A stretch of DNA of 64,000 nt from a virus, in IMG/VR virus record IMGVR_UViG_3300020469_005214, positions 77,670 through 141,669 of that record; one strand, written 5' to 3'. This document shows positions 1 through 64,000 of the stretch, piece by piece; the first letter of the stretch is position 1; each line of letters opens with the position of its first letter. The notes beneath the pieces were generated by a model that had not been told where the DNA came from, did not search any database, and saw nothing but the letters and a program-made list of their open reading frames with translations. Position numbers and translations under genes: made by a program.

Positions 1-1
1 G

Positions 2-352
2 GGTGGCAAAAAAAACTTTGGACAATTTCAGTATGACGTAAAACAGCTTTTGAGACCTCATTGGGAATTGCATGTAGTAAACGAAGAGTTCGTTATTCCC
101 GCCAGAAGAAGTGAAAGAGGCAGGAGCATTGATTTTGTTAATTTTACAAAAAGAATTTGCGTTGAAGTCGATGGTGTGCAACATAATAAAAAAAGTTGGT
201 GTCACGAAAATAAATATCAATTTTTCAAACAACTTCGTAACGATAACTGGAAAGAACAATGGGCAGAACTCAATGATTTTAAAATGTTTAGAATTTACGA
301 AACAGATGAATTAAATGATGAATTATTGTATAAACTTGGAATTATTTCTTGA
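2..352 (+). CDS. DUF559/Vsr-like PD-(D/E)XK endonuclease, 5'-truncated
   Basis: Frame is open from base 2 (GGKKNFGQFQYDVKQLLRP...). Motifs IDF...ICVEVDGVQH...NDNWKEQWAELNDFKMFRI match the DUF559-like pattern. Confidence 0.65.
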   Translation, partial: GGKKNFGQFQYDVKQLLRPHWELHVVNEEFVIPARRSERGRSIDFVNFTKRICVEVDGVQHNKKSWCHENKYQFFKQLRNDNWKEQWAELNDFKMFRIYETDELNDELLYKLGIIS

Positions 353-381
353 CTTTATCAAAAAACATGTTAAATTAACTT

Positions 382-576
382 ATGAAAAACAAAGAAAAGC
401 TTAAAAAGGTTAATCTCCTCTTAAACGAAATGAAAGTTTTTGTTGCTTATTTAGAAGATATCCTCAAAGACCTACAAACAAGAGATTCTGAATCAGAATC
501 TTGCGATAGACCTTGGGGAGCAATAAAAAATCGTGCAAAATCTTTTAGAAATAGTCTTTTAGAATTCTATCGATAA
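382..576 (+). CDS. hypothetical protein
   Basis: 64-aa ORF just after TTGACT-N16-TAAATT; likely leaderless. Confidence 0.6.
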   Translation: MKNKEKLKKVNLLLNEMKVFVAYLEDILKDLQTRDSESESCDRPWGAIKNRAKSFRNSLLEFYR

Positions 577-612
577 GCTTCTCTAGAACCCCCTCAAAGT
601 GTAATACTAATT

Positions 613-1908
613 ATGGAAAAAAAATTAATCGAAAAATGCGTTTCCATGTTCCGAGATGGAGCAGGAAAAATGGAAGTAGTTAGACTAATCATGGAATGGA
701 CTGGGCTAAAAGAAACTGCCGCGAGAAGCAGAGCCACCAATATCTGGAATAATGAGTTTGACGAAGAATATATTCCAGTTCCAAATCGTGGACAGGAGGA
801 TTTCAAATCTGAGGATAATGGCTTCAAAAGTGGCGGAACAAGGTTTGATCAAAGTGACGAAAATAATGCAACAGCTGAATCTAAAGACGACAATGTAAGA
901 ACTTTAGATGATTTGTTAAAAATCTGTAATGTTGATTTAGAGTATTGGGAAGTCGAAAGACATATTATCAACAAATGGGAAGTTGCCGCTAAAGACAATG
1001 TAGGTGAACTTCGTCATTCTCCGCTTTATCAAGTAAAAGCTTGGTTAAAGAAGCGTGAAGTTAAAAACGCAGAAGAGGTTGTAAATTATTTCAATGAATC
1101 CTTACAAACTATTTCCCCTAAAGTTCAAAAAAGAAATGCTGGCGGTAAATATATGTATGAGATTTCTATACCCGATCTTCATTTGGCTAAACTCGGATGG
1201 GAGCAAGAATCTGGACAAGACTACGATATTAGTATTGCCGCTGACTTATTTCGTTCGGCAGTACAAAACCTTTTGAGCAAAGTAAATTTAGACGAAGTAT
1301 CTAAGGTTCTTTTTCCAGTTGGTAATGACTTTTTTAACTCAGAGGGTCTTTCTGGGGCTACTACTGCTGGAACTAGACAAGATGATGACTCTAGATGGCA
1401 AAAGTCTTTCAGCATCGGTTGTAATTTAATTGCAGAGGTTGTTGATGAATTATCTAAAATAGTTAACGTAGACATTGTTATTGTTCAAGGAAATCATGAT
1501 TTCGAAAGAGATTATTATCTTGGCGAATTTTTAAGGGCTTGGTATAAAACTAACGAAGCAGTAAGTATAAATAACAGCCCTAAGTCTCGAAAGTATGTTG
1601 AATTTGGAGAGAATCTTATCTTATTTACTCATGGAAACGAAGAAAAACAAAGTGAGCTTCCTTTGTTAATGGCTACCGAGCATCCTAGTTTTTCAAAATG
1701 TAAATTTAGAACAGCACATTTGGGACACCTTCATCAAACAAGAGTTTTAGAAAATAAAGGGGTTACAGTAAAAATTCTACCATCTCTTTGTGCTACTGAT
1801 GCATGGCATAAAATTAAGGGTTTTTGTGGTAATAGAAGATCTGCTATGGGCTTTTTATATGACCCAGTTTATGGCGAGATAGCAAATTATTACTATAACG
1901 TAGTTTAA
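613..1908 (+). CDS. calcineurin-like metallophosphoesterase (possible nuclease) with N-terminal extension
   Basis: Motifs PDLH, GNDFF, QGNHD, THG and GHLH in the canonical order. Confidence 0.85.
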   Translation: MEKKLIEKCVSMFRDGAGKMEVVRLIMEWTGLKETAARSRATNIWNNEFDEEYIPVPNRGQEDFKSEDNGFKSGGTRFDQSDENNATAESKDDNVRTLDDLLKICNVDLEYWEVERHIINKWEVAAKDNVGELRHSPLYQVKAWLKKREVKNAEEVVNYFNESLQTISPKVQKRNAGGKYMYEISIPDLHLAKLGWEQESGQDYDISIAADLFRSAVQNLLSKVNLDEVSKVLFPVGNDFFNSEGLSGATTAGTRQDDDSRWQKSFSIGCNLIAEVVDELSKIVNVDIVIVQGNHDFERDYYLGEFLRAWYKTNEAVSINNSPKSRKYVEFGENLILFTHGNEEKQSELPLLMATEHPSFSKCKFRTAHLGHLHQTRVLENKGVTVKILPSLCATDAWHKIKGFCGNRRSAMGFLYDPVYGEIANYYYNVV

Positions 1909-1948
1909 TTTTACTTGACTAGTAACAAAACTACTGTAGAATTACCAT

Positions 1949-3427
1949 ATGCCAAAAGTTATCAGCGGTCCAAGTGACCAAAGTTTAGAGCGTAAATTTT
2001 TAGGAGGACTAATCCACAATGGGGTTGATGTCTGGATCGATATTTGCGACTTTATAAAAGAAGAAGACTTCACAAATAGTGGAGTTAGGATGTTGTTTAA
2101 GGTTTGTAGACTTCTTTTAGAAGAAAACAAAACTCTAGATTCAGCTATCATATCTTCACGTTGCAAATCTCAGGGTATTACGATTCACGAGGGCAACATC
2201 GGTGATTTCATAGAAAATCTTTTGATTTCACCCTTGAATGTAAAGTCAAGTGTTGAGGCGGCACAAGAGCTGATAATGCTTAGGATTCGTCGCAATAAAA
2301 TAGAAAATGCTAGAGATATTGCTAAATTTTCTAAAGACTTTGAAGGAACCAATTTATCAGATTTTGCCAGTGGAGCTGAAGAAATCTTCTCTGGTGGCAA
2401 CGATATTGTTCTCGACAAACACGAGCCAATTAATATCGCTCAAAGTGCCTATGAAATTGTAGAAGAACTTGGCAATAACGATGGAGAATACGTCATTAAG
2501 AGCCCTTGGCCTACCTTTAACGCCGCTTTCTCTGGCTTTAGACCCAAGGACTCATACTGCATAGCAGGAAGACCCTCACACGGCAAATCTGGAGTTCTAC
2601 TTTCCCTCGCACAGTTTTGTGCCAATGAAATTGAAGACAATTTTGTTGATGGGAAAAAACTACCAGTGTTATATTTAGATACTGAGATGGATGCCCAAGA
2701 ACAGACTCTTAGATGGGCGGCGATGGTAGCTGATATCGATCCTTATTTGGTAGAAAGTGGCAAATGGAGAAATAATAAAGATTGTGTAGAAAAGATTAGA
2801 AATGTCCTTAAAGACAAGTCTTCTACTGACAACTTTCATCACGTTTATGTGCCAGGTCTTTCGGCAATGGAAATTCGTTCTATTTTTCGTCGATGGGTTA
2901 GAAAAACTTGTGGTCGAGATAACGTAGGAATTGTAGTTTTTGATTATCTAAAAATCACTGGAGAAGAGCTTAAGGGGGCATCAAATCCAAGACTTGAAAT
3001 GGGCTATAAGCTTGATATGCTTAAGGATGAAATTAAAGATAACTCTAACTGTACTTTTCTTTTTGGAGCACAAAGAAATAGATATGGGGAAGATGATGAT
3101 AGTTCTATCGCAGAGTCAGATTATATTCAGCAACTTTCCACTTGGACTGGTCTGATTAAAAAGAAATCTATGGCTGAACTTGCAGAACAGCCAGCAAATG
3201 AATTCGGCACCCACATGTTAATACCTACAAAATTTAGAAAGCTTGGTAAGGATGGTCAAAACTTTGAAAATCCAGTCAGAATTGAAGGAAAGTATTTGAG
3301 AAATTGGATCAATCTTGATTTCTCTAATTTTAGATTTAGAGATATGGACGACGGTAGGGCGGTTCAAGATTACTTAAGTTTGATTTCTTCTAATGGTGGG
3401 GATAACAACAGAAGACCGATGCCATAA
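1949..3427 (+). CDS. dnaB: replicative DNA helicase, DnaB-like
   Basis: N-terminal LERKFLGGL helical domain, Walker A AGRPSHGKS, YLDTEM, Walker B VVFDYL, AESDYIQQ. Confidence 0.9.
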   Translation: MPKVISGPSDQSLERKFLGGLIHNGVDVWIDICDFIKEEDFTNSGVRMLFKVCRLLLEENKTLDSAIISSRCKSQGITIHEGNIGDFIENLLISPLNVKSSVEAAQELIMLRIRRNKIENARDIAKFSKDFEGTNLSDFASGAEEIFSGGNDIVLDKHEPINIAQSAYEIVEELGNNDGEYVIKSPWPTFNAAFSGFRPKDSYCIAGRPSHGKSGVLLSLAQFCANEIEDNFVDGKKLPVLYLDTEMDAQEQTLRWAAMVADIDPYLVESGKWRNNKDCVEKIRNVLKDKSSTDNFHHVYVPGLSAMEIRSIFRRWVRKTCGRDNVGIVVFDYLKITGEELKGASNPRLEMGYKLDMLKDEIKDNSNCTFLFGAQRNRYGEDDDSSIAESDYIQQLSTWTGLIKKKSMAELAEQPANEFGTHMLIPTKFRKLGKDGQNFENPVRIEGKYLRNWINLDFSNFRFRDMDDGRAVQDYLSLISSNGGDNNRRPMP

Positions 3428-3439
3428 TTAAAATTTTTT

Positions 3440-4429
3440 ATGTCAAACGTTAAGCAAATTCTTAGAAATCATGGGATCAAAATAGTCAGCGAGAACGATT
3501 CGGGTTTCGCTCAGTTTTGTCCGTCCTATCGAAACTCTAAAAATCCGATGGGAGCTTCTATCAATCTTAAGACTGGTTGGGTTACTGATTGGAGTCAGGA
3601 TGAAAGGTTTTCATTAGATGTTTTAATTAAAAAACTCGGAGGTAAGGCACTTTCAAAAAAAGACCTAGAAAATTTACAGCCAGTATTCGAACAATCTGAT
3701 GAAAAAGAAAAGACGTTTTGGAAAAAAGATTCTCTTATACATTTTTTACCAAACCATACTTACTGGCTAGATAGAGGGGTATCTAAAGAGACTCTAGACT
3801 TTTTTCAAGGCGGAGTATCTCACAGTGGTAAATTGTATCAGCGTTACGTATGGCCAGTTTTTGATCGTCACCAAAGAATTATTGGTTTTACAGGCAGAGA
3901 TTTGAGTGGAGAGGCTAAAATTAAATATAAGCACGAGGGAAAAAGTTCTTATTTTCTTTTTGGTTTATTTAATAAGCTTGCCGATTCTACTCCTATACTT
4001 TCTAGCATTTTAGAAACTAATGAAGTTATTCTTGTCGAGGGGCCATCGGATTCAGTTGCTTGTTATGACGAGGGGGTTAAATTTGTAATCCCAACAATTG
4101 GCTTGAATATTTCTAAAACACTACTGAGTTTTCTCATAGGAATAAATCCAGATAAAATTACTATCTCTTATAATAGGGATGATAACTTTTCGGGTCAAAA
4201 TGCGGCTGTTAAAAACTTTGCAAAACTAGCACAACACTTCGACATCAAAAACTTGGCTATTAAGTACCCAACAGGCAATGATCTAGCAGATAATAAAAAA
4301 GATATTCAAAGTTGGGTTGATAAGAATGACGATTCTGCCATATTAGAGTTTCGAGAAAAATTTAAAAGATTAAAAAACAAAAATAAAAATATGACCCAAC
4401 AAGAAATTAAAGTGGGAAAAATGTTTTAA
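3440..4429 (+). CDS. DNA primase (TOPRIM)
   Basis: WPVFD...IIGFTGR, KYKH, VILVEGPSD TOPRIM motif; follows the helicase. Confidence 0.85.
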   Translation: MSNVKQILRNHGIKIVSENDSGFAQFCPSYRNSKNPMGASINLKTGWVTDWSQDERFSLDVLIKKLGGKALSKKDLENLQPVFEQSDEKEKTFWKKDSLIHFLPNHTYWLDRGVSKETLDFFQGGVSHSGKLYQRYVWPVFDRHQRIIGFTGRDLSGEAKIKYKHEGKSSYFLFGLFNKLADSTPILSSILETNEVILVEGPSDSVACYDEGVKFVIPTIGLNISKTLLSFLIGINPDKITISYNRDDNFSGQNAAVKNFAKLAQHFDIKNLAIKYPTGNDLADNKKDIQSWVDKNDDSAILEFREKFKRLKNKNKNMTQQEIKVGKMF

Positions 4430-4436
4430 TAGCAAA

Positions 4437-4694
4437 ATGATTATATTAATTAAAATAATAATAACTTATATATTGGTTGGATTTCTTTTTTGTATATCCG
4501 AAACAAGATATAGAAACTATCTGCTATTAAAACTAAGTATGAGGTCTTTGAAAGGTGAAGAATATGATCATATGCAAGAGATGTCTAAATTATATTTAGA
4601 AAAAGTTCCTTATAGTCGCTTAAGAGGGATAAGTTCTTTGTTTTTCGCTCCAGTTTTGATAGCTTATATAATGATTCGTTATGGAAAAAAATAA
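4437..4694 (+). CDS. hypothetical membrane protein
   Basis: Two hydrophobic segments; in operon. Confidence 0.55.
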   Translation: MIILIKIIITYILVGFLFCISETRYRNYLLLKLSMRSLKGEEYDHMQEMSKLYLEKVPYSRLRGISSLFFAPVLIAYIMIRYGKK

Positions 4695-5172
4695 AACTAA
4701 ATTAGGTATATTCTGTTCTTCTTCTTTTAAAAACTACCCTTTTATTGAAGGAATTTTAAATAAAAAGGTCGAAGAAATTGGATTGATTATTTCTAATAAT
4801 TCTGGTTATAAATTACCAGAGAAATATTCTTGCGAAAAAAATATTCCAATGCTGTCTTACCCGATTGGTAAAAATTTAAATGCACTAAAGGCTAACGAAC
4901 TTATAATTAAAGCTTCTGATTGCGTTTTAATTATTGATGATGGTAATTCTAAAAATAATCATACGGTTCAAAAAAAGTGCAAGGTAATAAACAAAAAGTT
5001 TACATTTATTAACGCTCCAATTGAAGATACAATTTTAGATGCGGTCAAAGATTTCTTTGATACATTTGAAAAGTCTAAGGAAGACGATTTTAAAGATTGG
5101 GTTTGCGGTTCAAAAAGAGGTTTTGACAAGTTAATAAAATTGCAGGAAAAATACCAAAAGCTGATCAAATAA
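4681..5172 (+). CDS. SLOG/DUF2493-like protein
   Basis: LGIFCSSSFKNY start and NELIIKASDCVLIIDDGNSKN resemble SLOG (YspA-like) family. Confidence 0.5.
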   Translation: MEKNKTKLGIFCSSSFKNYPFIEGILNKKVEEIGLIISNNSGYKLPEKYSCEKNIPMLSYPIGKNLNALKANELIIKASDCVLIIDDGNSKNNHTVQKKCKVINKKFTFINAPIEDTILDAVKDFFDTFEKSKEDDFKDWVCGSKRGFDKLIKLQEKYQKLIK

Positions 5173-5174
5173 TC

Positions 5175-6206
5175 ATGAGTGATAAAAAAGAATTCGCTCT
5201 TTCGCCTAGTCGTATAATGAGTTATTTGAAGTGTTCATATGTATACTATATGGAAAACACACTTATGTTAGATAGTGGCAAGAATTTTGGTAATATGAGA
5301 GGGAGCGTTCTCCATGATGCATGTGAACTTTTGATTAGAGAAAAATATAAAGACAGGGTTCAGAAAATTATTGATAACGGTAGCGTATCAAGCGATGATG
5401 CTATCATCAGATATTTAAGAATTAAAGCGTATCAACAAGGAATAAGAGACGAGTTTGACCATAAGGGCAATAATAATTTTGAAATGATTTGCGATATGCT
5501 ATATGTTGTTCTTTCGAATGACTTTTATTGCGAAGGTTGGGATATAGATTATGACAATCTTGAGGTTAAATTCACACTTAGAAGCGAGAAGCCAGAATAC
5601 GTAATTCGCGGTCTGATTGATAAGCCAGTCAAAAAGGATGGAGTATACAAGATTTTAGATTACAAATCTAGTCAGTCCAAAAAATCTAAAAAAGATTTAG
5701 AAATGGAAATACAGGCTTTGTGTTACATTTTGTATTGTATTAGGGGCTTGAAAGCTAAGGATGCTACCGTAGACTTTGTTTTTGCTCGCTTTCCAGATGA
5801 CCCAATAGATCGCATTGAAAATATATCCAAAAAAGAATTACAAGGATTTGAGCATTACTTATCAGACTTATATTTTCATTTGAAAAATTTCGACGAGGAC
5901 AGGGCATCAGAAAATCTTGCGGCAGACCTGGGATATACTAAAGATGGCGGATTCGAAGGCAGAGTTATGTGCGGATATGCTCAGTATGAGGGACATTGCT
6001 ACCCAGAAACACACAAGGACAAAGACAAAAGAGGTAAGCCATATTACTGTTGCCCATACAAATTTGAATTTACTTATTATTCTCAAAGAGATGCCGATGG
6101 AAATATTATAAAATCTAGTAAAAATTTAGAGAATTTAGAAGAAGTCGGAAAATATTATATTACAGAAGAACACCATGATGGGTGTCCCGCATTTAAATCT
6201 ATTTGA
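5175..6206 (+). CDS. PD-(D/E)XK nuclease, RecB/Cas4-like
   Basis: LSPSRI..YLKC, GSVLH, RGLID, ILDYKS, QALCY and C-terminal Cys cluster. Confidence 0.85.
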   Translation: MSDKKEFALSPSRIMSYLKCSYVYYMENTLMLDSGKNFGNMRGSVLHDACELLIREKYKDRVQKIIDNGSVSSDDAIIRYLRIKAYQQGIRDEFDHKGNNNFEMICDMLYVVLSNDFYCEGWDIDYDNLEVKFTLRSEKPEYVIRGLIDKPVKKDGVYKILDYKSSQSKKSKKDLEMEIQALCYILYCIRGLKAKDATVDFVFARFPDDPIDRIENISKKELQGFEHYLSDLYFHLKNFDEDRASENLAADLGYTKDGGFEGRVMCGYAQYEGHCYPETHKDKDKRGKPYYCCPYKFEFTYYSQRDADGNIIKSSKNLENLEEVGKYYITEEHHDGCPAFKSI

Positions 6207-6242
6207 TATTCTCTTTTTCGCGTAAAATCTGTAATATTATGT

Positions 6243-6596
6243 ATGAGGGTTTTATTTCTTATTTTGCTCTTAACTGGTTGTGCAACAAAAAATCAGCCTC
6301 CTAGAAATATATTTTTTTATGAAATCCCAAACACTGGCAGTATGGAGCCAGCATTATCTGGAGGCGATATTGTTTACATAGATTCTTCGTTTGAGTATAA
6401 AGATCTCAAAATTGGGGACGTGGTAGCTTATCGTGATGATAAATATGGTATGAGTAATGGTATTTTACATAGAATTGTAAAAAATTCTCCGCCCAAAGAG
6501 TGGGTAGTTAAAGGAGATAATAACAGAGACGTTGACAGGTATAATCTTAATGAAGAAAGTTATCATGGTAAATTAATTAGGGTTGATTTTAAGTAA
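6243..6596 (+). CDS. S26 signal peptidase (SipW/archaeal-type) with lipobox
   Basis: TGSMEPAL (catalytic Ser), GD, HRIV, KGDNN..D; N-terminal LLLTGC lipobox. Confidence 0.8.
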   Translation: MRVLFLILLLTGCATKNQPPRNIFFYEIPNTGSMEPALSGGDIVYIDSSFEYKDLKIGDVVAYRDDKYGMSNGILHRIVKNSPPKEWVVKGDNNRDVDRYNLNEESYHGKLIRVDFK

Positions 6597-6616
6597 TTAT
6601 ATTTGATCATAACTTT

Positions 6617-7393
6617 ATGATTCTAGTTATAGGAGAAAATATTACAGATATATTTGTTTATTGCAGTTCAAAAAGGCTGTCTCCAGAAGCTTGCTGTCCA
6701 GTATTGATTCCTGAAAATAAAATTTTAAATTCCGGGGGAGCTGGAAATGTTGTTGAAAACTTAAAATCTTTAAAAAATAAAAGTGTTATTGCAATTCATC
6801 AAAATAAAGAAATAACCAAAACTCGATATATTGTTGGAAATCAACATATTATGAGATATGATGAAAATGATACATGTCAAAACTTAAAAATGCAAGACCT
6901 GCAGTATAGTCTTTCCCGAAAGGGATTAAGGCTGTCTGGGTTTGAAGCGATAGTAATTTCCAGTTACTCAAAAGGGTTCGTAACGCCCAAGTTAATAGAA
7001 GATATAAGAAATGGCTATGATGGCTTGATTTTTATTGATACCAAAGATAAAAAGGGGGATTGGTGTGAATTCGTAGACTTTATAAAAATAAATGATAAAG
7101 AGTGGCTTGACAATTTCGATTCAAAATACGAAGGAAGTGCTAATATTTTTGTTACAAAAGGATCACAAGGTGTTGACTGGATAAACAAAAATAAAACCTT
7201 TAAGGTTGATCCCATTGAGGTTGCTGATTTTGTAGGGGCAGGGGATTCATTCTTCTCTGGCTTTATTACAAAATACTTAGATTCGAAGAATGTAGAAAAA
7301 AGTCTTGACTTTGCTAATAAATGTGCTAGAGTATCAGTAAGTAAAAAAGGGGTGGTCTGCGTTAAAGCAGAAGAAATTGATAAATATGATTAA
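6617..7393 (+). CDS. PfkB-family heptose-7-phosphate kinase (RfaE/HldE domain I)
   Basis: RLSPEACCPVL, GGAGNVVENL, TKTRY, DFVGAGDSF. Confidence 0.85.
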   Translation: MILVIGENITDIFVYCSSKRLSPEACCPVLIPENKILNSGGAGNVVENLKSLKNKSVIAIHQNKEITKTRYIVGNQHIMRYDENDTCQNLKMQDLQYSLSRKGLRLSGFEAIVISSYSKGFVTPKLIEDIRNGYDGLIFIDTKDKKGDWCEFVDFIKINDKEWLDNFDSKYEGSANIFVTKGSQGVDWINKNKTFKVDPIEVADFVGAGDSFFSGFITKYLDSKNVEKSLDFANKCARVSVSKKGVVCVKAEEIDKYD

Positions 7394-7802
7394 AAATTTA
7401 AATATATCTTTTTGTGCTGGCTGTTTTGATGGTTCATATCTGCACGATGGTCACAAATATTTAATAAGTAAAATGGTAGAGCATTCTAACTATCAAGTTA
7501 TTGGTTTAAATTCTGATGATTATATAAAAAGACATAAGAGAGAGCCAATCTGTCAAGAAGATGAAAGAAAAAACCGATTATTAAAATTAGGAGTTGATGA
7601 AGTAGTGATTTTCGACGAAGACTCACCAATAAAAATAATTAAAACAATTGAGCCTCATAGTATTTTTGTGGGAAATGATTATACTCTAGATCGTGTAGTT
7701 GGATATCCCGACTGCAAAGAGTGGGGAGGGGAAGTTCGAATCATAGATCGAATAAACGACATATCAACAACAAATATAATTAATGAAACTAATTTACCTT
7801 GA
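7386..7802 (+). CDS. heptose-1-phosphate adenylyltransferase-like (RfaE/HldE domain II)
   Basis: GCFD..LHDGH, IGLNSD, VDEVVIFDEDSP, GNDY, ISTTNII. Confidence 0.85.
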   Translation: MIKNLNISFCAGCFDGSYLHDGHKYLISKMVEHSNYQVIGLNSDDYIKRHKREPICQEDERKNRLLKLGVDEVVIFDEDSPIKIIKTIEPHSIFVGNDYTLDRVVGYPDCKEWGGEVRIIDRINDISTTNIINETNLP

Positions 7803-8316
7803 TTTAGATGGAGTTTGTGCAGATTTTACAAAGAATGTTTCTCAAATATTCAACTTCAAAGACACTTCAGTAAATTTGCCAGAAAAGAATGCCCCTTGGA
7901 CTTACGAGGGCGAAGATCGTGATCGATTAGATGTCGTGATGGAGTCATATGATTTTTGGATGAATCTATATCCTTACACTTGGTCTAGAAGTTTAGTTGA
8001 ATTATGCCAAAGATATGGGGATACTAGATTTTTATCTAAAGCTCGTCCTAATTCTGGCTGTATGGCAGGTAAAATGGATTGGATTTTAAAATATTTTCCA
8101 GAGATGGAATATAAAACCGTCTTGACAACTCAAGACAAATGGGTATGTTCTGATCATAACAGCTTTCTTATAGACGATGACCTTCGACATAAAGAAGAAT
8201 GGATTAATAGAGGTGGTCATTATTATCATTGGGCAGAATTAAAGGGTTGCGAAGAAGGAAACGCAATAGCAAAAGAAAGAATAATTCAATTAGAAAAATT
8301 TTTGAGTCACCTATGA
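7783..8316 (+). CDS. HAD-family 5'(3')-deoxyribonucleotidase-like
   Basis: YLDLDGVCADF, GKMDW, LIDD, W...GG. Confidence 0.8.
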   Translation: MKLIYLDLDGVCADFTKNVSQIFNFKDTSVNLPEKNAPWTYEGEDRDRLDVVMESYDFWMNLYPYTWSRSLVELCQRYGDTRFLSKARPNSGCMAGKMDWILKYFPEMEYKTVLTTQDKWVCSDHNSFLIDDDLRHKEEWINRGGHYYHWAELKGCEEGNAIAKERIIQLEKFLSHL

Positions 8317-8486
8317 GCAAAACTATAACAGCTAAACCGAATATAATTTATTATATTCACGAAAAAACTTTAAAAGCACATGAAGAAGGCAAAATAATCT
8401 TCAAACATGAGGACGAAGACAGCGAGTTAAAAGTAGAGGTTTGCGGAAGATTGGCAAACGGATACAACATTAAATTACATGATTAA
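8313..8486 (+). CDS. hypothetical protein
   Basis: ATG overlaps the upstream stop (MSKTITAK...). Confidence 0.5.
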   Translation: MSKTITAKPNIIYYIHEKTLKAHEEGKIIFKHEDEDSELKVEVCGRLANGYNIKLHD

Positions 8487-9744
8487 AAAACCAAAAATAG
8501 TAAATAAAAATTGGGGTGGCGAAATTCACTGGACTAACAATATTAATTATTGTGGAAAGACTTTAGTTTTAAAAAAGGGTTGCCATTGTAGCCTTCATTC
8601 TCATTGGAAGCGTGAACACTTTTTAATTCAAAGTGGTAATGTAAGATTAGCCTTGGAGAAGCGTCTACTGGGAAAAGAAGGTATTGGTCAGATTGTTTTC
8701 TTTGACTTGGTTAAGGGTGATTGCATTGAAATACCACGCGAATCTTGGCATACATTCTATGGACTTACTGATAGTGAAATTATTGAGTTCTCAACTCCAG
8801 ACGAAGAATCAAAAAGGCTTTTTCCAAGCGGTCGTAATGATATTTCAGTTTGGGAAAAATTAGTTTTAGAAACTCAAAAAAATGAGAACATGAAAACGAT
8901 ACTAGTAACTGGGTCGGAAGGCTTTATCGGTTCTAGGTTTGTAGATCTCAACAAAGACAAATATAGAATTTTTACTTTAAATAAATCAGACACAAAAAGC
9001 TTATTAGAAGAATCTGCTAATTTTGAATCTTTGTCTTGGGTCGATGCTGAAAGCCAAAAAACCTATAAGTTTTCAGAGATCGATTCAGTTTTTCACTTTG
9101 GAGCTGAAACAGATACTACTTCAAGCAACACCCAAGAATATTTTAAATATAACTGTTTATTTACTAATCGTCTCATTGATGAGTGTTATGAAAACAATAT
9201 ACCTTTGATATTTTCTTCTTCAGCGTCTCTTTATGGATCTGGGGATGATATTCCTCTTAATCTTTACGCTTGGAGCAAGTGGACAAGCGAACAATATGGG
9301 ATTGAAAAAGCTAGTAGAAGTCCTTCTTTTAATAAGTGGCAGTTCACGGCCTTGCGTTACTTCAATGTCTATGGTATTGGCGAACATAATAAAAATATTA
9401 AAATGACTTCTCTTGTATATCAGAATCTTAAAAATAACAATATCAAGTTATTTACTGGCAAACCTGTTAGAGATTTTATATTTGTGGATGACATAGTATC
9501 CGCTAACATTCACGCTTTTGAAACCGAACAGTGTGGGGTATTTGATGTGGGCTCTTGCTCTCCAAGAAGCTTCGAAGATATTGCGAACTGTCTTGGTGCC
9601 GAAATAGAATATATAGATAATCCCATAAAAGACCAGTATCAATTTTATACGTGTGCTGATAAAACAAAAACTCTTGACAATTGGTCTGCTGACTATAATT
9701 TAGAAAGCGGAATCAAAAAAATGAAGAAGTATTATAACAAATGA
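8479..9744 (+). CDS. fusion of cupin sugar-isomerase-like domain and ADP-heptose 6-epimerase (HldD/RfaD-like)
   Basis: N-terminal KNWG..YCGK..SLHSH..H..IEFSTP cupin; C-terminal LVTGSEGFIG, HFGAETDT, SSASLYG, YAWSK, RYFNVYG, RDFIFVDD, YQFYTCAD. Confidence 0.85.
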   Translation: MIKKPKIVNKNWGGEIHWTNNINYCGKTLVLKKGCHCSLHSHWKREHFLIQSGNVRLALEKRLLGKEGIGQIVFFDLVKGDCIEIPRESWHTFYGLTDSEIIEFSTPDEESKRLFPSGRNDISVWEKLVLETQKNENMKTILVTGSEGFIGSRFVDLNKDKYRIFTLNKSDTKSLLEESANFESLSWVDAESQKTYKFSEIDSVFHFGAETDTTSSNTQEYFKYNCLFTNRLIDECYENNIPLIFSSSASLYGSGDDIPLNLYAWSKWTSEQYGIEKASRSPSFNKWQFTALRYFNVYGIGEHNKNIKMTSLVYQNLKNNNIKLFTGKPVRDFIFVDDIVSANIHAFETEQCGVFDVGSCSPRSFEDIANCLGAEIEYIDNPIKDQYQFYTCADKTKTLDNWSADYNLESGIKKMKKYYNK

Positions 9745-10115
9745 GCCTAAACTTTTATCAAACATGCCCAACAATTGATCAGGGGATTGCCGAGTGCAAA
9801 GATATCATTGAAAAATATTTAGATGATCTAGTTAATGACGTAAATCCTGAATTTTATTCAGCCGAAAAGGGAAAAGATAAAAATAAGATCGTTGAATCTG
9901 TTAGAGACATGCTGTATAACGATATAGAACATATTTTTGAGTCTGTTAGAGAAACAAATGTCAAAATGAGGGAGGTAGCTGATGAGCAAATTCGTGAGTT
10001 AGAGTACGAAGCCGAAGAGCTTAGCTGTGAACTTGAAGATTTAAAAATAGAGCATGAGCAAGCAGAAAAGCAGATTCTAGATATAGAAATTGACAAAGAA
10101 GATACCTTTGATTAG
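9741..10115 (+). CDS. hypothetical acidic coiled-coil protein
   Basis: Overlapping stop/start; TCPTID start. Confidence 0.6.
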   Translation: MSLNFYQTCPTIDQGIAECKDIIEKYLDDLVNDVNPEFYSAEKGKDKNKIVESVRDMLYNDIEHIFESVRETNVKMREVADEQIRELEYEAEELSCELEDLKIEHEQAEKQILDIEIDKEDTFD

Positions 10116-10131
10116 TTTTATATAAGGCTAT

Positions 10132-10836
10132 ATGATAAAAGCAGACACGGGGCAAAATTTACTCAGGTATAATTTAAATAATTATAAGTTTTTATGCTAT
10201 GATTATGAGACTGAGTCACTATGCCTTGTTGGTAACAATAAGCCTTGGGAAGTAGGCTACATAACTGTAGAGGGTGGCAAAATTACTTCTGAACATAATC
10301 GAAATATTTGGTGGGAAGATTTAAATATTTCTGATGATGCTTCTAGAATTACTCGTTTCAATTATGAAAATTACAAGAAATCTGCAGAAAATGCCGATTT
10401 AGTTCTTAGTGATTTTGAGAATGAGCTTTATGATCCTAAGACTATTAATATCACTTATAATGGTTTGAATTTTGATATGTATTTGCATCAGTTATGGAGA
10501 AAGAAACTTGGCAAAGATATCGATTGGACTTTCTTACCTCGTTCTATTGATATTCTAGCATTGTCTAGGGCTTATCGAATGGAGATGGAGCCTCCAGAGG
10601 ATTGGGAGAATTTTTTCTCTTGGCAATTTAAATTGGCTAATTATTTTAGTGATAGTAGAACAAGAGCTTCTCGTAAGTTACCAAGTTGCACTTTAAAAAA
10701 GATGTGCGAAGAACTCGACATTGAATTTGACGATGGACAAGCTCACGGAGGACTTTATGATGTGCATAAAACTTGGGAAGTTTTTAAACAGTTGATTAGG
10801 AAAATGGAAATAACCACTAAACATCTATACATTTAA
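10132..10836 (+). CDS. DEDDh 3'-5' exonuclease (Pol III epsilon-like)
   Basis: YDYETE, YNGLNFD, IDIL, AHGGLYDV. Confidence 0.85.
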   Translation: MIKADTGQNLLRYNLNNYKFLCYDYETESLCLVGNNKPWEVGYITVEGGKITSEHNRNIWWEDLNISDDASRITRFNYENYKKSAENADLVLSDFENELYDPKTINITYNGLNFDMYLHQLWRKKLGKDIDWTFLPRSIDILALSRAYRMEMEPPEDWENFFSWQFKLANYFSDSRTRASRKLPSCTLKKMCEELDIEFDDGQAHGGLYDVHKTWEVFKQLIRKMEITTKHLYI

Positions 10837-10920
10837 AACAAACTACTTGACAATATGGTGTAGCGATGCTACTATTATTTGTAGGACTTAAAACAAAAAA
10901 CAAAATATAAAAACATAATT

Positions 10921-11373
10921 ATGGCAAAGAAATCATTTAAATTAGAAGACGTAGAATTTGTATGCGACAAAAATCAGCTTGAGTCAGACAAGCGACAGGC
11001 TGTGATAAACGACCTTAAAGCTATGCTTGAGGAAGAACAAGAGCAAGAAGAGACTGACAAGGTAGAGTATAAGATTGTTGGTCTATTCCCCGATGGCGAA
11101 GGTTATGATAAAATTCCTATCCAAGACAGAGTAATAATCCCTATTAAATTACCAGTAGAATCTGATACTGCGACTTTGCAAGATCATATGGTAATTGCCG
11201 CAACAAAACATAATGAAAGTCGTAGATCTAAAAAGCAGGGCAAAGTTTTTACACTTAACGACTTATTAACAAAGGCAACAAAAAAGAATTTGACAGAAGA
11301 AGGAATCAAGGTTCAGTGTGAGGGTCGTTTTGAAATTGTACCTTGCAATCCTCAGCTTATTGAAGAGAAATAA
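10921..11373 (+). CDS. hypothetical protein
   Basis: 150-aa ORF behind a TTGACA promoter. Confidence 0.65.
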   Translation: MAKKSFKLEDVEFVCDKNQLESDKRQAVINDLKAMLEEEQEQEETDKVEYKIVGLFPDGEGYDKIPIQDRVIIPIKLPVESDTATLQDHMVIAATKHNESRRSKKQGKVFTLNDLLTKATKKNLTEEGIKVQCEGRFEIVPCNPQLIEEK

Positions 11374-12108
11374 ATGGTTTATTTATTTTCTAGTGCTAAC
11401 TCCCTTAACTCAATTCTTACCATTGATAAAAAGTCAAAGGAGGGCGGTAGCGATTCTATTTTTCAGATTGCAAAAGAAAATAATATAGACCAAGTATTTT
11501 TAATTGAGAAAAATCCATCTTCTTTCCCCCAAGCACTTAGTAACGCTACAGAATTAGGGCTACAACTTGTTTATGGGTTGTCTTTGACTGTCTGTGATAA
11601 CTCAGATGACAAAGAGCTAGAATCAATTTCTACTGAGCATAAAATGGTATTTATTGCCAAGACTGGTGAGGCATATAAAAACATTTTAATGAAGCTGTAT
11701 AGTGATGCCGCAACAAGGGGTAATTATAAAGGCTTACCAAGAACAGATTTTGATCGCATCAAAGAATTTTGGGGCGATGATATGTTGATGATGATTCCGT
11801 TTTATGATAATTTTTTACACAAAAATATATTCTCTTTTGGAAACTGTTTGGTGAAATTCCAAGAATATAATCCTATATTTTGTGTTGAATATCACGAATT
11901 GCCTTTAGACAGAATAATGGCTATAAAAATAAAACAATATTGTAAAGAAAATGGCTATGACTATATCAAAAGTCATAGTGTAAGATATAAGAGTGAAAAA
12001 GATATTGATGCATACTTGACTTATAGATGTATTCAGAATAAAAGTAGCATTGAGTGTCCAAATCTTGAAGGCTTCTGCTCAAATAAATTTGCACTAATAG
12101 ATGGTTGA
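11374..12108 (+). CDS. stand-alone PHP domain of DNA Pol III alpha
   Basis: SLNSILT, LVYGL, IAKTGEAYKNILMKLYS, PRTD, HSVRY; directly upstream of the DnaE core. Confidence 0.75.
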   Translation: MVYLFSSANSLNSILTIDKKSKEGGSDSIFQIAKENNIDQVFLIEKNPSSFPQALSNATELGLQLVYGLSLTVCDNSDDKELESISTEHKMVFIAKTGEAYKNILMKLYSDAATRGNYKGLPRTDFDRIKEFWGDDMLMMIPFYDNFLHKNIFSFGNCLVKFQEYNPIFCVEYHELPLDRIMAIKIKQYCKENGYDYIKSHSVRYKSEKDIDAYLTYRCIQNKSSIECPNLEGFCSNKFALIDG

Positions 12109-14725
12109 AGATAAAGAGTTTTTAAGTCAATTTAAAAATTACTCCGATACTTATAATATCCTTGGAGTTAGAATTCCGCAGGTAAATATAGGTGGTTCAT
12201 ATGCTAGTAAATTTGGTTTAGATCTATCAAAAGATGAACACGAAATTCTTAGACAGCTTTGTCTACATGGATATAAAAAGCTAGATATTGACTCATTACC
12301 AAATAAAGACATTTACATAGAGCGTGTAAAATTTGAGCTAGAAACTCTTAAAAAACTTGGTTTCACTCGATACATTCTTATGGTATGGGATCTGATTCAA
12401 TGGTGCGATGAAAATAAAATCGCTAGAGGTTGGGGTCGTGGTTCTGTTGCAGGAAGTCTTGTATCTTATTTAATAGGTTTAACTGCGGTTGATCCAATTA
12501 AATATGATCTTATCTTTGAGCGTTTTATCAATGAGTCTCGTGCACAATCAAAAATTATTGGCGGTGAGCAATATTCAGATGGTAGCACTGTTCCAGATAT
12601 TGATTTTGATGTTTGTTACCTTAATCGTGGTCGAGTAGTTCATGAATATTTAAAGACTAAATACCCTAATAAGACTGGACACATCTCTACGCTAAATACA
12701 CTTTCAACAAAATTAGTTCTTAAGGAGGTCTGTAAGAAATATGGTGCCTACGATGAAACTCAAGCCAATCGTATTTCTAATATGATTGAAAGCGATGCGG
12801 GCAAGCTTGATTCTCTTGAAGACACTCTAAATAAGAATGACCAGTTTAAGGACTGGGTAGATCAAAATCCTAAAATATACGATATATGCTTAAAACTTTC
12901 TGATTTACCCAAAAACTTTGGTCTTCATGCCGCAGGAATCATTGTGTCATATGATGAAATTTTTAATTCTTTACCACTTGAAGATAGAGAGGGAACGATA
13001 ACATCATCTTATACGAAGGATGATGTTGCCGAACAGGAAATTAAACTTGATGCTTTGGGTCTAAAGACTTGTACAATCATATACGAAACAGCAAAAGAAG
13101 CAGGATATGATTTAAATAGTTTTGACGTGAATAATCCAGAGCTATACAAGCTATTTGACAAGTTTGATTATAGTTACGGAGTTTTTCAGTTAGATGGCGA
13201 TACGGCTTGCAAAGTAACCAAACAGGTTCAGCCAAAAAATATTTCAGACATTTCTGCTATCTCCGCCATTGCCAGACCTGGAGCGTTGGCATTTTTGGAA
13301 GACTTTTTAGAATCTAGAAAAACTGGTCAAATAAAATCCATTTATCCACCTATTGATAAAATTCTAGAGAACACCTCTGGTGTTATTCTGTATCAAGAGC
13401 AAACAATGAAAATTGCTCACGAGGTTTATAAATTTTCGCTTGTAGAAGCTGATATTTTAAGAAAAATTATTGGCAAAAAGCAACTCGAAAAGGTTAAGGA
13501 ATGGGAAGAAAAAATTAAAAAGGCAGGAATAGAACAAGGAATACCAGAAGATGCAACCCAGATCTTTTGGGAAACCGTTCAAGCCTCTGCCAAATATCAG
13601 TTTAATGCGAGCCACTCATACTCATATGGATATATTAGCTGTCTCTGCGCTTACTTAAAGATTAAATACCCAGCAATCTTTTTTAAAAACTGTCTTATGC
13701 TCGCTCGCTCCTTCCAAGATAGTGAGGCTCGTATTATGAAAATATGTAAAGAGCTTCCATATTTTGGTATTGAACTCAGACCACCAGACCTTGTTAAATC
13801 TGAGGAAGATTTTTCTGTTGAAGGCAACATAATTCGCTACGGGATTAAATCAATAAAATCCGTTTCAGAAAAAACTCTTATAAAGCTTAAAGAGTTCAAC
13901 TCGGTTCAGACAAATAAATTCCAACTATTTGAAGCGGCAAATAAGTCTGGGATTAATATTAGGATTTTATCTAACCTTATTAAGGCAGGGTGCTTAAGTT
14001 CCTTTGGAGACAATAGAGGGCTCCTTACTCTTGAGGCCGCAAGTTGGAACACCTTAACAGATGTCCAAAAAACCAAAATATTTAAATTTGGCGAAAAATA
14101 TAACTATGATCTATTAAATATTTTGCTTGACATTAAAAATGGAAAGCTTCTTAGCGATGGTAAAGAAATCATCTCAACCAAAAAACGTAAAACTAAATCA
14201 GGAGAAAAATCTTCTTGGGACACCTTTTACGAGAAATATTTGCCTCATAAGTTAGAGTGCATTAGCTATGCTAAATATGCAGACTTTTATAATTATTATT
14301 ATGAGCAAGATATTCTTGGTTTTGCATATAGCAAAAAGCTTTTTGAAATATTAGAATCAGAGTATAAGGGGATTATTCATCTTGGGGACTTGGATGATAC
14401 AGTAGAAGATTCTATTGTAACTTCTTGCGGAGTAGTACAAGAAGCAAGAGTTGGTAAAACTCAAAAAGGGAATAAGAAGCTAGTCCTCGTAGTAGGCGAC
14501 GAATATGGTCAAACTAGGGTGCAGACCTTTAACTTTAATCGATTTGATAGAGCGACTAGAACAACAGAGTTTCTCAGCAATGTAGATGATTTAAAGAGTC
14601 TTTACGGCAGACTACCAGAGAAAAAAGATATTGTTGTTTTTAGAGGTACCAGAAAGACCAATACTGTTTTCGCTGACAAAATTCGTATTTTGAACTTAGA
14701 TTTCAAAGAAAGTACTGATAAGTAA
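12101..14725 (+). CDS. dnaE: DNA polymerase III alpha catalytic core
   Basis: GWGRGSVAGSLVSY, FERFIN, PDIDFD, HAAG, KLDALGL, GVILYQEQ, YQFNASHS, C-terminal OB fold. Confidence 0.95.
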   Translation: MVEDKEFLSQFKNYSDTYNILGVRIPQVNIGGSYASKFGLDLSKDEHEILRQLCLHGYKKLDIDSLPNKDIYIERVKFELETLKKLGFTRYILMVWDLIQWCDENKIARGWGRGSVAGSLVSYLIGLTAVDPIKYDLIFERFINESRAQSKIIGGEQYSDGSTVPDIDFDVCYLNRGRVVHEYLKTKYPNKTGHISTLNTLSTKLVLKEVCKKYGAYDETQANRISNMIESDAGKLDSLEDTLNKNDQFKDWVDQNPKIYDICLKLSDLPKNFGLHAAGIIVSYDEIFNSLPLEDREGTITSSYTKDDVAEQEIKLDALGLKTCTIIYETAKEAGYDLNSFDVNNPELYKLFDKFDYSYGVFQLDGDTACKVTKQVQPKNISDISAISAIARPGALAFLEDFLESRKTGQIKSIYPPIDKILENTSGVILYQEQTMKIAHEVYKFSLVEADILRKIIGKKQLEKVKEWEEKIKKAGIEQGIPEDATQIFWETVQASAKYQFNASHSYSYGYISCLCAYLKIKYPAIFFKNCLMLARSFQDSEARIMKICKELPYFGIELRPPDLVKSEEDFSVEGNIIRYGIKSIKSVSEKTLIKLKEFNSVQTNKFQLFEAANKSGINIRILSNLIKAGCLSSFGDNRGLLTLEAASWNTLTDVQKTKIFKFGEKYNYDLLNILLDIKNGKLLSDGKEIISTKKRKTKSGEKSSWDTFYEKYLPHKLECISYAKYADFYNYYYEQDILGFAYSKKLFEILESEYKGIIHLGDLDDTVEDSIVTSCGVVQEARVGKTQKGNKKLVLVVGDEYGQTRVQTFNFNRFDRATRTTEFLSNVDDLKSLYGRLPEKKDIVVFRGTRKTNTVFADKIRILNLDFKESTDK

Positions 14726-14834
14726 AAGATATTCTGACCCAAATAAATAAAAAAGCCCTTGACAGGGGCAAATATTTATATATAACTGGTAGACTAATAA
14801 ATAAATCTTAACAAAAAATATTTAAAAATAAAAT

Positions 14835-15116
14835 ATGATTGATCGCAAAAGAATTCTAAAATCCTTTTTCCAAGTTAAAAAAACTTCTAAATATAGTTGG
14901 TATGGAGTGCCAACCTGCAACGAAGATAAAAAACAAAGAGCAAAAAGAAAAATCGAATTGTCGCCAAACGATATTTTAATTCCATCTTTTAATAATAAAT
15001 ATTGGAATAAAATTAACAAAAAAGGTGCGGTAAATATAGAAATACCAGATAGTGAACTGGTTAGGGTTGATCGCCCCATTACTTTTGATAATGTCTATTA
15101 TAAATACGGATATTGA
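14835..15116 (+). CDS. hypothetical protein
   Basis: ORF behind a TTGACA promoter. Confidence 0.5.
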   Translation: MIDRKRILKSFFQVKKTSKYSWYGVPTCNEDKKQRAKRKIELSPNDILIPSFNNKYWNKINKKGAVNIEIPDSELVRVDRPITFDNVYYKYGY

Positions 15117-15149
15117 TCCCTAAAACCCATAATTGGTGTAATAATTACT

Positions 15150-15347
15150 ATGACGGTTAAAAAGCTAAAGTCTATACCAAAGCTTATGTTCCCTCAAATT
15201 AAAATGGTAGCCGAAGAGTGTTGTTGCCAACAAATAACAGGGACTCTAAATGAAGCTAATTTTTATTTCAGGAGCAAAGAAAACGCAGAGTTTTTTTCAA
15301 AAATGTTAAAAAGCTTGACAGTTTTTGAAAATAAATTTAATCATTAA
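15150..15347 (+). CDS. hypothetical protein
   Basis: TGTAA-N8-ATG start. Confidence 0.5.
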   Translation: MTVKKLKSIPKLMFPQIKMVAEECCCQQITGTLNEANFYFRSKENAEFFSKMLKSLTVFENKFNH

Positions 15348-15386
15348 AGGTATTCTCTAAATTGCATGTAAAATGTAATAATATGA

Positions 15387-15821
15387 GTGGAAATCGATGA
15401 TCAAGTTTATAAAGCGGAAAATGAAGTTTTTGAGAATGAAACAATATTTACTGAGACACAAATTAAAAAGTTTTTTCTCCACATTGTTTACGATGATTGG
15501 TTTGTAAGACAATATGGAAGTGGATACAGAATGTACATCATCGGCCCGAATTTTTTTGACGCTTCTTATGGATGTTATAAGGAAATATATTTACTTGAGA
15601 ATCAACACTTTACAGAAAGCACTGTTTGTCACGAACTAATGCATTCTTGCAAACATATAAGGAAAAACCCTCATGGCAAAGCTTGGCAGAAAAGATACGT
15701 AGATATGCTTAAAAGATACGTTTCTAATCAAATGGGCGAAGAGCTAGAGGAAAAGTTTTCCCAAATATATGAAAATAATAAAAAATATAATTTGGCGTTG
15801 GAAAGTAAGAAGAAAATTTGA
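15387..15821 (+). CDS. SprT-like zinc metalloprotease domain protein
   Basis: CHELMH (HExxH) followed by PHGKAW. Confidence 0.65.
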   Translation: MEIDDQVYKAENEVFENETIFTETQIKKFFLHIVYDDWFVRQYGSGYRMYIIGPNFFDASYGCYKEIYLLENQHFTESTVCHELMHSCKHIRKNPHGKAWQKRYVDMLKRYVSNQMGEELEEKFSQIYENNKKYNLALESKKKI

Positions 15822-16017
15822 CAATATATATACATTTTATATTGAAAATATTGACATCTTTCATCCCAAAGAGCAAGAATCAATTGAATCTATTAAAAAA
15901 TCGTTTGAATTTTACTTCTATAGAAGTAGTTGGGAGCGAAATAAAGAAAAAATTGAAAAATATATTGAACAAATCAACACTAAAATAAACCACAGAATAA
16001 AAAATACAAAATGCTAG
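15769..16017 (+). CDS. hypothetical protein
   Basis: ORF track. Confidence 0.45.
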   Translation: MKIIKNIIWRWKVRRKFDNIYTFYIENIDIFHPKEQESIESIKKSFEFYFYRSSWERNKEKIEKYIEQINTKINHRIKNTKC

Positions 16018-16104
16018 AAATACTAATCGTTACATTCTTTCTTCTAATATTATTTGGAGAAATTTAAAAAAAGCTTGACTTTACAATTTTTTCAATCATT
16101 ATGG

Positions 16105-16164
16105 CACAAATAACATCACAAATAACATCACAAATAATAACACAAATAATAACACAAATAAAAA
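16105..16164 (+). repeat. five tandem 12-bp repeats CACAAATAAHAW in a 5' leader
   Basis: Units start at 16105, 16117, 16129, 16141 and 16153. Confidence 0.9.
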
Positions 16165-16165
16165 C

Positions 16166-16603
16166 ATGGAAGACAGTAAAACAAAAGTAGTCTCATCTTG
16201 GGGCGTACACAAAAAACTACAAAAAGTATATGCTAAGGTTCGGAATAAAATACCTGCGGTAGGCGAGGTTGAGGACAAAAAGAAAAATCCAAAGCTCGAA
16301 AGGCTTCGTAAAGCTGAAAATTATGCTTACGACTTATTTAATAATGGATTGGCAAATTATAGATCTCAATTTCTTAGATTCTATAAAATACCAAGTTACC
16401 AAGTTCCTGCATACGGAACTTATTGGCACTCATACATATGGGATGATTTGGAGCAACAAGTGGAGCCAGTATTTTCAAAAGCTCTTATTGATGCATATGT
16501 AGAGCAATATTCTACCGATGAGTTAATAAATGACATTATCGATAGTAATAATTCAACAAGCCAGTCAGAAGTCGAACAAGAAGTGGAGCAATTAGCAAAA
16601 TAG
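16166..16603 (+). CDS. hypothetical protein
   Basis: 145-aa ORF with YDLFNNGL motif seen in phage early proteins. Confidence 0.65.
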   Translation: MEDSKTKVVSSWGVHKKLQKVYAKVRNKIPAVGEVEDKKKNPKLERLRKAENYAYDLFNNGLANYRSQFLRFYKIPSYQVPAYGTYWHSYIWDDLEQQVEPVFSKALIDAYVEQYSTDELINDIIDSNNSTSQSEVEQEVEQLAK

Positions 16604-16607
16604 AACC

Positions 16608-16862
16608 ATGAAACTTAAAGAAATAATTCAAGAGACAAAGGGTAAGTTTTTTACTGTTAATTTTATTAAAAAAGATGGAAGTAAGCGTCACATGCTTGCT
16701 CGTACTGGAGTAAAAAAATATCTCAAGGGCGGAGAAAGTCCTGCTAAAAACCGAGACAATATGATTGTCGTTTTTGATGTTCACAAAAGGGCATATAGGA
16801 TGATCAATTTAGATACTTTGCTTAGTTTTAAGTGCGGTAATAAAGAATATTACTATTATTAA
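16608..16862 (+). CDS. SH3/WYL-like beta-barrel phage protein
   Basis: GKFFTVNFIKKDGSKRHM...VFDV...YRMIN pattern. Confidence 0.55.
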   Translation: MKLKEIIQETKGKFFTVNFIKKDGSKRHMLARTGVKKYLKGGESPAKNRDNMIVVFDVHKRAYRMINLDTLLSFKCGNKEYYYY

Positions 16863-16906
16863 AAATAAGTATTGACTTTCTCTAATTCATATGAATTATC
16901 GCAAAT

Positions 16907-17548
16907 ATGAAAATACTAATTGCTTGCGAATCCTCTGGAGTTATTCGTGATGCCTTTCGAGCAAGGGGTCACGAAGCTTACTCTTGTGATGTTATCGATA
17001 CAGGTCACAAATATCATATTTGCGATGATGTTCTAAATATTTTAGATCAAAATTGGGATATGATGATTGCTCATCCACCTTGCACTTATCTTTCGGTTAG
17101 TGGTATGCATTGGACTGCTCGTGGTTTGCGTGATCCTCAGTTGACTGAAGATGCTCTTGATTTTGTTCGAAAGCTTATGGATGCTCCAATTGCAAAAATA
17201 GTAATTGAAAATCCAGTTAGCGTCATTTCAACACGCATTAAAAAGGCAAGTCAATATATACAGCCGTATCAGTTTGGAAAAGATAGAAGTAAAAAAACTG
17301 GGCTATGGTTGAAAAATCTACCTATTTTAGAACCATCCGAATATGTGGAGCCAACAAGATGGGCTTGTTGTGGAAAATGGATGGAAAAAGATTCTACTTG
17401 TAATAAATGCGATAAAAAGCCCAAGCCTAGATGGTCTAATCAAACTCAAGACGGTGCAGACAAAACTCCTCCATCTAAAGATCGTTGGAAGACTCGTTCT
17501 CAAACCGATAAAGGTATTGCAGAAGCAATGGCAAATCAATGGGGTTAG
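16907..17548 (+). CDS. phage DNA cytosine methyltransferase-like protein
   Basis: ILIACESSG, AHPPCTYLS (PC), IENPVS, KKTGLWL, GIAEAMANQWG. Confidence 0.8.
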   Translation: MKILIACESSGVIRDAFRARGHEAYSCDVIDTGHKYHICDDVLNILDQNWDMMIAHPPCTYLSVSGMHWTARGLRDPQLTEDALDFVRKLMDAPIAKIVIENPVSVISTRIKKASQYIQPYQFGKDRSKKTGLWLKNLPILEPSEYVEPTRWACCGKWMEKDSTCNKCDKKPKPRWSNQTQDGADKTPPSKDRWKTRSQTDKGIAEAMANQWG

Positions 17549-17603
17549 AAAATGCCTCATAAAAAGACTTGACTTTTAATAAATTATCAACAAAGTGGTG
17601 GAC

Positions 17604-18491
17604 ATGAAAATCTTATCTCTCTTCGATGGAATCTCCTGTGCTCAAATTGCGCTTAACAAACTTGGCGTTAAATACGATAATTATTTCGCTAGTGAAATTT
17701 GCGAAAAAGCAATTAAAGTAACACAAGATAATTATCCAGACACAATACAATTAGGTGATGTGACAAAATGGAAAGATTGGAAGTTGCCTAAGATTGATAT
17801 AATTTGTGCGGGTTTTCCTTGCCAATCTTGGTCTAAAGCAGGATTACAAGGCGGATTTCAAGATGAGCGTGGGAAACTTGCTTATGTCCTCGCAGATATT
17901 TTCCGTCACCTAAAAAAGCAAAATCCTAATTTAATTTTCTTATTTGAAAATGTAGAGATGGGAAAAGAAAAGTTAAATGATTTAAATGAATTGTTTGGTT
18001 GTGAGGGAATTAAAATCAATTCTTCGCTATTAACTGCTCAGAAGCGTGGGCGAGTCTACTGGACAAATTTAAAAATTAATCCAGTAAAGGATCAGAGAAT
18101 TCAGTTTCAAGATATTCTTGATGATGGATTGGCTGAAAAAGAAAAGGCGTATTGCGTTAAGCTTTGTCGTGGAAATGCAAGAGACTATTTTAAGAAAAAA
18201 CAAACCAATATTGTCTTTTGCCCAAATAAGTATGGTAAATATGAAGTAAAAAATAATCTTATCTCTATGACCTTTCCGAAAGGCAAAGACCCAAATGAGT
18301 TATTTACTTTTAAATGTTCTTTGCCAGATGGCAATTACGACATAAGACCTCTTAATAGAAATGAGGTCGAGAGGTTGCAGACGATCCCAGAAAATTATAC
18401 TAATTCAGTAACTGTAGCCTCTGCTCATAATTTAATGGGTAATAGTTGGACTGTTGATGTAATCTGCCATATTTTAAAAAATGTTAAATAA
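17604..18491 (+). CDS. C5 DNA cytosine methyltransferase
   Basis: LSLFDGISC, GFPCQ, FENV, QKRGRVYW, ERLQT, MGNSWTVDVI. Confidence 0.92.
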   Translation: MKILSLFDGISCAQIALNKLGVKYDNYFASEICEKAIKVTQDNYPDTIQLGDVTKWKDWKLPKIDIICAGFPCQSWSKAGLQGGFQDERGKLAYVLADIFRHLKKQNPNLIFLFENVEMGKEKLNDLNELFGCEGIKINSSLLTAQKRGRVYWTNLKINPVKDQRIQFQDILDDGLAEKEKAYCVKLCRGNARDYFKKKQTNIVFCPNKYGKYEVKNNLISMTFPKGKDPNELFTFKCSLPDGNYDIRPLNRNEVERLQTIPENYTNSVTVASAHNLMGNSWTVDVICHILKNVK

Positions 18492-18691
18492 AATTTGGAG
18501 AGTATGGGCTAAGTCTATTGGGGAAAAGGCTTTCTCAAAAAATGGAGAAGCAGATGTTGTCGCAATCGTAAGAACTATTATATTTTTAACTTATTTAATT
18601 ACTAACTTATTTATTATATCTGGCGTAATAAGGCATTGGTAATAAATATTTTTCTTGACTTTTATAAACATATTATCAATATACAAAAATT

Positions 18692-18880
18692 ATGAATGAA
18701 GAATATATATTTAATAAATTAAAAAAACTCATTGCAGATGATAAAATTAAATGTCGCGAAGCAGAAGATATTTACGAGTTATATCTTGAAGAAATAGATG
18801 ATACTTCTATAGATACCGCCATAGAACGTGCAGAGTATGATATCGAAGAGGCACTTAAACTCAATTCTTGGAAAAAGTAA
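18692..18880 (+). CDS. hypothetical acidic protein
   Basis: Leaderless-type promoter upstream. Confidence 0.55.
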   Translation: MNEEYIFNKLKKLIADDKIKCREAEDIYELYLEEIDDTSIDTAIERAEYDIEEALKLNSWKK

Positions 18881-18924
18881 AAATAACTCTTGACAGTAAC
18901 AAACAAAAAGAACAACATAGCCAA

Positions 18925-19485
18925 ATGAATATCTTCGCTTTATCAACCAATCACGAAGTCGCCGCAAAATGGCACAACGACAAGCATTGCGTCAAAATGG
19001 TTACAGAAATCATGCAATGTTTATCTTGTGCTGTTATAAGACACGATACTCCAACAGAGTTATTGCCGTTAAGTAAGAAAGGTACACCAGTAAAAGGTGG
19101 TTACCATCATCATCCTAGCTCTATTTGGGCAGGAAATACTAAGGGAAATTTTGAATGGTTGTGCCATCACGGGATTTCGTTAGCCAAAGAATATACTAGA
19201 CGTTATAATAAGACTCATTTTTGTGAAGGAGTTATTACTAGACTCTTTTCTTTGATTGATTATATTCCAGATGGAAATATAGAAGATTTTGCAGTTGCTA
19301 TATCAGAAGACTCAGAATGTCGCAAGATAGACAATTTTGAAGATCTTCATCCAGTAACTAAATATAGATTATATTATAAGATCGACAAGGCACACTTGGC
19401 AAACTGGAAGGCAAATAAGCCTCATTGGTATGATTACTCAATAGAGAAAATCATCGAAACATCACAATCAATCGTTACAGTATGA
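18925..19485 (+). CDS. pyrimidine-dimer DNA glycosylase/endonuclease V-like
   Basis: MNIFAL, DKHCVKM..E, HPSSIW, EYTRRYNKTH, YRLYY, W...PHW. Confidence 0.75.
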   Translation: MNIFALSTNHEVAAKWHNDKHCVKMVTEIMQCLSCAVIRHDTPTELLPLSKKGTPVKGGYHHHPSSIWAGNTKGNFEWLCHHGISLAKEYTRRYNKTHFCEGVITRLFSLIDYIPDGNIEDFAVAISEDSECRKIDNFEDLHPVTKYRLYYKIDKAHLANWKANKPHWYDYSIEKIIETSQSIVTV

Positions 19486-19934
19486 ATAAGCTAACTAGAC
19501 CTATTTATGCCTTTGCGGTAGTAATAATATTTATAATTTTTACCATCGTTGCAGGCTCGTTGCAGGGCGCGACAATTACAGATGTTATTTACGCTATAGA
19601 AGAAGTTGAATCTAATCGTGACCCTTACGCTATAAATACAAAAGAAAATGCTATTGGTTGCCTGCAAATACGACCAATTATGATTGCTGACTACAATCGA
19701 ATTACTGGAGAAGATTTGTCTCATAATATTGCTTACAATCGTTCTATGGCTTATATTATTGCATTTACGATCTTTAATCACTATATAAAAGGTATTGATA
19801 AACCCAACGCCAAACACTTAGCTTTTATATGGAATGGTGGTGGTGGTGCTTGGAGACGAGTGGATAATCCTAAAAACGATCAGAAGCAGAAAAACCTTGA
19901 CATCTATTGGAATAAAGTCAAAATGCACTTATGA
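19482..19934 (+). CDS. lysozyme-like / lytic transglycosylase with N-terminal signal or anchor
   Basis: EVESN catalytic Glu, GCLQI, WNGG, YWNKV; hydrophobic N-terminus. Confidence 0.75.
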   Translation: MNKLTRPIYAFAVVIIFIIFTIVAGSLQGATITDVIYAIEEVESNRDPYAINTKENAIGCLQIRPIMIADYNRITGEDLSHNIAYNRSMAYIIAFTIFNHYIKGIDKPNAKHLAFIWNGGGGAWRRVDNPKNDQKQKNLDIYWNKVKMHL

Positions 19935-20137
19935 ATGAAGAAACAAAAACACCTATCGATAAAATAAGGGCTGAAGCCAAAAAAATTGAAGATGCCATTG
20001 AATATGCAGATGCTAAAGTCGCAGAAAGATTTGGCGATTCAAGATGGACTGAAACAGATGGTACAGAACATTATACAGATAGAGCGCAAGATTTATTTAA
20101 TGAATACTACGACAGTTACCAAAGGTTAACAATATAA
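19931..20137 (+). CDS. hypothetical protein
   Basis: ORF track; YTDRAQDLFNEYYD. Confidence 0.55.
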   Translation: MNEETKTPIDKIRAEAKKIEDAIEYADAKVAERFGDSRWTETDGTEHYTDRAQDLFNEYYDSYQRLTI

Positions 20138-20149
20138 ATTATTTTTTTT

Positions 20150-20225
20150 GCATCCTTAGCTCAATCGGTAGAGCAGTTGACTTTTAATCAATTGGTTCTG
20201 GGTTCAAGTCCCAGAGGATGTACCA
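20150..20225 (+). tRNA. tRNA-Lys(UUU)
   Basis: Acceptor GCATCCT/AGGATGT, anticodon loop CTTTTAA, TTCAAGT T-loop, encoded CCA. Confidence 0.95.
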
Positions 20226-20231
20226 CATTTA

Positions 20232-20308
20232 GCCCCTATCGTCTAGTCTGGTTAGGACACCGCGTTTTCATCGCGTCAACCACGGTTCGAATCCGTGTAG
20301 GGGTGCCA
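20232..20308 (+). tRNA. tRNA-Glu(UUC)
   Basis: Acceptor GCCCCTA/TAGGGGT, anticodon loop TTTTCAT, TTCGAAT T-loop, CCA. Confidence 0.93.
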
Positions 20309-20398
20309 TTTTTTTTAAAAAAGATGTTGACATCTATAAAAACACTAATATAAATGTAAAAACAGTTATAAATATAAAACACAAATGATTAAACACAA

Positions 20399-20797
20399 AT
20401 GATTAAACAAATAGACAAACAAGTATTACGCTCCCTTCGATCAGAAATCAATACAGCATTGGAGCCATTAGCTGAGAAATATGGAATTAAATTTGATGCA
20501 GGTAACGCTACATTCTCAGAATTTAATGCCACAATCAAATTAGAAATCGCAACTTCTAAAGATGGAGATTTTGTTACCAAAGAGGGTCAAGATTTTCTTA
20601 ATTATGCAGAATTGCTTGGATTATCTAAAGATATGCTAAATAAAGAGTTTACTTATTTCGGAACTGCATACATTCTTAATGGATATTCGCCTCGCTCTTC
20701 TAAATTTCCTTTTATTGCTGAAAAGGTAGAAGATGGTCGCTCATACAAGTTACCTAAAAATGCCGTAACTGCGGAAAATTTTAAAGAAGTTGCTTAA
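20399..20797 (+). CDS. hypothetical phage early protein
   Basis: 132-aa ORF with promoter and CA-rich leader. Confidence 0.65.
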   Translation: MIKQIDKQVLRSLRSEINTALEPLAEKYGIKFDAGNATFSEFNATIKLEIATSKDGDFVTKEGQDFLNYAELLGLSKDMLNKEFTYFGTAYILNGYSPRSSKFPFIAEKVEDGRSYKLPKNAVTAENFKEVA

Positions 20798-22744
20798 TGG
20801 AAAATAAAATATACGACAAACCAATCGCGTTCGATGTAGATATGCCAGTAAAAGGAGTTAAAAGGTTTACTGTTTACGCAAGAAGCGATGAAGAAGCGGT
20901 TAAAAAAGTCGAGACACGCGCTTTTGAACCCTTTGATTCAGAGTGGTTTGAGGAACTTGATTGCGAAAAGCCTTATGTCATTGACGCTGATGAATCAAAT
21001 GTTCATCCTAGACCAATTCTTTCGAGTATTGTTACAAACATAGAAAATTAATCGATATTATGCCAGATTATAAAATAACTGTAACAGAAACAGTAACTTA
21101 TCAATCGATTGTTTCTATTCCAAAACAAGATAATGATACAGATGTCGAGCAATTAATAGTTGACAACTTTTATAACAATGGTCATTATGATAATTCTAAT
21201 ATCTTACACTCAGAAACTTCTGATATAGAAATCCAACAAATGAACAGATATGATAGTTAAACTAAATGATAAAGATTACGTTCGTCAAAAAATGGAGGAT
21301 ACATTAGACGAAGCTGATGGATTAGCGGAGCTAATTTGTGAAGGCGGAGCAGAAGGCGTATATACTCAAAAAGAATTGTTGACAATGCAGAGCGAAGCAG
21401 ATACATTGTTTTCTCTTGCTAACGCTTTAGAAATGCGTTTAAAAAAACTAAATAACCAATTATAAAAATGAGCGAAATATATAAAGGACATTATACTAAT
21501 CTAGCCCAACCTGCCGAAGAAGGCGTATATCGCGTAGGCGTAGTTACTACAGTAACTCGTTATATCGATATAAAAGCTCCTTCTCAAGAAGAAGCCAATG
21601 AAGAGGCAAAACGATATTATGATGAGGAAATCCACAGTCGTGATGATTGGAAATGGGATGTCGAGGAAGAAGAAGAGTTTGATCATGTCTTTGAAGCCGA
21701 TATTTAGTCTTGACTTTTATAATTTACCACTCATTATTCTAACCACTAAATAACACACACTATGAACATAACAAAAAGAGAATACGACTTAATCAGAGAC
21801 GAGCTTACTGGCGGTTGTTGGAGTGCGAGTTTCGAGGATGAGTACGGAGTTGAATTAAGTCGTTCAGTTGTGAATAAGACTGAGGACGAATTAACTCAAG
21901 AATTGGAAAGCGGATGGGTTCCGCAACCAATGACCGAACTTAAGCAGTGGGCGTTAGCAAGCTACCAGTATATATCCCAAGATGAATACAGATTACTACA
22001 GTAAATGTGACGAGATAATTGAGCAAGGTGTATGCACCGAAGACGAGTTATCCATTGCGGTACGCTTTGGAGGCGCATCTATGGAAACCCTAGAAAATCT
22101 AATCAAGTACAAGGCACAATTAAAAGCAGAATACAACACACTATGACACTAGAAGACACACACTTACAGGTAGACTTACCAAACGCACCTACTGACAAGC
22201 TATTGAACTACGACATAATTCTTAGAGTAAATGACGAAGGCGATGCTTATGAAGGATTTTCTCTCTATGATTATAAAAACCAAGAAGAAATTACTTGGGT
22301 ATCATTTAATAAATAAACACACTAACTATAGAGATATGCCCAAACCAACACAAACAACAGAACTAGATGATGCTCGTAGAGTATTAGGAATGCTTGATAC
22401 TGTAACTGATCCAGAAGAATATAAAAAAATCTTTGGGGTTAAAGATAAAGATGTCGAAAAAATGAGGCAACTTATTGCAGAAAGAGGTAAGCCCAAAAAG
22501 AAAGTATTTGAAATAAGCGAGGAAAATGATGATGAATAAAACAGAAGCATATATTAGAGCATCAAGATTCTACTTGTCTGAGGAACTTCCTCAAGACTTT
22601 GAGAGTTTGGATGAAGAAGAGGTAACAACATTCATCCATGAGAACATTTGGGAACCATTTGAGCTTTGGGATTCTTATGATATTCTTGAGCTTATTGATG
22701 ATTTGGCTTGTGAATTTCTTAGTGTTTCTTCTAATAAAAGTTAA
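20797..22744 (+). other. run of small acidic hypothetical ORFs (20797-21051, 21060-21260, 21250-21465, 21468-21707, 21762-22004, about 22143-22316, about 22335-22539, 22526-22744)
   Basis: Tightly packed co-oriented ORFs; several carry a DpnD/PcfM-like A-x-S-x-E-E-A motif. Confidence 0.6.
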
Positions 22745-23760
22745 ACTAAATAATAAGAGACACTTTAAATTAAATATCTAAAGATATATTAGTAATAAAA
22801 GGAAGAATTTAATTTTAAAACCTATTCTAAGTGACTTATAATCAGCTACAAATAATCCGTCAAATAAACCAATGGTATAACTAGCTTTTTAAGGTCTAAA
22901 GCCTTGTAGAGCTTTATATACAAATATAACCTTTTACCTCAGTAAAATAGCATAATAAGATAAAATAAATAAGTAGAATATATAAAGAAATAATATATAT
23001 AAATATACATAGAATAAATAAAAAAATAATAGAACTAGATAGGTATTTTTTGCTTGTAGGGGATTATCCAGTTTATATTTTTTAAATAAATGGATTTTTT
23101 TTGCAAAAACCCTATTTTTTTTTATAAATAATGCTTTTTTTCTATATTCTGCCTATAATTATAGTATTGACATGATCAAATAAATACTTACAATTTCAAA
23201 TAAAAGTTTTTTCATCCCAAATAAATGAATAAAAAAAAATAATAAAAAAAAATATTTTTAAATAAATAATATAAAAAAAGTTTTTATTTTCCCAAATAAG
23301 CGTTTTATTAATAAGGCTCTATAGTTCAAGGGATAGAACAAGACACTTCTAATGTTTAGATCTGAGTTCGAATCTCGGTGGAGCTACCAAAAAAAATAAA
23401 AGTTTTTTTTCGCGAAATAAATGTATAAATTTTTATAAAAAAAAATAAAAGTTTTTTCGGCCTAAATAAAGGCGCATATAAAAAAATAAAAAAAAAGTTT
23501 TTTTTGCCCAAATAAATGTCCATATAAAAAAATAAAATAAAAAAAAATATTCTTGACAATGTAGCAAAATAAAAAAAATAAAATAAAAAATTTTTTTCTT
23601 GACAAGATAAAAAAAATAAAATAAAATAAAGGTTTTATCTGCCCAAATAAAGGTGCAGGCGTATATAAGAAAAAGTATACTATATAAAGTATATAAAAAA
23701 GTATTATATATAGGCGGATAATTTAATTTGTTTTTTTTTATTTTTTTTTAAAAAAAGCTT
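22745..23760. repeat. AT-rich non-coding region with six iteron-like GTTTT-N8/9-AAATAA repeats and an IHF-like site; candidate origin
   Basis: Copies near 23205, 23280, 23402, 23451, 23497 and 23632; TAAGTGACTTATAATCAGCTAC at about 22828. Confidence 0.6.
23315..23389 (+). tRNA. tRNA-Arg(UCU)
   Basis: Acceptor GGCTCTA/TGGAGCT, anticodon loop CTTCTAA, TTCGAAT T-loop, CCA. Confidence 0.93.
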
Positions 23761-23793
23761 GACTCATGTGATCAAGTCTGCATTATTGTGGAC

Positions 23794-24510
23794 ATGATTA
23801 AACCAAAAAACATATATCCATTATCACTGGGTGCCGACGCCAAAACCGTAAAGGGTCAGCTATTAGGTTATGCTACGGGTATACTTTATCTGGCTCCCGT
23901 AAAAGAAGCAGGATTTGGCAACGTTTGCCCAAATGCTTCTGCAGGTTGCGCTTCTTCCTGCCTCTTCACAGCGGGACGGGCTAAAATGTCCAGTGTCCGT
24001 AAAGCCCGTATTGCTAAAACTCAACGCTTTTTTAAAGAAAAAGATGAATTTTTGGCTGATATTACGTCTGCTATTATAAAAATGTTTGATTATGTAAAGA
24101 AGATGGAGTACAGCTTTGCAGTCAGGCTAAACGGCACCAGTGATTTACCGTTTGAAAAATTCGGGATTTTTGACAAGTTCGAAGATATTACTTTTTATGA
24201 TTATACTAAGTCAAAAAGAAGAATGATGACTTATCTTAATGGAGACATGCCAAAAAATTATTCTCTTACTTTCTCACGCAGCGAGACAAACCATGATGAT
24301 TGCATGGAAGTTCTAGAGGCAGGCGGCAACGTGGCCGTAGTATTTGCAACTAAAAAGAATAAAGATTTGCCAGATGAGTGGAAGGGATATAAAATTGTAG
24401 ACGGCGATAAATCTGATTTAAGATTTTTAGATGATAAAAACGTTATTGTTGGCTTACGTGCAAAAGGCGACGGAATTAAAGATGAAAGTGGATTTGTAGT
24501 AAAAATATAA
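23794..24510 (+). CDS. GP88-like phage protein (Cys-cluster, radical-SAM-like)
   Basis: CPNASAGCASSCL, RLNGTSD, FYDYTK, DGDKSDLRFLD, GLRAKG. Confidence 0.75.
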   Translation: MIKPKNIYPLSLGADAKTVKGQLLGYATGILYLAPVKEAGFGNVCPNASAGCASSCLFTAGRAKMSSVRKARIAKTQRFFKEKDEFLADITSAIIKMFDYVKKMEYSFAVRLNGTSDLPFEKFGIFDKFEDITFYDYTKSKRRMMTYLNGDMPKNYSLTFSRSETNHDDCMEVLEAGGNVAVVFATKKNKDLPDEWKGYKIVDGDKSDLRFLDDKNVIVGLRAKGDGIKDESGFVVKI

Positions 24511-25373
24511 TGGAATATATATTAGAAATAAGTGCAGGCTATCTAGATCGAGAATCTGATCGGATGTTACAATATAACGGCCTATCCTTAAAGGAATGGA
24601 TCAAAGCATATTGTAAAAGAAATAAAATAGAATTATCTACTAATTATGGGGACCTGACATTAGGATTTAAATCAGAAAATCAATTAAATTGCTTTACACG
24701 GCGCGGAAATGGGATATTTCCTTATTTCGAGTTTTTATGACATTATTAATTATTGTATTTATTCTTTTATTACTTTTCCAGGATTAAGCTTGACAAACTC
24801 AAATATATGTAAATAATAAACTCATGAAATATAACCATATGTATGATATAGCCTTCACTATTGAATCAAATAATGAAGAAGAAGATGTTACCATAGATGA
24901 ATTAATTGAAGGTGTCGAAAAAAGGCTAGTTCAATTAAAGTCTGAACGGGATATCGAAGCCTACGGGTATTGTGATTCTTTTAAAATTTCGGGATTGAGA
25001 CCATCGACTCAAATTTAATCTTGACACAACCAGAATACCAAACATTATAGTAACCATGAATGCAGAAAAAATAACACAGTTCATCAAGGAAAAATGTCTC
25101 GAAATAGTCGGGGGAAAACCCAACGAGGATGGTATCCTTGTTTTAACTCCAGAGCAAAAAGAATCATACGATTCTGAAGAAAGTAAATGGGAACGCTTCC
25201 ATAAGTCATGTGAATATTGGAATTGGAACTTTGGTTACGCTGGAGTAGCTAAAGAAATCATTGACAATTATCATGAATGGGAACGAGATGAGTTATATGA
25301 ATTTATTAACTTTTATTTTGAAAATAAACATTATTCTGACGAAATAAACGATATTATTGAAGTTTTTGAATAA
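24510..25373 (+). other. three small hypothetical ORFs (24510-24740, 24824-25018, 25056-25373)
   Basis: Co-oriented; the last two sit behind leaderless-type promoters. Confidence 0.55.
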
Positions 25374-25441
25374 AAATAGTTGACAATTTCAAAAAAATAT
25401 TTATTATGTGTAAATAATAGTTCTCACACAAAAAAAAAATT

Positions 25442-25582
25442 ATGGAATACGTAACAACAGCAATCAATTGGGTAAAAGCCAATAAAAAGACAGCAATCAT
25501 AGGACTTGTGGTAACACTAGTCGTATTAAACCTATTAACTGGTGCCCTTGGATGTGGTGCTGAAGTAGTAGTAGCAGACTAA
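25442..25582 (+). CDS. small membrane protein (46 aa, not in ORF track)
   Basis: MEYVTTAINWVKANKKTAIIGLVVTLVVLNLLTGALGCGAEVVVAD; promoter upstream. Confidence 0.6.
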   Translation: MEYVTTAINWVKANKKTAIIGLVVTLVVLNLLTGALGCGAEVVVAD

Positions 25583-25583
25583 T

Positions 25584-25826
25584 ATGGAAACTGAAATAGT
25601 AGCAAATCCAAGTTTTTGGAAAATTTTGTTGACAAGCCCACTGACTTACATCATTTTGTTGATCATTGGTGTGACGATTTTTGAACTTAAAAAACCAAAA
25701 TCGGCTCCAAAGGCGGAAATAACCCCTAAGAAGACAGTCACAAAAAAGCCTACCAAAAAATCTACTAAGAAACCTACTAAAAAAACAGTTAAAAAAGCAG
25801 TTAAAAAATCGACCAAAAAGTCGTAA
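25584..25826 (+). CDS. membrane-anchored protein with histone H1-like Lys-rich tail
   Basis: TM segment followed by KKTVTKKPTKKSTKKPTKKTVKKAVKKSTKKS pentapeptide repeats. Confidence 0.7.
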   Translation: METEIVANPSFWKILLTSPLTYIILLIIGVTIFELKKPKSAPKAEITPKKTVTKKPTKKSTKKPTKKTVKKAVKKSTKKS

Positions 25827-25867
25827 TCGTTCTTTGCAATTTTGCAGATAATATAAAATACTATTCG

Positions 25868-26051
25868 CGGGGGATAACATTTTCGGATGCCTCGTGGGAA
25901 AGCTCAACTCAATCGAGATAGAAGCATACGCAATTATGTGATGAGGGTGTGTTAGGTTTTATATTGTAATAGCAGACTCTGACAAGCGACAGAGCGGCTC
26001 CCACCATAGAGTCTTAAATTCTCGAAAACTTGTCAGAGTCACCTGCTATTT
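25868..26051 (+). ncRNA. candidate structured ncRNA
   Basis: Promoter TTGCAA-N16-AATACT; multibranch domain followed by a long rod with ACTCTGACAAG/CTTGTCAGAGT and AATAGCAG/CTGCTATT; no ORF. Confidence 0.5.
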
Positions 26052-26332
26052 ATCTTGAATGGATGGATCATGTATAAGAAGATAATTTTATTGATTAAAT
26101 TATTTAGAAGATGCGAAGTTCGTTCTCGATAAATAGTTTTATTTTGTTTGTTTGGAATAGACATAAGAAAATGTAATTTAGTGTGTTCTAGGGTATCATA
26201 TGATATACATCCTAGGCGGTGAAATTTATTCTTGACAAATAACATCTTAAAGAGTAGCTTGTTTGGATTAATTAAAATCGATTAATATTAATCTTAGAGT
26301 CTTGACTTGAGGCGGTTAATAGATAATAACTC

Positions 26333-26502
26333 GGAAATAATGCCTTATTTTTCTGCGGAAGCTCAAAAAAAGGGCAAATAATAGGAGGTAATTACCTCGC
26401 CTGGGCTGACGAGCCTTGGAAATACAAAAAGAGAAGACGGCAGTCTGAGGGAGGCGATCAACCCCAAGAAACAAAGGAGGCATCCATTGATCACATTTTT
26501 TT
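26333..26502 (+). ncRNA. candidate rod-shaped ncRNA
   Basis: Promoter TTGACT-N16-TAATAA; closing stem ATGCCTT/GAGGCAT, inner TCGCCT/AGGCGA and GGGCTG/CAGTCT; ends at a T run. Confidence 0.5.
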
Positions 26503-26546
26503 AGAAAAGTCTTGACAACATTGATTAGGGGTATATGGTTGCGCCT

Positions 26547-26732
26547 ATGAAGATTACAATTACACAAAAACAACACTACGGCACCTATTACTTTTATCCT
26601 AACTGCGATAATTCGAGGTTGTTCACCAAACTAACTGGCAGGAAAACATTAACGATTGAAGACATCAAGGTTATTAAAAACTTAGGATATGAGGTCGAAG
26701 TCGGTCAAGAGAATGTGTTAAACTTTAATTAA
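26547..26732 (+). CDS. hypothetical phage protein
   Basis: YG..YFYP..F..LTGRKTLT...IKNLGY pattern; leaderless. Confidence 0.65.
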   Translation: MKITITQKQHYGTYYFYPNCDNSRLFTKLTGRKTLTIEDIKVIKNLGYEVEVGQENVLNFN

Positions 26733-26851
26733 TATTTTTGGTGTAGTCTAGGTTCCCGATAATCCTTTGTGGTGAGAAAATCGGATTTTTTTTTATTTTT
26801 TTTTAAAAAAGGCTTGACAAAAGATTTTTGGTGTGCATACTTATAAGCACC

Positions 26852-27253
26852 ATGACTAAACTATACGAAAAACTAACCAAAGAAGCTAAGAAGCTCAACG
26901 AATACAACGACTGCGCTGTAAAGGCCATAGCAATCGTTTGCAACATCAACTATAAAGAAGCTTGGAGCCTAGCCAGAAAATTTGGCAGACGTCCTCGTGG
27001 GAGAACAAACTCTCTCAATATCACCTACCCTGCAATCAAATCGAAAGGGTTCGATTGCACTCAGTTGGAGAATCATAAGATGAACAAGGCTAAGACTATC
27101 AGAAGTCTGAAGCCTTTGATTCCATCACGAGGAGTGTTCCTCATTTTTGTCAGAGGGCATATACTAGCCGTAAGAGGTGGAGAGATTCACGATTGGACAG
27201 AGGGCAGATGTCACCGAATCGAACTAATTGTAAGAGTGTCAAAAAAAGCTTGA
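26852..27253 (+). CDS. hypothetical protein, papain/C39-like Cys-His motif
   Basis: NDCAVKAIA ... GHILAV..G.IHDW. Confidence 0.55.
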   Translation: MTKLYEKLTKEAKKLNEYNDCAVKAIAIVCNINYKEAWSLARKFGRRPRGRTNSLNITYPAIKSKGFDCTQLENHKMNKAKTIRSLKPLIPSRGVFLIFVRGHILAVRGGEIHDWTEGRCHRIELIVRVSKKA

Positions 27254-27312
27254 CAAACATTAGAAAGTCCACACTATGAACTACCTATTATTAACTTAAC
27301 CAAAGGAAAACT

Positions 27313-27900
27313 ATGCCAAACTGGTGCACTACAGATATAACTATAAAAGGATCAAAGAAAGATATCAAATGGGTATACGATTTGATTCAAAAACACAATG
27401 ATCGCAAAGAAGACTCAGTGGGATTCTTTGAATCACTAATTCCATCTCCTAACTGGGACAAGACACCCAACGAAGATGGGGAGTTGCCTGTTCCTGATCC
27501 TGCTAGGGATGCAGATGGCAACATCACTTTTATGTTTAGCAAGTTTCCATCCACAGGCAGGAATGATGACAGGTGGTATGACTGGAACATCAACAACTGG
27601 GGAACTAAATGGGAAGTAAGCAACATAGAGGTAACTGACATAAGCGATGATCAACTAGTTTGCTATTGGGATACTGCTTGGAGTCCATCTATTCCTATCT
27701 TTAATAAACTAGTTGAGCGTGGCTTGGATGTCGATGCTGAATTCAAGGATGAAGGTTGGATGTTCGCAGGTAGGTATGTGAATGGAGAGGTCGAAGATTA
27801 TAAAATTGAAATCATTGAAGCCGATGAAAACGAGGAAGATGATGGATGGGATAGGGTCATTGTTTATTCAAAGGAATGTCCTGAAGGAGAACATTATTAA
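27313..27900 (+). CDS. DUF1281/YubB ferredoxin-like domain protein
   Basis: MPNWC, WYDWNINNWGTKW, DTAWSP, DEGWMFAG. Confidence 0.75.
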   Translation: MPNWCTTDITIKGSKKDIKWVYDLIQKHNDRKEDSVGFFESLIPSPNWDKTPNEDGELPVPDPARDADGNITFMFSKFPSTGRNDDRWYDWNINNWGTKWEVSNIEVTDISDDQLVCYWDTAWSPSIPIFNKLVERGLDVDAEFKDEGWMFAGRYVNGEVEDYKIEIIEADENEEDDGWDRVIVYSKECPEGEHY

Positions 27901-27969
27901 AAAAGGCTTGACATCTGTAAAAAGGATGTCAGGCTGAATCCAATCTTTTAATTATAACCATATACACAA

Positions 27970-28281
27970 ATGAACAAAAACCTAAAAACTAACTTCGACA
28001 AACTTAAATTCTCAGAGCTATTCAAGGTGTCTTCTACAGAGCCACATACAATGACTTTGGATGAACGCCAAGAACTGGGAGGTTGGCAAAAAATATTCGA
28101 GTTTCCCAACGGCTTTGGAGCTTCTGTAGTCGTGCACGAATTTTCTTATGGCTTAGAACTTGCTTTGCTTGACAAAAGCCATAATATAGTTCAACACCCA
28201 GAAATTACTAATGATGTCGAAGGCTATCTCAACACTGACAGTGCTTGTGATATACTTCAAAAAATTGCAAAATTAGCATGA
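27970..28281 (+). CDS. hypothetical phage protein
   Basis: FPNGFGASVV...SYGLELALL pattern. Confidence 0.6.
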   Translation: MNKNLKTNFDKLKFSELFKVSSTEPHTMTLDERQELGGWQKIFEFPNGFGASVVVHEFSYGLELALLDKSHNIVQHPEITNDVEGYLNTDSACDILQKIAKLA

Positions 28282-28362
28282 TCTTGTGTTCATACGTGTA
28301 GTCGTCGTCTCGCCTTGTGGTTAGGGCGAGGCGACATTTCGCGAAATATAAATTAATATTAT

Positions 28363-28432
28363 GGGGGTGTAAGGGTTTCGACTTAAACTATTTAGTTTGA
28401 ACACGGTGGTTCAACTCCACCCACCTCCACCA
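28363..28432 (+). ncRNA. minimal tmRNA (tRNA-like domain only)
   Basis: 5' GGGGGTGTAAGGGTTTCGAC; acceptor GGGGGTG/CACCTCC with G3:U70; no D stem; T arm GGTGG-TTCAACT-CCACC; ACCA end; P2 closed by a short hairpin. Confidence 0.8.
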
Positions 28433-28443
28433 TTTTATTCTTT

Positions 28444-28550
28444 CCTAGGACGCCCTTGAGATTGGGCCAAACGAAGAGCCGTAGCGTTAATACGGATCGC
28501 AATGGGGATTTGCGTGAGGTAGTGAGAAGAACTCTGCCATCTCTATTTTT
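28444..28550 (+). ncRNA. candidate multi-hairpin RNA downstream of the mini-tmRNA
   Basis: Consecutive stems GCCC/GGGC, CCGTA/TACGG, CGCAA/TTGCG, then a final stem and T run; GC-rich island in AT-rich context. Confidence 0.45.
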
Positions 28551-28614
28551 TATTTTATTTTTTTTTGAAAAAAAAGTATTGACTTAGCCAAACGACCATT
28601 CATAATGCAAAACC

Positions 28615-31600
28615 ATGAAGACAATACAACTATCACTACACCGCTCCGAGGACGAACCTTTCCTTCAAAAATGGGAAGTCGCCCGCAAATGCGTTTTCTC
28701 TGCTAAACTTAATGCAGAACATATCGATTATCCAAATGCTCCAACAAAACTAGCTGAGCTTTTGTTTCACGTTACCAACGCACCATTTGAAATGTTGGAT
28801 AAAGTGCATGAAAAAATTCTTCTAGCTCTATGGGAGAATTGTAAAAAACAAGATACTTTTTACTCGACAAGCGTTGGCGATGTCGTTAAGATTCACGATC
28901 ATATTAGTGGAGAACGCACTACACTTATGTGCAAGTCAGTTGGATGGGAGGAATTATAATGGATACAAAAACAATACCTAATGAGGGACGATACGATTAT
29001 TCGATCAGCCTAGTAGATAGCTTTAACAAACAAATTAAAGAAGCCTATGAATACGAAAAAAATCACGCATACAAAGAATACGAAAGTAAAATTATATCGT
29101 ATCGAATGGGGGTGGAGTGACGGCTCTGATGATTCATCGCCTCCAACTCTAGTAGCAGTTGGTGCTAATCCCTATGAAGTTTGGGGCGATGAATACGAAT
29201 GGTCAGACAACCAATTTGGGTTTGATAACGACATACATTACTGGTTTGAGGATATGGACGAACTGAAGTCTTATTGCGTAAATGACGGCAAGGGCGAGTG
29301 GTATATTAAATCATACGAGTTTGTTCGAGAACATGATCTAGCAGAAATTTAACATATAAATTAATATTATGCCAACAGAAAAACTAACCGAACCACAGTT
29401 TCTTAGAACAAAAGAGATAACTGACACCATCATGGATGATATCCGTGTTGTTTTAAAAAAATATAAAAAAGATATTCCTATGTGGGATAATGAAAATATA
29501 AATTATAATTTAGAGAGTCATATTCGCGACCATGTTAGAATTGATGTAGTGCGCGAGGTTATGAAACAATATAATGTATACATATAATTATTATGAGCGG
29601 AGCACAAGAGATAATAGAACGAAACTTTGAACAACTCTGTATTGATACACTCGTTCCCTTGGGTATGAAACACGCAAGTGAAGAAAAAGAAAAATTATAT
29701 AAATCTATAAGAGAGTTTGTTTATGAGTTTATGTATGATTCATCGACATTAGAGGGCGTTGAAGAGGAAGCTGAGTATGTTCCTAACTATTATGATTTAA
29801 AATGGAGACCTTAACATGGACGAAAAATACAAAAAAGAAAGTCTTGACTTAGCACTTAGATGGTTTCAAGATAACGATGTTCCTGCATACGAGGACGATG
29901 GAAGTATATACGTTCAAGCAGGCAGGGATGCCGATGTCCAGATTTCAACATCTGAGATTGATTACAGAGCAGATTTACAAACAGATTATGAGCGCGAAAA
30001 ACAGTCACTTAACAATTAGGGAAGAAGTAACCGAGCAAGGTCTTGCCGTTCCCGTATCTTTACTATCTTTAGATGGAGAAGATGCCCTTTATATCCAGGA
30101 CACGCCCTACTTAAATATTGATTGCGAGTATTGCTCTGATCATTGTTTAGATGATAGTGGCTCGAACTTATTAGTTAAAATTACTGATCCTACTCAATTT
30201 GATGGAGACGGAAAACCTTTGAAAAATAGGCTTGCATTTGCTATTAATGCAGATTACGATTGGAACTGATGAAAAAACCATATAAAATACCATGTGCATG
30301 GGAAGTTGTTGCAATGGCAGAAGTAGAAGCGGAATCTTTGAATGAAGCCATTAGTAAAGTAGAAGATCACGATTTTCCATTGCCAATAGATAACTATTAT
30401 GTAGATGACTCTTTCGAAATCGATAAGGATTGGCTTGAGAACTTATATGAAGAAGAATATGAAAAAACTAACTGATTACTGCTTAAATAATAAACTAGTC
30501 GCCACAGAAAAAGATGTTGAGTCGGCATTTATGATTTGTGTTTGTGCAACTATATCCTTGACATTGATATTAATATCAACAATAATAGAATTAAATTAAT
30601 TAATATTATGACACACTTAGAACCACAAATTGGATGTCTCTCAGATGATATCATTGAAAAATTAGATAAAAAAATGGAAGAGCTGAAAGGAATCGGTCTA
30701 TCTGATATTGATATCTATATTATAAACCTTGCGATATCACTTAGTCAAAAAAAAGTCTTGACTTAAGTTTTCCCTCAACCATACTGGCTTTATGAAAATT
30801 ACACTAAAAAAGATAGAACACTCGGAGTTTCAATCACAAGAAACTAACTGTTTCAAGGCTGACCTATATGTTGATGGAAAGCCTTTTGCCATTGTAAGTA
30901 ACGATGGTATCGGTGGATGCGATATGCACTACAAACACCCTAAGAATCCTCAAACTCCTCAAGAGTATCACGAGGAATTAGATAGTATTTTTAAGTGGCA
31001 CAGAGAAAACACTACTTATAAAACTGAGTTTGACGACAGGGGATATAGCGAAGGTAGCTTGGATATGACAGTAAGTGATATCTTGGTAGATCATTTAATT
31101 ACTAAAGATGTTAAGAAGCTAATGTCTCGCTCTATGATTGTATTTGAAAAGGGTCAAGAAGGCTATTACAAGTTTGGAAAAAAGAAGTATGGAATAGTTC
31201 AAGAGACTATGGATGCTTTTAAGGCTAAGCTTGACAAATGGTATGGAGATAAGTGGGTATGTATAAACGATATGCCTATTGACGAAGCAGTTGCTTACTA
31301 TAAAACTAATTAAAATTATGACTACAGAAAACAAAATACCATACGGACTAGTTGAACATTGGCTAGGCTCAGATGCACAACTAGAAGAAGCAATTGATAT
31401 CTTAACTGATATCGCAAACGGAGATTATGCTCCTAGTCTATTAAAAGAAGACATATTAAGTCTAGAAGATTCTTATGAAGAAGCATTAGACTGTATGGAT
31501 GAAATACATTCCCCAAGTTAAGATGCCAACATATAATTTAGCAAGAGAAGTCACTTATATAGAATATTATGATGATATTGAGGCAGAATCACCCGAAGAA

Positions 31601-34600
31601 GCTATGGAGCTTGTAAGGGAAGATATGATTTTTGATCACGAAGAAGTTATTGATGCTAAAGCACCCGAAGTTCTATCATGGGCAGAAGTCATAGAACATC
31701 CAAACTCTCCAGGCTGAAAAAATAAATTAAAATAGTTGAAATAAAACTATTTTATATTAAATATAATATATGGGTGCATTGGCTTTTATAATAATATTTG
31801 CGGGATTCATAGGGTTTCCATTACTTTGTTTTATTTTTTATGTATGGTATGAATACCAAGAAAACTATATAACAAGGGCTTGTATGAGAGCCGACAAAAA
31901 GTATTACCAGTGGGAACAGTCTCAGAAAAAAAAGCAAGATAAGTCTTGACATTCTGCCGTTTAGTAGTAAATTGGTAATCATGACTACTAAAATTACATT
32001 TGACAACTTCGAGCCTAGCAAACTAACGCCTGCAGACCAAGTCCCTTGGCCTCACCCAGATTGGGCAGATTTAAATGATTGGGCTTTTGAAAATGCAACA
32101 GAGGTTTTCGAAACAACCCGCTACCTTTCTATAAGTCGATACGATCTGTTCCTATCCTTATGGCATCACGCTGGTCGTCCTGTTGAAGGCTTTGAGTCCG
32201 CACTTTGGACAAAAGAAGATGCACTCGGTTAAAAAAGTCTTGACATTAGTTTTTCATTCTACAGAATAGATAAACTATGAAAAAATTAAAATATTATTTT
32301 GCTACTGTGCTTATTCGCACGGGAGAATATGAGACTTATACCAATTACCGCTTTTGTGCGCCTAACATGGAATCTGCAAAAAAAGAAGTAAAAGAAGGTT
32401 ACGACATAGGCGGAGACGACTGTGAGAGAGTTGCTGAACTTTATAGGCTTGACGAAGTTTCCGAAACAGAATACGATGTTCTTAGAAAGTATATATAAAA
32501 TGGAAGACGATTGGGAACGCGAATTAACGCAAGATCAAGTGATTGGAATTTTAGAGAGTCACTCACAAACGGATAAAGAAATAGATGCGTTTTTTAGATA
32601 CGAAGGATACAGAGATGTATACATAGGTTCAGAAGTTTTTATTTGGTTAGGATATTAATTATGGGAAAAGTAGCAACAGCAATTATTCAGATACTGTGGA
32701 TTCCAGTTGGAATCATAGGAATATTATTTGGTTTTATATCAAATTACATAGAAGCATCGCATCTTAAACTTTGCGATTTCGTAGAAGTAGTCAAAGAAAT
32801 ATAAAATAATATGAAAATAGACATACCAGTTGAAGTATATGATACAGACTATGTATTATTTGACGAACAGACACAGAGACCTCTTGGAAATTTAGATATA
32901 ATTTATTCTTACGAATCAGTTATTGAGTTGGTTAACGACGGATTTGCTCTTGGCGAAAACGAAGCGTTTGTTAAGATGACAGACCTTCCAAAAGAATTGC
33001 TCCAGGAATATGCAGTTCAAATAATAAAAAATAAATAAAATAATATTATGGAATATGTCGTAGACGTAGGCAGTTTTCATATTGACGAAAAAACATATAA
33101 TAAAATTCAATCAATGGACTTCCAGGACCAGAGGCAGTGGCTATCTAAAAAAGTAATTGATGGTTATTGTGACATTGATCGGATTATTGAAGATGTTAAA
33201 GATTTATAAAAAAACTGCTTGACAGCTGTAGAAAAGTAGTCATACTGTAGGGCATGATCACAGCTACACTAGATAAAAACACATGGGTCGAAGTCTTAGG
33301 CATCGACGGGGCTAATGCAATAGTAATTGATGAAGACGGACAAGACTCAGAAGTTTGTGTTGACCGCCTAGACAACATCGAGCATCAAGATTTAGATCTA
33401 ACTCCATTGGAGTGGTAAAAAAAGCTTGACAGCCACATAAAAAAAACTATAGTATTAATCATGAACATAGAAGATTTTACAAACTTAGAAGATAGCGGTT
33501 GGGGCGATGAGGAAATCATCAAAGAGATCGAGATACGTTGCGGGCTGAACAACTCAGATGCTTCTCGATTATATCTTAAATTAAAATATCAGAGATATAT
33601 AAACGAAAAGGCTTGACAACCTTATAAAAGTAACCATACTACAACCATGACCACATCAAAACACTACTACAAACTAGAGATGCTACCAACTGCATCTTCT
33701 CGCAAAGTTGAAATCTTTTACTTCGGCAAATGCCGTGAGGGTTTAGAAGCGGCTTACAGTTACTGCTCAAACGCTTGTGCTTGGCGTATCACTAGCGGTG
33801 GATTCAAGATCGACTTTAAGAATCTACCACTTTTAGACTTGCAATCTCTTTCCGTCTACGCATAATGAAAACGATGAACATTAAACAATACTACACAGAG
33901 CGTTTTCCTACCGATGACCTAGGCAATGAGATAAAAGACGATGTCACCTTTCTCGGCTTATTAGATATATTATTTAGAAACTTAGATGTCTATGATTATA
34001 TGGGCGTAGGTGATAGCCTTGTAAGGGAAAGAGTGTTTGAAGGATTATCGGGATATACTAATTTAGATTATAGCTTCATCTATGATCTATGGTTGCAAAA
34101 AAAATAAATAAAAAAATATGGCTAAAATATATAAATGCACGGCTTGTATACAAGTAACAGTAGAAGCTGAAGACGAATTCGATGCACCATTTGAAGCGGG
34201 GATGCATCTAGACATCGGGGACATCGATTGGGATCTTGAAGAAGTTAAAGAGATCGAAACTAACTCTCAGTCTCTGACGAATGTCACGATAAATTAATTT
34301 TATTTTTTTTTAAAAAAGACTTGACTTTATTTTTTGTGTAACTACAGTAGTAGGCATGAAAGTAAGAGTATACCGCAACTTAACCAAAAAATGCCTCTCA
34401 GTCCAGACCATGACAAAGAAGGGCTGGAGAGTGACAAGACACGTCCAATCAATTTATCTGAAGGACGCCACATTCAAAGTGTCTGAAGCTGGACGCCAAA
34501 GAGTTCTTAAACAGAAGCGTAAGAATGTCCACGCTTTAGTAGAGGGAAAAGAAATAGATCAATTTAATACTTCAACCTCAAAGGTTAGCTATAACCCTTA

Positions 34601-36493
34601 CACTTCATCTTATTTTTTCTTGAGGGAAGATCCAAGCAAAAAGATAGTTCAATCAAAAAGAGTTAAGATCATGACAACTGGAATTGAAGTTGAAGACTAT
34701 GCGTTGAAAAACTAATTAGAATTTTTTTTTTAAAAAAAACTTGACTCAAGGGTATTTCCTGCTAGATTTGCATTATGACCACAATTACTGACTACCTAAC
34801 ATATCGCAACTACTGCCACAACAGAATGTTGTCACCTAACATTCCCGCAGAAAAATGGATTAGAATTTATAAGGATCAACCAACCTTTGAAAAACTTTTT
34901 CAAAAAGAATGCAAAAAACTCTTGACAAAGAAAAAGAATCTGTCATTGTCTTAGTTAGTTAACCACAGAAAACTAACCACAAAAAAACAAACTACTATTA
35001 TGGAAATGCAAAACACACTCACACTCGGACAAGCTTACATCGTCGATGGTAAACCTATGGTCTTACACACGCTCGAAAATGGTCGCTTCGGCTTTACAGA
35101 TGGTCGCTATGGCTTCGGTCGCACACTTGGTCGTCGTGCTAGCGATGTAGAGATTCTTAACAACCTCAAGATCGCTGAAGGAATCAACCCTCAAGATATC
35201 CTTGACAAACTCAAGTCAAGTGTTCAGTATATGGCTGACTACTACCGCTCAAGAGACTAAAACCAAAAAAAATTAATTTAAAAAATGGAAACAGGATATA
35301 AAGTTGAGTTTATTACGCCAGAGTCTTTAGAAGAAAAAAAAGAATTAAAAAAAGCTCTTGCAATTGTTTTAAACGAAGCAGAGATATCTGCTCTTGGAGA
35401 TAAAAACAAAAAAGTTTTGGACTCCGTAGATTTGGTCAACAAAAAAGTTCTCAATCATCTTTAGTGGTTAAAAAATTGAATTAAAAAAAACTTCGGAAAG
35501 GTTTTTATACTAACTAAAAAAGTTAGTATTTTTTTTATTTTTTTCTTGACATCGTTAAAAAAAAGAAATATATTATCTTAAATAATAGGAATTTTTTCCG
35601 TTAGTCAGCTTGGCTGACTACTACATAGATAAAAAATTAATTAATATGAAAGAGATCAAAAGAATTATAAAATATATGTTTAGTAAACCCGTGCGAAAAA
35701 GATATGATGACAAATCTGTAATTGCAGAAAATAAAACTAAAAAACTTCCAGATTCAGATTATGATGGAATGGGAAATTTTTCTAGGTTTGGTAAACCGCC
35801 AGGCTAAAAATTAAATTTATATTTTTTTTTAAAAAAAACTTGACTTCGGGAAATAATTATACATTATTGTTTTTATGTTAACCACATTTCACCAATGCAT
35901 CGAAGAGGCTGAAAAGTTTCTCGCAAAAAATAACATAGTTTGTTCTGAGTTTTCGGACAAATTATTTACTGGCGGTATTTCCTATGGTCAAACCATGTCT
36001 TTTAATTTTAAGATTGATCGTTTGAATGGAAGATTTACTAAACAATTTTTTCACTTCATTGTTAACCGAGACGAAAGCGGGCATTATGAAGCTATTAATT
36101 ATGCTTTGTAAGTAACTGATTTATAGTGACTTAGAATTATTTTCATCTTTTTTTAAAAAAAAACTTGCAATCCGTATTTCTTATGTCATTGTATTAAACA
36201 TAGCACCAATGCTATATCGCCAACCACGGCAAAAAAACTAACCACTATATTCTATGACCAACTTAGAAAAAATCGACGCTCTCAAGTCAGAAAAACGTCT
36301 TGAGCTTATTGGATCAATCGCTAAGAAGCTAAAGGCAAAGAAAGTTGAGCCTAGCAGTTTCACAAGTGCAATGCACGAGATAGCAGAAAAAGACGATACA
36401 TCTGCTTTCATCGCCCAGTCAGTTGAAAGTTTAAAAGACTTCAAAATCTATGAGAAGCCAGATGAAAATATCCTATCTGAAATGTTTGGATAA
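28615..36493 (+). other. dense array of about 30 small early hypothetical ORFs (e.g. 28615-28959, 29047-29352, 30792-31313, 31981-32232, 32277-32498, 33254-33418, 33461-33616, 33647-33865, 34118-34297, 34356-34715, 34775-34954, 35000-35260, 35875-36111, 36254-36493)
   Basis: All + strand; many have their own TTGAC promoter; several sub-60-aa ORFs read by hand. Confidence 0.65.
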
Positions 36494-36502
36494 CATCTAG
36501 CG

Positions 36503-36536
36503 AAATCCCCCTTTAGAAATTTAGGGGGATTTTTTT
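36503..36536 (+). terminator. Rho-independent terminator
   Basis: AAATCCCCCT/AGGGGGATTT stem plus T run. Confidence 0.85.
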
Positions 36537-36991
36537 GTGTCTGTTATAAAATATTAATTTAAATAGTTGACAGATCAAAAAAAATAGACTTAAATAAATA
36601 ATATAAATTAAAAAAAAAGAAAGAAATATATTTCCTGAAATAATGTATCAGAAATCCCGATACAAAAAAAGTTTTTGTGATCCAAATAAGTGTATCCAAA
36701 ATCCTGATACAGCTTGGCTGTATCAAAAAATAGATATAAATAAAAAAAATAAAATAACTTTTAATAATCCGAAATAAAAGAGCCAGGAGAAAAAATAGGA
36801 TAATATTATTTGGAGGTGATAAAAAAAATTATTCTATATTTCCGGCTATTAGCGGTGCTTATGATATGTATTAGTTAGACTTATAGGCAGTAAAATTTTA
36901 TTCTATATTATGCTCTGATTTTTTTTAAAAAAAACAATTTATTTTATCGTTAGGTGTTGACACGTTTTAAAAACTACTTTATTTTATAGGC

Positions 36992-37063
36992 CGTTCCTTC
37001 TCAGTTTTCCGCAAGTAATGAATCTTTCCCTCGACGGGGTTTGAAGACGCTTGGACTGAGATA
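36992..37063 (+). promoter_or_regulatory. structured 5' leader, copy 1
   Basis: CGTTCCTTCTCAGTTTTCCGCAAGT...GCTTGGACTGAGATA; shared with the 38524 copy. Confidence 0.7.
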
Positions 37064-37094
37064 TCTAACCACAAAAAAAAGTAAGTTATATATT

Positions 37095-37907
37095 ATGAAA
37101 ACATCAATCGAAACACTACTGTCTTGGAATCCAACTGCTACACCTCTCTCTGATGAGTTTGGTAAAGTTGGTTACCAATCTATCCGTCGCGATGATAACA
37201 ACTCTTTAATTGGAGTAGTTGGTCAAAAGCGTTCCATTATCTCGAATCGCGAGTGCGTCCAGTCTATCGTAGACATGGCAAACTCATTAAACGTTCCATT
37301 TGGAAACCCTTATGTTAACGAGTTTAACGGAGGCGGAAAAATTCACGTTTCTTTCCCTCTACCAGAGGAGAGAATACAAGGTGATTCTTTTAGCCCAGAA
37401 TTGCGTTTTACTTTCTCACACGACTCTAGCGAGCGTAGGAGAGTCTATTTCGCTTATTCACGTAACGCTTGCTCTAACATCTTTGCAAGTGCTGTTAAAA
37501 AAGGAGAGGGAATTTTTGCTAAGTTTTCTCTGAATCACTCGGAGAATTTCGCTAGTCGAATCTCTGGTTTTCCAGAAAGAATCAAAGAGTTAAGATTTGA
37601 GACAGACAGTGCTATTCAGCGTTTGCAGTCTATTAAAGTAGTAGACCCTGCCCCGTATATCAAACGCCTTATAAAAGGCGAGGGAAAGCGTTCTGACACG
37701 ATCAGAGAAGAGATTGAAACTCTTTTCCGTTCTGGTCGCGGTAACGTAGGAGAAACTGCTTATGACATCTTTAACGGTTTTACTGAGTATTTAAACCACT
37801 CAGCGACATACAAAGAAACCGAAAATAAGACGTCTGCTGAAAATCGCATAAGTAGATTAGTTAACACCGATATCGTAGATGTCGCGAGAGAGTTAGCTAG
37901 AGTCTAA
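37095..37907 (+). CDS. DUF932/DUF945 family protein, paralog 1
   Basis: FSHDSS, RNACSN, GETAYDIFNGFTEYLNH. Confidence 0.8.
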   Translation: MKTSIETLLSWNPTATPLSDEFGKVGYQSIRRDDNNSLIGVVGQKRSIISNRECVQSIVDMANSLNVPFGNPYVNEFNGGGKIHVSFPLPEERIQGDSFSPELRFTFSHDSSERRRVYFAYSRNACSNIFASAVKKGEGIFAKFSLNHSENFASRISGFPERIKELRFETDSAIQRLQSIKVVDPAPYIKRLIKGEGKRSDTIREEIETLFRSGRGNVGETAYDIFNGFTEYLNHSATYKETENKTSAENRISRLVNTDIVDVARELARV

Positions 37908-37914
37908 AAATTAC

Positions 37915-37951
37915 AAGGTCGTATTGGAAATTCTGATACGACCTTTTTTTT
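37915..37951 (+). terminator. Rho-independent terminator whose stem is a YGTATY-N9-GATACR box
   Basis: AAGGTCGTATT...GATACGACCTT plus T run. Confidence 0.8.
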
Positions 37952-38523
37952 GGCGTAATAATACGAAATAATTTTTTTTCAAATTGTATTTGAAATCTGG
38001 ATACAAAAATATAAAGCAGTTTTTTTTATCCGAAATAAAAGAGAAAATTTTTATTAGAGAGCTTGGCTCTCTAAAAATAGAAATATATTTTCCGAAATAA
38101 TGATTAATTTTTTATTACAGAGCTTGGCTCTGTAAAATAGTTTTTTCTCTCTCAAATAATGTATTTGAAATTCTGATATAAAAAAAAAGAATTATATTCC
38201 CCAAATAAAAGAAAAACTTTTTATTAGAGGGCTTGGCCCTCTAAGTATAACCAGCAAATAAAAAAAAATAATTCTAAATAAATAAGCGCGTAATAAAGAA
38301 AAGTTTCCATAAATAAATAAGCGTATATAAAAAAGAATAATTTTTCCTGGTGCCGAGCAAAACCGGGTATTAGCCGGTCTTATAGCAAGTATTAGATTAT
38401 CTTATGGCATACCGCCAGGCGGGATTTTAACGGCCTATTTAGTGGAAAAATTTTTTTTATTTTTTTTCATCTATTTGCGCCTATGGACTTGACTCACTTA
38501 AAAAACTATCCTATTTTATAGAT

Positions 38524-38593
38524 CGTTCCTTCTCAGTTTTCCGCAAGTGATGTATCTGCCTTTGATCGGGTAGGGGAAACTTGGACTGAGATA
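38524..38593 (+). promoter_or_regulatory. structured 5' leader, copy 2
   Basis: CGTTCCTTCTCAGTTTTCCGCAAGT...ACTTGGACTGAGATA. Confidence 0.7.
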
Positions 38594-38616
38594 CTAACCA
38601 TAAAAGAAAGTAACTA

Positions 38617-39429
38617 ATGAAAACACTAAATGCTCAACAAGCACTCGAACTCACAATCGTCGAATCTAAACTCAACTGCGAGTTTAAGCAGATCGACATT
38701 AATGGCGAGTATGCCGCGACTGTAGGTATCAAACGCTCGATACCGACATTCGAGAATCTGCTCGATCCATTCGTTCACTTGTCGAACGGCTTACAAGTCG
38801 ACTTCGATCCTAAGATCGAATTGTTCCGCTCAAAGTTCGGAACTGAAGGCGCATCCTACGCGATGTCAATGCCACTCGGTAAAATCGAACTTGGCGGACG
38901 CGAGACCGAAACTCGCATCATTCGTAGAGGATCATTCAATTCATCCGCATCCGATTCATTCGGCATTGAGATGATGGTAATGATTTGCTCAAACGGGATG
39001 ATGGGATGGAAAGCCGAAAGCGAAAGCGGACGCGCTAAGAGTCGCTTCTCACTCAACTGGGAATCGAACGCAGGAAACAAAGTCAATGCAATGCTAGACG
39101 GCTTTTCCTCAATGCAGGATCGATACATTCGGATCGCGGACGAACTTAGAGATATCAAACTCTCTAAGGAACAAGTCGACAATCGACTTGAGAAGCTATT
39201 CGGAAAAGACTCAAAGCAGTCGGATCGAGTTCGCGAACAAGTTCAAGATTTGTTCGTAAGTGGTAAGGGTAATCGTGGCGAGAATGCATGGGACTTGTTC
39301 AATGCCGTCACCGAATATCAGAATCATGAACGAACTTACAAAGTGACTTCAGTTTCGTCCGATGAAAATCGTCGAAAGGGAATTCTCGACATTGACTTCG
39401 ATTCACTTGCCGAAGTATTGGTAGCATAA
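38617..39429 (+). CDS. DUF932/DUF945 family protein, paralog 2
   Basis: SFNSS, MICSNGM, GENAWDLFNAVTEYQNH. Confidence 0.8.
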   Translation: MKTLNAQQALELTIVESKLNCEFKQIDINGEYAATVGIKRSIPTFENLLDPFVHLSNGLQVDFDPKIELFRSKFGTEGASYAMSMPLGKIELGGRETETRIIRRGSFNSSASDSFGIEMMVMICSNGMMGWKAESESGRAKSRFSLNWESNAGNKVNAMLDGFSSMQDRYIRIADELRDIKLSKEQVDNRLEKLFGKDSKQSDRVREQVQDLFVSGKGNRGENAWDLFNAVTEYQNHERTYKVTSVSSDENRRKGILDIDFDSLAEVLVA

Positions 39430-39478
39430 TGGAAATTATAATTCTTACTTTCCTTCTGCTAGTCTTGTTCTAAAAATC

Positions 39479-39511
39479 AAAGTCTCACTCGAAAGGGTGG
39501 GACTTTTTTTT
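39479..39511 (+). terminator. Rho-independent terminator
   Basis: AGTCTCACTC-GAAA-GGGTGGGACT plus T run. Confidence 0.85.
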
Positions 39512-40103
39512 ATGCCTTCCCCAAGAAATAGTTGTATTGAAAATTTGGATACATAAAAAAGGTTTTTATAATTCTAAATAGTGTATTGAAAATCTTGATA
39601 CGACTTTAGTCGTATAGCAGTTTTTAAAATCGGAAATAATTGTATCCATAATCTTGATACGGCATTGCCGTATAAAAGTTTTTATCCCCGAAATAAAGGG
39701 ACAATTTTTATTAGAAGGCTTGGCCTTCTAGATGGTTTTAGTGTATCGAAAATCTTGATACAATCACCGGTCCCATTAGCAAAACTGATTCTTAGTATTA
39801 GAAAATTTAATAGCTTTTTTATTTGACAAGCCCGGATTTTTATGTTAGCCAAAAGTCTTGGTACTAGCGCAGGGGTGGTAGTTCTCCCGAACGTTTTATC
39901 GCACCCTTAACTATTACAATGATTATTTTTTTATACTTTGCAAGCTTTTTTTTATTTTTTTTTATTTTTTTTCTTAGACCGGGAACCTGGGACCTGGCAT
40001 CCCTGCAAAGTTTTTTTATTTTTTTATTTGACAACCTATTTTCTCTATCCATTGTCTTTTATGTCGAGGGGCAATTCAGCCCAAACAACTCGACCTACAT
40101 AAC

Positions 40104-40457
40104 ATGATAAAAGCTATATTAATCGATCCAACCTTGCCAAACTCTATGTATGGCGGACTTCCCAACTTCTCAACTGTTGAAGTTGGACATTATACTGACA
40201 TTGTAAAGCACATCGGATGTTCGCTTTTTACTTGCGTTCGTTTTCCCGATGGAAAGCACATTGCATATGTCGATGACGAAGGTCTCATTAACGGGACTGA
40301 GTTTGGCGTTCAATTTACTAAAGACATTTACCCCGAACCTTTGGCAGGCAGAATTTTAATTCTTGGCGACGATGGAAAAGGCGGAGATGCTGATTGCGAG
40401 CTTGACATTGCAGAAGTGCAAGCTAAAGTTAAAGGCATCGTTCAATTTTCGATGTAG
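40104..40457 (+). CDS. DUF3846-like protein
   Basis: MIKAILIDP, YVDDEGL, PLAGRILILG. Confidence 0.7.
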   Translation: MIKAILIDPTLPNSMYGGLPNFSTVEVGHYTDIVKHIGCSLFTCVRFPDGKHIAYVDDEGLINGTEFGVQFTKDIYPEPLAGRILILGDDGKGGDADCELDIAEVQAKVKGIVQFSM

Positions 40458-40470
40458 TGTTATCATGCTA

Positions 40471-40503
40471 GGGGCGTCCAAGAGATTGGGCGTCCCTTTT
40501 TTT
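40471..40503 (+). terminator. Rho-independent terminator
   Basis: GGGGCGTCCAA/TTGGGCGTCCC plus T run. Confidence 0.8.
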
Positions 40504-40771
40504 ATCTCAATATAAAAGTTTTTCCTTCTCAAATATTTACGCCAGGTTTTTTTCACGGCTTGGCCGTGAAGATTTATTCCAGCAGGATGAACTGCACAGA
40601 TGTTCACTACCTGGATCAGCAGGCTGAAGTGATCAGATGTTCACTATTTATACAGGCGAAAAAAGATTAAAAAAGAATTTGACATAGCGAAAAAATTCTA
40701 TTTTATTTTTAAGCATAGCACATCTGCTATTGATAACTCAAAGGTCGCGATTTCCTTAATCGCTTAACACT

Positions 40772-41137
40772 ATGTCTTATACATTCGCAAAGTTATTCAG
40801 CACCTTTCACAAAGGCGACTTTGAAGGTCAGGACGTTTCAATTGACATCTCATTAGAAGATTACGGGATCGCTTGGCAAGTGCTTGGTAGTAAAACCAAG
40901 TTTGTTTATGGCGTCGAGTGGAACGGTTCAGAAGGTAAATACGTTTCATTCGATCATTGTTTCATGGATACCGATATGAATGTCTTTTCGGAATTCGACT
41001 GGGTCGACTTTAACGACATCTATTCTTACACTGGTCTAAGTGCGGACGAATGGAAAAAACTTCCGATGCCACAAAAGATTTGCGACCTTGTCCAATGTCA
41101 CGGTCGAGAAAATATCTTCGGCATGGCATCAGTTTAA
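40772..41137 (+). CDS. hypothetical protein
   Basis: Own promoter, 5' hairpin and terminator (41148-41183). Confidence 0.7.
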   Translation: MSYTFAKLFSTFHKGDFEGQDVSIDISLEDYGIAWQVLGSKTKFVYGVEWNGSEGKYVSFDHCFMDTDMNVFSEFDWVDFNDIYSYTGLSADEWKKLPMPQKICDLVQCHGRENIFGMASV

Positions 41138-41547
41138 ATTGCAAATAGCGTGATCGGACTTTACATCTGATCACGTTTTTTTTATTTAAATAATGTATCC
41201 AGGTTTCTGATACATAAAAAAGTTTTTTTTTATTTAAATAATTGTATCCGGATTTCTTATACAGCTTGGCTGTATAAAAGTTTTTAATAGCTAAATAAAA
41301 GTTTTAAATAAGCGAAATAAATGTAGGGGCCTGGACCTGGAGCTTATGAAAAAAATGAAAAAACCGGCTATTAGAGATTCTTATGCTGGACGGGCTTTGT
41401 ATTAGATTTGCTTATACGGGGTAAAGTAGTGAACAGGTGAACACTAAAAAAAAATTAATCTTTTTTATTCAATTTGCTTGCAATCGCCGATTTTATAGCC
41501 ACACTTTAGATCATACCAATTAAGGTATATTAAACCACATCATATAA

Positions 41548-41985
41548 ATGAAAAAAATCGAAGCACTACAAAACCTACGCAAGGGCACATTTGCCGTTGC
41601 TCGCATTGTATCGGATAAGAAACCTCTTAAAGCATACAGTCAGCACAAAATCACTAAGGTTGTCTTGGCAACTGTTCGCACAGGAGTTGAGTTTAAAAAC
41701 CTTGCAGTCAATGCAGACCGCGAGACTGGTTCTTTACCTTGGGGGCAATGGGAGGTTTACCCTTATGCAATCGCCCACAAGGGTAATCGCTACATCCGTC
41801 TTTACCTTGGCAACTCAATGAAAGTTTTCTATCTAGTAGATGGCGTAAAGGTTGCAAGCCAAGTTGCAAAGGCAATGCTTCCAAAAAGCAAAGCAGGTGA
41901 AAAGCCAAGTTGCATAACAGTAAAAGAAAATGGCTTGGTAAGCATAAAGCAAAACGGAAAGGAGTTGCTAAATGGAATTAGTTAA
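41548..41985 (+). CDS. hypothetical basic phage protein
   Basis: LPWGQW..YPY.I.HKG..Y.RLY pattern. Confidence 0.7.
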   Translation: MKKIEALQNLRKGTFAVARIVSDKKPLKAYSQHKITKVVLATVRTGVEFKNLAVNADRETGSLPWGQWEVYPYAIAHKGNRYIRLYLGNSMKVFYLVDGVKVASQVAKAMLPKSKAGEKPSCITVKENGLVSIKQNGKELLNGIS

Positions 41986-42118
41986 AGGAGTAATTGGAGG
42001 AGCGTTAATCGCGCTCCTCCTTTTCCTAGCTTTTGAATTTGCGGAGCATAAAGAAGAAAATCGGATCGAGCTTCAAAAACAAAGTTGGGTTGAACAAGGT
42101 TTCCCAATCGGTGAATAG
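41972..42118 (+). CDS. small membrane protein (48 aa, not in ORF track)
   Basis: MELVKGVIGGALIALLLFLAFEFAEHKEENRIELQKQSWVEQGFPIGE; AAGGAG upstream; terminator follows. Confidence 0.6.
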   Translation: MELVKGVIGGALIALLLFLAFEFAEHKEENRIELQKQSWVEQGFPIGE

Positions 42119-42142
42119 ATTGTAGTTGCAAACCAAATACAC

Positions 42143-42178
42143 AGGGGTGGTTGCCAAATTAGGTAGCCACCCTTTTTT
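42143..42178 (+). terminator. Rho-independent terminator ending the early region
   Basis: GGGTGGTTGCC/GGTAGCCACCC plus T run. Confidence 0.85.
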
Positions 42179-42434
42179 CAGAAAATACACTGCGTTGCGA
42201 CATGATAAATAACTCAGGGGTATCCCACGTACTAGCTCGAAAATTTCATTTTTCAATTTCTACCTTATTTATTTCTTATTATCTTATTTACCCCCCCCCT
42301 TTATTTAAAAACTTAGGAACTTATATAAATCAGCTTATATTAGCGGCGCAAAAAAATCAGGGGACTATTTTGAATTTAAGGATTCTACCCATTTGAAATA
42401 ATTGAATATTTGTTGATTTTTCTTTATAATATTA

Positions 42435-42998
42435 TTGATGGATGGATATATTTCTTATCTTCTCGATAAATACTCTGTAATTGGCGACGAAGTAATTATT
42501 GATTGTCAAAATGAGGTAACTGCAGAGGAAGTTTCCAATTTTTTGGGTATCGAAAGAGAAAAAACAAAAATTAAGGGCAAAAGAGAGAATATTTTTGATA
42601 AAGTGGTGCCAATTGAAAAATATGGCGAGTATCATGCTTATCAAATGGAAAATTTGTTACCTATTATAATAAAGCCCACAAAAGGAGATGAATACTTCGC
42701 AGCGATCTTAGATTTAGAGGGAAGTTTTAAATGGAATAGGAAAGAGGAAAAGATGTATCCCATTGCCGCATTTCGTAAAAAAGGAATATTAGAGGATTTA
42801 TGTATCTTTTTGCAAAAAACTTATAAGGATAGTATAAACATTCAAGGCAAAGAATTACTTTTTGTATTAGATCGTCTAAAAGATAGCCTTATCGTGAGAA
42901 AAAAAGAGGCTGAACTCATGATTGACTGCCTTATGGAGCCAGATAATCCATATTATGCAGAGGAACTCGAAAATTACACGAAAAACAAGAAGAAGTAA
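42435..42998 (+). CDS. protein with a degenerate LAGLIDADG homing-endonuclease-like domain
   Basis: YFAAILDLEGSF motif and C-terminal L..LKDSLIVRKKEAEL. Confidence 0.55.
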   Translation: MMDGYISYLLDKYSVIGDEVIIDCQNEVTAEEVSNFLGIEREKTKIKGKRENIFDKVVPIEKYGEYHAYQMENLLPIIIKPTKGDEYFAAILDLEGSFKWNRKEEKMYPIAAFRKKGILEDLCIFLQKTYKDSINIQGKELLFVLDRLKDSLIVRKKEAELMIDCLMEPDNPYYAEELENYTKNKKK

Positions 42999-43039
42999 TA
43001 AATTAAATTAAAATACAGAATATAACTGTAATAATAAGC

Positions 43040-43771
43040 ATGGCAAGGGCAAAGAAAAACGCTATTAAACTTCACGAGCCTAAAGAGGCTACCTTTGATT
43101 TTAGCAAATATCAGTTCGATATAAATCAAAGATTTAAATTAACTAAAAAACAAATAAACATTTTAAAAACGTGTCAAAAACCAGAAACAAAAATGATTAT
43201 TTTAGATGGTCCAGCAGGAGTTTCAAAAACTTATGTTGCGATGTTGATTGCTTTAGAAAAATTAAGAGATAAAAAGGTCGATGGCATAACTGCTTTGAGA
43301 TCTTCTGTAATATCAGCTGATTCTGAAATAGGATTCTTAGCTGGGACTATTGATGATAAAATGAAATATTTTTCTAATCCGTTTGGTCAAAAGTTAAAAG
43401 AATTATTAAAAGACTCAGATGTAGAGATTATTTCAAAAAAATTATTGGATGTTTTGCCAGTTTCATTTTTACGTAGCTATTCTTTTACTGACGAGTGCTT
43501 AATTCTTAGTGAATCACAGAATGTGATGAATGAATCTCTCTTCCTATGCGCTTCTAGAGCTGGTGAGGGATGTTTTGTAATTATGGAGGGTGACAGTCAA
43601 CACCAAAACGATCTTGGTAAAAAAAGTGGGTTCAAAAGGTTTTGCGAGGCATTCGATGATGAAGAGTCTAAAAATAATGGAATTTACTATTTTAAATTTG
43701 GAATTGAAGATATTGTTAGAAGCGAATTCGTAAAATACTTAATTACTAAGAGAATTAAGGAAAATATATAG
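43040..43771 (+). CDS. phoH: PhoH-family ATPase
   Basis: GPAGVSKTY, IGFLAG, FLRSYSF, ESQN, GD..Q.DL, EDIVRS. Confidence 0.9.
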   Translation: MARAKKNAIKLHEPKEATFDFSKYQFDINQRFKLTKKQINILKTCQKPETKMIILDGPAGVSKTYVAMLIALEKLRDKKVDGITALRSSVISADSEIGFLAGTIDDKMKYFSNPFGQKLKELLKDSDVEIISKKLLDVLPVSFLRSYSFTDECLILSESQNVMNESLFLCASRAGEGCFVIMEGDSQHQNDLGKKSGFKRFCEAFDDEESKNNGIYYFKFGIEDIVRSEFVKYLITKRIKENI

Positions 43772-43934
43772 TTTTTTTTCAAAAAAATAAAAATAAAATG
43801 TTTTTTATAATATTTTTTTATTATTATCGTATTTAGTGTAATAATAAAGACTTTTAGTTGAATTTTTGAATAAATTTTAGATTATATCTTCTAAAGGCTT
43901 TATAAACAAATCCCCTTTTTAAAAAAAATAAATT

Positions 43935-44267
43935 ATGAAATATTGCATGGAATGTGGAAGTAAAATTGAAGCTTCGGGAGGTAAAATACCTAAGTTTTGT
44001 ATGGAGTGTGGAACATCTTTGGACGGAGAGATAACATCTAGTCATAGTGAGGCAAAAGAAATGCCAGAATCTATCCCTGTTAACGCAGATGATATTTTTC
44101 AAATTGAAGGTTCAGACCAAGATCCAGAATCTTCTGTATTTACCTTTGAAGACGTATTAAAATCTAAAACAAGTGGCGGTCAATTAAATCGACCTAAAGG
44201 TTCCCAAAACATTGATGATTTGAAACAGCGTATGAGGAATAGAGACTCTCAAGACGCCAGTCAATAA
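43935..44267 (+). CDS. double zinc-ribbon protein
   Basis: YCMECG...KFCMECG. Confidence 0.75.
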   Translation: MKYCMECGSKIEASGGKIPKFCMECGTSLDGEITSSHSEAKEMPESIPVNADDIFQIEGSDQDPESSVFTFEDVLKSKTSGGQLNRPKGSQNIDDLKQRMRNRDSQDASQ

Positions 44268-44962
44268 TGTCACTAACTTTCGAACAACTTGAGCCAATTA
44301 TCGATTTGATATTGGAAAAAAATCGTTCTAGGTGGAAACTTGGTGCAGTTAAACATTTTGACTTTGATGATTTAAAACAGGAAGTTAAAGTTCATGTATT
44401 TAACAAACTTCATATGTGGAATAGGAAAAGACCTTTCGAACCTTGGGTAAGCCAAGTTATCCACAATCAAATACAAAATAAAAAAAGAAACTTATGGAGA
44501 AATCATGAAAAGCCGTGTTCTGGATGTTATTTTAACAAAGGAATGGGAAACTGTTCTTTTACTAGTTCTGGCAACCAATGTTCTGAATGTCCAGAATTTT
44601 CTCACTGGGAAAAGAAAAAGAAAAATGCTTATGAACTAAAAACAGCAATTTCCGTAGAAACAGAAGGTGGCGAAATACCATTCGGTTCCCCAGTAGAAAT
44701 AGATCATGAAGGATTTTTGAAAAGATTAGACGATATTTTAAAAAGTGATTTACAAAAGGATTATCTCGATTTAGTTACTTATAACATATTTAGATTTACT
44801 TGGATTGAAAAACTGTCTGACAAAGAGATTGCTAGGAAAATGGGTTACAAAACGAATGAAGAAAATCGAGGAGCAGGATACAGAAGTTTAGCCAGTCACA
44901 GAAAGATTGTTCATAATAGGGCAAAAGAAATACTAGAAAAAGAAGATTACAATTTTATTTAA
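44267..44962 (+). CDS. phage sigma70-family sigma factor with Cys-rich insertion
   Basis: Region 2 DDLKQEV..H...W...RPFEPWV..VIHNQI; CxxC/CxxC insert; region 4 HTH LSDKEIARKMGY. Confidence 0.75.
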   Translation: MSLTFEQLEPIIDLILEKNRSRWKLGAVKHFDFDDLKQEVKVHVFNKLHMWNRKRPFEPWVSQVIHNQIQNKKRNLWRNHEKPCSGCYFNKGMGNCSFTSSGNQCSECPEFSHWEKKKKNAYELKTAISVETEGGEIPFGSPVEIDHEGFLKRLDDILKSDLQKDYLDLVTYNIFRFTWIEKLSDKEIARKMGYKTNEENRGAGYRSLASHRKIVHNRAKEILEKEDYNFI

Positions 44963-44975
44963 TTAATCATTAAGT

Positions 44976-46085
44976 ATGAAAAACAAAAATCCAGTCGAAT
45001 TAACAGAAAATCAAAAGGAATGGATACTTAAGAATGGCGAAGATCTTGATTGGGCTATTAACGAAATTACTAAGAGTGTTTTCGGAGATAACTCTAAAGA
45101 CGGAAGATCATTCGAAGGTAAGGCTGTAAGTAATTTTATTTTGGAGCATGTTGGTGCCAAACCAAAAGTTAGAACAGTTAATTCAGATAATTATCAGGCT
45201 TTTGAACTAGAGCAACATCAAATAGACTTTTTGCTTTCAAACGCCAAAGATTTAACCACTTACGAAATCGCCTTAAACCTATTTCCAGAATTTAAAGACA
45301 AAAGTTATAAAGAGGTTGCTTTTACAAAAGAGGTAAAAAGCATCCAAAGATATATTGATAATAATTTAGGAAGTGATTATTTTGTATCTAAAACTAAGGC
45401 TTTGCATGGACAGGGCGGCTTTAAGCCTCCAAAAAATATCGAGCGTTGTGTTCCTTTAATATGTAAGTATACAGGGCTTGATGTTAAGTTTAGTAAATTA
45501 AAAGAGGATGAAAAAAAATCTATTGAAAAACTATGTAAAAATTTAAGAAGGACTTCTTTGGCTAAGACGGTAGAACAATTTAGATCTAATAATGAAAAAG
45601 AATTATTTTTAGAAAGTTTTATCTCTGATACTTGGGATAAAAGTAATCTAACCCCTGGCGAAGTTTCTCAATACATTGATTTGTCTGGTGAGCGGGTTAA
45701 TTTGTATCAAATTAAAAAATATCAGCAAGATCTACAAGAACAGTTAGATGATGATATGCACAGTGAGGATGGTAAATTAAGATATACTCTTATTGATGCG
45801 ATTGATAAGCAGATTCAGAATCGAGATAAATGTATGAATCGCATTCAAAAGCTACAAGATAGCCTAGAAGGATCTAGAACTAAAAGGCTCGAAAAAGAAG
45901 GGGGAGATCAGATAAGCATTTTAACTCTGTGTGAGGACTTGGCTAAAGAAAAGAAACGTATACGTTTAACTAAAATGCTTGAAAAAGAGCGTGATAAGGT
46001 CGTTAAGGTTGTAAATGAAATCGACGACATGACAGATTATACTGCGAGACTATACGGAGCAAGCAGAGAGGAGCTTTTAAATTGA
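44976..46085 (+). CDS. hypothetical protein (HTH-like N-terminus, coiled-coil C-terminus; possible small terminase)
   Basis: Position upstream of TerL; no diagnostic motif. Confidence 0.5.
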   Translation: MKNKNPVELTENQKEWILKNGEDLDWAINEITKSVFGDNSKDGRSFEGKAVSNFILEHVGAKPKVRTVNSDNYQAFELEQHQIDFLLSNAKDLTTYEIALNLFPEFKDKSYKEVAFTKEVKSIQRYIDNNLGSDYFVSKTKALHGQGGFKPPKNIERCVPLICKYTGLDVKFSKLKEDEKKSIEKLCKNLRRTSLAKTVEQFRSNNEKELFLESFISDTWDKSNLTPGEVSQYIDLSGERVNLYQIKKYQQDLQEQLDDDMHSEDGKLRYTLIDAIDKQIQNRDKCMNRIQKLQDSLEGSRTKRLEKEGGDQISILTLCEDLAKEKKRIRLTKMLEKERDKVVKVVNEIDDMTDYTARLYGASREELLN

Positions 46086-46981
46086 GGTATTCAGAATTTA
46101 AAACTGAAAAAGAATTCAAAAAATTTTTAAGAGATAATAAAATTTTAATTAAAGATTATTTCGAAAAATTTGAGCCTCGCTATGATTTATTTACCAATAG
46201 TCAGTTAGAATTCAAAGATCGAAAAACTTATTTTAATATTGATTTTTCTGATAAAAGGCATATGGCTAAATGGCTGGGCGATCAGTACAAGGATGTGCAA
46301 AGAGAGTATATCTTAAAAAAGCTAAAGGCAAAGTCAAAAGAAAAGGAATGGAAGTTCGCGCCCTCTCAAGTAGAATGTAGGTCAACCAAAGAGATACCAG
46401 CATTAAACGTTATTAATTACTGCGAGGACGACAAGATATGGCAAGAGCTAGGTCTTACTCGTAGATATCAATACAAGAGCTTTGAAGGGCAATTTTGTGG
46501 CATACAGGACAGTATTCTGGCAATTGACAGTAGAGAACAAAAGCCTCTTGAATTTAATACGCCAACTATAAAAAGCAAACTCGATTTTGGAGATTATTGC
46601 TTTGTAAATGAACCTTACTTTTGCAATGTTTTTATTGAGAGAAAATCTATTCAAGATTTATGGGGTACTATGTCTAAGGGTTACGATAGATTTCAGCGTG
46701 AAGTCGAAAGAGCCAAAAGTCAGAATGGATACTTGGTAGTAGTAGTTGATTATACTTTTTCCAAGGCACAGTCCTACAACTATAATAAAAGACACTCCTT
46801 AGCAACTGCAGAATTTATATTTCATAGAATAAAAGATATTATGCAAAAATATGATAATATCCAATTTGTATTTTCTGGAGGAAGAGAAAACAGCGTACAG
46901 CTATTTGAAAAAATAGGTATGCTAGGAGAAAATGTTAAAAATATTGATTTACAATATTGTTTAGACATGAAAAAAATTTAA
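46082..46981 (+). CDS. ERCC4/XPF-domain nuclease
   Basis: IDSREQKPL, GDY, IERKSIQDL. Confidence 0.8.
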   Translation: MRYSEFKTEKEFKKFLRDNKILIKDYFEKFEPRYDLFTNSQLEFKDRKTYFNIDFSDKRHMAKWLGDQYKDVQREYILKKLKAKSKEKEWKFAPSQVECRSTKEIPALNVINYCEDDKIWQELGLTRRYQYKSFEGQFCGIQDSILAIDSREQKPLEFNTPTIKSKLDFGDYCFVNEPYFCNVFIERKSIQDLWGTMSKGYDRFQREVERAKSQNGYLVVVVDYTFSKAQSYNYNKRHSLATAEFIFHRIKDIMQKYDNIQFVFSGGRENSVQLFEKIGMLGENVKNIDLQYCLDMKKI

Positions 46982-46983
46982 TT

Positions 46984-48885
46984 ATGGCTTTTATAAAAGG
47001 AAACTTTGGAAATGATAAAGAAGATATTATTGATAAAATCAAAAATATCAAAGGAGACATCACAGAGACAGAATCTAGATTATTAGCTGCTGAGATATTT
47101 GAATCTCAGCCTGGTTTTTTGTATAATTTATTAACAGGGGAAGAGCTATTTCCTTTTCAAATATTGAAATGCAAAATGTTCTCTGAAAGAGACATGTGCT
47201 TGGATATATCTGCTCGTGGTGCGGCTAAATCCTTCACTGCTGCCGTTTTTTGTCTTTACTATGCAATTACCCATCCTGGAGTTAAGATTCTTGTATTAGG
47301 CCCATCATTACGCCAATCTGCCATTATATTATCTTATATCATGGATATTGCCAAAAAAGAGAATGCTCATTTTCTTAGACAATTTTTATCCAAAGATGCG
47401 TATAAAAGAAAACCAGAAAGACACTCTATACAAATAGGGGATTCTGAAGTATTCGCTATGTCTTTGGGTGATGGAAAAAAGATTCGTGGTGCTCGTGCTC
47501 AAGTTATCATTTTGGACGAAGCGTTCGCAATACCCAACAATATTATTGATGAAGTTATTGGTCCGATGATGGTTGTTCGTGCCAATGTTTCTGAAATTAA
47601 GAAAATACGAGAAAAAGAGGATAAGATGATCGAAGCAGGTACGATGAAAGAATCAGATCGTCAAAAATTTGATAATAATAAGTTAATAATGCTTTCATCC
47701 GCTTGTTATGAGTTTGAACCTCTTTACAAGAGATTTAAAGAATATATTGACAAAATAAATGAACCTAGTTTTTTAAATACCAAGGAACATAATGAATCTG
47801 AACTATCATACGGTGTTGTAAATTTTGGGTGGGAGGCTATTCCAGACGAACTTCTTGCTAGAGGATATATTTTAGGGGAAAAGGCTAGAATGTCTGAGGA
47901 TGCTTTTAGAAGAGAATATGAAGCTCAATTTTCTCCAGACTCCGCAGCATATTTTAAAATGTCTAAAATGATTGAATGCACTTTGCAACCGGGTGAATAC
48001 CCTACAATCGAACTGAGAGGAGATGACAGGGATAGATACGCCTATATACTAGGCATTGATCCTAATTATAAAAATTCTGAAGACTCAGACCACTTTGCAA
48101 TGTGTTTAATGAAGGTGGACAAATCAAATACTAAAATTGGATATGTAGTGCACAATTATGCTGTTGCAGGACTAAATTTAGACTCAACAATGAGATATTT
48201 ACTTTATCTAGTTACTCACTTTAACATTGAGTATATTTGTTTGGACGCTGGTGGAGGTGAATCTTTCTTGGAGGGTTGTAATAATTCATCATTGTTCAAG
48301 AATCGAAATATAGAATTAAAAAGCTTTGATGCAGTATTTGATAAAGGAGAAAAAGAGTTAAGAGAATCCAAAAGACAATATGATCCTAAAAACAACGTAA
48401 AAGTTCATGTTCAAAACTTTCAGTCGAAATGGATTCGAGATGCAAACGAATATTTACAAATGTGTTTTGATCACAAAAAAGTTAGATTTGCATCTATGCC
48501 TATGGACTCAGATTTTGATTCTTTAAAGAAGTGTGACATACCAATTAAGGATATAGATTTTGCTACTAATATAGATCTAAGCGGATTGTCGGCTAACGAT
48601 AAAAACAAAGAAAAGAAACGTCAATTTATTGAGCACCAAACATTTCTAATTGATCTGACAAAGAGTGAATGTGCAAATATAAACATTACTACTACAGCCC
48701 AAGGAACTCAATCTTTTGACTTGCCATCAGCATTAAGGAAACAAACTGGAGCAGATAAAACTCGCAAAGATAATTATTCAGCCTTGCTTCTTGCAAATTG
48801 GGGTCGCAAATGTTATGAAACTTTACAGGATGTTGCCGTAGAGAATGTAAACCCTTGGGATAATTACAGACCTCAGATGTTCTAA
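46984..48885 (+). CDS. terminase large subunit
   Basis: FPFQ, Walker A SARGAAKS, RGARA, Walker B IILDEA, FRREYEAQF, GIDP, KDNYSALLLA. Confidence 0.9.
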   Translation: MAFIKGNFGNDKEDIIDKIKNIKGDITETESRLLAAEIFESQPGFLYNLLTGEELFPFQILKCKMFSERDMCLDISARGAAKSFTAAVFCLYYAITHPGVKILVLGPSLRQSAIILSYIMDIAKKENAHFLRQFLSKDAYKRKPERHSIQIGDSEVFAMSLGDGKKIRGARAQVIILDEAFAIPNNIIDEVIGPMMVVRANVSEIKKIREKEDKMIEAGTMKESDRQKFDNNKLIMLSSACYEFEPLYKRFKEYIDKINEPSFLNTKEHNESELSYGVVNFGWEAIPDELLARGYILGEKARMSEDAFRREYEAQFSPDSAAYFKMSKMIECTLQPGEYPTIELRGDDRDRYAYILGIDPNYKNSEDSDHFAMCLMKVDKSNTKIGYVVHNYAVAGLNLDSTMRYLLYLVTHFNIEYICLDAGGGESFLEGCNNSSLFKNRNIELKSFDAVFDKGEKELRESKRQYDPKNNVKVHVQNFQSKWIRDANEYLQMCFDHKKVRFASMPMDSDFDSLKKCDIPIKDIDFATNIDLSGLSANDKNKEKKRQFIEHQTFLIDLTKSECANINITTTAQGTQSFDLPSALRKQTGADKTRKDNYSALLLANWGRKCYETLQDVAVENVNPWDNYRPQMF

Positions 48886-49916
48886 TCTTCTTTGATTTGC
48901 TCTATTTCTTTACGATGTTTGTCTACAATATAACGCTCTTGTATAAGTATTTTTAGCTTCATATTTAAGCGTATCATATCGTTATCTAACGACTGAATCT
49001 GTTTCTTTAATTTGCCCAAAGAACCACCTGCATTACCTAAAGCAGGATTTACTTTAGTAGTGACCCATTTCCATATATACCAAATAAAACTTCCAAGGCC
49101 GATTAAAGCAATAACGGGAAAACCAAACTTGGCTATCACATCTGCCCAATGATTAAATTCAAATCCACTCATATTATTTTTCCTCGCTTTCTGGTGAACA
49201 GTCGCATCTACTTCTAGACATATATCCAGCTACAATACCGATGATTCCTGTAATTGACATTTTTAATAAATTTATAACACCTTCGTCTACTGACTTGTTT
49301 TCTTTAAGAGATACATAGAAATCGCCAACAACTATTACACCAAGTAAGCCCAATAAGCCAACAACTAAAATAAATATTATTTTATCTCTATTATTCATAT
49401 TTAGCATAACCTCTCGCTTGTACTTTTACAATTCGGCGCTCCAAATCTCTCAATCTAGCACCTTGAAATAGCAATACATTTTGCTGACTTGCGATTTTAA
49501 TTTCGTATTCTTCTATCTTTTTTTGTTGACCTACGATTATTAGAGTATTCTCTCTAATATCTTTATCTAAAAGATAAAAAGCTAACACAACTAGTAAAAG
49601 CAGTGTAGGAAAAATTATTTTTTTTATAGATTTAATCATCTCTACAATCTTCTTTTCCTTCGCTGGCGGCTATTCTATCAAGATTAGGTTCTACATTAAA
49701 GGCACTAGAAAATAATGCGTCAATTTTTACAATGTCATTATTCATAACATCGCATTTATTTTCCAAAGATAATAAAGAATTGCCTATGCCAGAAATCTTG
49801 TCAGTAACTTGTGCTAAAATGAATTTTAAAATGATAAACAAAAACCATCCAACAGCTAAGGCAGCAGTGATTGGCAAGCCAACCTTTTCCATAAATGATA
49901 GTATATCGCCAATCAT
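48882..49916 (-). other. four small membrane proteins (48882-49172, 49174-49407, 49391-49639, 49632-49916); first and last are paralogous
   Basis: Shared G(F/L)P...G.F...I.K and ND(M/I)(I/V) motifs; TM helices. Confidence 0.6.
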
Positions 49917-50308
49917 TATGCTTCTTTCTTTTTGATCATAGCTCTTATGCGGTTAGCTTGATTTTTATGTAAAGCTGATGCATTATCTAGCTGTCCAGCA
50001 ATTTCTTTAAGCTCAGATATTGCTTCTTCTGATGCTTTTGCTTTTTCTTTTACTTCTTCTTTTTCTTGTTTCTTAAGAATAGCTTTTTGCAATGCTAAAG
50101 GAAGCTTTTTTTGTTTTTCTGTAAGACCGCCTTCGCTAGTCTCATCGATTACTGGTTTCATTTTGATGTATTGCATAGCACAAGCTTTCATGGTTTCTTT
50201 TTCATCTTTGTCTTTTGTGTCCACCAATTCATCATCATATTTAGAACAGATGCTCATAAATGCACCATAAAGATCTTCTTCTTTTTTCTTATCTTTTTTA
50301 TAACTCAT
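49916..50308 (-). CDS. hypothetical charged protein
   Basis: Likely start MSYKKDK; GLTEKQKKLPLALQKAILKK segment. Confidence 0.6.
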   Translation of the reverse strand: MSYKKDKKKEEDLYGAFMSICSKYDDELVDTKDKDEKETMKACAMQYIKMKPVIDETSEGGLTEKQKKLPLALQKAILKKQEKEEVKEKAKASEEAISELKEIAGQLDNASALHKNQANRIRAMIKKKEA

Positions 50309-50331
50309 AATTAAATTTTTATTATTGATTG

Positions 50332-50814
50332 TTAATTTTTTCCTGCTGGTGTAAAGTAAAATCCTATTATTGCTCCCAAAGTGGCGATTGAGACCAGAGC
50401 GATGTGCCCTGTCGTGATTGAGGTTGTAATATCGGCTCCACTTGGGAATGTGACGAGTCCCCAAAGGATTTTGACGGCTTCTTTGTTTTCTGGAGGTGTA
50501 AAGGTGACGAGCTCGACTGAGGGATAGATGGTGCAGAGGACTGAGATGACGAAAAAGTTGAGCATCCCAATAAGAGCGATAATGCGCCTAGTACCGCGAG
50601 TAAACATACTGGTATCTTTATCGACTTCTCCAAAAATTGCTTTTTGGAACTCAACATTTGCGTTAGCCATAGACAAGTCTCTAGCCAACTCTCTTTTACT
50701 CTTTGCTTCTCTGCCTTCATTGATTGATTGTATAGTACCAGCAACAATCTTAAGCATACTGCCCATTCCAGTAGCCCCAAGAGTTGACAGTAACATTGTA
50801 ACTAGTCCGAACAT
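50332..50814 (-). CDS. holin-like multi-TM protein
   Basis: Hydrophobic segments, TRRIIA, C-terminal AIIGFYF. Confidence 0.5.
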   Translation of the reverse strand: MFGLVTMLLSTLGATGMGSMLKIVAGTIQSINEGREAKSKRELARDLSMANANVEFQKAIFGEVDKDTSMFTRGTRRIIALIGMLNFFVISVLCTIYPSVELVTFTPPENKEAVKILWGLVTFPSGADITTSITTGHIALVSIATLGAIIGFYFTPAGKN

Positions 50815-50918
50815 AAATTTGTATAACTTTATTACACATTTATTATATTAATAAGAAATTTAATTGAATTAAATCATATAATTTTCATAAATAACGAGTT
50901 TTTGTGTAATGTTTTTAT

Positions 50919-52022
50919 ATGGCAAATCAAAAAATCTCAGCACTAACACAGTTAACAAATCCAAGTTTAACAGCAGATTTTATTCCCATAACCGACAACA
51001 ATTCGGTCACAAAGAGAATAAATCTTACTAACCTAGGGCTTCCATCCAAATCTTTTAATACTGTTACTTCAAGTGTTGGTGGAGAAGCGTTTGCTGGGGG
51101 TAATTATACTGGAAGTGTTCACCAAGATTTGGGAACAGATTCTATTGATATACAAGCAGGAGTTAGAGGAGGAGCTAGAATTGCTAAAGGCACTCAATCT
51201 ATAGCCATAGGATCTGTTACCCTTGTTCATGGAAATAAATCCACAAGCATAGGTAGAGAAAATCAACTTTATTCTAGAAATTCTCATCTTCTCGGAGAAC
51301 TAAATTTAGTATCGAGTGCGGCAGTTGAATCTAGCGTAGTAGGTAGAAACTGTAAAATATCTGGAGCATATAGTGTAGCTCACGGAAATAACATAGATGT
51401 TTCTAGCAATTCAAGTTCTAGCGTGTCTTTTGGTCGAAATCTAGTTGTAACGGATAACGCTGATGGTTCGGTTGCAGTTGGAAACAATATAAATATGAGT
51501 GGCGCAAACTCTATGGCAGTGGGATTTGGTCTAGATGTATCGGGAGATAACAGTGCGGCACTTGGAAGAAATGTTTTGGTATATAGCAATGGAGTTTCCG
51601 AGTTTGGAGGCTGGTATGAAAATGGAACTAGAGGTGCAGGTGTACGTTTACAAAGTGCAGGTCTTCCAGCCAGTCCTTCAGGATTTGTTACCATTTCTTT
51701 GGCAGAAAGCAACGTATCACCACTAGATGGAGGTGCTAATATTGGAAGCGAAACTGTTGATTCAATACCTAGAGACATGTTTTCTGTAAGACATGACGGC
51801 AACGAACTTCTTGCAGATGTTAATATATCGGGATCCGTAAAAACCGTTTCCTTCGGAGATGCTACTGCAAACAATAGAACATCAATTGGAAGCGCTGTTC
51901 AAAACGTCAGAGAAGATTCAGTTACTATTAATTCGATGCGTCAAGTAACTTCAGCTTTTTATAGCGGAATTTCAGCTTCTGGTCTTGTGGATGCCAATAC
52001 CTTTTATGCAATAGTGGGATGA
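50919..52022 (+). CDS. tail-fibre/adhesin-like protein with YadA-head-like repeats
   Basis: ANQKISALT N-terminus; repeated S-x-A-x-G-x-N units. Confidence 0.65.
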   Translation: MANQKISALTQLTNPSLTADFIPITDNNSVTKRINLTNLGLPSKSFNTVTSSVGGEAFAGGNYTGSVHQDLGTDSIDIQAGVRGGARIAKGTQSIAIGSVTLVHGNKSTSIGRENQLYSRNSHLLGELNLVSSAAVESSVVGRNCKISGAYSVAHGNNIDVSSNSSSSVSFGRNLVVTDNADGSVAVGNNINMSGANSMAVGFGLDVSGDNSAALGRNVLVYSNGVSEFGGWYENGTRGAGVRLQSAGLPASPSGFVTISLAESNVSPLDGGANIGSETVDSIPRDMFSVRHDGNELLADVNISGSVKTVSFGDATANNRTSIGSAVQNVREDSVTINSMRQVTSAFYSGISASGLVDANTFYAIVG

Positions 52023-52108
52023 AGATATCAGATACAAGTAATATAAAGGTAGGAACTACCGATGTAGATAAAATTTACATTGGCACTACTTTAGTTTATA
52101 CTAAGTAA
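52019..52108 (+). CDS. 29-aa fibre-associated peptide (not in ORF track)
   Basis: MKISDTSNIKVGTTDVDKIYIGTTLVYTK; ATGA overlap with the upstream stop. Confidence 0.55.
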   Translation: MKISDTSNIKVGTTDVDKIYIGTTLVYTK

Positions 52109-52242
52109 ATTATTTACGAATTATAGTAAACTCAACCAAGTAAAAAGGGCAATGGCGAAACATACGCCGAATATCCCCATTATTACTTTATCTGCGGTAG
52201 TGAGACTACTACCAGCGTTCTTTTGATTCATTGACTTTTTCA

Positions 52243-53362
52243 TTACTTCTTCTTCCACAACTTAACAAATACATATACGATTGCAACCCAACTTAACGAT
52301 TCTATAAAAGTTAAAATTGGTAGCCATGGCTCTAGGACCGATAGCATATAATTGTTTGTTGCAGCATCGCCTAACTGATTTAATTCATGCATCTTATCCA
52401 CGTTAAATGCTGCCCATACAGCACCTACTAGAAATGCCAATACATAAGGTGCGGTGAATATTGATGCCCAAATTAGGGCTTTTACTTTATTGTTTATTTT
52501 TTTCATAATTTTACGAATTTGCTAAAATATCTTCCCAATATTCTTGAATTAATTCTTCGTTTTCAAATTTTTCTTTTGTTTCATGCCACTCTGGATTGAT
52601 CCATCCTACTCTGGCGTAGATGGCTTTGCCTCTCGTGTCTACACAATCATTATTTAGTTCAAGCTTTTCTCCATTATAGTAAAGATCTTCAACAAATTCT
52701 CCAAAATCTGTTTCCACAAGACTAGCACTAAGTAGTTTTGGGTCGAAACTTTCTGCTTCTATTTCCCAGCTACAAAAAATGCCTTTTTCTGAGCTATGGT
52801 AAATTAATACTGGAACCGAACCGTTTTCGGAGTCAGTGATATAAGCTTCACGGCTTATAAGACAGCTAGGCTCTATTTCATTTTCAATTTCTTCCTCTTC
52901 TCCGTCCTTGATTTCATAAACGGTAAGATATGAATCACCATACATTCCGAAGCCATGCTCTAGATCAGCATCGTCATAGAAGGTGTCTTGAACTTCTTCA
53001 ATCAAGTCCGACTCTTCTTCGTTTTCCCATTTATTTACAAAATCTGCATCTTTAGTGCAAATTGCATACTCACCACCATATCCCGTGGCTTCAATTTTAA
53101 ATTTCTTTTTCATAAATTAAATTTCTATTTCTAAAATTTCTCCTGCTTGAGTCGTATTGTAATGAAAGTCGTCATGGAAGAATAATTCCTCAAGCGCATC
53201 ATAAACCTCATCCTTTTCTGGAGTTGGATCAACATATAACTCTGCTCCATTATCGTCTTCGTGGCGACCAATCTTGTACTCTACATCTTCTATTTTTGCT
53301 TTAAAAACATAAATAATTTTACTGTATGTAATTCTGGGTGTTTCTGTTATTTCTATTTGCAT
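52243..53362 (-). other. three hypothetical ORFs (52243-52506 membrane; 52511-53113 and 53117-53362 acidic)
   Basis: ORF track; co-oriented operon. Confidence 0.6.
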
Positions 53363-54261
53363 AATTTGTATTTTTTTCTAATTTTTTTATTTTTGAATTT
53401 TTTTTTGTTTTTAGAATCTGAAATATATTTATTTAAACTGTGTATTGGAATCCATCCTAAATCTTTCGTTTTATCAGTAACTAAATCACAATTCATTCGA
53501 TTGCCCTGTCTTTCTGGTAACATTTTAATTTGACCACCAAACATTTCTGCAACTTCAAGAACCGAATAAGATTCGTCTGAACCAATTCCATATCCGTCTC
53601 CCTCACCCTTTTCTCCAATCAATACAAGGGCTTCAATAATATCATCAATATGTGTAAAATTTCTTTTTTGCGTTCCTGGAGATACGATGTTTAGTTTCTG
53701 ACCTTTTTCAATACTGTCTTTAAATAATGCAATAAGCGTAGCATATTTGCCATCTTTAATTTCCCTGCCTCCATAAACATTATAAAAATAAGTTATTGCA
53801 TAATCTATGTTAAACCACTTACCATAGTTCATAACAAGTTGAGTGTTTTGAGCTTTAGTAAAAGCATAAGGTGAGCCGTTTGCGCCACTATCACTGAACT
53901 TTGTACTACTACCAGCGTAAATAAGCTTAGCCCCTGTATCTCTAATATATTCTAATACTTGAAAAGTTCCTTGAGTATTATATTTATGTACAAGACGTAT
54001 ATCTTTAAAACTTTGTTCAACCCTCGAATATTCGCCTAAGTGATAAACAATATCAAAATTTCGCTCATATACAAAAGGAGTATTAGGTAAATCATGTGTT
54101 GCATAGGGGTAATATCTAACGCCTGAAATATGATTGCGCTCACTACCTGTAAAATAATTATCTATACTTACAACTTCGTTTCCGCTTTCTACTAATCTCT
54201 CGCATAAGTGACTTCCTACAAATCCAGCCCCACCTATAACTAATACCTTTTTTCCTTTCAT
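53353..54261 (-). CDS. NAD-dependent nucleotide-sugar epimerase/dehydratase
   Basis: GGAGFVGSHL, HLGEYSRV, YAFTK, FYNVYG, RNFTHIDD. Confidence 0.9.
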   Translation of the reverse strand: MKGKKVLVIGGAGFVGSHLCERLVESGNEVVSIDNYFTGSERNHISGVRYYPYATHDLPNTPFVYERNFDIVYHLGEYSRVEQSFKDIRLVHKYNTQGTFQVLEYIRDTGAKLIYAGSSTKFSDSGANGSPYAFTKAQNTQLVMNYGKWFNIDYAITYFYNVYGGREIKDGKYATLIALFKDSIEKGQKLNIVSPGTQKRNFTHIDDIIEALVLIGEKGEGDGYGIGSDESYSVLEVAEMFGGQIKMLPERQGNRMNCDLVTDKTKDLGWIPIHSLNKYISDSKNKKKFKNKKIRKKYKLCK

Positions 54262-54268
54262 ATATAAT

Positions 54269-55210
54269 TTATCTATATACAGAGTATTCCATTAAATGAA
54301 GCTTGGTAATATCTTCTGCACCTGCATAACTCATACAGCTTTGTATTCCTTGATTGATTCTATTAATATATTCTTGGTATGATTCTTCTCTCATATCAAG
54401 ATGTACAATCTTACCTTCTACATAACCATTATGTCCTTTGTTTGTAGATGAGGCGCTACCATAAAATTCCTTCTTGAGACCAACCCTTTTTGCTGGGCTA
54501 TCGACACATTTAGCAAATTCGCTACCTATCATAACCATATCGGCTCCTGCAACTAATGCTTTGGTTACATCGCCTACTTCTCTTATCTGTCCATCGGCTA
54601 TAACTGGAATATTAAGATAAGACAAGTTAGCTACTGTACTAAACATAGGTGTGCCAACTCCAGTGCAATTATATGTGGTGCAACTCTTACCCATTGACAA
54701 GCCAACCTTTACTGCGTCAGCTCCCCAAGAACCTAAATCCTTAGCGGCTTCTATAGTTCCAATATTACCAGCTATTATTTTTGCACTATTTTTAAAGTGA
54801 TGATTCTTTATGTGTTCAATCATTTCTTTCACCAATATGTGATGTCCATGTGCCACATCAATAGTTATATAATCTACTCTTAACTTGTTAGCAAATAAAT
54901 CATTAATTAACTCCCAATCTTTTTCGTTTACTCCAACTGATATTGAAATTGTTTTTAAATCTTGGTTATCTTTTACCCAATCGTAAATATCATCATATTC
55001 GTAAAATCTATGCAAAACATAAAAATATCCAGCCTCACTTAATTCTATTGCTTTCTCAAAATCTATAGTGCATTTCATATTCGCTGGAATAGCAACACTT
55101 TTAAATTTTTGTCCCAAAAAATCTACTGAAACATCTAGTTTTGATCTAGACTTAATTTCAGAATATTTAGGCGTTAAAACAATATTGTCATAACTGTATG
55201 CAGTATTCAT
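54269..55210 (-). CDS. guaC: GMP reductase
   Basis: PANMK, YFYVLHRF, ITIDVAHGH, GADAVKVG, CTT, ADG.IR..GDV.KA, FYGSAS, VEGK; no CBS domains. Confidence 0.88.
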   Translation of the reverse strand: MNTAYSYDNIVLTPKYSEIKSRSKLDVSVDFLGQKFKSVAIPANMKCTIDFEKAIELSEAGYFYVLHRFYEYDDIYDWVKDNQDLKTISISVGVNEKDWELINDLFANKLRVDYITIDVAHGHHILVKEMIEHIKNHHFKNSAKIIAGNIGTIEAAKDLGSWGADAVKVGLSMGKSCTTYNCTGVGTPMFSTVANLSYLNIPVIADGQIREVGDVTKALVAGADMVMIGSEFAKCVDSPAKRVGLKKEFYGSASSTNKGHNGYVEGKIVHLDMREESYQEYINRINQGIQSCMSYAGAEDITKLHLMEYSVYR

Positions 55211-55212
55211 TA

Positions 55213-55524
55213 TTATGGTATAGTCAAAAACTTAACTAAATCTATAAAATCTTTACTTCTATTTTTAATAAAACTAATGATACGATTCTTAGGCACAACA
55301 GCCAAAATAAAATCGTCATAATGAATGTTCATCCATTCTCTAACTGCGATTTCCCAAGTAAGACCTCGACCCTTTTCGGCTTCATACCATTTATATGAGC
55401 GTACTTCATCTTTTACTATACGGGCTACAGTAAAGTGAAATTTATTGTGTTTCTCTGGATCAAAGGATACATAATCCTCAGACTCTAAGAGATAATATAT
55501 AATAGGTTTATCCTTCTCTTCCAT
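55213..55524 (-). CDS. hypothetical protein (DUF4032-like)
   Basis: EV..YKWYEAEKGRGLTWEIAVREW. Confidence 0.5.
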   Translation of the reverse strand: MEEKDKPIIYYLLESEDYVSFDPEKHNKFHFTVARIVKDEVRSYKWYEAEKGRGLTWEIAVREWMNIHYDDFILAVVPKNRIISFIKNRSKDFIDLVKFLTIP

Positions 55525-55687
55525 TTTTCTTTTCTAAATTATTTTTTATAGCTTTGTCAATCTTTGGGGTTACCAAATGACGAACATGCTCGTTATAAAC
55601 TAGAGGACCGCTTGAACGACCCATAAGTTTTCTTTTAGTTGGATTTGGCGCTCTTAAATCTACGCCTGCTTTTGTTTTTTTAGCCAT
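55508..55687 (-). CDS. small basic hypothetical protein
   Basis: Start MAKKTKAG, 7 nt after a TTGACT-N16-CATAAT promoter on the minus strand. Confidence 0.55.
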   Translation of the reverse strand: MAKKTKAGVDLRAPNPTKRKLMGRSSGPLVYNEHVRHLVTPKIDKAIKNNLEKKNGREG

Positions 55688-55745
55688 ACACCCTATTATG
55701 AGGAAAAAAAAATTAAAGTCAAGTAAAAAAATCAACTTATTTCAT

Positions 55746-55876
55746 GTGGAAAGTAACTTACCACTCGGAGGAAAGTCATTGACCTAATGTAACAAGTATA
55801 TTTTTAATTTACATTTTTAAATAATTGATTATAAATGCTTTACAAATCACATGAAAAAATTGGCACGGTGAATGCA
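55746..55876 (+). promoter_or_regulatory. sigma54 promoter with IHF site and tandem enhancer-like boxes
   Basis: TGGCACGGTGAATGCA (55861-55876); TAAATAATTGATT (55818-55830); GGAAAGTAACTTACC and GGAAAGTCATTGACC 22 bp apart. Confidence 0.75.
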
Positions 55877-55918
55877 CATATAATTACACACACTAATTAA
55901 CAACCCAATTAAAATATT

Positions 55919-56158
55919 ATGAATAATAAAATAAACTATCGAGGTTCGACTATTACAGTTGACGAATTAAAAGCTGAGAATTCATCTCATGCAAATTCTC
56001 TACAAAATAGCAACCCAGAACTAAGCTATCGCGGAGCACATTCTGATCATGCGAGTGTAACTGCTGGAAATAAGAAACATAACGATGATCTTTATAGTAA
56101 TGATCCAACAATTACTTATCGTGGAGCATCTGTTAAATATTCGGAAATCCACAAATAA
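55919..56158 (+). CDS. DUF4278-like protein (three YRG repeats)
   Basis: INYRGS, LSYRGA, ITYRGA. Confidence 0.65.
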   Translation: MNNKINYRGSTITVDELKAENSSHANSLQNSNPELSYRGAHSDHASVTAGNKKHNDDLYSNDPTITYRGASVKYSEIHK

Positions 56159-56177
56159 AAATTACATAAAGCTAATA

Positions 56178-56214
56178 AAGGTCGCTGAGTTTTTTACTTA
56201 GCGACTTTTTTTTT
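56178..56214 (+). terminator. Rho-independent terminator
   Basis: GTCGCTGAGT/ACTTAGCGAC plus T run. Confidence 0.85.
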
Positions 56215-56271
56215 GTGAATTTTTAAGCATTTTAATTTTCAAAATTGTTTTTTCATGGTGTAAAATATTAT

Positions 56272-57606
56272 ATGTCGAAGAAACTTTCAAAATCGGAAGC
56301 AGAAAGAATTATTAAAAAATTCTGTAAGCCTCCTTATGACCCAGATGAAGCGAAAATAAAGGAGGCTATGTGGGTAGTTTTGCAAGAAGGTGGCAGTGAA
56401 GGCTTCGAATGGGAAGAGCCAGAAGAAGAGGAAAATAAGCCTGGATCTGGGTCTCTAGCCAAGGAAGCTAGCCAAAGTGCATCTTCGGCAGGTGGAGGTG
56501 CATTAGAGGGAGCTGGTCAATATGTTGGTCAAATAGTAAGTAACGTCCAAAGTCTTGGGGCGGCTGGAGCGATAGCGATGAGTTCCGCTACATATTTCCA
56601 AGCTGAAACCGTTATCGATTCAACAGAAGAATTTACCGAAATAGTTAGAGAAGTCGAAGTTGAATATGGGCAAACATTTAACAACTACTTTATAGAAAAC
56701 GCTGCATACCTTATTGACAGTATACCAATCATTGAAAGTATACCAGTGGTAGGCGGAGCTTTGGAATCTGCATCTGAAAGCCTATTGGAAGTGGCAGATG
56801 AGATGGAAACTGTTGAAGAAAAACAAGAAAGAATAGAGACCGAAGAAGCTGCAGAAGAGGCGGAAGCAGAAGCCAAGGCTGAGGCTGAGGCCGCAGAAGA
56901 GGCGGAAGCAGAAGCAGAAAAAGAAGCGAAGAGAGAGGAAAGTAAAGAAAAGAGAGAAGCGAAGAGAGAGGAGAGGGAAGCCAAGAAAGAAGAGAATTCA
57001 GAAGAACCAGAAGAGTCGGAGGACGCTGAAACTGAAGAAAGCGAGTCTGAGGAAGCTGAAGAATCGGAAGAAAGCGATGAATCTGAGGAGGCCGAAGAAA
57101 GCGAACAGGCTGAAGAGCCAGAAGAATCAGAAGAAAGTGAAGCCGAAGAGTCGGAGCCTGAAGAAAGCGAAGAAGTTGTAGAAGAAGAACCCGAACAGGA
57201 AGCTGAAGAACCTGTGGAAGAAGCAGAAGAAGAGCCCAAGAAGAAAAAGAAAGGCGGTTTCTTTGGACTATTTGGAGGTGATGACGAAGAAGAAGCTGAA
57301 GAGCCTGAAGAAGAATCAGAGCCTGAACAAGAAATTGAAGAGGTAGCAGAAGAGTCAGAACCTGAACCTGAAGCTGAACCCGAAACAGAACAGCCAGAAT
57401 CAACAGAAACAGGCCAAGAAGCCGTTGAAGAAGCCCCAGAGGTAGTAGAGGTAGAAGAGGCTCCAATCGACGAACTAGACCCAATTAAACCGCACTCAGA
57501 CATAGAGAGCAATGACGCTGGAGAAATTATTGAGACAGAGCTCCCAGCAGTATTAACACCAGACGATGCTATTGTAGTATCTCCATCTGGCCCTTTAACC
57601 ACATAA
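56272..57606 (+). CDS. very Glu-rich low-complexity protein
   Basis: Start MSKKLSK after TGTAA-N8; long E/A/S/P tracts. Confidence 0.75.
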   Translation: MSKKLSKSEAERIIKKFCKPPYDPDEAKIKEAMWVVLQEGGSEGFEWEEPEEEENKPGSGSLAKEASQSASSAGGGALEGAGQYVGQIVSNVQSLGAAGAIAMSSATYFQAETVIDSTEEFTEIVREVEVEYGQTFNNYFIENAAYLIDSIPIIESIPVVGGALESASESLLEVADEMETVEEKQERIETEEAAEEAEAEAKAEAEAAEEAEAEAEKEAKREESKEKREAKREEREAKKEENSEEPEESEDAETEESESEEAEESEESDESEEAEESEQAEEPEESEESEAEESEPEESEEVVEEEPEQEAEEPVEEAEEEPKKKKKGGFFGLFGGDDEEEAEEPEEESEPEQEIEEVAEESEPEPEAEPETEQPESTETGQEAVEEAPEVVEVEEAPIDELDPIKPHSDIESNDAGEIIETELPAVLTPDDAIVVSPSGPLTT

Positions 57607-57610
57607 AAAA

Positions 57611-57784
57611 ATGATACAAGAAATAATAGAATTAGCAAAAGGTAATTTATTCAAGATGGCAATAGCCACAATAGGTATTTTATCTATCGTGTTCCACATT
57701 CTCCCAAAAGGTGAAAAAAAATCTGGATTTTTCGGCTTAATAGGAGATGGAATCAACTTTATTAAAAATATATTTAAAAAATGA
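57611..57784 (+). CDS. small membrane protein (57 aa, not in ORF track)
   Basis: MIQEIIELAKGNLFKMAIATIGILSIVFHILPKGEKKSGFFGLIG...; stop overlaps the next ATG. Confidence 0.6.
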   Translation: MIQEIIELAKGNLFKMAIATIGILSIVFHILPKGEKKSGFFGLIGDGINFIKNIFKK

Positions 57785-58410
57785 AAAAACTGATTACATT
57801 ATTACTGTTAATTACGACCTCGGCATCTGCTAGCATCAGCATATTAGGACCACTCACTGGTCAAACACAAAATTATTCCTACTACGATATAGATGTTGTC
57901 TTAGAAGACGATCAATACATTACGGGTTTCGGTGGTCCAGAAACTCAGCATACATATTACGAGTACATATATATGACTCCTGATAGTGCAGGCGATGATT
58001 TTCGTTTCTCTAATTACTCAAGCTCATTGCAAGGATCAGCTGGTTCTACGACTGATACACAAGTGTTGTTATATGATGCAGACAATTTTGATTTAACCAA
58101 CGTTATAACGAATATGCCAGACATTTTTAACTCATCATCTACTTTTGGATGGGGAGGAGGCCAAAGTCTTAGTAGTGGTCAGGGAACTGGTGTAGGCGAA
58201 GGTGCATTCGACGGTCTATTCGATTTAGAAGAAAAACAATATTTAGTAGTGTTTACTTCTTTCTCTGCCGATGCTCTTGGCTCAATGGACATTGAAATAA
58301 ATGGACCAAGTGAGCTATATTTTAGTACAGTGCCAGAACCATCGATTTATGCTTTGCTCTTTGGTTGGGTTGCATTCATGTGTGTAGTAATTCGAAGAAG
58401 AAATGCATAG
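57781..58410 (+). CDS. PEP-CTERM sorting-domain protein
   Basis: Signal peptide; C-terminal VPEPSIYALLFGWVAFMCVVIRRR. Confidence 0.9.
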   Translation: MKKLITLLLLITTSASASISILGPLTGQTQNYSYYDIDVVLEDDQYITGFGGPETQHTYYEYIYMTPDSAGDDFRFSNYSSSLQGSAGSTTDTQVLLYDADNFDLTNVITNMPDIFNSSSTFGWGGGQSLSSGQGTGVGEGAFDGLFDLEEKQYLVVFTSFSADALGSMDIEINGPSELYFSTVPEPSIYALLFGWVAFMCVVIRRRNA

Positions 58411-58963
58411 GTTTCTCATAGGTCTATTATTAGTAGCATCAACTCTCTATGCAGATTTGATTACTACTTTTGAATTTGATTTTGATGAAACATCTCCGAC
58501 TTGGACTTCACCTGGCGAAGATAGTGGAATATTTTATTATAACCTTGCATATTTTACAGTAGATACATCAGGAAGTTGGACTGCTACTAATACGTCTATT
58601 TTATCACACGATTCGTATGACTATAGTGACGGAACACCCTTTTCTGAGGCTGATACGTTTATCTATGTTTACGAAAATACATTTGATACGTCCGACGTAA
58701 ATAAAAATTTATTTGCATCTGATGATGATGGTTACGATGGAGGCAACACATATCAATTTGAAGTAACTGAAAACTTAATAGCAGGAACAACATATTGGTC
58801 CGTGATTACTTCTTATGATGCAGGAGAATACATATCAGGTACAGTTGATATATCTGGCCCAACTGGTTCGAGTATCAATATGACTATAGTGCCAGAATCA
58901 ACTGCATTCGGCTTAACTATGGCTGGAGTAGCGCTAATACTATTATTACTAAAACAGAAATAA
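58403..58963 (+). CDS. PEP-CTERM-like protein
   Basis: Signal peptide; DTFIYVY..FD...N.FASDDD domain; C-terminal VPESTAFGLTMAGVALILLLLKQK. Confidence 0.8.
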   Translation: MHRFLIGLLLVASTLYADLITTFEFDFDETSPTWTSPGEDSGIFYYNLAYFTVDTSGSWTATNTSILSHDSYDYSDGTPFSEADTFIYVYENTFDTSDVNKNLFASDDDGYDGGNTYQFEVTENLIAGTTYWSVITSYDAGEYISGTVDISGPTGSSINMTIVPESTAFGLTMAGVALILLLLKQK

Positions 58964-58966
58964 TGC

Positions 58967-60124
58967 ATGAGATTTATATTATTATCTATATTATTCTGCC
59001 TCTCGCTGGTGTTATCTGGCTATGCAGATAAAAAGTTTAAGTTAACTTCGTTTAGTAGAATATTTTATGATGACAACGTTTTTATGCGGGCGGCTGGTAC
59101 GCCCAATCAAACATCGACCTTTTACTTCAGCCAATCGCTGGGAGTAGAAGGTAAGTTTTTTAGAGATTTAATAAATCTAAAAGCGCAACCAGAGGTAAGA
59201 CATAGAAGCGTTGATAATAAAACATTAGTATTTGGCAACATCGGTATAAGGGGCGAATATGAATTAACGCCAAAACTTATTCTTAATTCTTCCGATTCTT
59301 TCTCCCATTTAGAAAGGGAGCCAAGCGACATTGACGATGACCTAGATGTAACTTACTTTATGTATAAGAGTTCGTACACACTAACGTGGAAACCTAGGTA
59401 TCTATTAAAACTTAAAGGCGGCTATGAAAGCCATGTCAAACGTTGGTCGGAAAACTTACCCGTAGGAGTTGGCAACGAATTAACTAACGGTGACTTTACT
59501 AAAGATACATTTACGTTTGGTGCAGAACAAATTCTTGGTAAACGTTTTATTTTAGAGTTAATAGGAAAAAAATCATTTTTAGATTATAACGGAAGTCGTG
59601 GAGCAATTGATACTGATACGTACTATACGCAATTTTCGTATATAATGAATCCGTCAACTATCATAAAAATAAATTACGGTATAATTGATGCATTAATAAA
59701 AGATCAATATGGCACAATAACTGAATATTCAACTCCTACATATGGAGGTAATATAACATACTTTACGGAAAAAGGAACAGTGATTCTATTAGGCACTGTG
59801 TACGAAGTGCTGGATTCATCTGTAGCGTATTGGAATATGAAAGAGAATTTGAAAACATCTCTTATGGTAAAATATCCAATCACGCCAAAACTTGAAGTAA
59901 ACTTAATGGGCGCTCATCTTCTTACCTCATATAAAGATATTGGTAATCGGTATAACGCTGGATTAGAACGTGAAGAAGAAGTGTTTATGTCAAGCATAAC
60001 TTTTGCTTGGAAATACAATGAAAACCACTACACTGAGGTTGGCTATCAAGGATTGCATCTATTAAATAAAGATGCCGACGTTTTTAAGAATAAAGTATTT
60101 GTTGGGTATCGTTGGAATTTTTAA
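58967..60124 (+). CDS. outer-membrane beta-barrel protein
   Basis: Signal peptide, FYDDNVF near the N-terminus, alternating aromatic strands, C-terminal VGYRWNF beta-signal. Confidence 0.8.
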   Translation: MRFILLSILFCLSLVLSGYADKKFKLTSFSRIFYDDNVFMRAAGTPNQTSTFYFSQSLGVEGKFFRDLINLKAQPEVRHRSVDNKTLVFGNIGIRGEYELTPKLILNSSDSFSHLEREPSDIDDDLDVTYFMYKSSYTLTWKPRYLLKLKGGYESHVKRWSENLPVGVGNELTNGDFTKDTFTFGAEQILGKRFILELIGKKSFLDYNGSRGAIDTDTYYTQFSYIMNPSTIIKINYGIIDALIKDQYGTITEYSTPTYGGNITYFTEKGTVILLGTVYEVLDSSVAYWNMKENLKTSLMVKYPITPKLEVNLMGAHLLTSYKDIGNRYNAGLEREEEVFMSSITFAWKYNENHYTEVGYQGLHLLNKDADVFKNKVFVGYRWNF

Positions 60125-60128
60125 TATA

Positions 60129-60707
60129 TTACCAAACAATAGCATCTAATTCTGCGAAAGTACTTGCACTAGCAACTGATTCACTAAGTTCTTTTTCACG
60201 AGCAAATGCGGCAGATTTTCTTTCAATAACTTCTTTAATCGCTGTTTGAAACTGGGCTTTTGAGACGGTATTATAAGAACCATCGGCACATTTATAATTT
60301 GTAAAAGAACCGCCATCCGATAGATTATCTGAAATTGTTTTAAGATCAAGGACAGTTTCTAAGTCCCCTTTGAATTTAAGACCATCACTCGTTGTAAGAG
60401 TAGAAGTATATTCTGCATCCCTAGCGTTTTTGATCTCAACAATCTTTCTGGCTTTCAAAAAGCCAGAAGTTTCTGTGAACCTTTCTTCTCTTTCTTGTGA
60501 TTTTTCATATGCCATCTTCTCTTCGAAAGTCATAAGATCACTGTTGATTAAGAAAAGTGACTCACTCGAAGACTCAAAGGTTTCAGCTTTTGCGTTCGAT
60601 ATACTCACTGCTTCTCGAATATTTACATCGTAAGAGCCGTTTGCATATGCGGCTTCTTGTACTTTACAGATTCGTTTTGTATTTTTATTAATTAAGGCGT
60701 TTTTCAT
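60129..60707 (-). CDS. DUF4376-like tail-fibre assembly-associated protein
   Basis: EIKNARD...AFARE..L...V..A....ELDAIVW. Confidence 0.65.
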   Translation of the reverse strand: MKNALINKNTKRICKVQEAAYANGSYDVNIREAVSISNAKAETFESSSESLFLINSDLMTFEEKMAYEKSQEREERFTETSGFLKARKIVEIKNARDAEYTSTLTTSDGLKFKGDLETVLDLKTISDNLSDGGSFTNYKCADGSYNTVSKAQFQTAIKEVIERKSAAFAREKELSESVASASTFAELDAIVW

Positions 60708-61504
60708 AATTTTTTAATCCATTGGAATTTTTGGTTAAGTTGTTCTGAAAGTTGGCGACCGAGAATTTCGTGCCAATCTTTATTTAGTGGTTTTATTTCT
60801 TGACGGATAATGTGATCTCCGTATGGGAAACCTATATCATTTTCTTTAGTATATTGCTTTACATTAGATGTGTTGTGAACAAAAGGTTCTTCTTCAAGAA
60901 ACTCCCATATACTATTCATTACACTTTGTGGCTCTTCTGTGAGCTTTTCGGCATGAATAAACATTAATTTATCGCCAAATCTTTGAGAAGCTTCGTGCAA
61001 TCTTTCGATAGCAATTCCAATTGGCGGGCTTTGTAGCCAGCCTTGGACCCGTTTATCAATAGTTGTCCAACTCTGTGGGTTTTGTTGCTCTGCTCCATTA
61101 AAAACCTCTGGATGCTTTAAACGTTTCTTTTCCATGCTAGAAAGAACACCGCGTATATCACGTACTGGAACAAGAACCTTAGCATCTGGCCAGATTTTAA
61201 ATAGTTGGTCTAAGTGACCAATCCAAGAACGACACTTATCTACAACTACTGGGCGGTCTGTGATACTATTAAATGCGTTTTCACATCCAGCCTTAACATA
61301 GTCAAAATACATAGGCTCAAGAACTTTTTCCATATCTACGGCTTTAGCCTCTTCTGTTTGAAAGACTTGACGAGCAATGTAACCTATTTCGTGCAAGGCA
61401 CTAGTAGGCGTTGCGTGAACTCTTGGATTTTGTGCAAGCATATTGCAGAGCAGGGTTGAACAAGCCCTTGGTAAGCCAGAAACAAAGTGCAATTTTTTAC
61501 TCAT
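60704..61504 (-). CDS. sulfotransferase-family protein
   Basis: PAPS-binding SGLPRACSTLL, DKCRSW, VRD...LSS. Confidence 0.85.
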   Translation of the reverse strand: MSKKLHFVSGLPRACSTLLCNMLAQNPRVHATPTSALHEIGYIARQVFQTEEAKAVDMEKVLEPMYFDYVKAGCENAFNSITDRPVVVDKCRSWIGHLDQLFKIWPDAKVLVPVRDIRGVLSSMEKKRLKHPEVFNGAEQQNPQSWTTIDKRVQGWLQSPPIGIAIERLHEASQRFGDKLMFIHAEKLTEEPQSVMNSIWEFLEEEPFVHNTSNVKQYTKENDIGFPYGDHIIRQEIKPLNKDWHEILGRQLSEQLNQKFQWIKKL

Positions 61505-61568
61505 ATTTATATTATATGAACAGTAATTTAAAATTCAACTATAACATATTTCACAATTTCAACATATA

Positions 61569-62450
61569 TTAAAATGCAGTTCCGATTGTTGTGTCCACGT
61601 TATTTTCAAAGGATTCGTATTCATCTAAAATCATATACTCTATTGTAATATACCAAACCCCATCTGGAGCATTGGCTTCAGAGGAAGGAATGTGGGCTGA
61701 TTTTAAAACCAAATCTCTGTTTGCATATTGTTTTAATTCAGAACTAGAGGGAGCGGTTTTTCTTGTGAACCAGTCACTTTCTGTATTTGCTGTTGATATA
61801 GGAAGAGCCATTAGTTGAGCGAAACCTCCTGTATTGCCAGCGTTCTGAAAAGTTCCAATTTGTATTGCAGAGTTCCCGCCATTTCCGCTTCCAAAAGTTC
61901 CCGCTCGTGTACCATAATCGCAATACACACTCATTTCAATGGGAACAATGTATTTATTTGCAACTCCAGCGACAAGGACAACTGGAGTTCCTAACCCTGT
62001 AAAAGCAGTTCCTTGGAGTTTAAAAGTTTTTATTAAAGTTTTTTCAACTATTTTGCCGTTACTTCCGAATGCTGGAATAGATTTAGGTTGGTTAGTAGCA
62101 TCTGAAAGATTGTGGAAATCTCCACCTCCATAATCCTTAGCTTGCAAATAATCTCCGTTTGATCCTGCACCAACAAAAAAGCCCTTAGCGTTTATGTTGA
62201 TATCATTCGCTTTTATTGTTCCATTAACATCTAGAGCGGCACTGGGGGCACTACTAGTTCTAATACCAAGTTTGCTTGAAGAATCAGTAAGGACCAAATT
62301 GCCACTAACATTAACATCTCCAGAAAAATTCTTAAGATTACTGTAACTAATTTTCTTAGTTTGTGAAGTTGAAGTGTCAACAATCGGAATAAAGTCACCG
62401 CTCACGGGGGCAGTTAATTCGGTAAGTTGTGATATTTTGCTATTTGCCAT
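61569..62450 (-). CDS. tail-fibre-like protein
   Basis: ANSKISQLTELT N-terminus shared with 50919; LGIRTSSAPSAALDVNG fibre repeat. Confidence 0.65.
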   Translation of the reverse strand: MANSKISQLTELTAPVSGDFIPIVDTSTSQTKKISYSNLKNFSGDVNVSGNLVLTDSSSKLGIRTSSAPSAALDVNGTIKANDININAKGFFVGAGSNGDYLQAKDYGGGDFHNLSDATNQPKSIPAFGSNGKIVEKTLIKTFKLQGTAFTGLGTPVVLVAGVANKYIVPIEMSVYCDYGTRAGTFGSGNGGNSAIQIGTFQNAGNTGGFAQLMALPISTANTESDWFTRKTAPSSSELKQYANRDLVLKSAHIPSSEANAPDGVWYITIEYMILDEYESFENNVDTTIGTAF

Positions 62451-62451
62451 G

Positions 62452-63999
62452 CTATAAAGTATCTATAATTGTTAAACCGCCATATAAGTTTCCATCGCCT
62501 GCCGCTTGATAGCTCGCTGTAGCACCAACTGGCACGTTAATTTGTGTAGTCGCAACATTATCAAATACAGTTGACCCCGAAAGACTTGGAGCACTTATTG
62601 CGAGTGAATTGATTGTTGCTAGTGAAGAGCATCCATCGAATGCAGAATTTCCAATTCCAGTCACGCCAGTTGGTATGGTAATACCAGTTAATCTATTGCA
62701 GTCGTGAAAAGCAAAGTTTCCAATTGAAGTTGCATTATTAGGAATTTTTATGCCGCTTAAACCAATACATTCTTGAAATGTTCTATCTCCAATTCCAGTT
62801 ACACCAATTCCAATCGTAACACTGGTTAGACCACTACAGCCATCAAATGTTCCGTTTCCAAGAGAAACCACACTGTCTGGAATTCCAATATTAATTAAAC
62901 TAGTACAATCAGCAAATACATTATCTGAAATACCAGTTAAGGAACCGCCCAGTGTAACACCAGATAAACTAGAGCAATATTGAAATGCTTGTGACCCGAT
63001 TGAAGTTACAGAGTTAGGAATAATAATATCAGTTAAGCTGTGGCAGGTACTAAATCCTTGTCGTTGTATCTCAGTCAAGTTCTCGCCAAACGTAACACTA
63101 ACCAGATTTCGACAGTCAGTGAAAAGTCCAGTTGAAATTGAGGTCAAACCGCTTCCAATTGTAGCACCAGTCAAGTTGGAGCCAGCAAATCCACGGTTCC
63201 CAATAAGAGTTACGGTATCAGGAATGGTAATGCCACTTAAAACAGCGCCCCCAAATGCACCTACTCCAATTCCAGTCACGCCACTAAGGTCAATCCCCGT
63301 GATGCCACACCCATCGAATGCATAATTTTCAATCGAGGTCAATGGGGATATTAGTGTTAATGAGGTAAGATTATTTGCGAATAAAAATGCAGAATTACCG
63401 ATTATGCTTACACCACTTGGAATAGTATAATCAGTAACACCTGATTGTGCTGCAAACTGAATTAATTTATTGGTCGACGATTGAATTATAGATCTGCCAT
63501 CAGTACTAAAATTAGTATTTGCAGGATCGATTGAAATGCCAGTCAATTGATTCATAACGCCAAAAGAACTAGTTCCAATTGACGATACTGAATCACCAAG
63601 TACTACATTAGTAATATTGGTGCCATAAAATGCAATACTTCCAATTCCAGTAACAGAATTTGAAATGTTTAGTTCTCCAGTAAGATTAGCATACATAAAA
63701 GCCTGACTTGCAATTGAGGTAACACTATCGGGAATATTTACTTTAGTAAGATTATTGGAGTTAAAGAATGCACCACCTCCAATCGAGGTTATGGGACAAG
63801 CTAAAGTTACTTCTTTTAAACTAGGCAAATAATAGAATGCATAACTTCCAATCGAGGTAACATTACTACCGACATAAACAAATTCGGTATCAGAAGAAAA
63901 ACCCCCTGTAATTGAAGTTACTGCTGTTGTTGTAATTCGTCCACCAGTAGTAAAATCTGTAGTAAAAGGAAAAGTTTGCCCTATGGCATTATCACTCAT
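62452..63999 (-). CDS. BspA/TpLRR leucine-rich-repeat protein
   Basis: Many 23-aa repeats of the type LT.ITIP..VT.IG..AF..C; start lies at the window edge. Confidence 0.9.
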   Translation of the reverse strand: MSDNAIGQTFPFTTDFTTGGRITTTAVTSITGGFSSDTEFVYVGSNVTSIGSYAFYYLPSLKEVTLACPITSIGGGAFFNSNNLTKVNIPDSVTSIASQAFMYANLTGELNISNSVTGIGSIAFYGTNITNVVLGDSVSSIGTSSFGVMNQLTGISIDPANTNFSTDGRSIIQSSTNKLIQFAAQSGVTDYTIPSGVSIIGNSAFLFANNLTSLTLISPLTSIENYAFDGCGITGIDLSGVTGIGVGAFGGAVLSGITIPDTVTLIGNRGFAGSNLTGATIGSGLTSISTGLFTDCRNLVSVTFGENLTEIQRQGFSTCHSLTDIIIPNSVTSIGSQAFQYCSSLSGVTLGGSLTGISDNVFADCTSLINIGIPDSVVSLGNGTFDGCSGLTSVTIGIGVTGIGDRTFQECIGLSGIKIPNNATSIGNFAFHDCNRLTGITIPTGVTGIGNSAFDGCSSLATINSLAISAPSLSGSTVFDNVATTQINVPVGATASYQAAGDGNLYGGLTIIDTL

Positions 64000-64000
64000 T

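Follow-up and report, generated by a model that had tools for sequence, protein, structure and literature searches.

Why should a phage carry, between two protein genes, a 70-nt gene that resembles the two ends of a tmRNA with nothing but a short hairpin between them? The question is raised by positions 28363-28432 (+ strand) of the window, a 64,000-nt stretch comprising bases 77670-141669 of a 141,669-bp IMG/VR virus record (~34% G+C). Trans-translation is the main bacterial pathway of ribosome rescue and quality control, and an antibiotic target. In tmRNA's tRNA-like domain (TLD), G3:U70 together with A73 directs AlaRS, and the elbow formed by the D loop and T loop binds SmpB. All these determinants are found in the 70-nt mini-tmRNA. 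The 5' strand of its acceptor stem, GGGGGTG (28363-28369), makes 7 of 7 pairs with the 3' strand, CACCTCC (28422-28428). G3 is at 28365 and U70 at 28426; G1-C72, G2-C71 and the discriminator A (28429) are also present, giving the acceptor stem of a TLD, and an encoded CCA follows (28430-28432). The D-loop region, TAAGGGTTTCGAC (28370-28382), is unpaired, has no D stem and ends in UUCGAC; its GG..UUCGAC is the tmRNA TLD signature and aligns to positions 8-18 of the Rfam tmRNA model, RF00023. The T arm, GGTGG-TTCAACT-CCACC (28405-28421), consists of 5 bp and a 7-nt loop of the GGUUCNANUCC type, as in a TLD.

What joins the two ends is a stub of helix 2 (P2), in which TTAAACT (28383-28389) pairs with AGTTTGA (28394-28400) through 7 bp including one U:G. 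The stub is capped by a 4-nt loop, ATTT (inside 28383-28400), and linked to the T arm by the junction ACAC (28401-28404). It occupies the site where tmRNA has ~300 nt of pseudoknots and tag frame, and the 5' and 3' ends stand in normal, non-permuted order within the 70 nt. The first-pass annotation had claimed tmRNA-specific ends, G3:U70, the discriminator A, CCA, a D loop ending in TTCGAC and a full T arm, and each was found where it had been placed. Its further claim that P2 is closed by a tiny loop, with pseudoknots and tag frame absent, was equally borne out. The element is confirmed as a phage-borne tmRNA TLD with alanine identity elements and without an mRNA-like domain. Counterparts of U17, C18, G19 and A334, named as SmpB contacts in E. 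coli cryo-EM work (PMC8363625), are all present, and that of C335 is also kept.

Is this RNA better described as something other than tmRNA? RF00023 matches exactly the 70 nt with 49.6 bits (E 1.5e-16; gathering score 47 bits), whereas the tRNA model, RF00005, gives 26.8 bits, under its cut-off of 29, and the element has no D stem or anticodon loop; the better fit to tmRNA that had been claimed therefore holds. The RF00023 alignment runs from model position 1 to 374; inside it, 22 nt stand in for 326 model positions, and these nucleotides, between the aligned TLD ends, are the helix-2 stub, its loop and the junction. No resume codon, tag reading frame or pseudoknots, and hence no mRNA-like domain, are present in the 70 nt, in which ARAGORN finds no tag peptide. 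Two of the checks suggested in the first pass gave no match. ARAGORN calls the three tRNA genes of the window and makes no tRNA or tmRNA call at the mini-tmRNA. The mitochondrial tmRNA model (RF02544) has no match there and reaches no more than 13.6 and 11.5 bits elsewhere (cut-off 65), which leaves the comparison with jakobid mitochondria as an analogy only. The two-piece/permuted (RF04321, RF01849) and alpha tmRNA models have no match across the whole record.

An origin outside tmRNA, be it an odd or ordinary tRNA, an attP copy of the 3' end of a host ssrA gene or an assembly collapse, is extremely improbable. The T arm and acceptor stem are tRNA-like and the tRNA model does respond below its threshold; the tRNA reading was rejected on the absence of an anticodon arm, the absence of an ARAGORN tRNA call and the win of the tmRNA model within the clan. 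ssrA is a common integration site (PMC11915505), which gives the attP reading its appeal. It was rejected because the 5' half of the TLD is present though an attP core needs none, and because no tyrosine integrase or serine recombinase was found in the 141.7-kb record, which at an estimated completeness of 77% makes gene absences weak proof. As to collapse, the 1-kb stretch around the mini-tmRNA is present in at least 18 public runs from 12 studies, all of them marine, seawater or viral metagenomes. Contigs of 10.2 kb and 1.9 kb from different studies span the element with no indel, joint or base difference inside it; one of the two runs may be the source of the record, and the other comes from a different study. 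A collapsed internal segment, raised in the first pass as a way in which the claim might fail, does not show in these two concordant assemblies, and the collapse reading was rejected.

Several short contigs in two runs, X3 and X9, match only 28402-28435 (the T arm and the 3' end of the acceptor), with 2-4 differences and unrelated flanks. They come from the same seawater samples and are other tmRNA or mini-tmRNA genes of the community; one could be that of the host. Two RNA runs, both oligo-dT libraries, hold part of the stretch, their contigs covering only the flanks (27900-28027 and 28691-28900).

The ends of the element are those of a bacterial tmRNA. Over its first 20 nt it matches, without a difference, the 5' ends of tmRNA genes from 47 bacterial species of the Oscillospiraceae and Spirochaetes; where the locus extends far enough, as in 38 of the 47, the tmRNA measures 348-370 nt, and many of these tmRNAs share with the mini-tmRNA the acceptor strand CACCTCC-A(CCA) and the T loop TTCAACT. 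Together with the RF00023 match, this identity indicates bona fide ends of the bacterial type from which the middle is absent. None of 185,579 species genomes contains the exact 3' 25-mer. Oscillospiraceae and Spirochaetes were considered as hosts on the strength of the 20-mer and rejected; as they are implausible hosts for a pelagic marine phage, the matches are read as conservation of the TLD only.

Compared with the bacterial one-piece tmRNA (RF00023), then, the window RNA has the same ends and lacks ~280-300 nt, comprising the pseudoknots, resume codon, tag frame, helix 5 and most of helix 2. Nearly the same design has been reached in the laboratory. The TLDs engineered for SmpB co-crystals and ribosome complexes have a short helix 2a closed by a tetraloop, one of them joining the 5' 25 nt and the 3' 34 nt of the T. 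thermophilus RNA through UUCG (PDB 2CZJ; PMC3985003). These are constructs cut from full-length genes, however, whereas the window RNA is a natural phage gene under selection. The CDS-less tmRNAs of jakobid mitochondria (RF02544) and Mallomonadaceae plastids (PMC11915505) are likewise TLDs that lack a tag frame and presumably act together with SmpB, but they are reduced resident genes and the window RNA is an extra viral copy.

The closest precedent is a phage. A 'TLD only' tmRNA is recorded for Mycobacterium phage DS6A by Hudson, Lau & Williams (2014; PMC4131195); the case reappears in a 2025 paper on a tmRNA database, which adds plastid CDS-less genes of ~65 bp (PMC11915505). The kind is thus already described in phages, and the first-pass framing of precedent in terms of jakobids only was incomplete. 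The DS6A element (JN698994.1, about 28478-28560; tmID 11587; L276:279-361) is 83 nt long. It and the window RNA are both phage-borne and unannotated. Both have a complete acceptor stem, G3:U70, T arm and D loop with no room for a tag frame, and both align to RF00023 in the same pattern, model positions 1-374 with a deletion of ~300 positions. The window element has what defines the DS6A type, a complete TLD with a middle of non-coding length in a phage genome. The two also depart from GGAC before the T stem, DS6A having GCAC and the window RNA ACAC. They differ in that DS6A is a long form with AAAACC...GG inside helix 2, ends in ACTA without an encoded CCA and belongs to a 60-kb temperate actinophage; the window RNA is a short form with a plain hairpin, encodes CCA and belongs to a marine phage of more than 141 kb in which no recombinase was found. 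They have no detectable sequence relationship beyond the TLD consensus (43.2 bits with RF00023 for DS6A vs 49.6).

The mini-tmRNA gene lies inside a 333-nt gap between + strand ORFs 27970-28281 and 28615-28959. The window encodes a DnaE-type polymerase, a DnaB-like helicase, an exonuclease, a terminase and three tRNA genes, all of which encode CCA as the mini-tmRNA does; the ORFs neighbouring the element match only PHROGs of unknown function, apart from one weak DUF1281_C match. The DNA polymerase of the record is at most 31% identical to that of any isolate, so no host can be assigned from relatives. A blastn search of the region, the element and two other mini-tmRNAs against 50,697 phage records returned no relative.

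A promoter-like AT-rich motif, ATATAAATTAATATTAT (28346-28362), abuts the mature 5' end of the gene. Its core, TATAAATT, stands at 28347, 8-9 nt 5' of the first base, and the same TATAAATT stands at 20133, again 8-9 nt 5' of a gene, that of tRNA-Lys. It recurs at 29355, 6 nt ahead of the ATG of an ORF at 29369, and, in the form (A)TATAAATT(A), further window positions are 29497 and 36602. For the extended 18-mer, 12 matches occur with no more than 3 mismatches, where 1.3 would be expected. The motif is read as a putative -10-like phage promoter element that would give near-leaderless transcripts. On the other side of the gene, the T-rich tail TTTTATTCTTTCC (28433-28445), which has T-rich counterparts 3' of the gene in all relatives, may act in termination.

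Two further features share the gap. An 11-bp hairpin at 28304-28335 (GTCGTCTCGCC / loop TTGTGGTTAG / GGCGAGGCGAC) lies past the upstream ORF and ahead of the mini-tmRNA and probably acts as terminator for the former; it is kept with one wobble-preserving change in L112, a syntenic relative, and is absent from two more distant ones, L273 and L274. Directly 3' of the mini-tmRNA is a comparatively G+C-rich segment of 113 nt (28444-28556), missing in the otherwise collinear L112, L272 and L275. A stem and then a T run close the segment, which occurs once in the record, has no match in Rfam and shows no folding advantage over shuffled sequence.

Is the RNA maintained, or is it a leftover? L112 and the metagenome copies L272 and L275 are syntenic with the window at 77-88% identity. 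The L112 mini-tmRNA is identical at 67 of 70 bases, and all three changes fall in the hairpin with pairing kept (U:G to C:G, A:U to G:U, and one loop base lost). L273 and L274 are more distant, their shared genes being 66-92% identical and rearranged; here an isolated island of 95 nt, the element plus 17 nt upstream, is 91.6% identical amid unalignable flanks. In these two the hairpin has U:G changed to U:A and an altered loop, and TAA stands in place of CCA after the discriminator A (L273:4524-4593, L274:2122-2191), so that this lineage would depend on post-transcriptional addition of CCA. In L112, L273 and L274 the upstream motif persists as TATAGAAT or TATAGATT, in the latter two despite their unalignable flanks. 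Throughout the relatives at 65-88% identity, all changes in the RNA are in the hairpin or, in one lineage, in CCA. A survey of phage genomes had been called for in the first pass, and the same RNA is indeed conserved in relatives. The retention of RNA and motif as an island while flanks diverge and rearrange, with changes that keep pairing, argues for selection.

The same observations bear on the idea of a functionless, decaying remnant of a full-length phage tmRNA with a deleted middle, which is very unlikely to be correct. Full-length and two-piece tmRNAs do occur in 2.3% of phage genomes, marine ones especially (PMC9004378), and the architecture is formally an internal deletion in the RF00023 alignment. 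A remnant, however, is not expected to persist with its upstream motif as a conserved island, to accept only substitutions that keep pairing, or to appear with the same architecture, each helix neatly capped, in about a hundred distinct sequences from unrelated phages.

These sequences came from a search of IMG/VR with the pattern GGGG-N8-12-TTCGAC-N10-40-GGTTCNANTCC-N7-TCCACCA, which matched at least 119 contigs with at least 96 distinct sequences. Among the matches listed, 20 distinct sequences are short (up to 74 nt, with a plain hairpin) and the other 76, the majority, are long (75-86 nt), the form that DS6A also takes. A complete scan for short forms in which CCA was not required found 43 contigs with 31 distinct sequences, 16 of the 31 encoding CCA. 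That GGGG, TTCGAC, the T-loop letters and TCCACCA never vary within the family follows from the pattern itself; the covariation does not. Across 19 short forms, pairing holds in 98.2% of cells, and double changes are seen at 13 of the 19 pairs. Covariation scores 0.573, compared with 0.123 for shuffles, none of 500 reaching the observed value and slid partners giving 0.091 or below. By helix, all 7 pairs of helix 2 covary, as do 3 of the 5 T-arm pairs (100% of T-arm cells pair) and acceptor pairs 4-6; acceptor pairs 1-3 never vary. RNAalifold recovers the same three helices unaided. Single-sequence folding of the mini-tmRNA is not significant (z = -1.46) and its minimum free energy structure pairs D-loop bases with the 3' side of P2; the comparative fold is preferred. 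Both the identity and the fold of the mini-tmRNA are thereby shown by sequence comparison.

When neither GGGG nor TCC was required, in a second scan, the yield was tRNAs and noise only, with no TLD-type RNA of another acceptor identity. Four loci with 66-67-nt forms (L018, L031, L055, L067) have small genes 58-65% identical to genes of the window, which indicates that the trait runs through a wider group of marine phages. Some natural short forms close helix 2 with UUCG or GCAA loops. RF00023 is above threshold in 6 of 7 loci tested, at 57-81 bits, the seventh being L273, without encoded CCA; ARAGORN missed 113 of 119 mini-tmRNAs among the matches listed.

The long class (75-86 nt; in L002-L120) carries a conserved segment of the type UAAA(A/G)CC-N-AAGUG inside helix 2, which we take to resemble the start of helix 2b in E. 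coli tmRNA. At one long-form locus a Pistol self-cleaving ribozyme (L033:6093-6154, - strand; 51.9 bits, cut-off 34.5) lies ~106 nt upstream, on the same strand, of an 83-nt mini-tmRNA (L033:5905-5987) and might process its precursor; ARAGORN fuses the ribozyme and mini-tmRNA region into a spurious 324-nt tmRNA call. Some 1 kb upstream of a 67-nt mini-tmRNA there is a RAGATH-24 RNA (L031:871-1073; 54.1 bits, cut-off 45.3).

The window RNA departs from a standard TLD at the junction before the T stem. Among the matches listed this is GGAN in 90 of 96 phage mini-tmRNAs (GGAC in 76), and in the bacterial tmRNAs it is GGAC in all 38, of 47, with a readable 3' end. The ACAC of the window RNA is conserved in L112 and L272-L275. 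As a result, the base pair C21:G that closes helix 2a is replaced by a C.A mismatch in the window RNA, whereas 17 of 19 short forms have C:G there, and the GGAC junction with C21:G closure characteristic of TLDs is absent from the mini-tmRNA. Because ACAC breaks C21:G, the affinity for SmpB could differ. The GCAC of DS6A shows an altered junction to be compatible with the published archetype, and ACAC could be an adaptation of SmpB binding to tag-free use in this marine sub-family.

What, then, would the RNA do? It probably competes with host tmRNA for SmpB and stalled ribosomes and thereby lowers ssrA tagging. A functional TLD-only (CDS-less) tmRNA gene would be transcribed from its own probable TATAAATT-type promoter with almost no leader. 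The product would fold as the upper half of a tRNA, with acceptor stem, T arm, tmRNA-type D loop and helix-2 stub. Host AlaRS would charge it via G3:U70 and A73, and host SmpB and EF-Tu would bind it. The host's SmpB is the presumed partner because none is encoded by the phage; neither SmpB nor a full or permuted tmRNA nor an RF-1 domain was found in the 141.7-kb record, at 77% completeness. As the RNA has no resume codon or tag frame, it would compete with host tmRNA for SmpB and stalled ribosomes, and the competition would lead to less ssrA tagging, and so to less proteolysis, of proteins made during infection. From the conserved determinants and the published DS6A and E. coli mini-TLD result, we infer charging, SmpB binding and inhibition. 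In that result, a TLD-only RNA strongly inhibited tmRNA in E. coli whether chargeable or not (Mao et al. 2009, as related in PMC4131195 and PMC11915505).

The same charged RNA might instead be used by the ribosome. A tag-less rescue RNA would add one or more untagged alanines and the ribosome would be freed by a host factor, through ArfB, ArfA-RF2 or peptidyl-tRNA hydrolysis, so that phage proteins made from broken mRNAs escape degradation and ribosomes are recycled. This is possible, if on balance unlikely. Stalled ribosomes can admit a truncated tmRNA, accompanied by SmpB and EF-Tu, to their A site (PMC8363625, PMC3985003), as in a crystal structure that PMC8363625 cites, and in the standard model Ala-TLD accepts the peptide (PMC3985003). 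CDS-less tmRNAs also persist beside SmpB in jakobid mitochondria and some plastids (PMC11915505). The window RNA encodes CCA, and G3:U70, A73 and G1-C72/G2-C71 are invariant in the family even where the scan did not impose them. Against alanine donation without a tag, there is no resume codon and the ribosome would still be without a template after transfer; the phage record holds no release-factor-like gene; the E. coli experiment, as cited in PMC4131195, saw inhibition even without chargeability; and about half of the short-form relatives have no encoded CCA.

The choice lies between the two functions proposed in the first pass, SmpB decoy and tag-less alanine donor. The decoy is favoured by the published inhibition by an RNA that need not be chargeable, and by the fact that about half of the short forms encode no CCA. 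If sequestration of SmpB sufficed, there would be no explanation for the strict conservation of alanine identity, which points to a role for charging. It is conceivable, though rather doubtful, that alanine identity has been kept across this diverse phage family because the RNAs are charged and used by the ribosome, in a virus-encoded, tag-free trans-translation with release by host factors. If true, tag-free trans-translation would spare phage proteins from ssrA-directed proteolysis while freeing ribosomes.

The class has already been published for DS6A and the gain from the window element is modest. What it adds is a marine lineage of large phages, an encoded CCA, a candidate promoter shared with tRNA-Lys and the odd ACAC junction. 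A practical point is that ARAGORN overlooks such genes and the Rfam tmRNA model finds them. The phage mini-tmRNA is a test of the smallest working tmRNA, and a minimal phage RNA under selection that would either block trans-translation or use it tag-free may serve as a ready-made inhibitor scaffold.

Follow-up and report, generated by a model that had tools for sequence, protein, structure and literature searches.

Two DUF932 units in a marine phage

The window (the whole stretch of DNA analysed here, 64,000 nt) makes up the final 64 kb of an IMG/VR virus record that is 141.7 kb long and estimated to be 77% complete. It has a GC content of ~34% and encodes a DnaB-like helicase, a DNA polymerase, a large terminase and three tRNAs. 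About nine studies have marine, seawater or viral metagenome runs that contain DNA nearly identical to positions 36800-39500; the source virus is an abundant uncultured marine phage. Two genes in that region match the Pfam family DUF932 (E 9e-13 and 5e-10). The earlier note on this DNA described their products as highly diverged, and so they are: the paralogues (p1 and p2) are 29% identical over 244 amino acids. The family DUF932 (TIGR03299, 'phage/plasmid-like protein') is often met with in phages, plasmids and ICEs, where its genes lie in early or entry regions. To our knowledge it has no known function, and in the literature that was searched it receives passing mentions only, never in a title or an abstract. 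The AF2 model of paralogue 2 (pLDDT 90.8) brought up nothing in Foldseek at E 0.001 or better; its best VIA match (Z 7.4, to an uncharacterised cyanobacterial protein) is within the range that the tool calls uninformative, and neither search found likeness to an RNA-binding fold. A sequence search of the PDB also returned nothing significant.

Each paralogue is laid out as a unit of its own, with a predicted promoter, a leader of ~70 nt, an A-rich linker, the coding sequence and a terminator-like hairpin (Table 1). The earlier note had pointed out that the two leaders begin with the same 25 nt and close with a common sequence, and both observations hold. CGTTCCTTCTCAGTTTTCCGCAAGT is found exactly at 36992-37016 and 38524-38548, on the + strand in both cases, and CTTGGACTGAGATA ends both leaders. 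The 25-mer has two exact copies in the window and likewise two in the whole 141.7-kb record, and it was matched in none of 100 dinucleotide shuffles.

Table 1. Positions (window numbering) of the features of the two DUF932 units; R1 is the covariance model introduced in the following section
Feature	Position	Strand	Remarks
Promoter-like site, paralogue 1	36957..36985	+	TTGACA-17-TATTTT; 10/12 consensus matches
Predicted transcript start, paralogue 1	about 36990-36993	+	promoter prediction
Leader 1	36992..37061	+	R1 covariance model 92.5 bits
Leader 1, 5' tail	36992-36998	+	
Leader 1, P1	36999-37006 with 37054-37061	+	
Leader 1, bulge	37007-37011	+	UUCCG
Leader 1, P2	37012-37016 with 37049-37053	+	
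Leader 1, apical stem	37028-37031 with 37036-37039	+	loop CGAC, 37032-37035
Linker 1	37062..37094	+	A-rich, unstructured (UAUCUAACCACAAAAAAAAG...), without Shine-Dalgarno; up to start codon
DUF932 paralogue 1, CDS	37095..37907	+	270 aa
Terminator-like hairpin and T-run	37915..37945	+	3' of paralogue 1
Promoter-like site, paralogue 2	38489..38517	+	TTGACT-17-TATTTT
Leader 2	38524..38591	+	R1 covariance model 92.3 bits
Leader 2, tail	38524-38530	+	
Leader 2, P1	38531-38538 with 38584-38591	+	
Leader 2, bulge	38539-38543	+	
Leader 2, P2	38544-38548 with 38579-38583	+	
Leader 2, apical stem	38558-38561 with 38568-38571	+	extendable to 7 bp; loop UUGAUC, 38562-38567
Linker 2	38592..38616	+	A-rich (UACUAACCAUAAAAGAAAGUAACUA); up to start codon
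DUF932 paralogue 2, CDS	38617..39429	+	270 aa
Terminator-like hairpin and T-run	39479..39506	+	3' of paralogue 2

Contigs from RNA libraries cover 37006-37291 (from leader 1 into the coding sequence), 38457-38607 (leader 2) and 38309-38459 (upstream of the p2 promoter), but these are of single-read length, come from oligo-dT/WGA libraries and may represent DNA carry-over. An SD-like 4-mer lies upstream of only 6 of 109 long ORFs of the phage genome and start regions are A-rich, which fits a host that probably does not rely on Shine-Dalgarno pairing. Other early genes of the phage (starts at 40104 and 40772) likewise open with hairpins, of sequences unrelated to the DUF932 leader, and stem-loops stand at the head of most of its early transcripts.

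Fold and distribution of the leader hairpin

In MFE and centroid folds (RNAfold) both leaders take on the architecture that the earlier note had drawn. A 7-nt tail is followed by P1 (8 bp, UCUCAGUU/GACUGAGA), the 5' bulge UUCCG, P2 (5 bp, CAAGU/(G/A)CUUG), an internal loop and an apical hairpin. The two apical hairpins had been called differing. Their sequences have indeed diverged, but they are not unrelated: both have stems of at least 4 bp, closed by U.G, and their loops (CGAC in leader 1, UUGAUC in leader 2) resemble each other and the loop CUGACC of a related phage locus, L010. Relative to dinucleotide shuffles, fold stability has a z of -0.27 for leader 1 and -1.67 for leader 2; it is no better than that of shuffles for p1, L010 and L006 (z -0.27 to -0.5), and thermodynamics alone would fail to single out the leader. 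No terminator-like site was found in 36992-37094 or 38524-38616. When leader and linker are folded together, the start region is unpaired and the hairpin ends 25-32 nt 5' of the AUG, masking nothing. Pairing between 5' leader and 3' trailer does not rise above shuffles (p1 is worse than shuffles; p2, 0.225), and a scan of the phage genome for an antisense partner, complementary to the bulge or the tail, gave one or few short matches at chance level.

With 17-22 bp in three helices, broken by an asymmetric bulge, the leader has something of the look of an RNase III-type processing signal, which would be cut to mature or to destabilise the mRNA, as at the R sites of T7 early RNA or in the lambda N leader. 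T7 R1.1-type sites are also irregular hairpins of ~20 bp with an internal unpaired region, and they too are related repeats in a phage early region. The contig upstream of the p2 promoter would allow for read-through transcripts on which such a signal could act, if it is not DNA carry-over. On the other side, each DUF932 gene has a promoter and a terminator of its own, the leader is promoter-proximal rather than intercistronic, its loop is on the 5' side only, and RNase III is not known to be guided by the sequence of a conserved single-stranded bulge. We give processing by RNase III a slim chance.

Protein searches returned p1 homologues at 61-99% identity and p2 homologues at 53-96%, and the DNA context of these homologues was drawn from viral and metagenome collections. 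The covariance model R1, made from eight distinct leaders, was run on 74 sources (293 kb) and on the whole phage record. The earlier note had proposed such a model and a search upstream of DUF932 genes. Homologues do exist: the leader is present in eight distinct sequences, belonging to about four lineages of related marine phages. R1 matches before both p1 and p2 in the window and in L006; before p2 in L005, L012, L013 and L014 (91-99% identity to the window protein) and in group B, which is L015-L019 (87% identity); and before p1 in L010 (72% identity). Each of the 14 matches precedes a DUF932 start codon by 25-32 nt and lies on the strand that codes for the protein, and there is none elsewhere in the sources searched. 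The MFE folds of L010, L015 and L012 show the same P1, bulge, P2 and apex as those of window p1 and p2; that of L006 p1 deviates from the consensus in P2 and the apex.

The p1 homologue of L008 (65% identity) has no such element before it, nor have p2 homologues at 53-58% identity, including groups C and D, which have other leaders instead; R1 does not find it at the distant DUF932 loci L039-L064 and L071-L082. (In L008 a RadC gene adjoins the DUF932 gene.) Leader type C consists of GAACUAUGUUC, then a U run, then two small hairpins; type D is a 5' hairpin of ~68 nt followed by a second domain; and several short single-hairpin leader types also precede p2 homologues at 53-58%. Type D has in common with the window leaders a 5' YGUUCYUU, the overall arm lengths and the apical hairpin (GGCU-UUGAUC-GGCC), but its basal helices cannot be aligned with those of types A, B and p1, and a joint alignment shares the apical hairpin only. 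The element is thus dispensable or replaceable, other leaders standing before orthologues at 53-65% identity. The suggestion that it is an RNA cofactor of DUF932, if meant as an obligatory one, is unlikely to be right, since the element is missing from these close orthologues, as it is from the distant DUF932 loci.

Searches of a different kind agree on a narrow distribution. Distant-mode blastn of 36700-39500 against the Phage GenBank collection gave no match. Exact and degenerate DNA patterns, run on IMG/VR, recovered L005 and L006 only, plus chance matches inside a coding region (L011), and a gapped pattern (gap 26-42) recovered the same two plus one chance locus; in 185,579 prokaryote species genomes the gapped pattern hit 26 loci, approximately the number expected by chance, of which none scores as the element (best E 0.077). 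Rfam 15 at the gathering threshold finds, in the whole window, only the 3 tRNAs and one tmRNA-like match, outside the leaders; at E up to 10, nothing in 36900-38700 overlaps either hairpin, and a chance-level STnc50 match (18.5 bits against a gathering threshold of 55, E 6.8) reaches no further than the first 2 nt of leader 2. Fifteen related loci also gave no Rfam 15 match, whether to twister or to any other known motif. The element is confined to one small clade of uncultured marine phages, and it is a candidate cis-regulatory 5'-UTR RNA outside all Rfam families.

The earlier note had thought of something riboswitch-like. Location in the 5' UTR, a conserved internal bulge and the lack of a match to any known family would all suit a small-molecule riboswitch. 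However, the leader contains no intrinsic terminator and does not pair with the start region, so that the start codon is left unmasked, and this makes a riboswitch unlikely. Its invariant unpaired nucleotides are few (a 5-nt bulge and short flanks), its distribution over about four lineages of one phage clade is very narrow, and the gene downstream is not metabolic. Taken with these points, we regard a riboswitch as highly improbable.

Substitution patterns in the leader

Throughout P1 and P2, 102 of 102 sequence-by-pair cells hold standard pairs, compared with 21-47% once the 3' partners have been shifted along by 1-3 columns. Double compensatory change is seen at one pair of P1 (U-A to C-G) and one of P2 (A-U to G-C), and further changes in these helices, on one side only, go via G.U. 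Of 500 column shuffles, no more than 7-9 attain the pairing values of the real alignment; the lineages that contribute number about four, and L010 alone is the source of nearly all the covariation in P1 and P2. When the leaders are segmented with the structure as guide, the apical stem has CG, UA, GU, AU or GC as its outer pair and CG, GC or GU as the next, with none broken. Variants at the population level also keep pairing (G-U to A-U in L005, C-G to U-A in L006, U-A to U-G in L012).

The wobble pairs fit an RNA of the + strand; on the opposite strand they would become C.A mismatches, and a DNA palindrome does not accommodate them either. The RNA strand is thus the mRNA strand. This bears on the possibility that selection is for a DNA-level operator, in which a transcription regulator binds the inverted repeat TCTCAGT...ACTGAGA and the invariant stretch from +1 to +25, or promoter escape is affected by them. 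Most copies have the same first 25 transcribed bases, and a GTTCYTT just 3' of the promoter is common even to leader types C and D, as might be expected of such a site. But its half-sites would be ~50 bp apart, the G.U wobbles and the changes of A-U or G-C to G-U keep RNA pairing rather than DNA symmetry, and the apical stem also covaries. We hold a DNA operator to be very improbable.

Of the unpaired parts the bulge is the best conserved, with 5 of 5 positions retained in L010 and a single G to A change in group B. In global alignments of window p2 with L013, identity is 100% in the leader, 86% in the coding sequence (as nucleotides) and 70% in the upstream spacer; for window p1 and L010 the corresponding values are 73%, 67% and 54%, the last of these being at the baseline of ~55% for unrelated AT-rich sequence. 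The leader is the only non-coding part that can be aligned between orthologues.

A short upstream reading frame has also to be considered as the object of selection. After P2, an AUG at the same position opens a frame of 7-8 codons in window p1, window p2, L006 and L010 (the peptides are MNLSLDGV, MYLPLIG and MDLPSDRG), and its translation might be coupled to expression of the gene downstream. In group B, though, the AUG is replaced by UUG and the frame is a different one, of 15 codons; the change in L006 consists of two substitutions, both non-synonymous, which compensate each other exactly in the stem; conservation of the peptide sequence is poor, and the AUG sits within the fold. A leader peptide is, in our estimation, extremely improbable.

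What remains to be accounted for is the likeness of the two leaders of one phage. Between p1 and p2 the basal strands are identical (25 of 25 and 14 of 14 nt), while the 30-odd nt between them differ and the promoters are only 62% identical (baseline ~55%). The p1-type apex (CCCU-CGAC-GGGG with a UCUUU/GAAGA extension) is kept in the window, L006 and L010, and the p2-type apex (loop UUGAUC) in groups A, B and D. Because the type of apex follows the paralogue across phages, the leader seems to be as old as the gene duplication. The basal module has nevertheless varied over time, L010 differing at 7 paired positions and type D entirely.

The earlier note's own null was a recent promoter duplication, to be suspected if there were neither homologues nor covariation; homologues exist, and all helix substitutions keep pairing. 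If a cassette of promoter and leader, without function at the RNA level, had recently been duplicated or had undergone gene conversion, this would explain why the p1 and p2 upstream regions share a promoter and TATTAG-N5-CTTAT boxes, and the sameness of the basal module within a genome, set against 7 differing positions in L010, resembles concerted evolution. A single conversion tract would, however, have homogenised the apex too, and duplication in recent times would not have produced the observed pattern either: identity is patchy, in two perfect blocks around a diverged apex and next to promoters at 62%, and apex types track the paralogues across phages. Added to this are the preservation of pairing by every helix substitution and the persistence of the leader, between orthologues, beyond the spacer that flanks it. 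A cassette of this kind without RNA function is accordingly improbable. Short, patchy gene conversion may possibly lie behind the basal identity.

We are fairly confident that the leader is a real, covarying and conserved hairpin, specific to DUF932 genes and under purifying selection. A new cis-regulatory RNA, as the earlier note proposed, is the class that accommodates it best, given the pair-preserving changes and the fixed position before one class of gene.

Candidate roles and their meaning

In a single phage, the basal module is the same before both paralogues and the apical hairpin is paralogue-specific. Since the basal module changes between phages and yet stays the same within one, the simplest reading would be that it co-evolves with one shared trans-acting reader. 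If that is true, the p2 leader of an L010-type phage should carry the basal variants of L010.

The explanation that we favour, at about even odds, is a 5'-UTR operator or stability element that is recognised by a factor and couples the expression of the two paralogues post-transcriptionally. The leader would be transcribed as the 5' part of each DUF932 mRNA, from the predicted start, and a single factor, acting in trans on both leaders, would read the basal module, made up of P1, P2 and the invariant bulge GUUUUCC(G/A)CA. The likeliest candidate for this factor is a protein of the phage or its host, possibly a DUF932 protein itself. By binding beside the ribosome landing zone, or by altering 5'-end-dependent decay, the factor would set the translation or the stability of both mRNAs together. 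The narrower proposal, in which DUF932 proteins or a single dedicated early protein of the phage read the operator formed by P1, the UUUCCR bulge and P2 and thereby control the two paralogues jointly, is decidedly speculative, and we rate it as distinctly unlikely.

By analogy, the leader would work most like autogenous or otherwise protein-read 5' operators and like 5' stabiliser hairpins. With the operators of T4 genes 43 and 32 and the leaders read by S8 and S15 it has in common an irregular 5'-UTR hairpin with a conserved asymmetric bulge, restriction to one gene family, compensatory changes and a location at the upstream edge of the ribosome landing zone. It differs from them in ending 25-32 nt before the start codon, without overlap, and it bears no sequence relation to them; its host appears not to use SD pairing.

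The comparison with stabiliser hairpins leads to a reading in which no specific factor is involved, the leader being a generic 5'-terminal hairpin that protects against 5'-end-dependent decay, as in E. coli ompA. The ompA 5' UTR also has a stem-loop near the mRNA 5' end; the DUF932 stem starts about 7 nt from the predicted 5' end; and other early genes, as well as the other types of DUF932 leader, also open with hairpins that are unrelated in sequence. ompA-type protection requires a stem within a few nt of the mRNA end, and 7 unpaired nt are at the limit for it. In L010 there is no clear promoter directly upstream and another hairpin is found there, so that the 5'-terminal position may not be conserved. 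Protection needs pairing only, whereas bulge, tail and basal strands are identical between paralogues with 29% identical proteins, and nearly so in group B and L010, which is conservation beyond what protection would call for. We think a generic protective hairpin unlikely, and prefer the factor-read element.

Two other comparisons are instructive more for their differences. The phage HK022 also has two similar cis-acting RNAs, putL and putR, each just 3' of an early promoter. The put RNAs, however, consist of two stem-loops and act on RNA polymerase, which is enabled to pass terminators; the DUF932 leader is one hairpin, its units contain single genes with terminators of their own, and nothing suggests read-through. 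The radC (RF01754), STAXI (RF01728) and traJ-II (RF01760) motifs are conserved structures before genes for the establishment of mobile elements, with function unproven (PMC2864571). The DUF932 leader resembles them as a conserved non-coding structure before early genes of mobile DNA, but it is a single long hairpin rather than repeated pseudoknots (PMC2864571) and belongs to a double-stranded DNA phage, not to a conjugative element; the models of the three motifs give no match to the leaders even at E up to 10.

Post-transcriptional control in marine hosts of the kind that probably do without Shine-Dalgarno pairing is poorly known, and the leader adds a candidate RNA motif from their phages. 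It is found in a single clade of uncultured marine phages, and is therefore of limited importance in general, unless the idea that DUF932 proteins bind it holds. An identical leader before paralogues that are only 29% identical provides a handle on DUF932 and predicts a trans-acting partner shared by the two genes. Should that partner be DUF932 itself, RNA binding would be the first molecular activity to be assigned to a family that is widespread in phages, plasmids and ICEs.

Promoters, hairpins and spacers between single-gene units

A hairpin at the 5' end of the mRNA looks like a general feature of early transcripts in this phage, since two other early-type promoters (TTGACA-N17-T.TTTTAT) also precede 5' hairpins, these being unrelated, as exemplified by GUCGAGGGGC...GCCC...CUCGAC. 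The spacers that separate single-gene units carry recurring modules: hairpins capped by GC-TTG-GC, palindromes of the form GTATY-N9-GATAC, the words (A)TCCGAAATAA(A/T) and ATAAATAAGCG, and TATTAG-N5-CTTAT boxes, which lie in pairs 60-150 nt upstream of promoters. The spacer words are found again in related phages (L008, L024-L038). Elsewhere in the window, a match to the Rfam tmRNA model (RF00023) extends over 70 nt only, yet nominally covers all 374 positions of the model; ARAGORN called no tmRNA in this segment. The match could represent a fragment that resembles a tRNA, or else an unusual tRNA-like gene of the phage.

Features of the window and of related loci
Feature	Location	Strand	Remarks
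tmRNA (RF00023) match	window 28363-28432	+	49.6 bits (threshold 47)
Spacers with recurring modules	window 36640-36730, 37930-38260, 39520-39770, 41180-41300		between single-gene units
TTG-initiated in-frame extension of paralogue 1	window 37041-37094		extended protein 288 aa; overlaps 3' half of leader 1
Further early-type promoters with 5' hairpins	window 40030-40103, 40680-40771
Second domain of type-D leader	L024:1385-1500		also L025, L026, L032, L067-L070
Stretch without called genes, ~950 nt	L008:5810-6769		downstream of DUF932 gene

Translation starts

Across the whole virus record, start regions are rich in A, and an SD-like 4-mer is found upstream of only 6 of the 109 long ORFs. The word (A/U)AACCAC(A) recurs ~15-25 nt before several starts, among them those of both DUF932 genes, of the gene at 41548 and of genes with type B and type D leaders; a host that does not depend on SD pairing might use it as a signal to initiate translation. 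The TTG-initiated extension of the first DUF932 paralogue is almost certainly untranslated, because the ATG equivalent to 37095 is where homologues start, and in paralogue 2 a stop codon closes the frame immediately upstream.

Leaders and paralogues of DUF932 genes in related phages

Type-D leaders of related DUF932 genes have a second conserved domain, ~110 nt long and placed after the 5' hairpin and before the start codon. Its pairing is nested (GGGAUUCUAG...CUAGAAUUC...GGAAAUCCC), and an Rfam search gave no match. L008, which encodes a homologue of paralogue 1, has a TTGACG promoter-like site in its stretch without called genes, followed by a ~270-nt GC-richer leader ahead of the next small gene, and that leader may be another structured RNA. 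Tandem DUF932 paralogues, two or three in number, are present in related phages L023-L026, L029, L031, L032 and L067-L070, each copy having its own promoter and the type of leader differing from copy to copy. This phage clade has an expanding DUF932 family, in which leaders are being exchanged.
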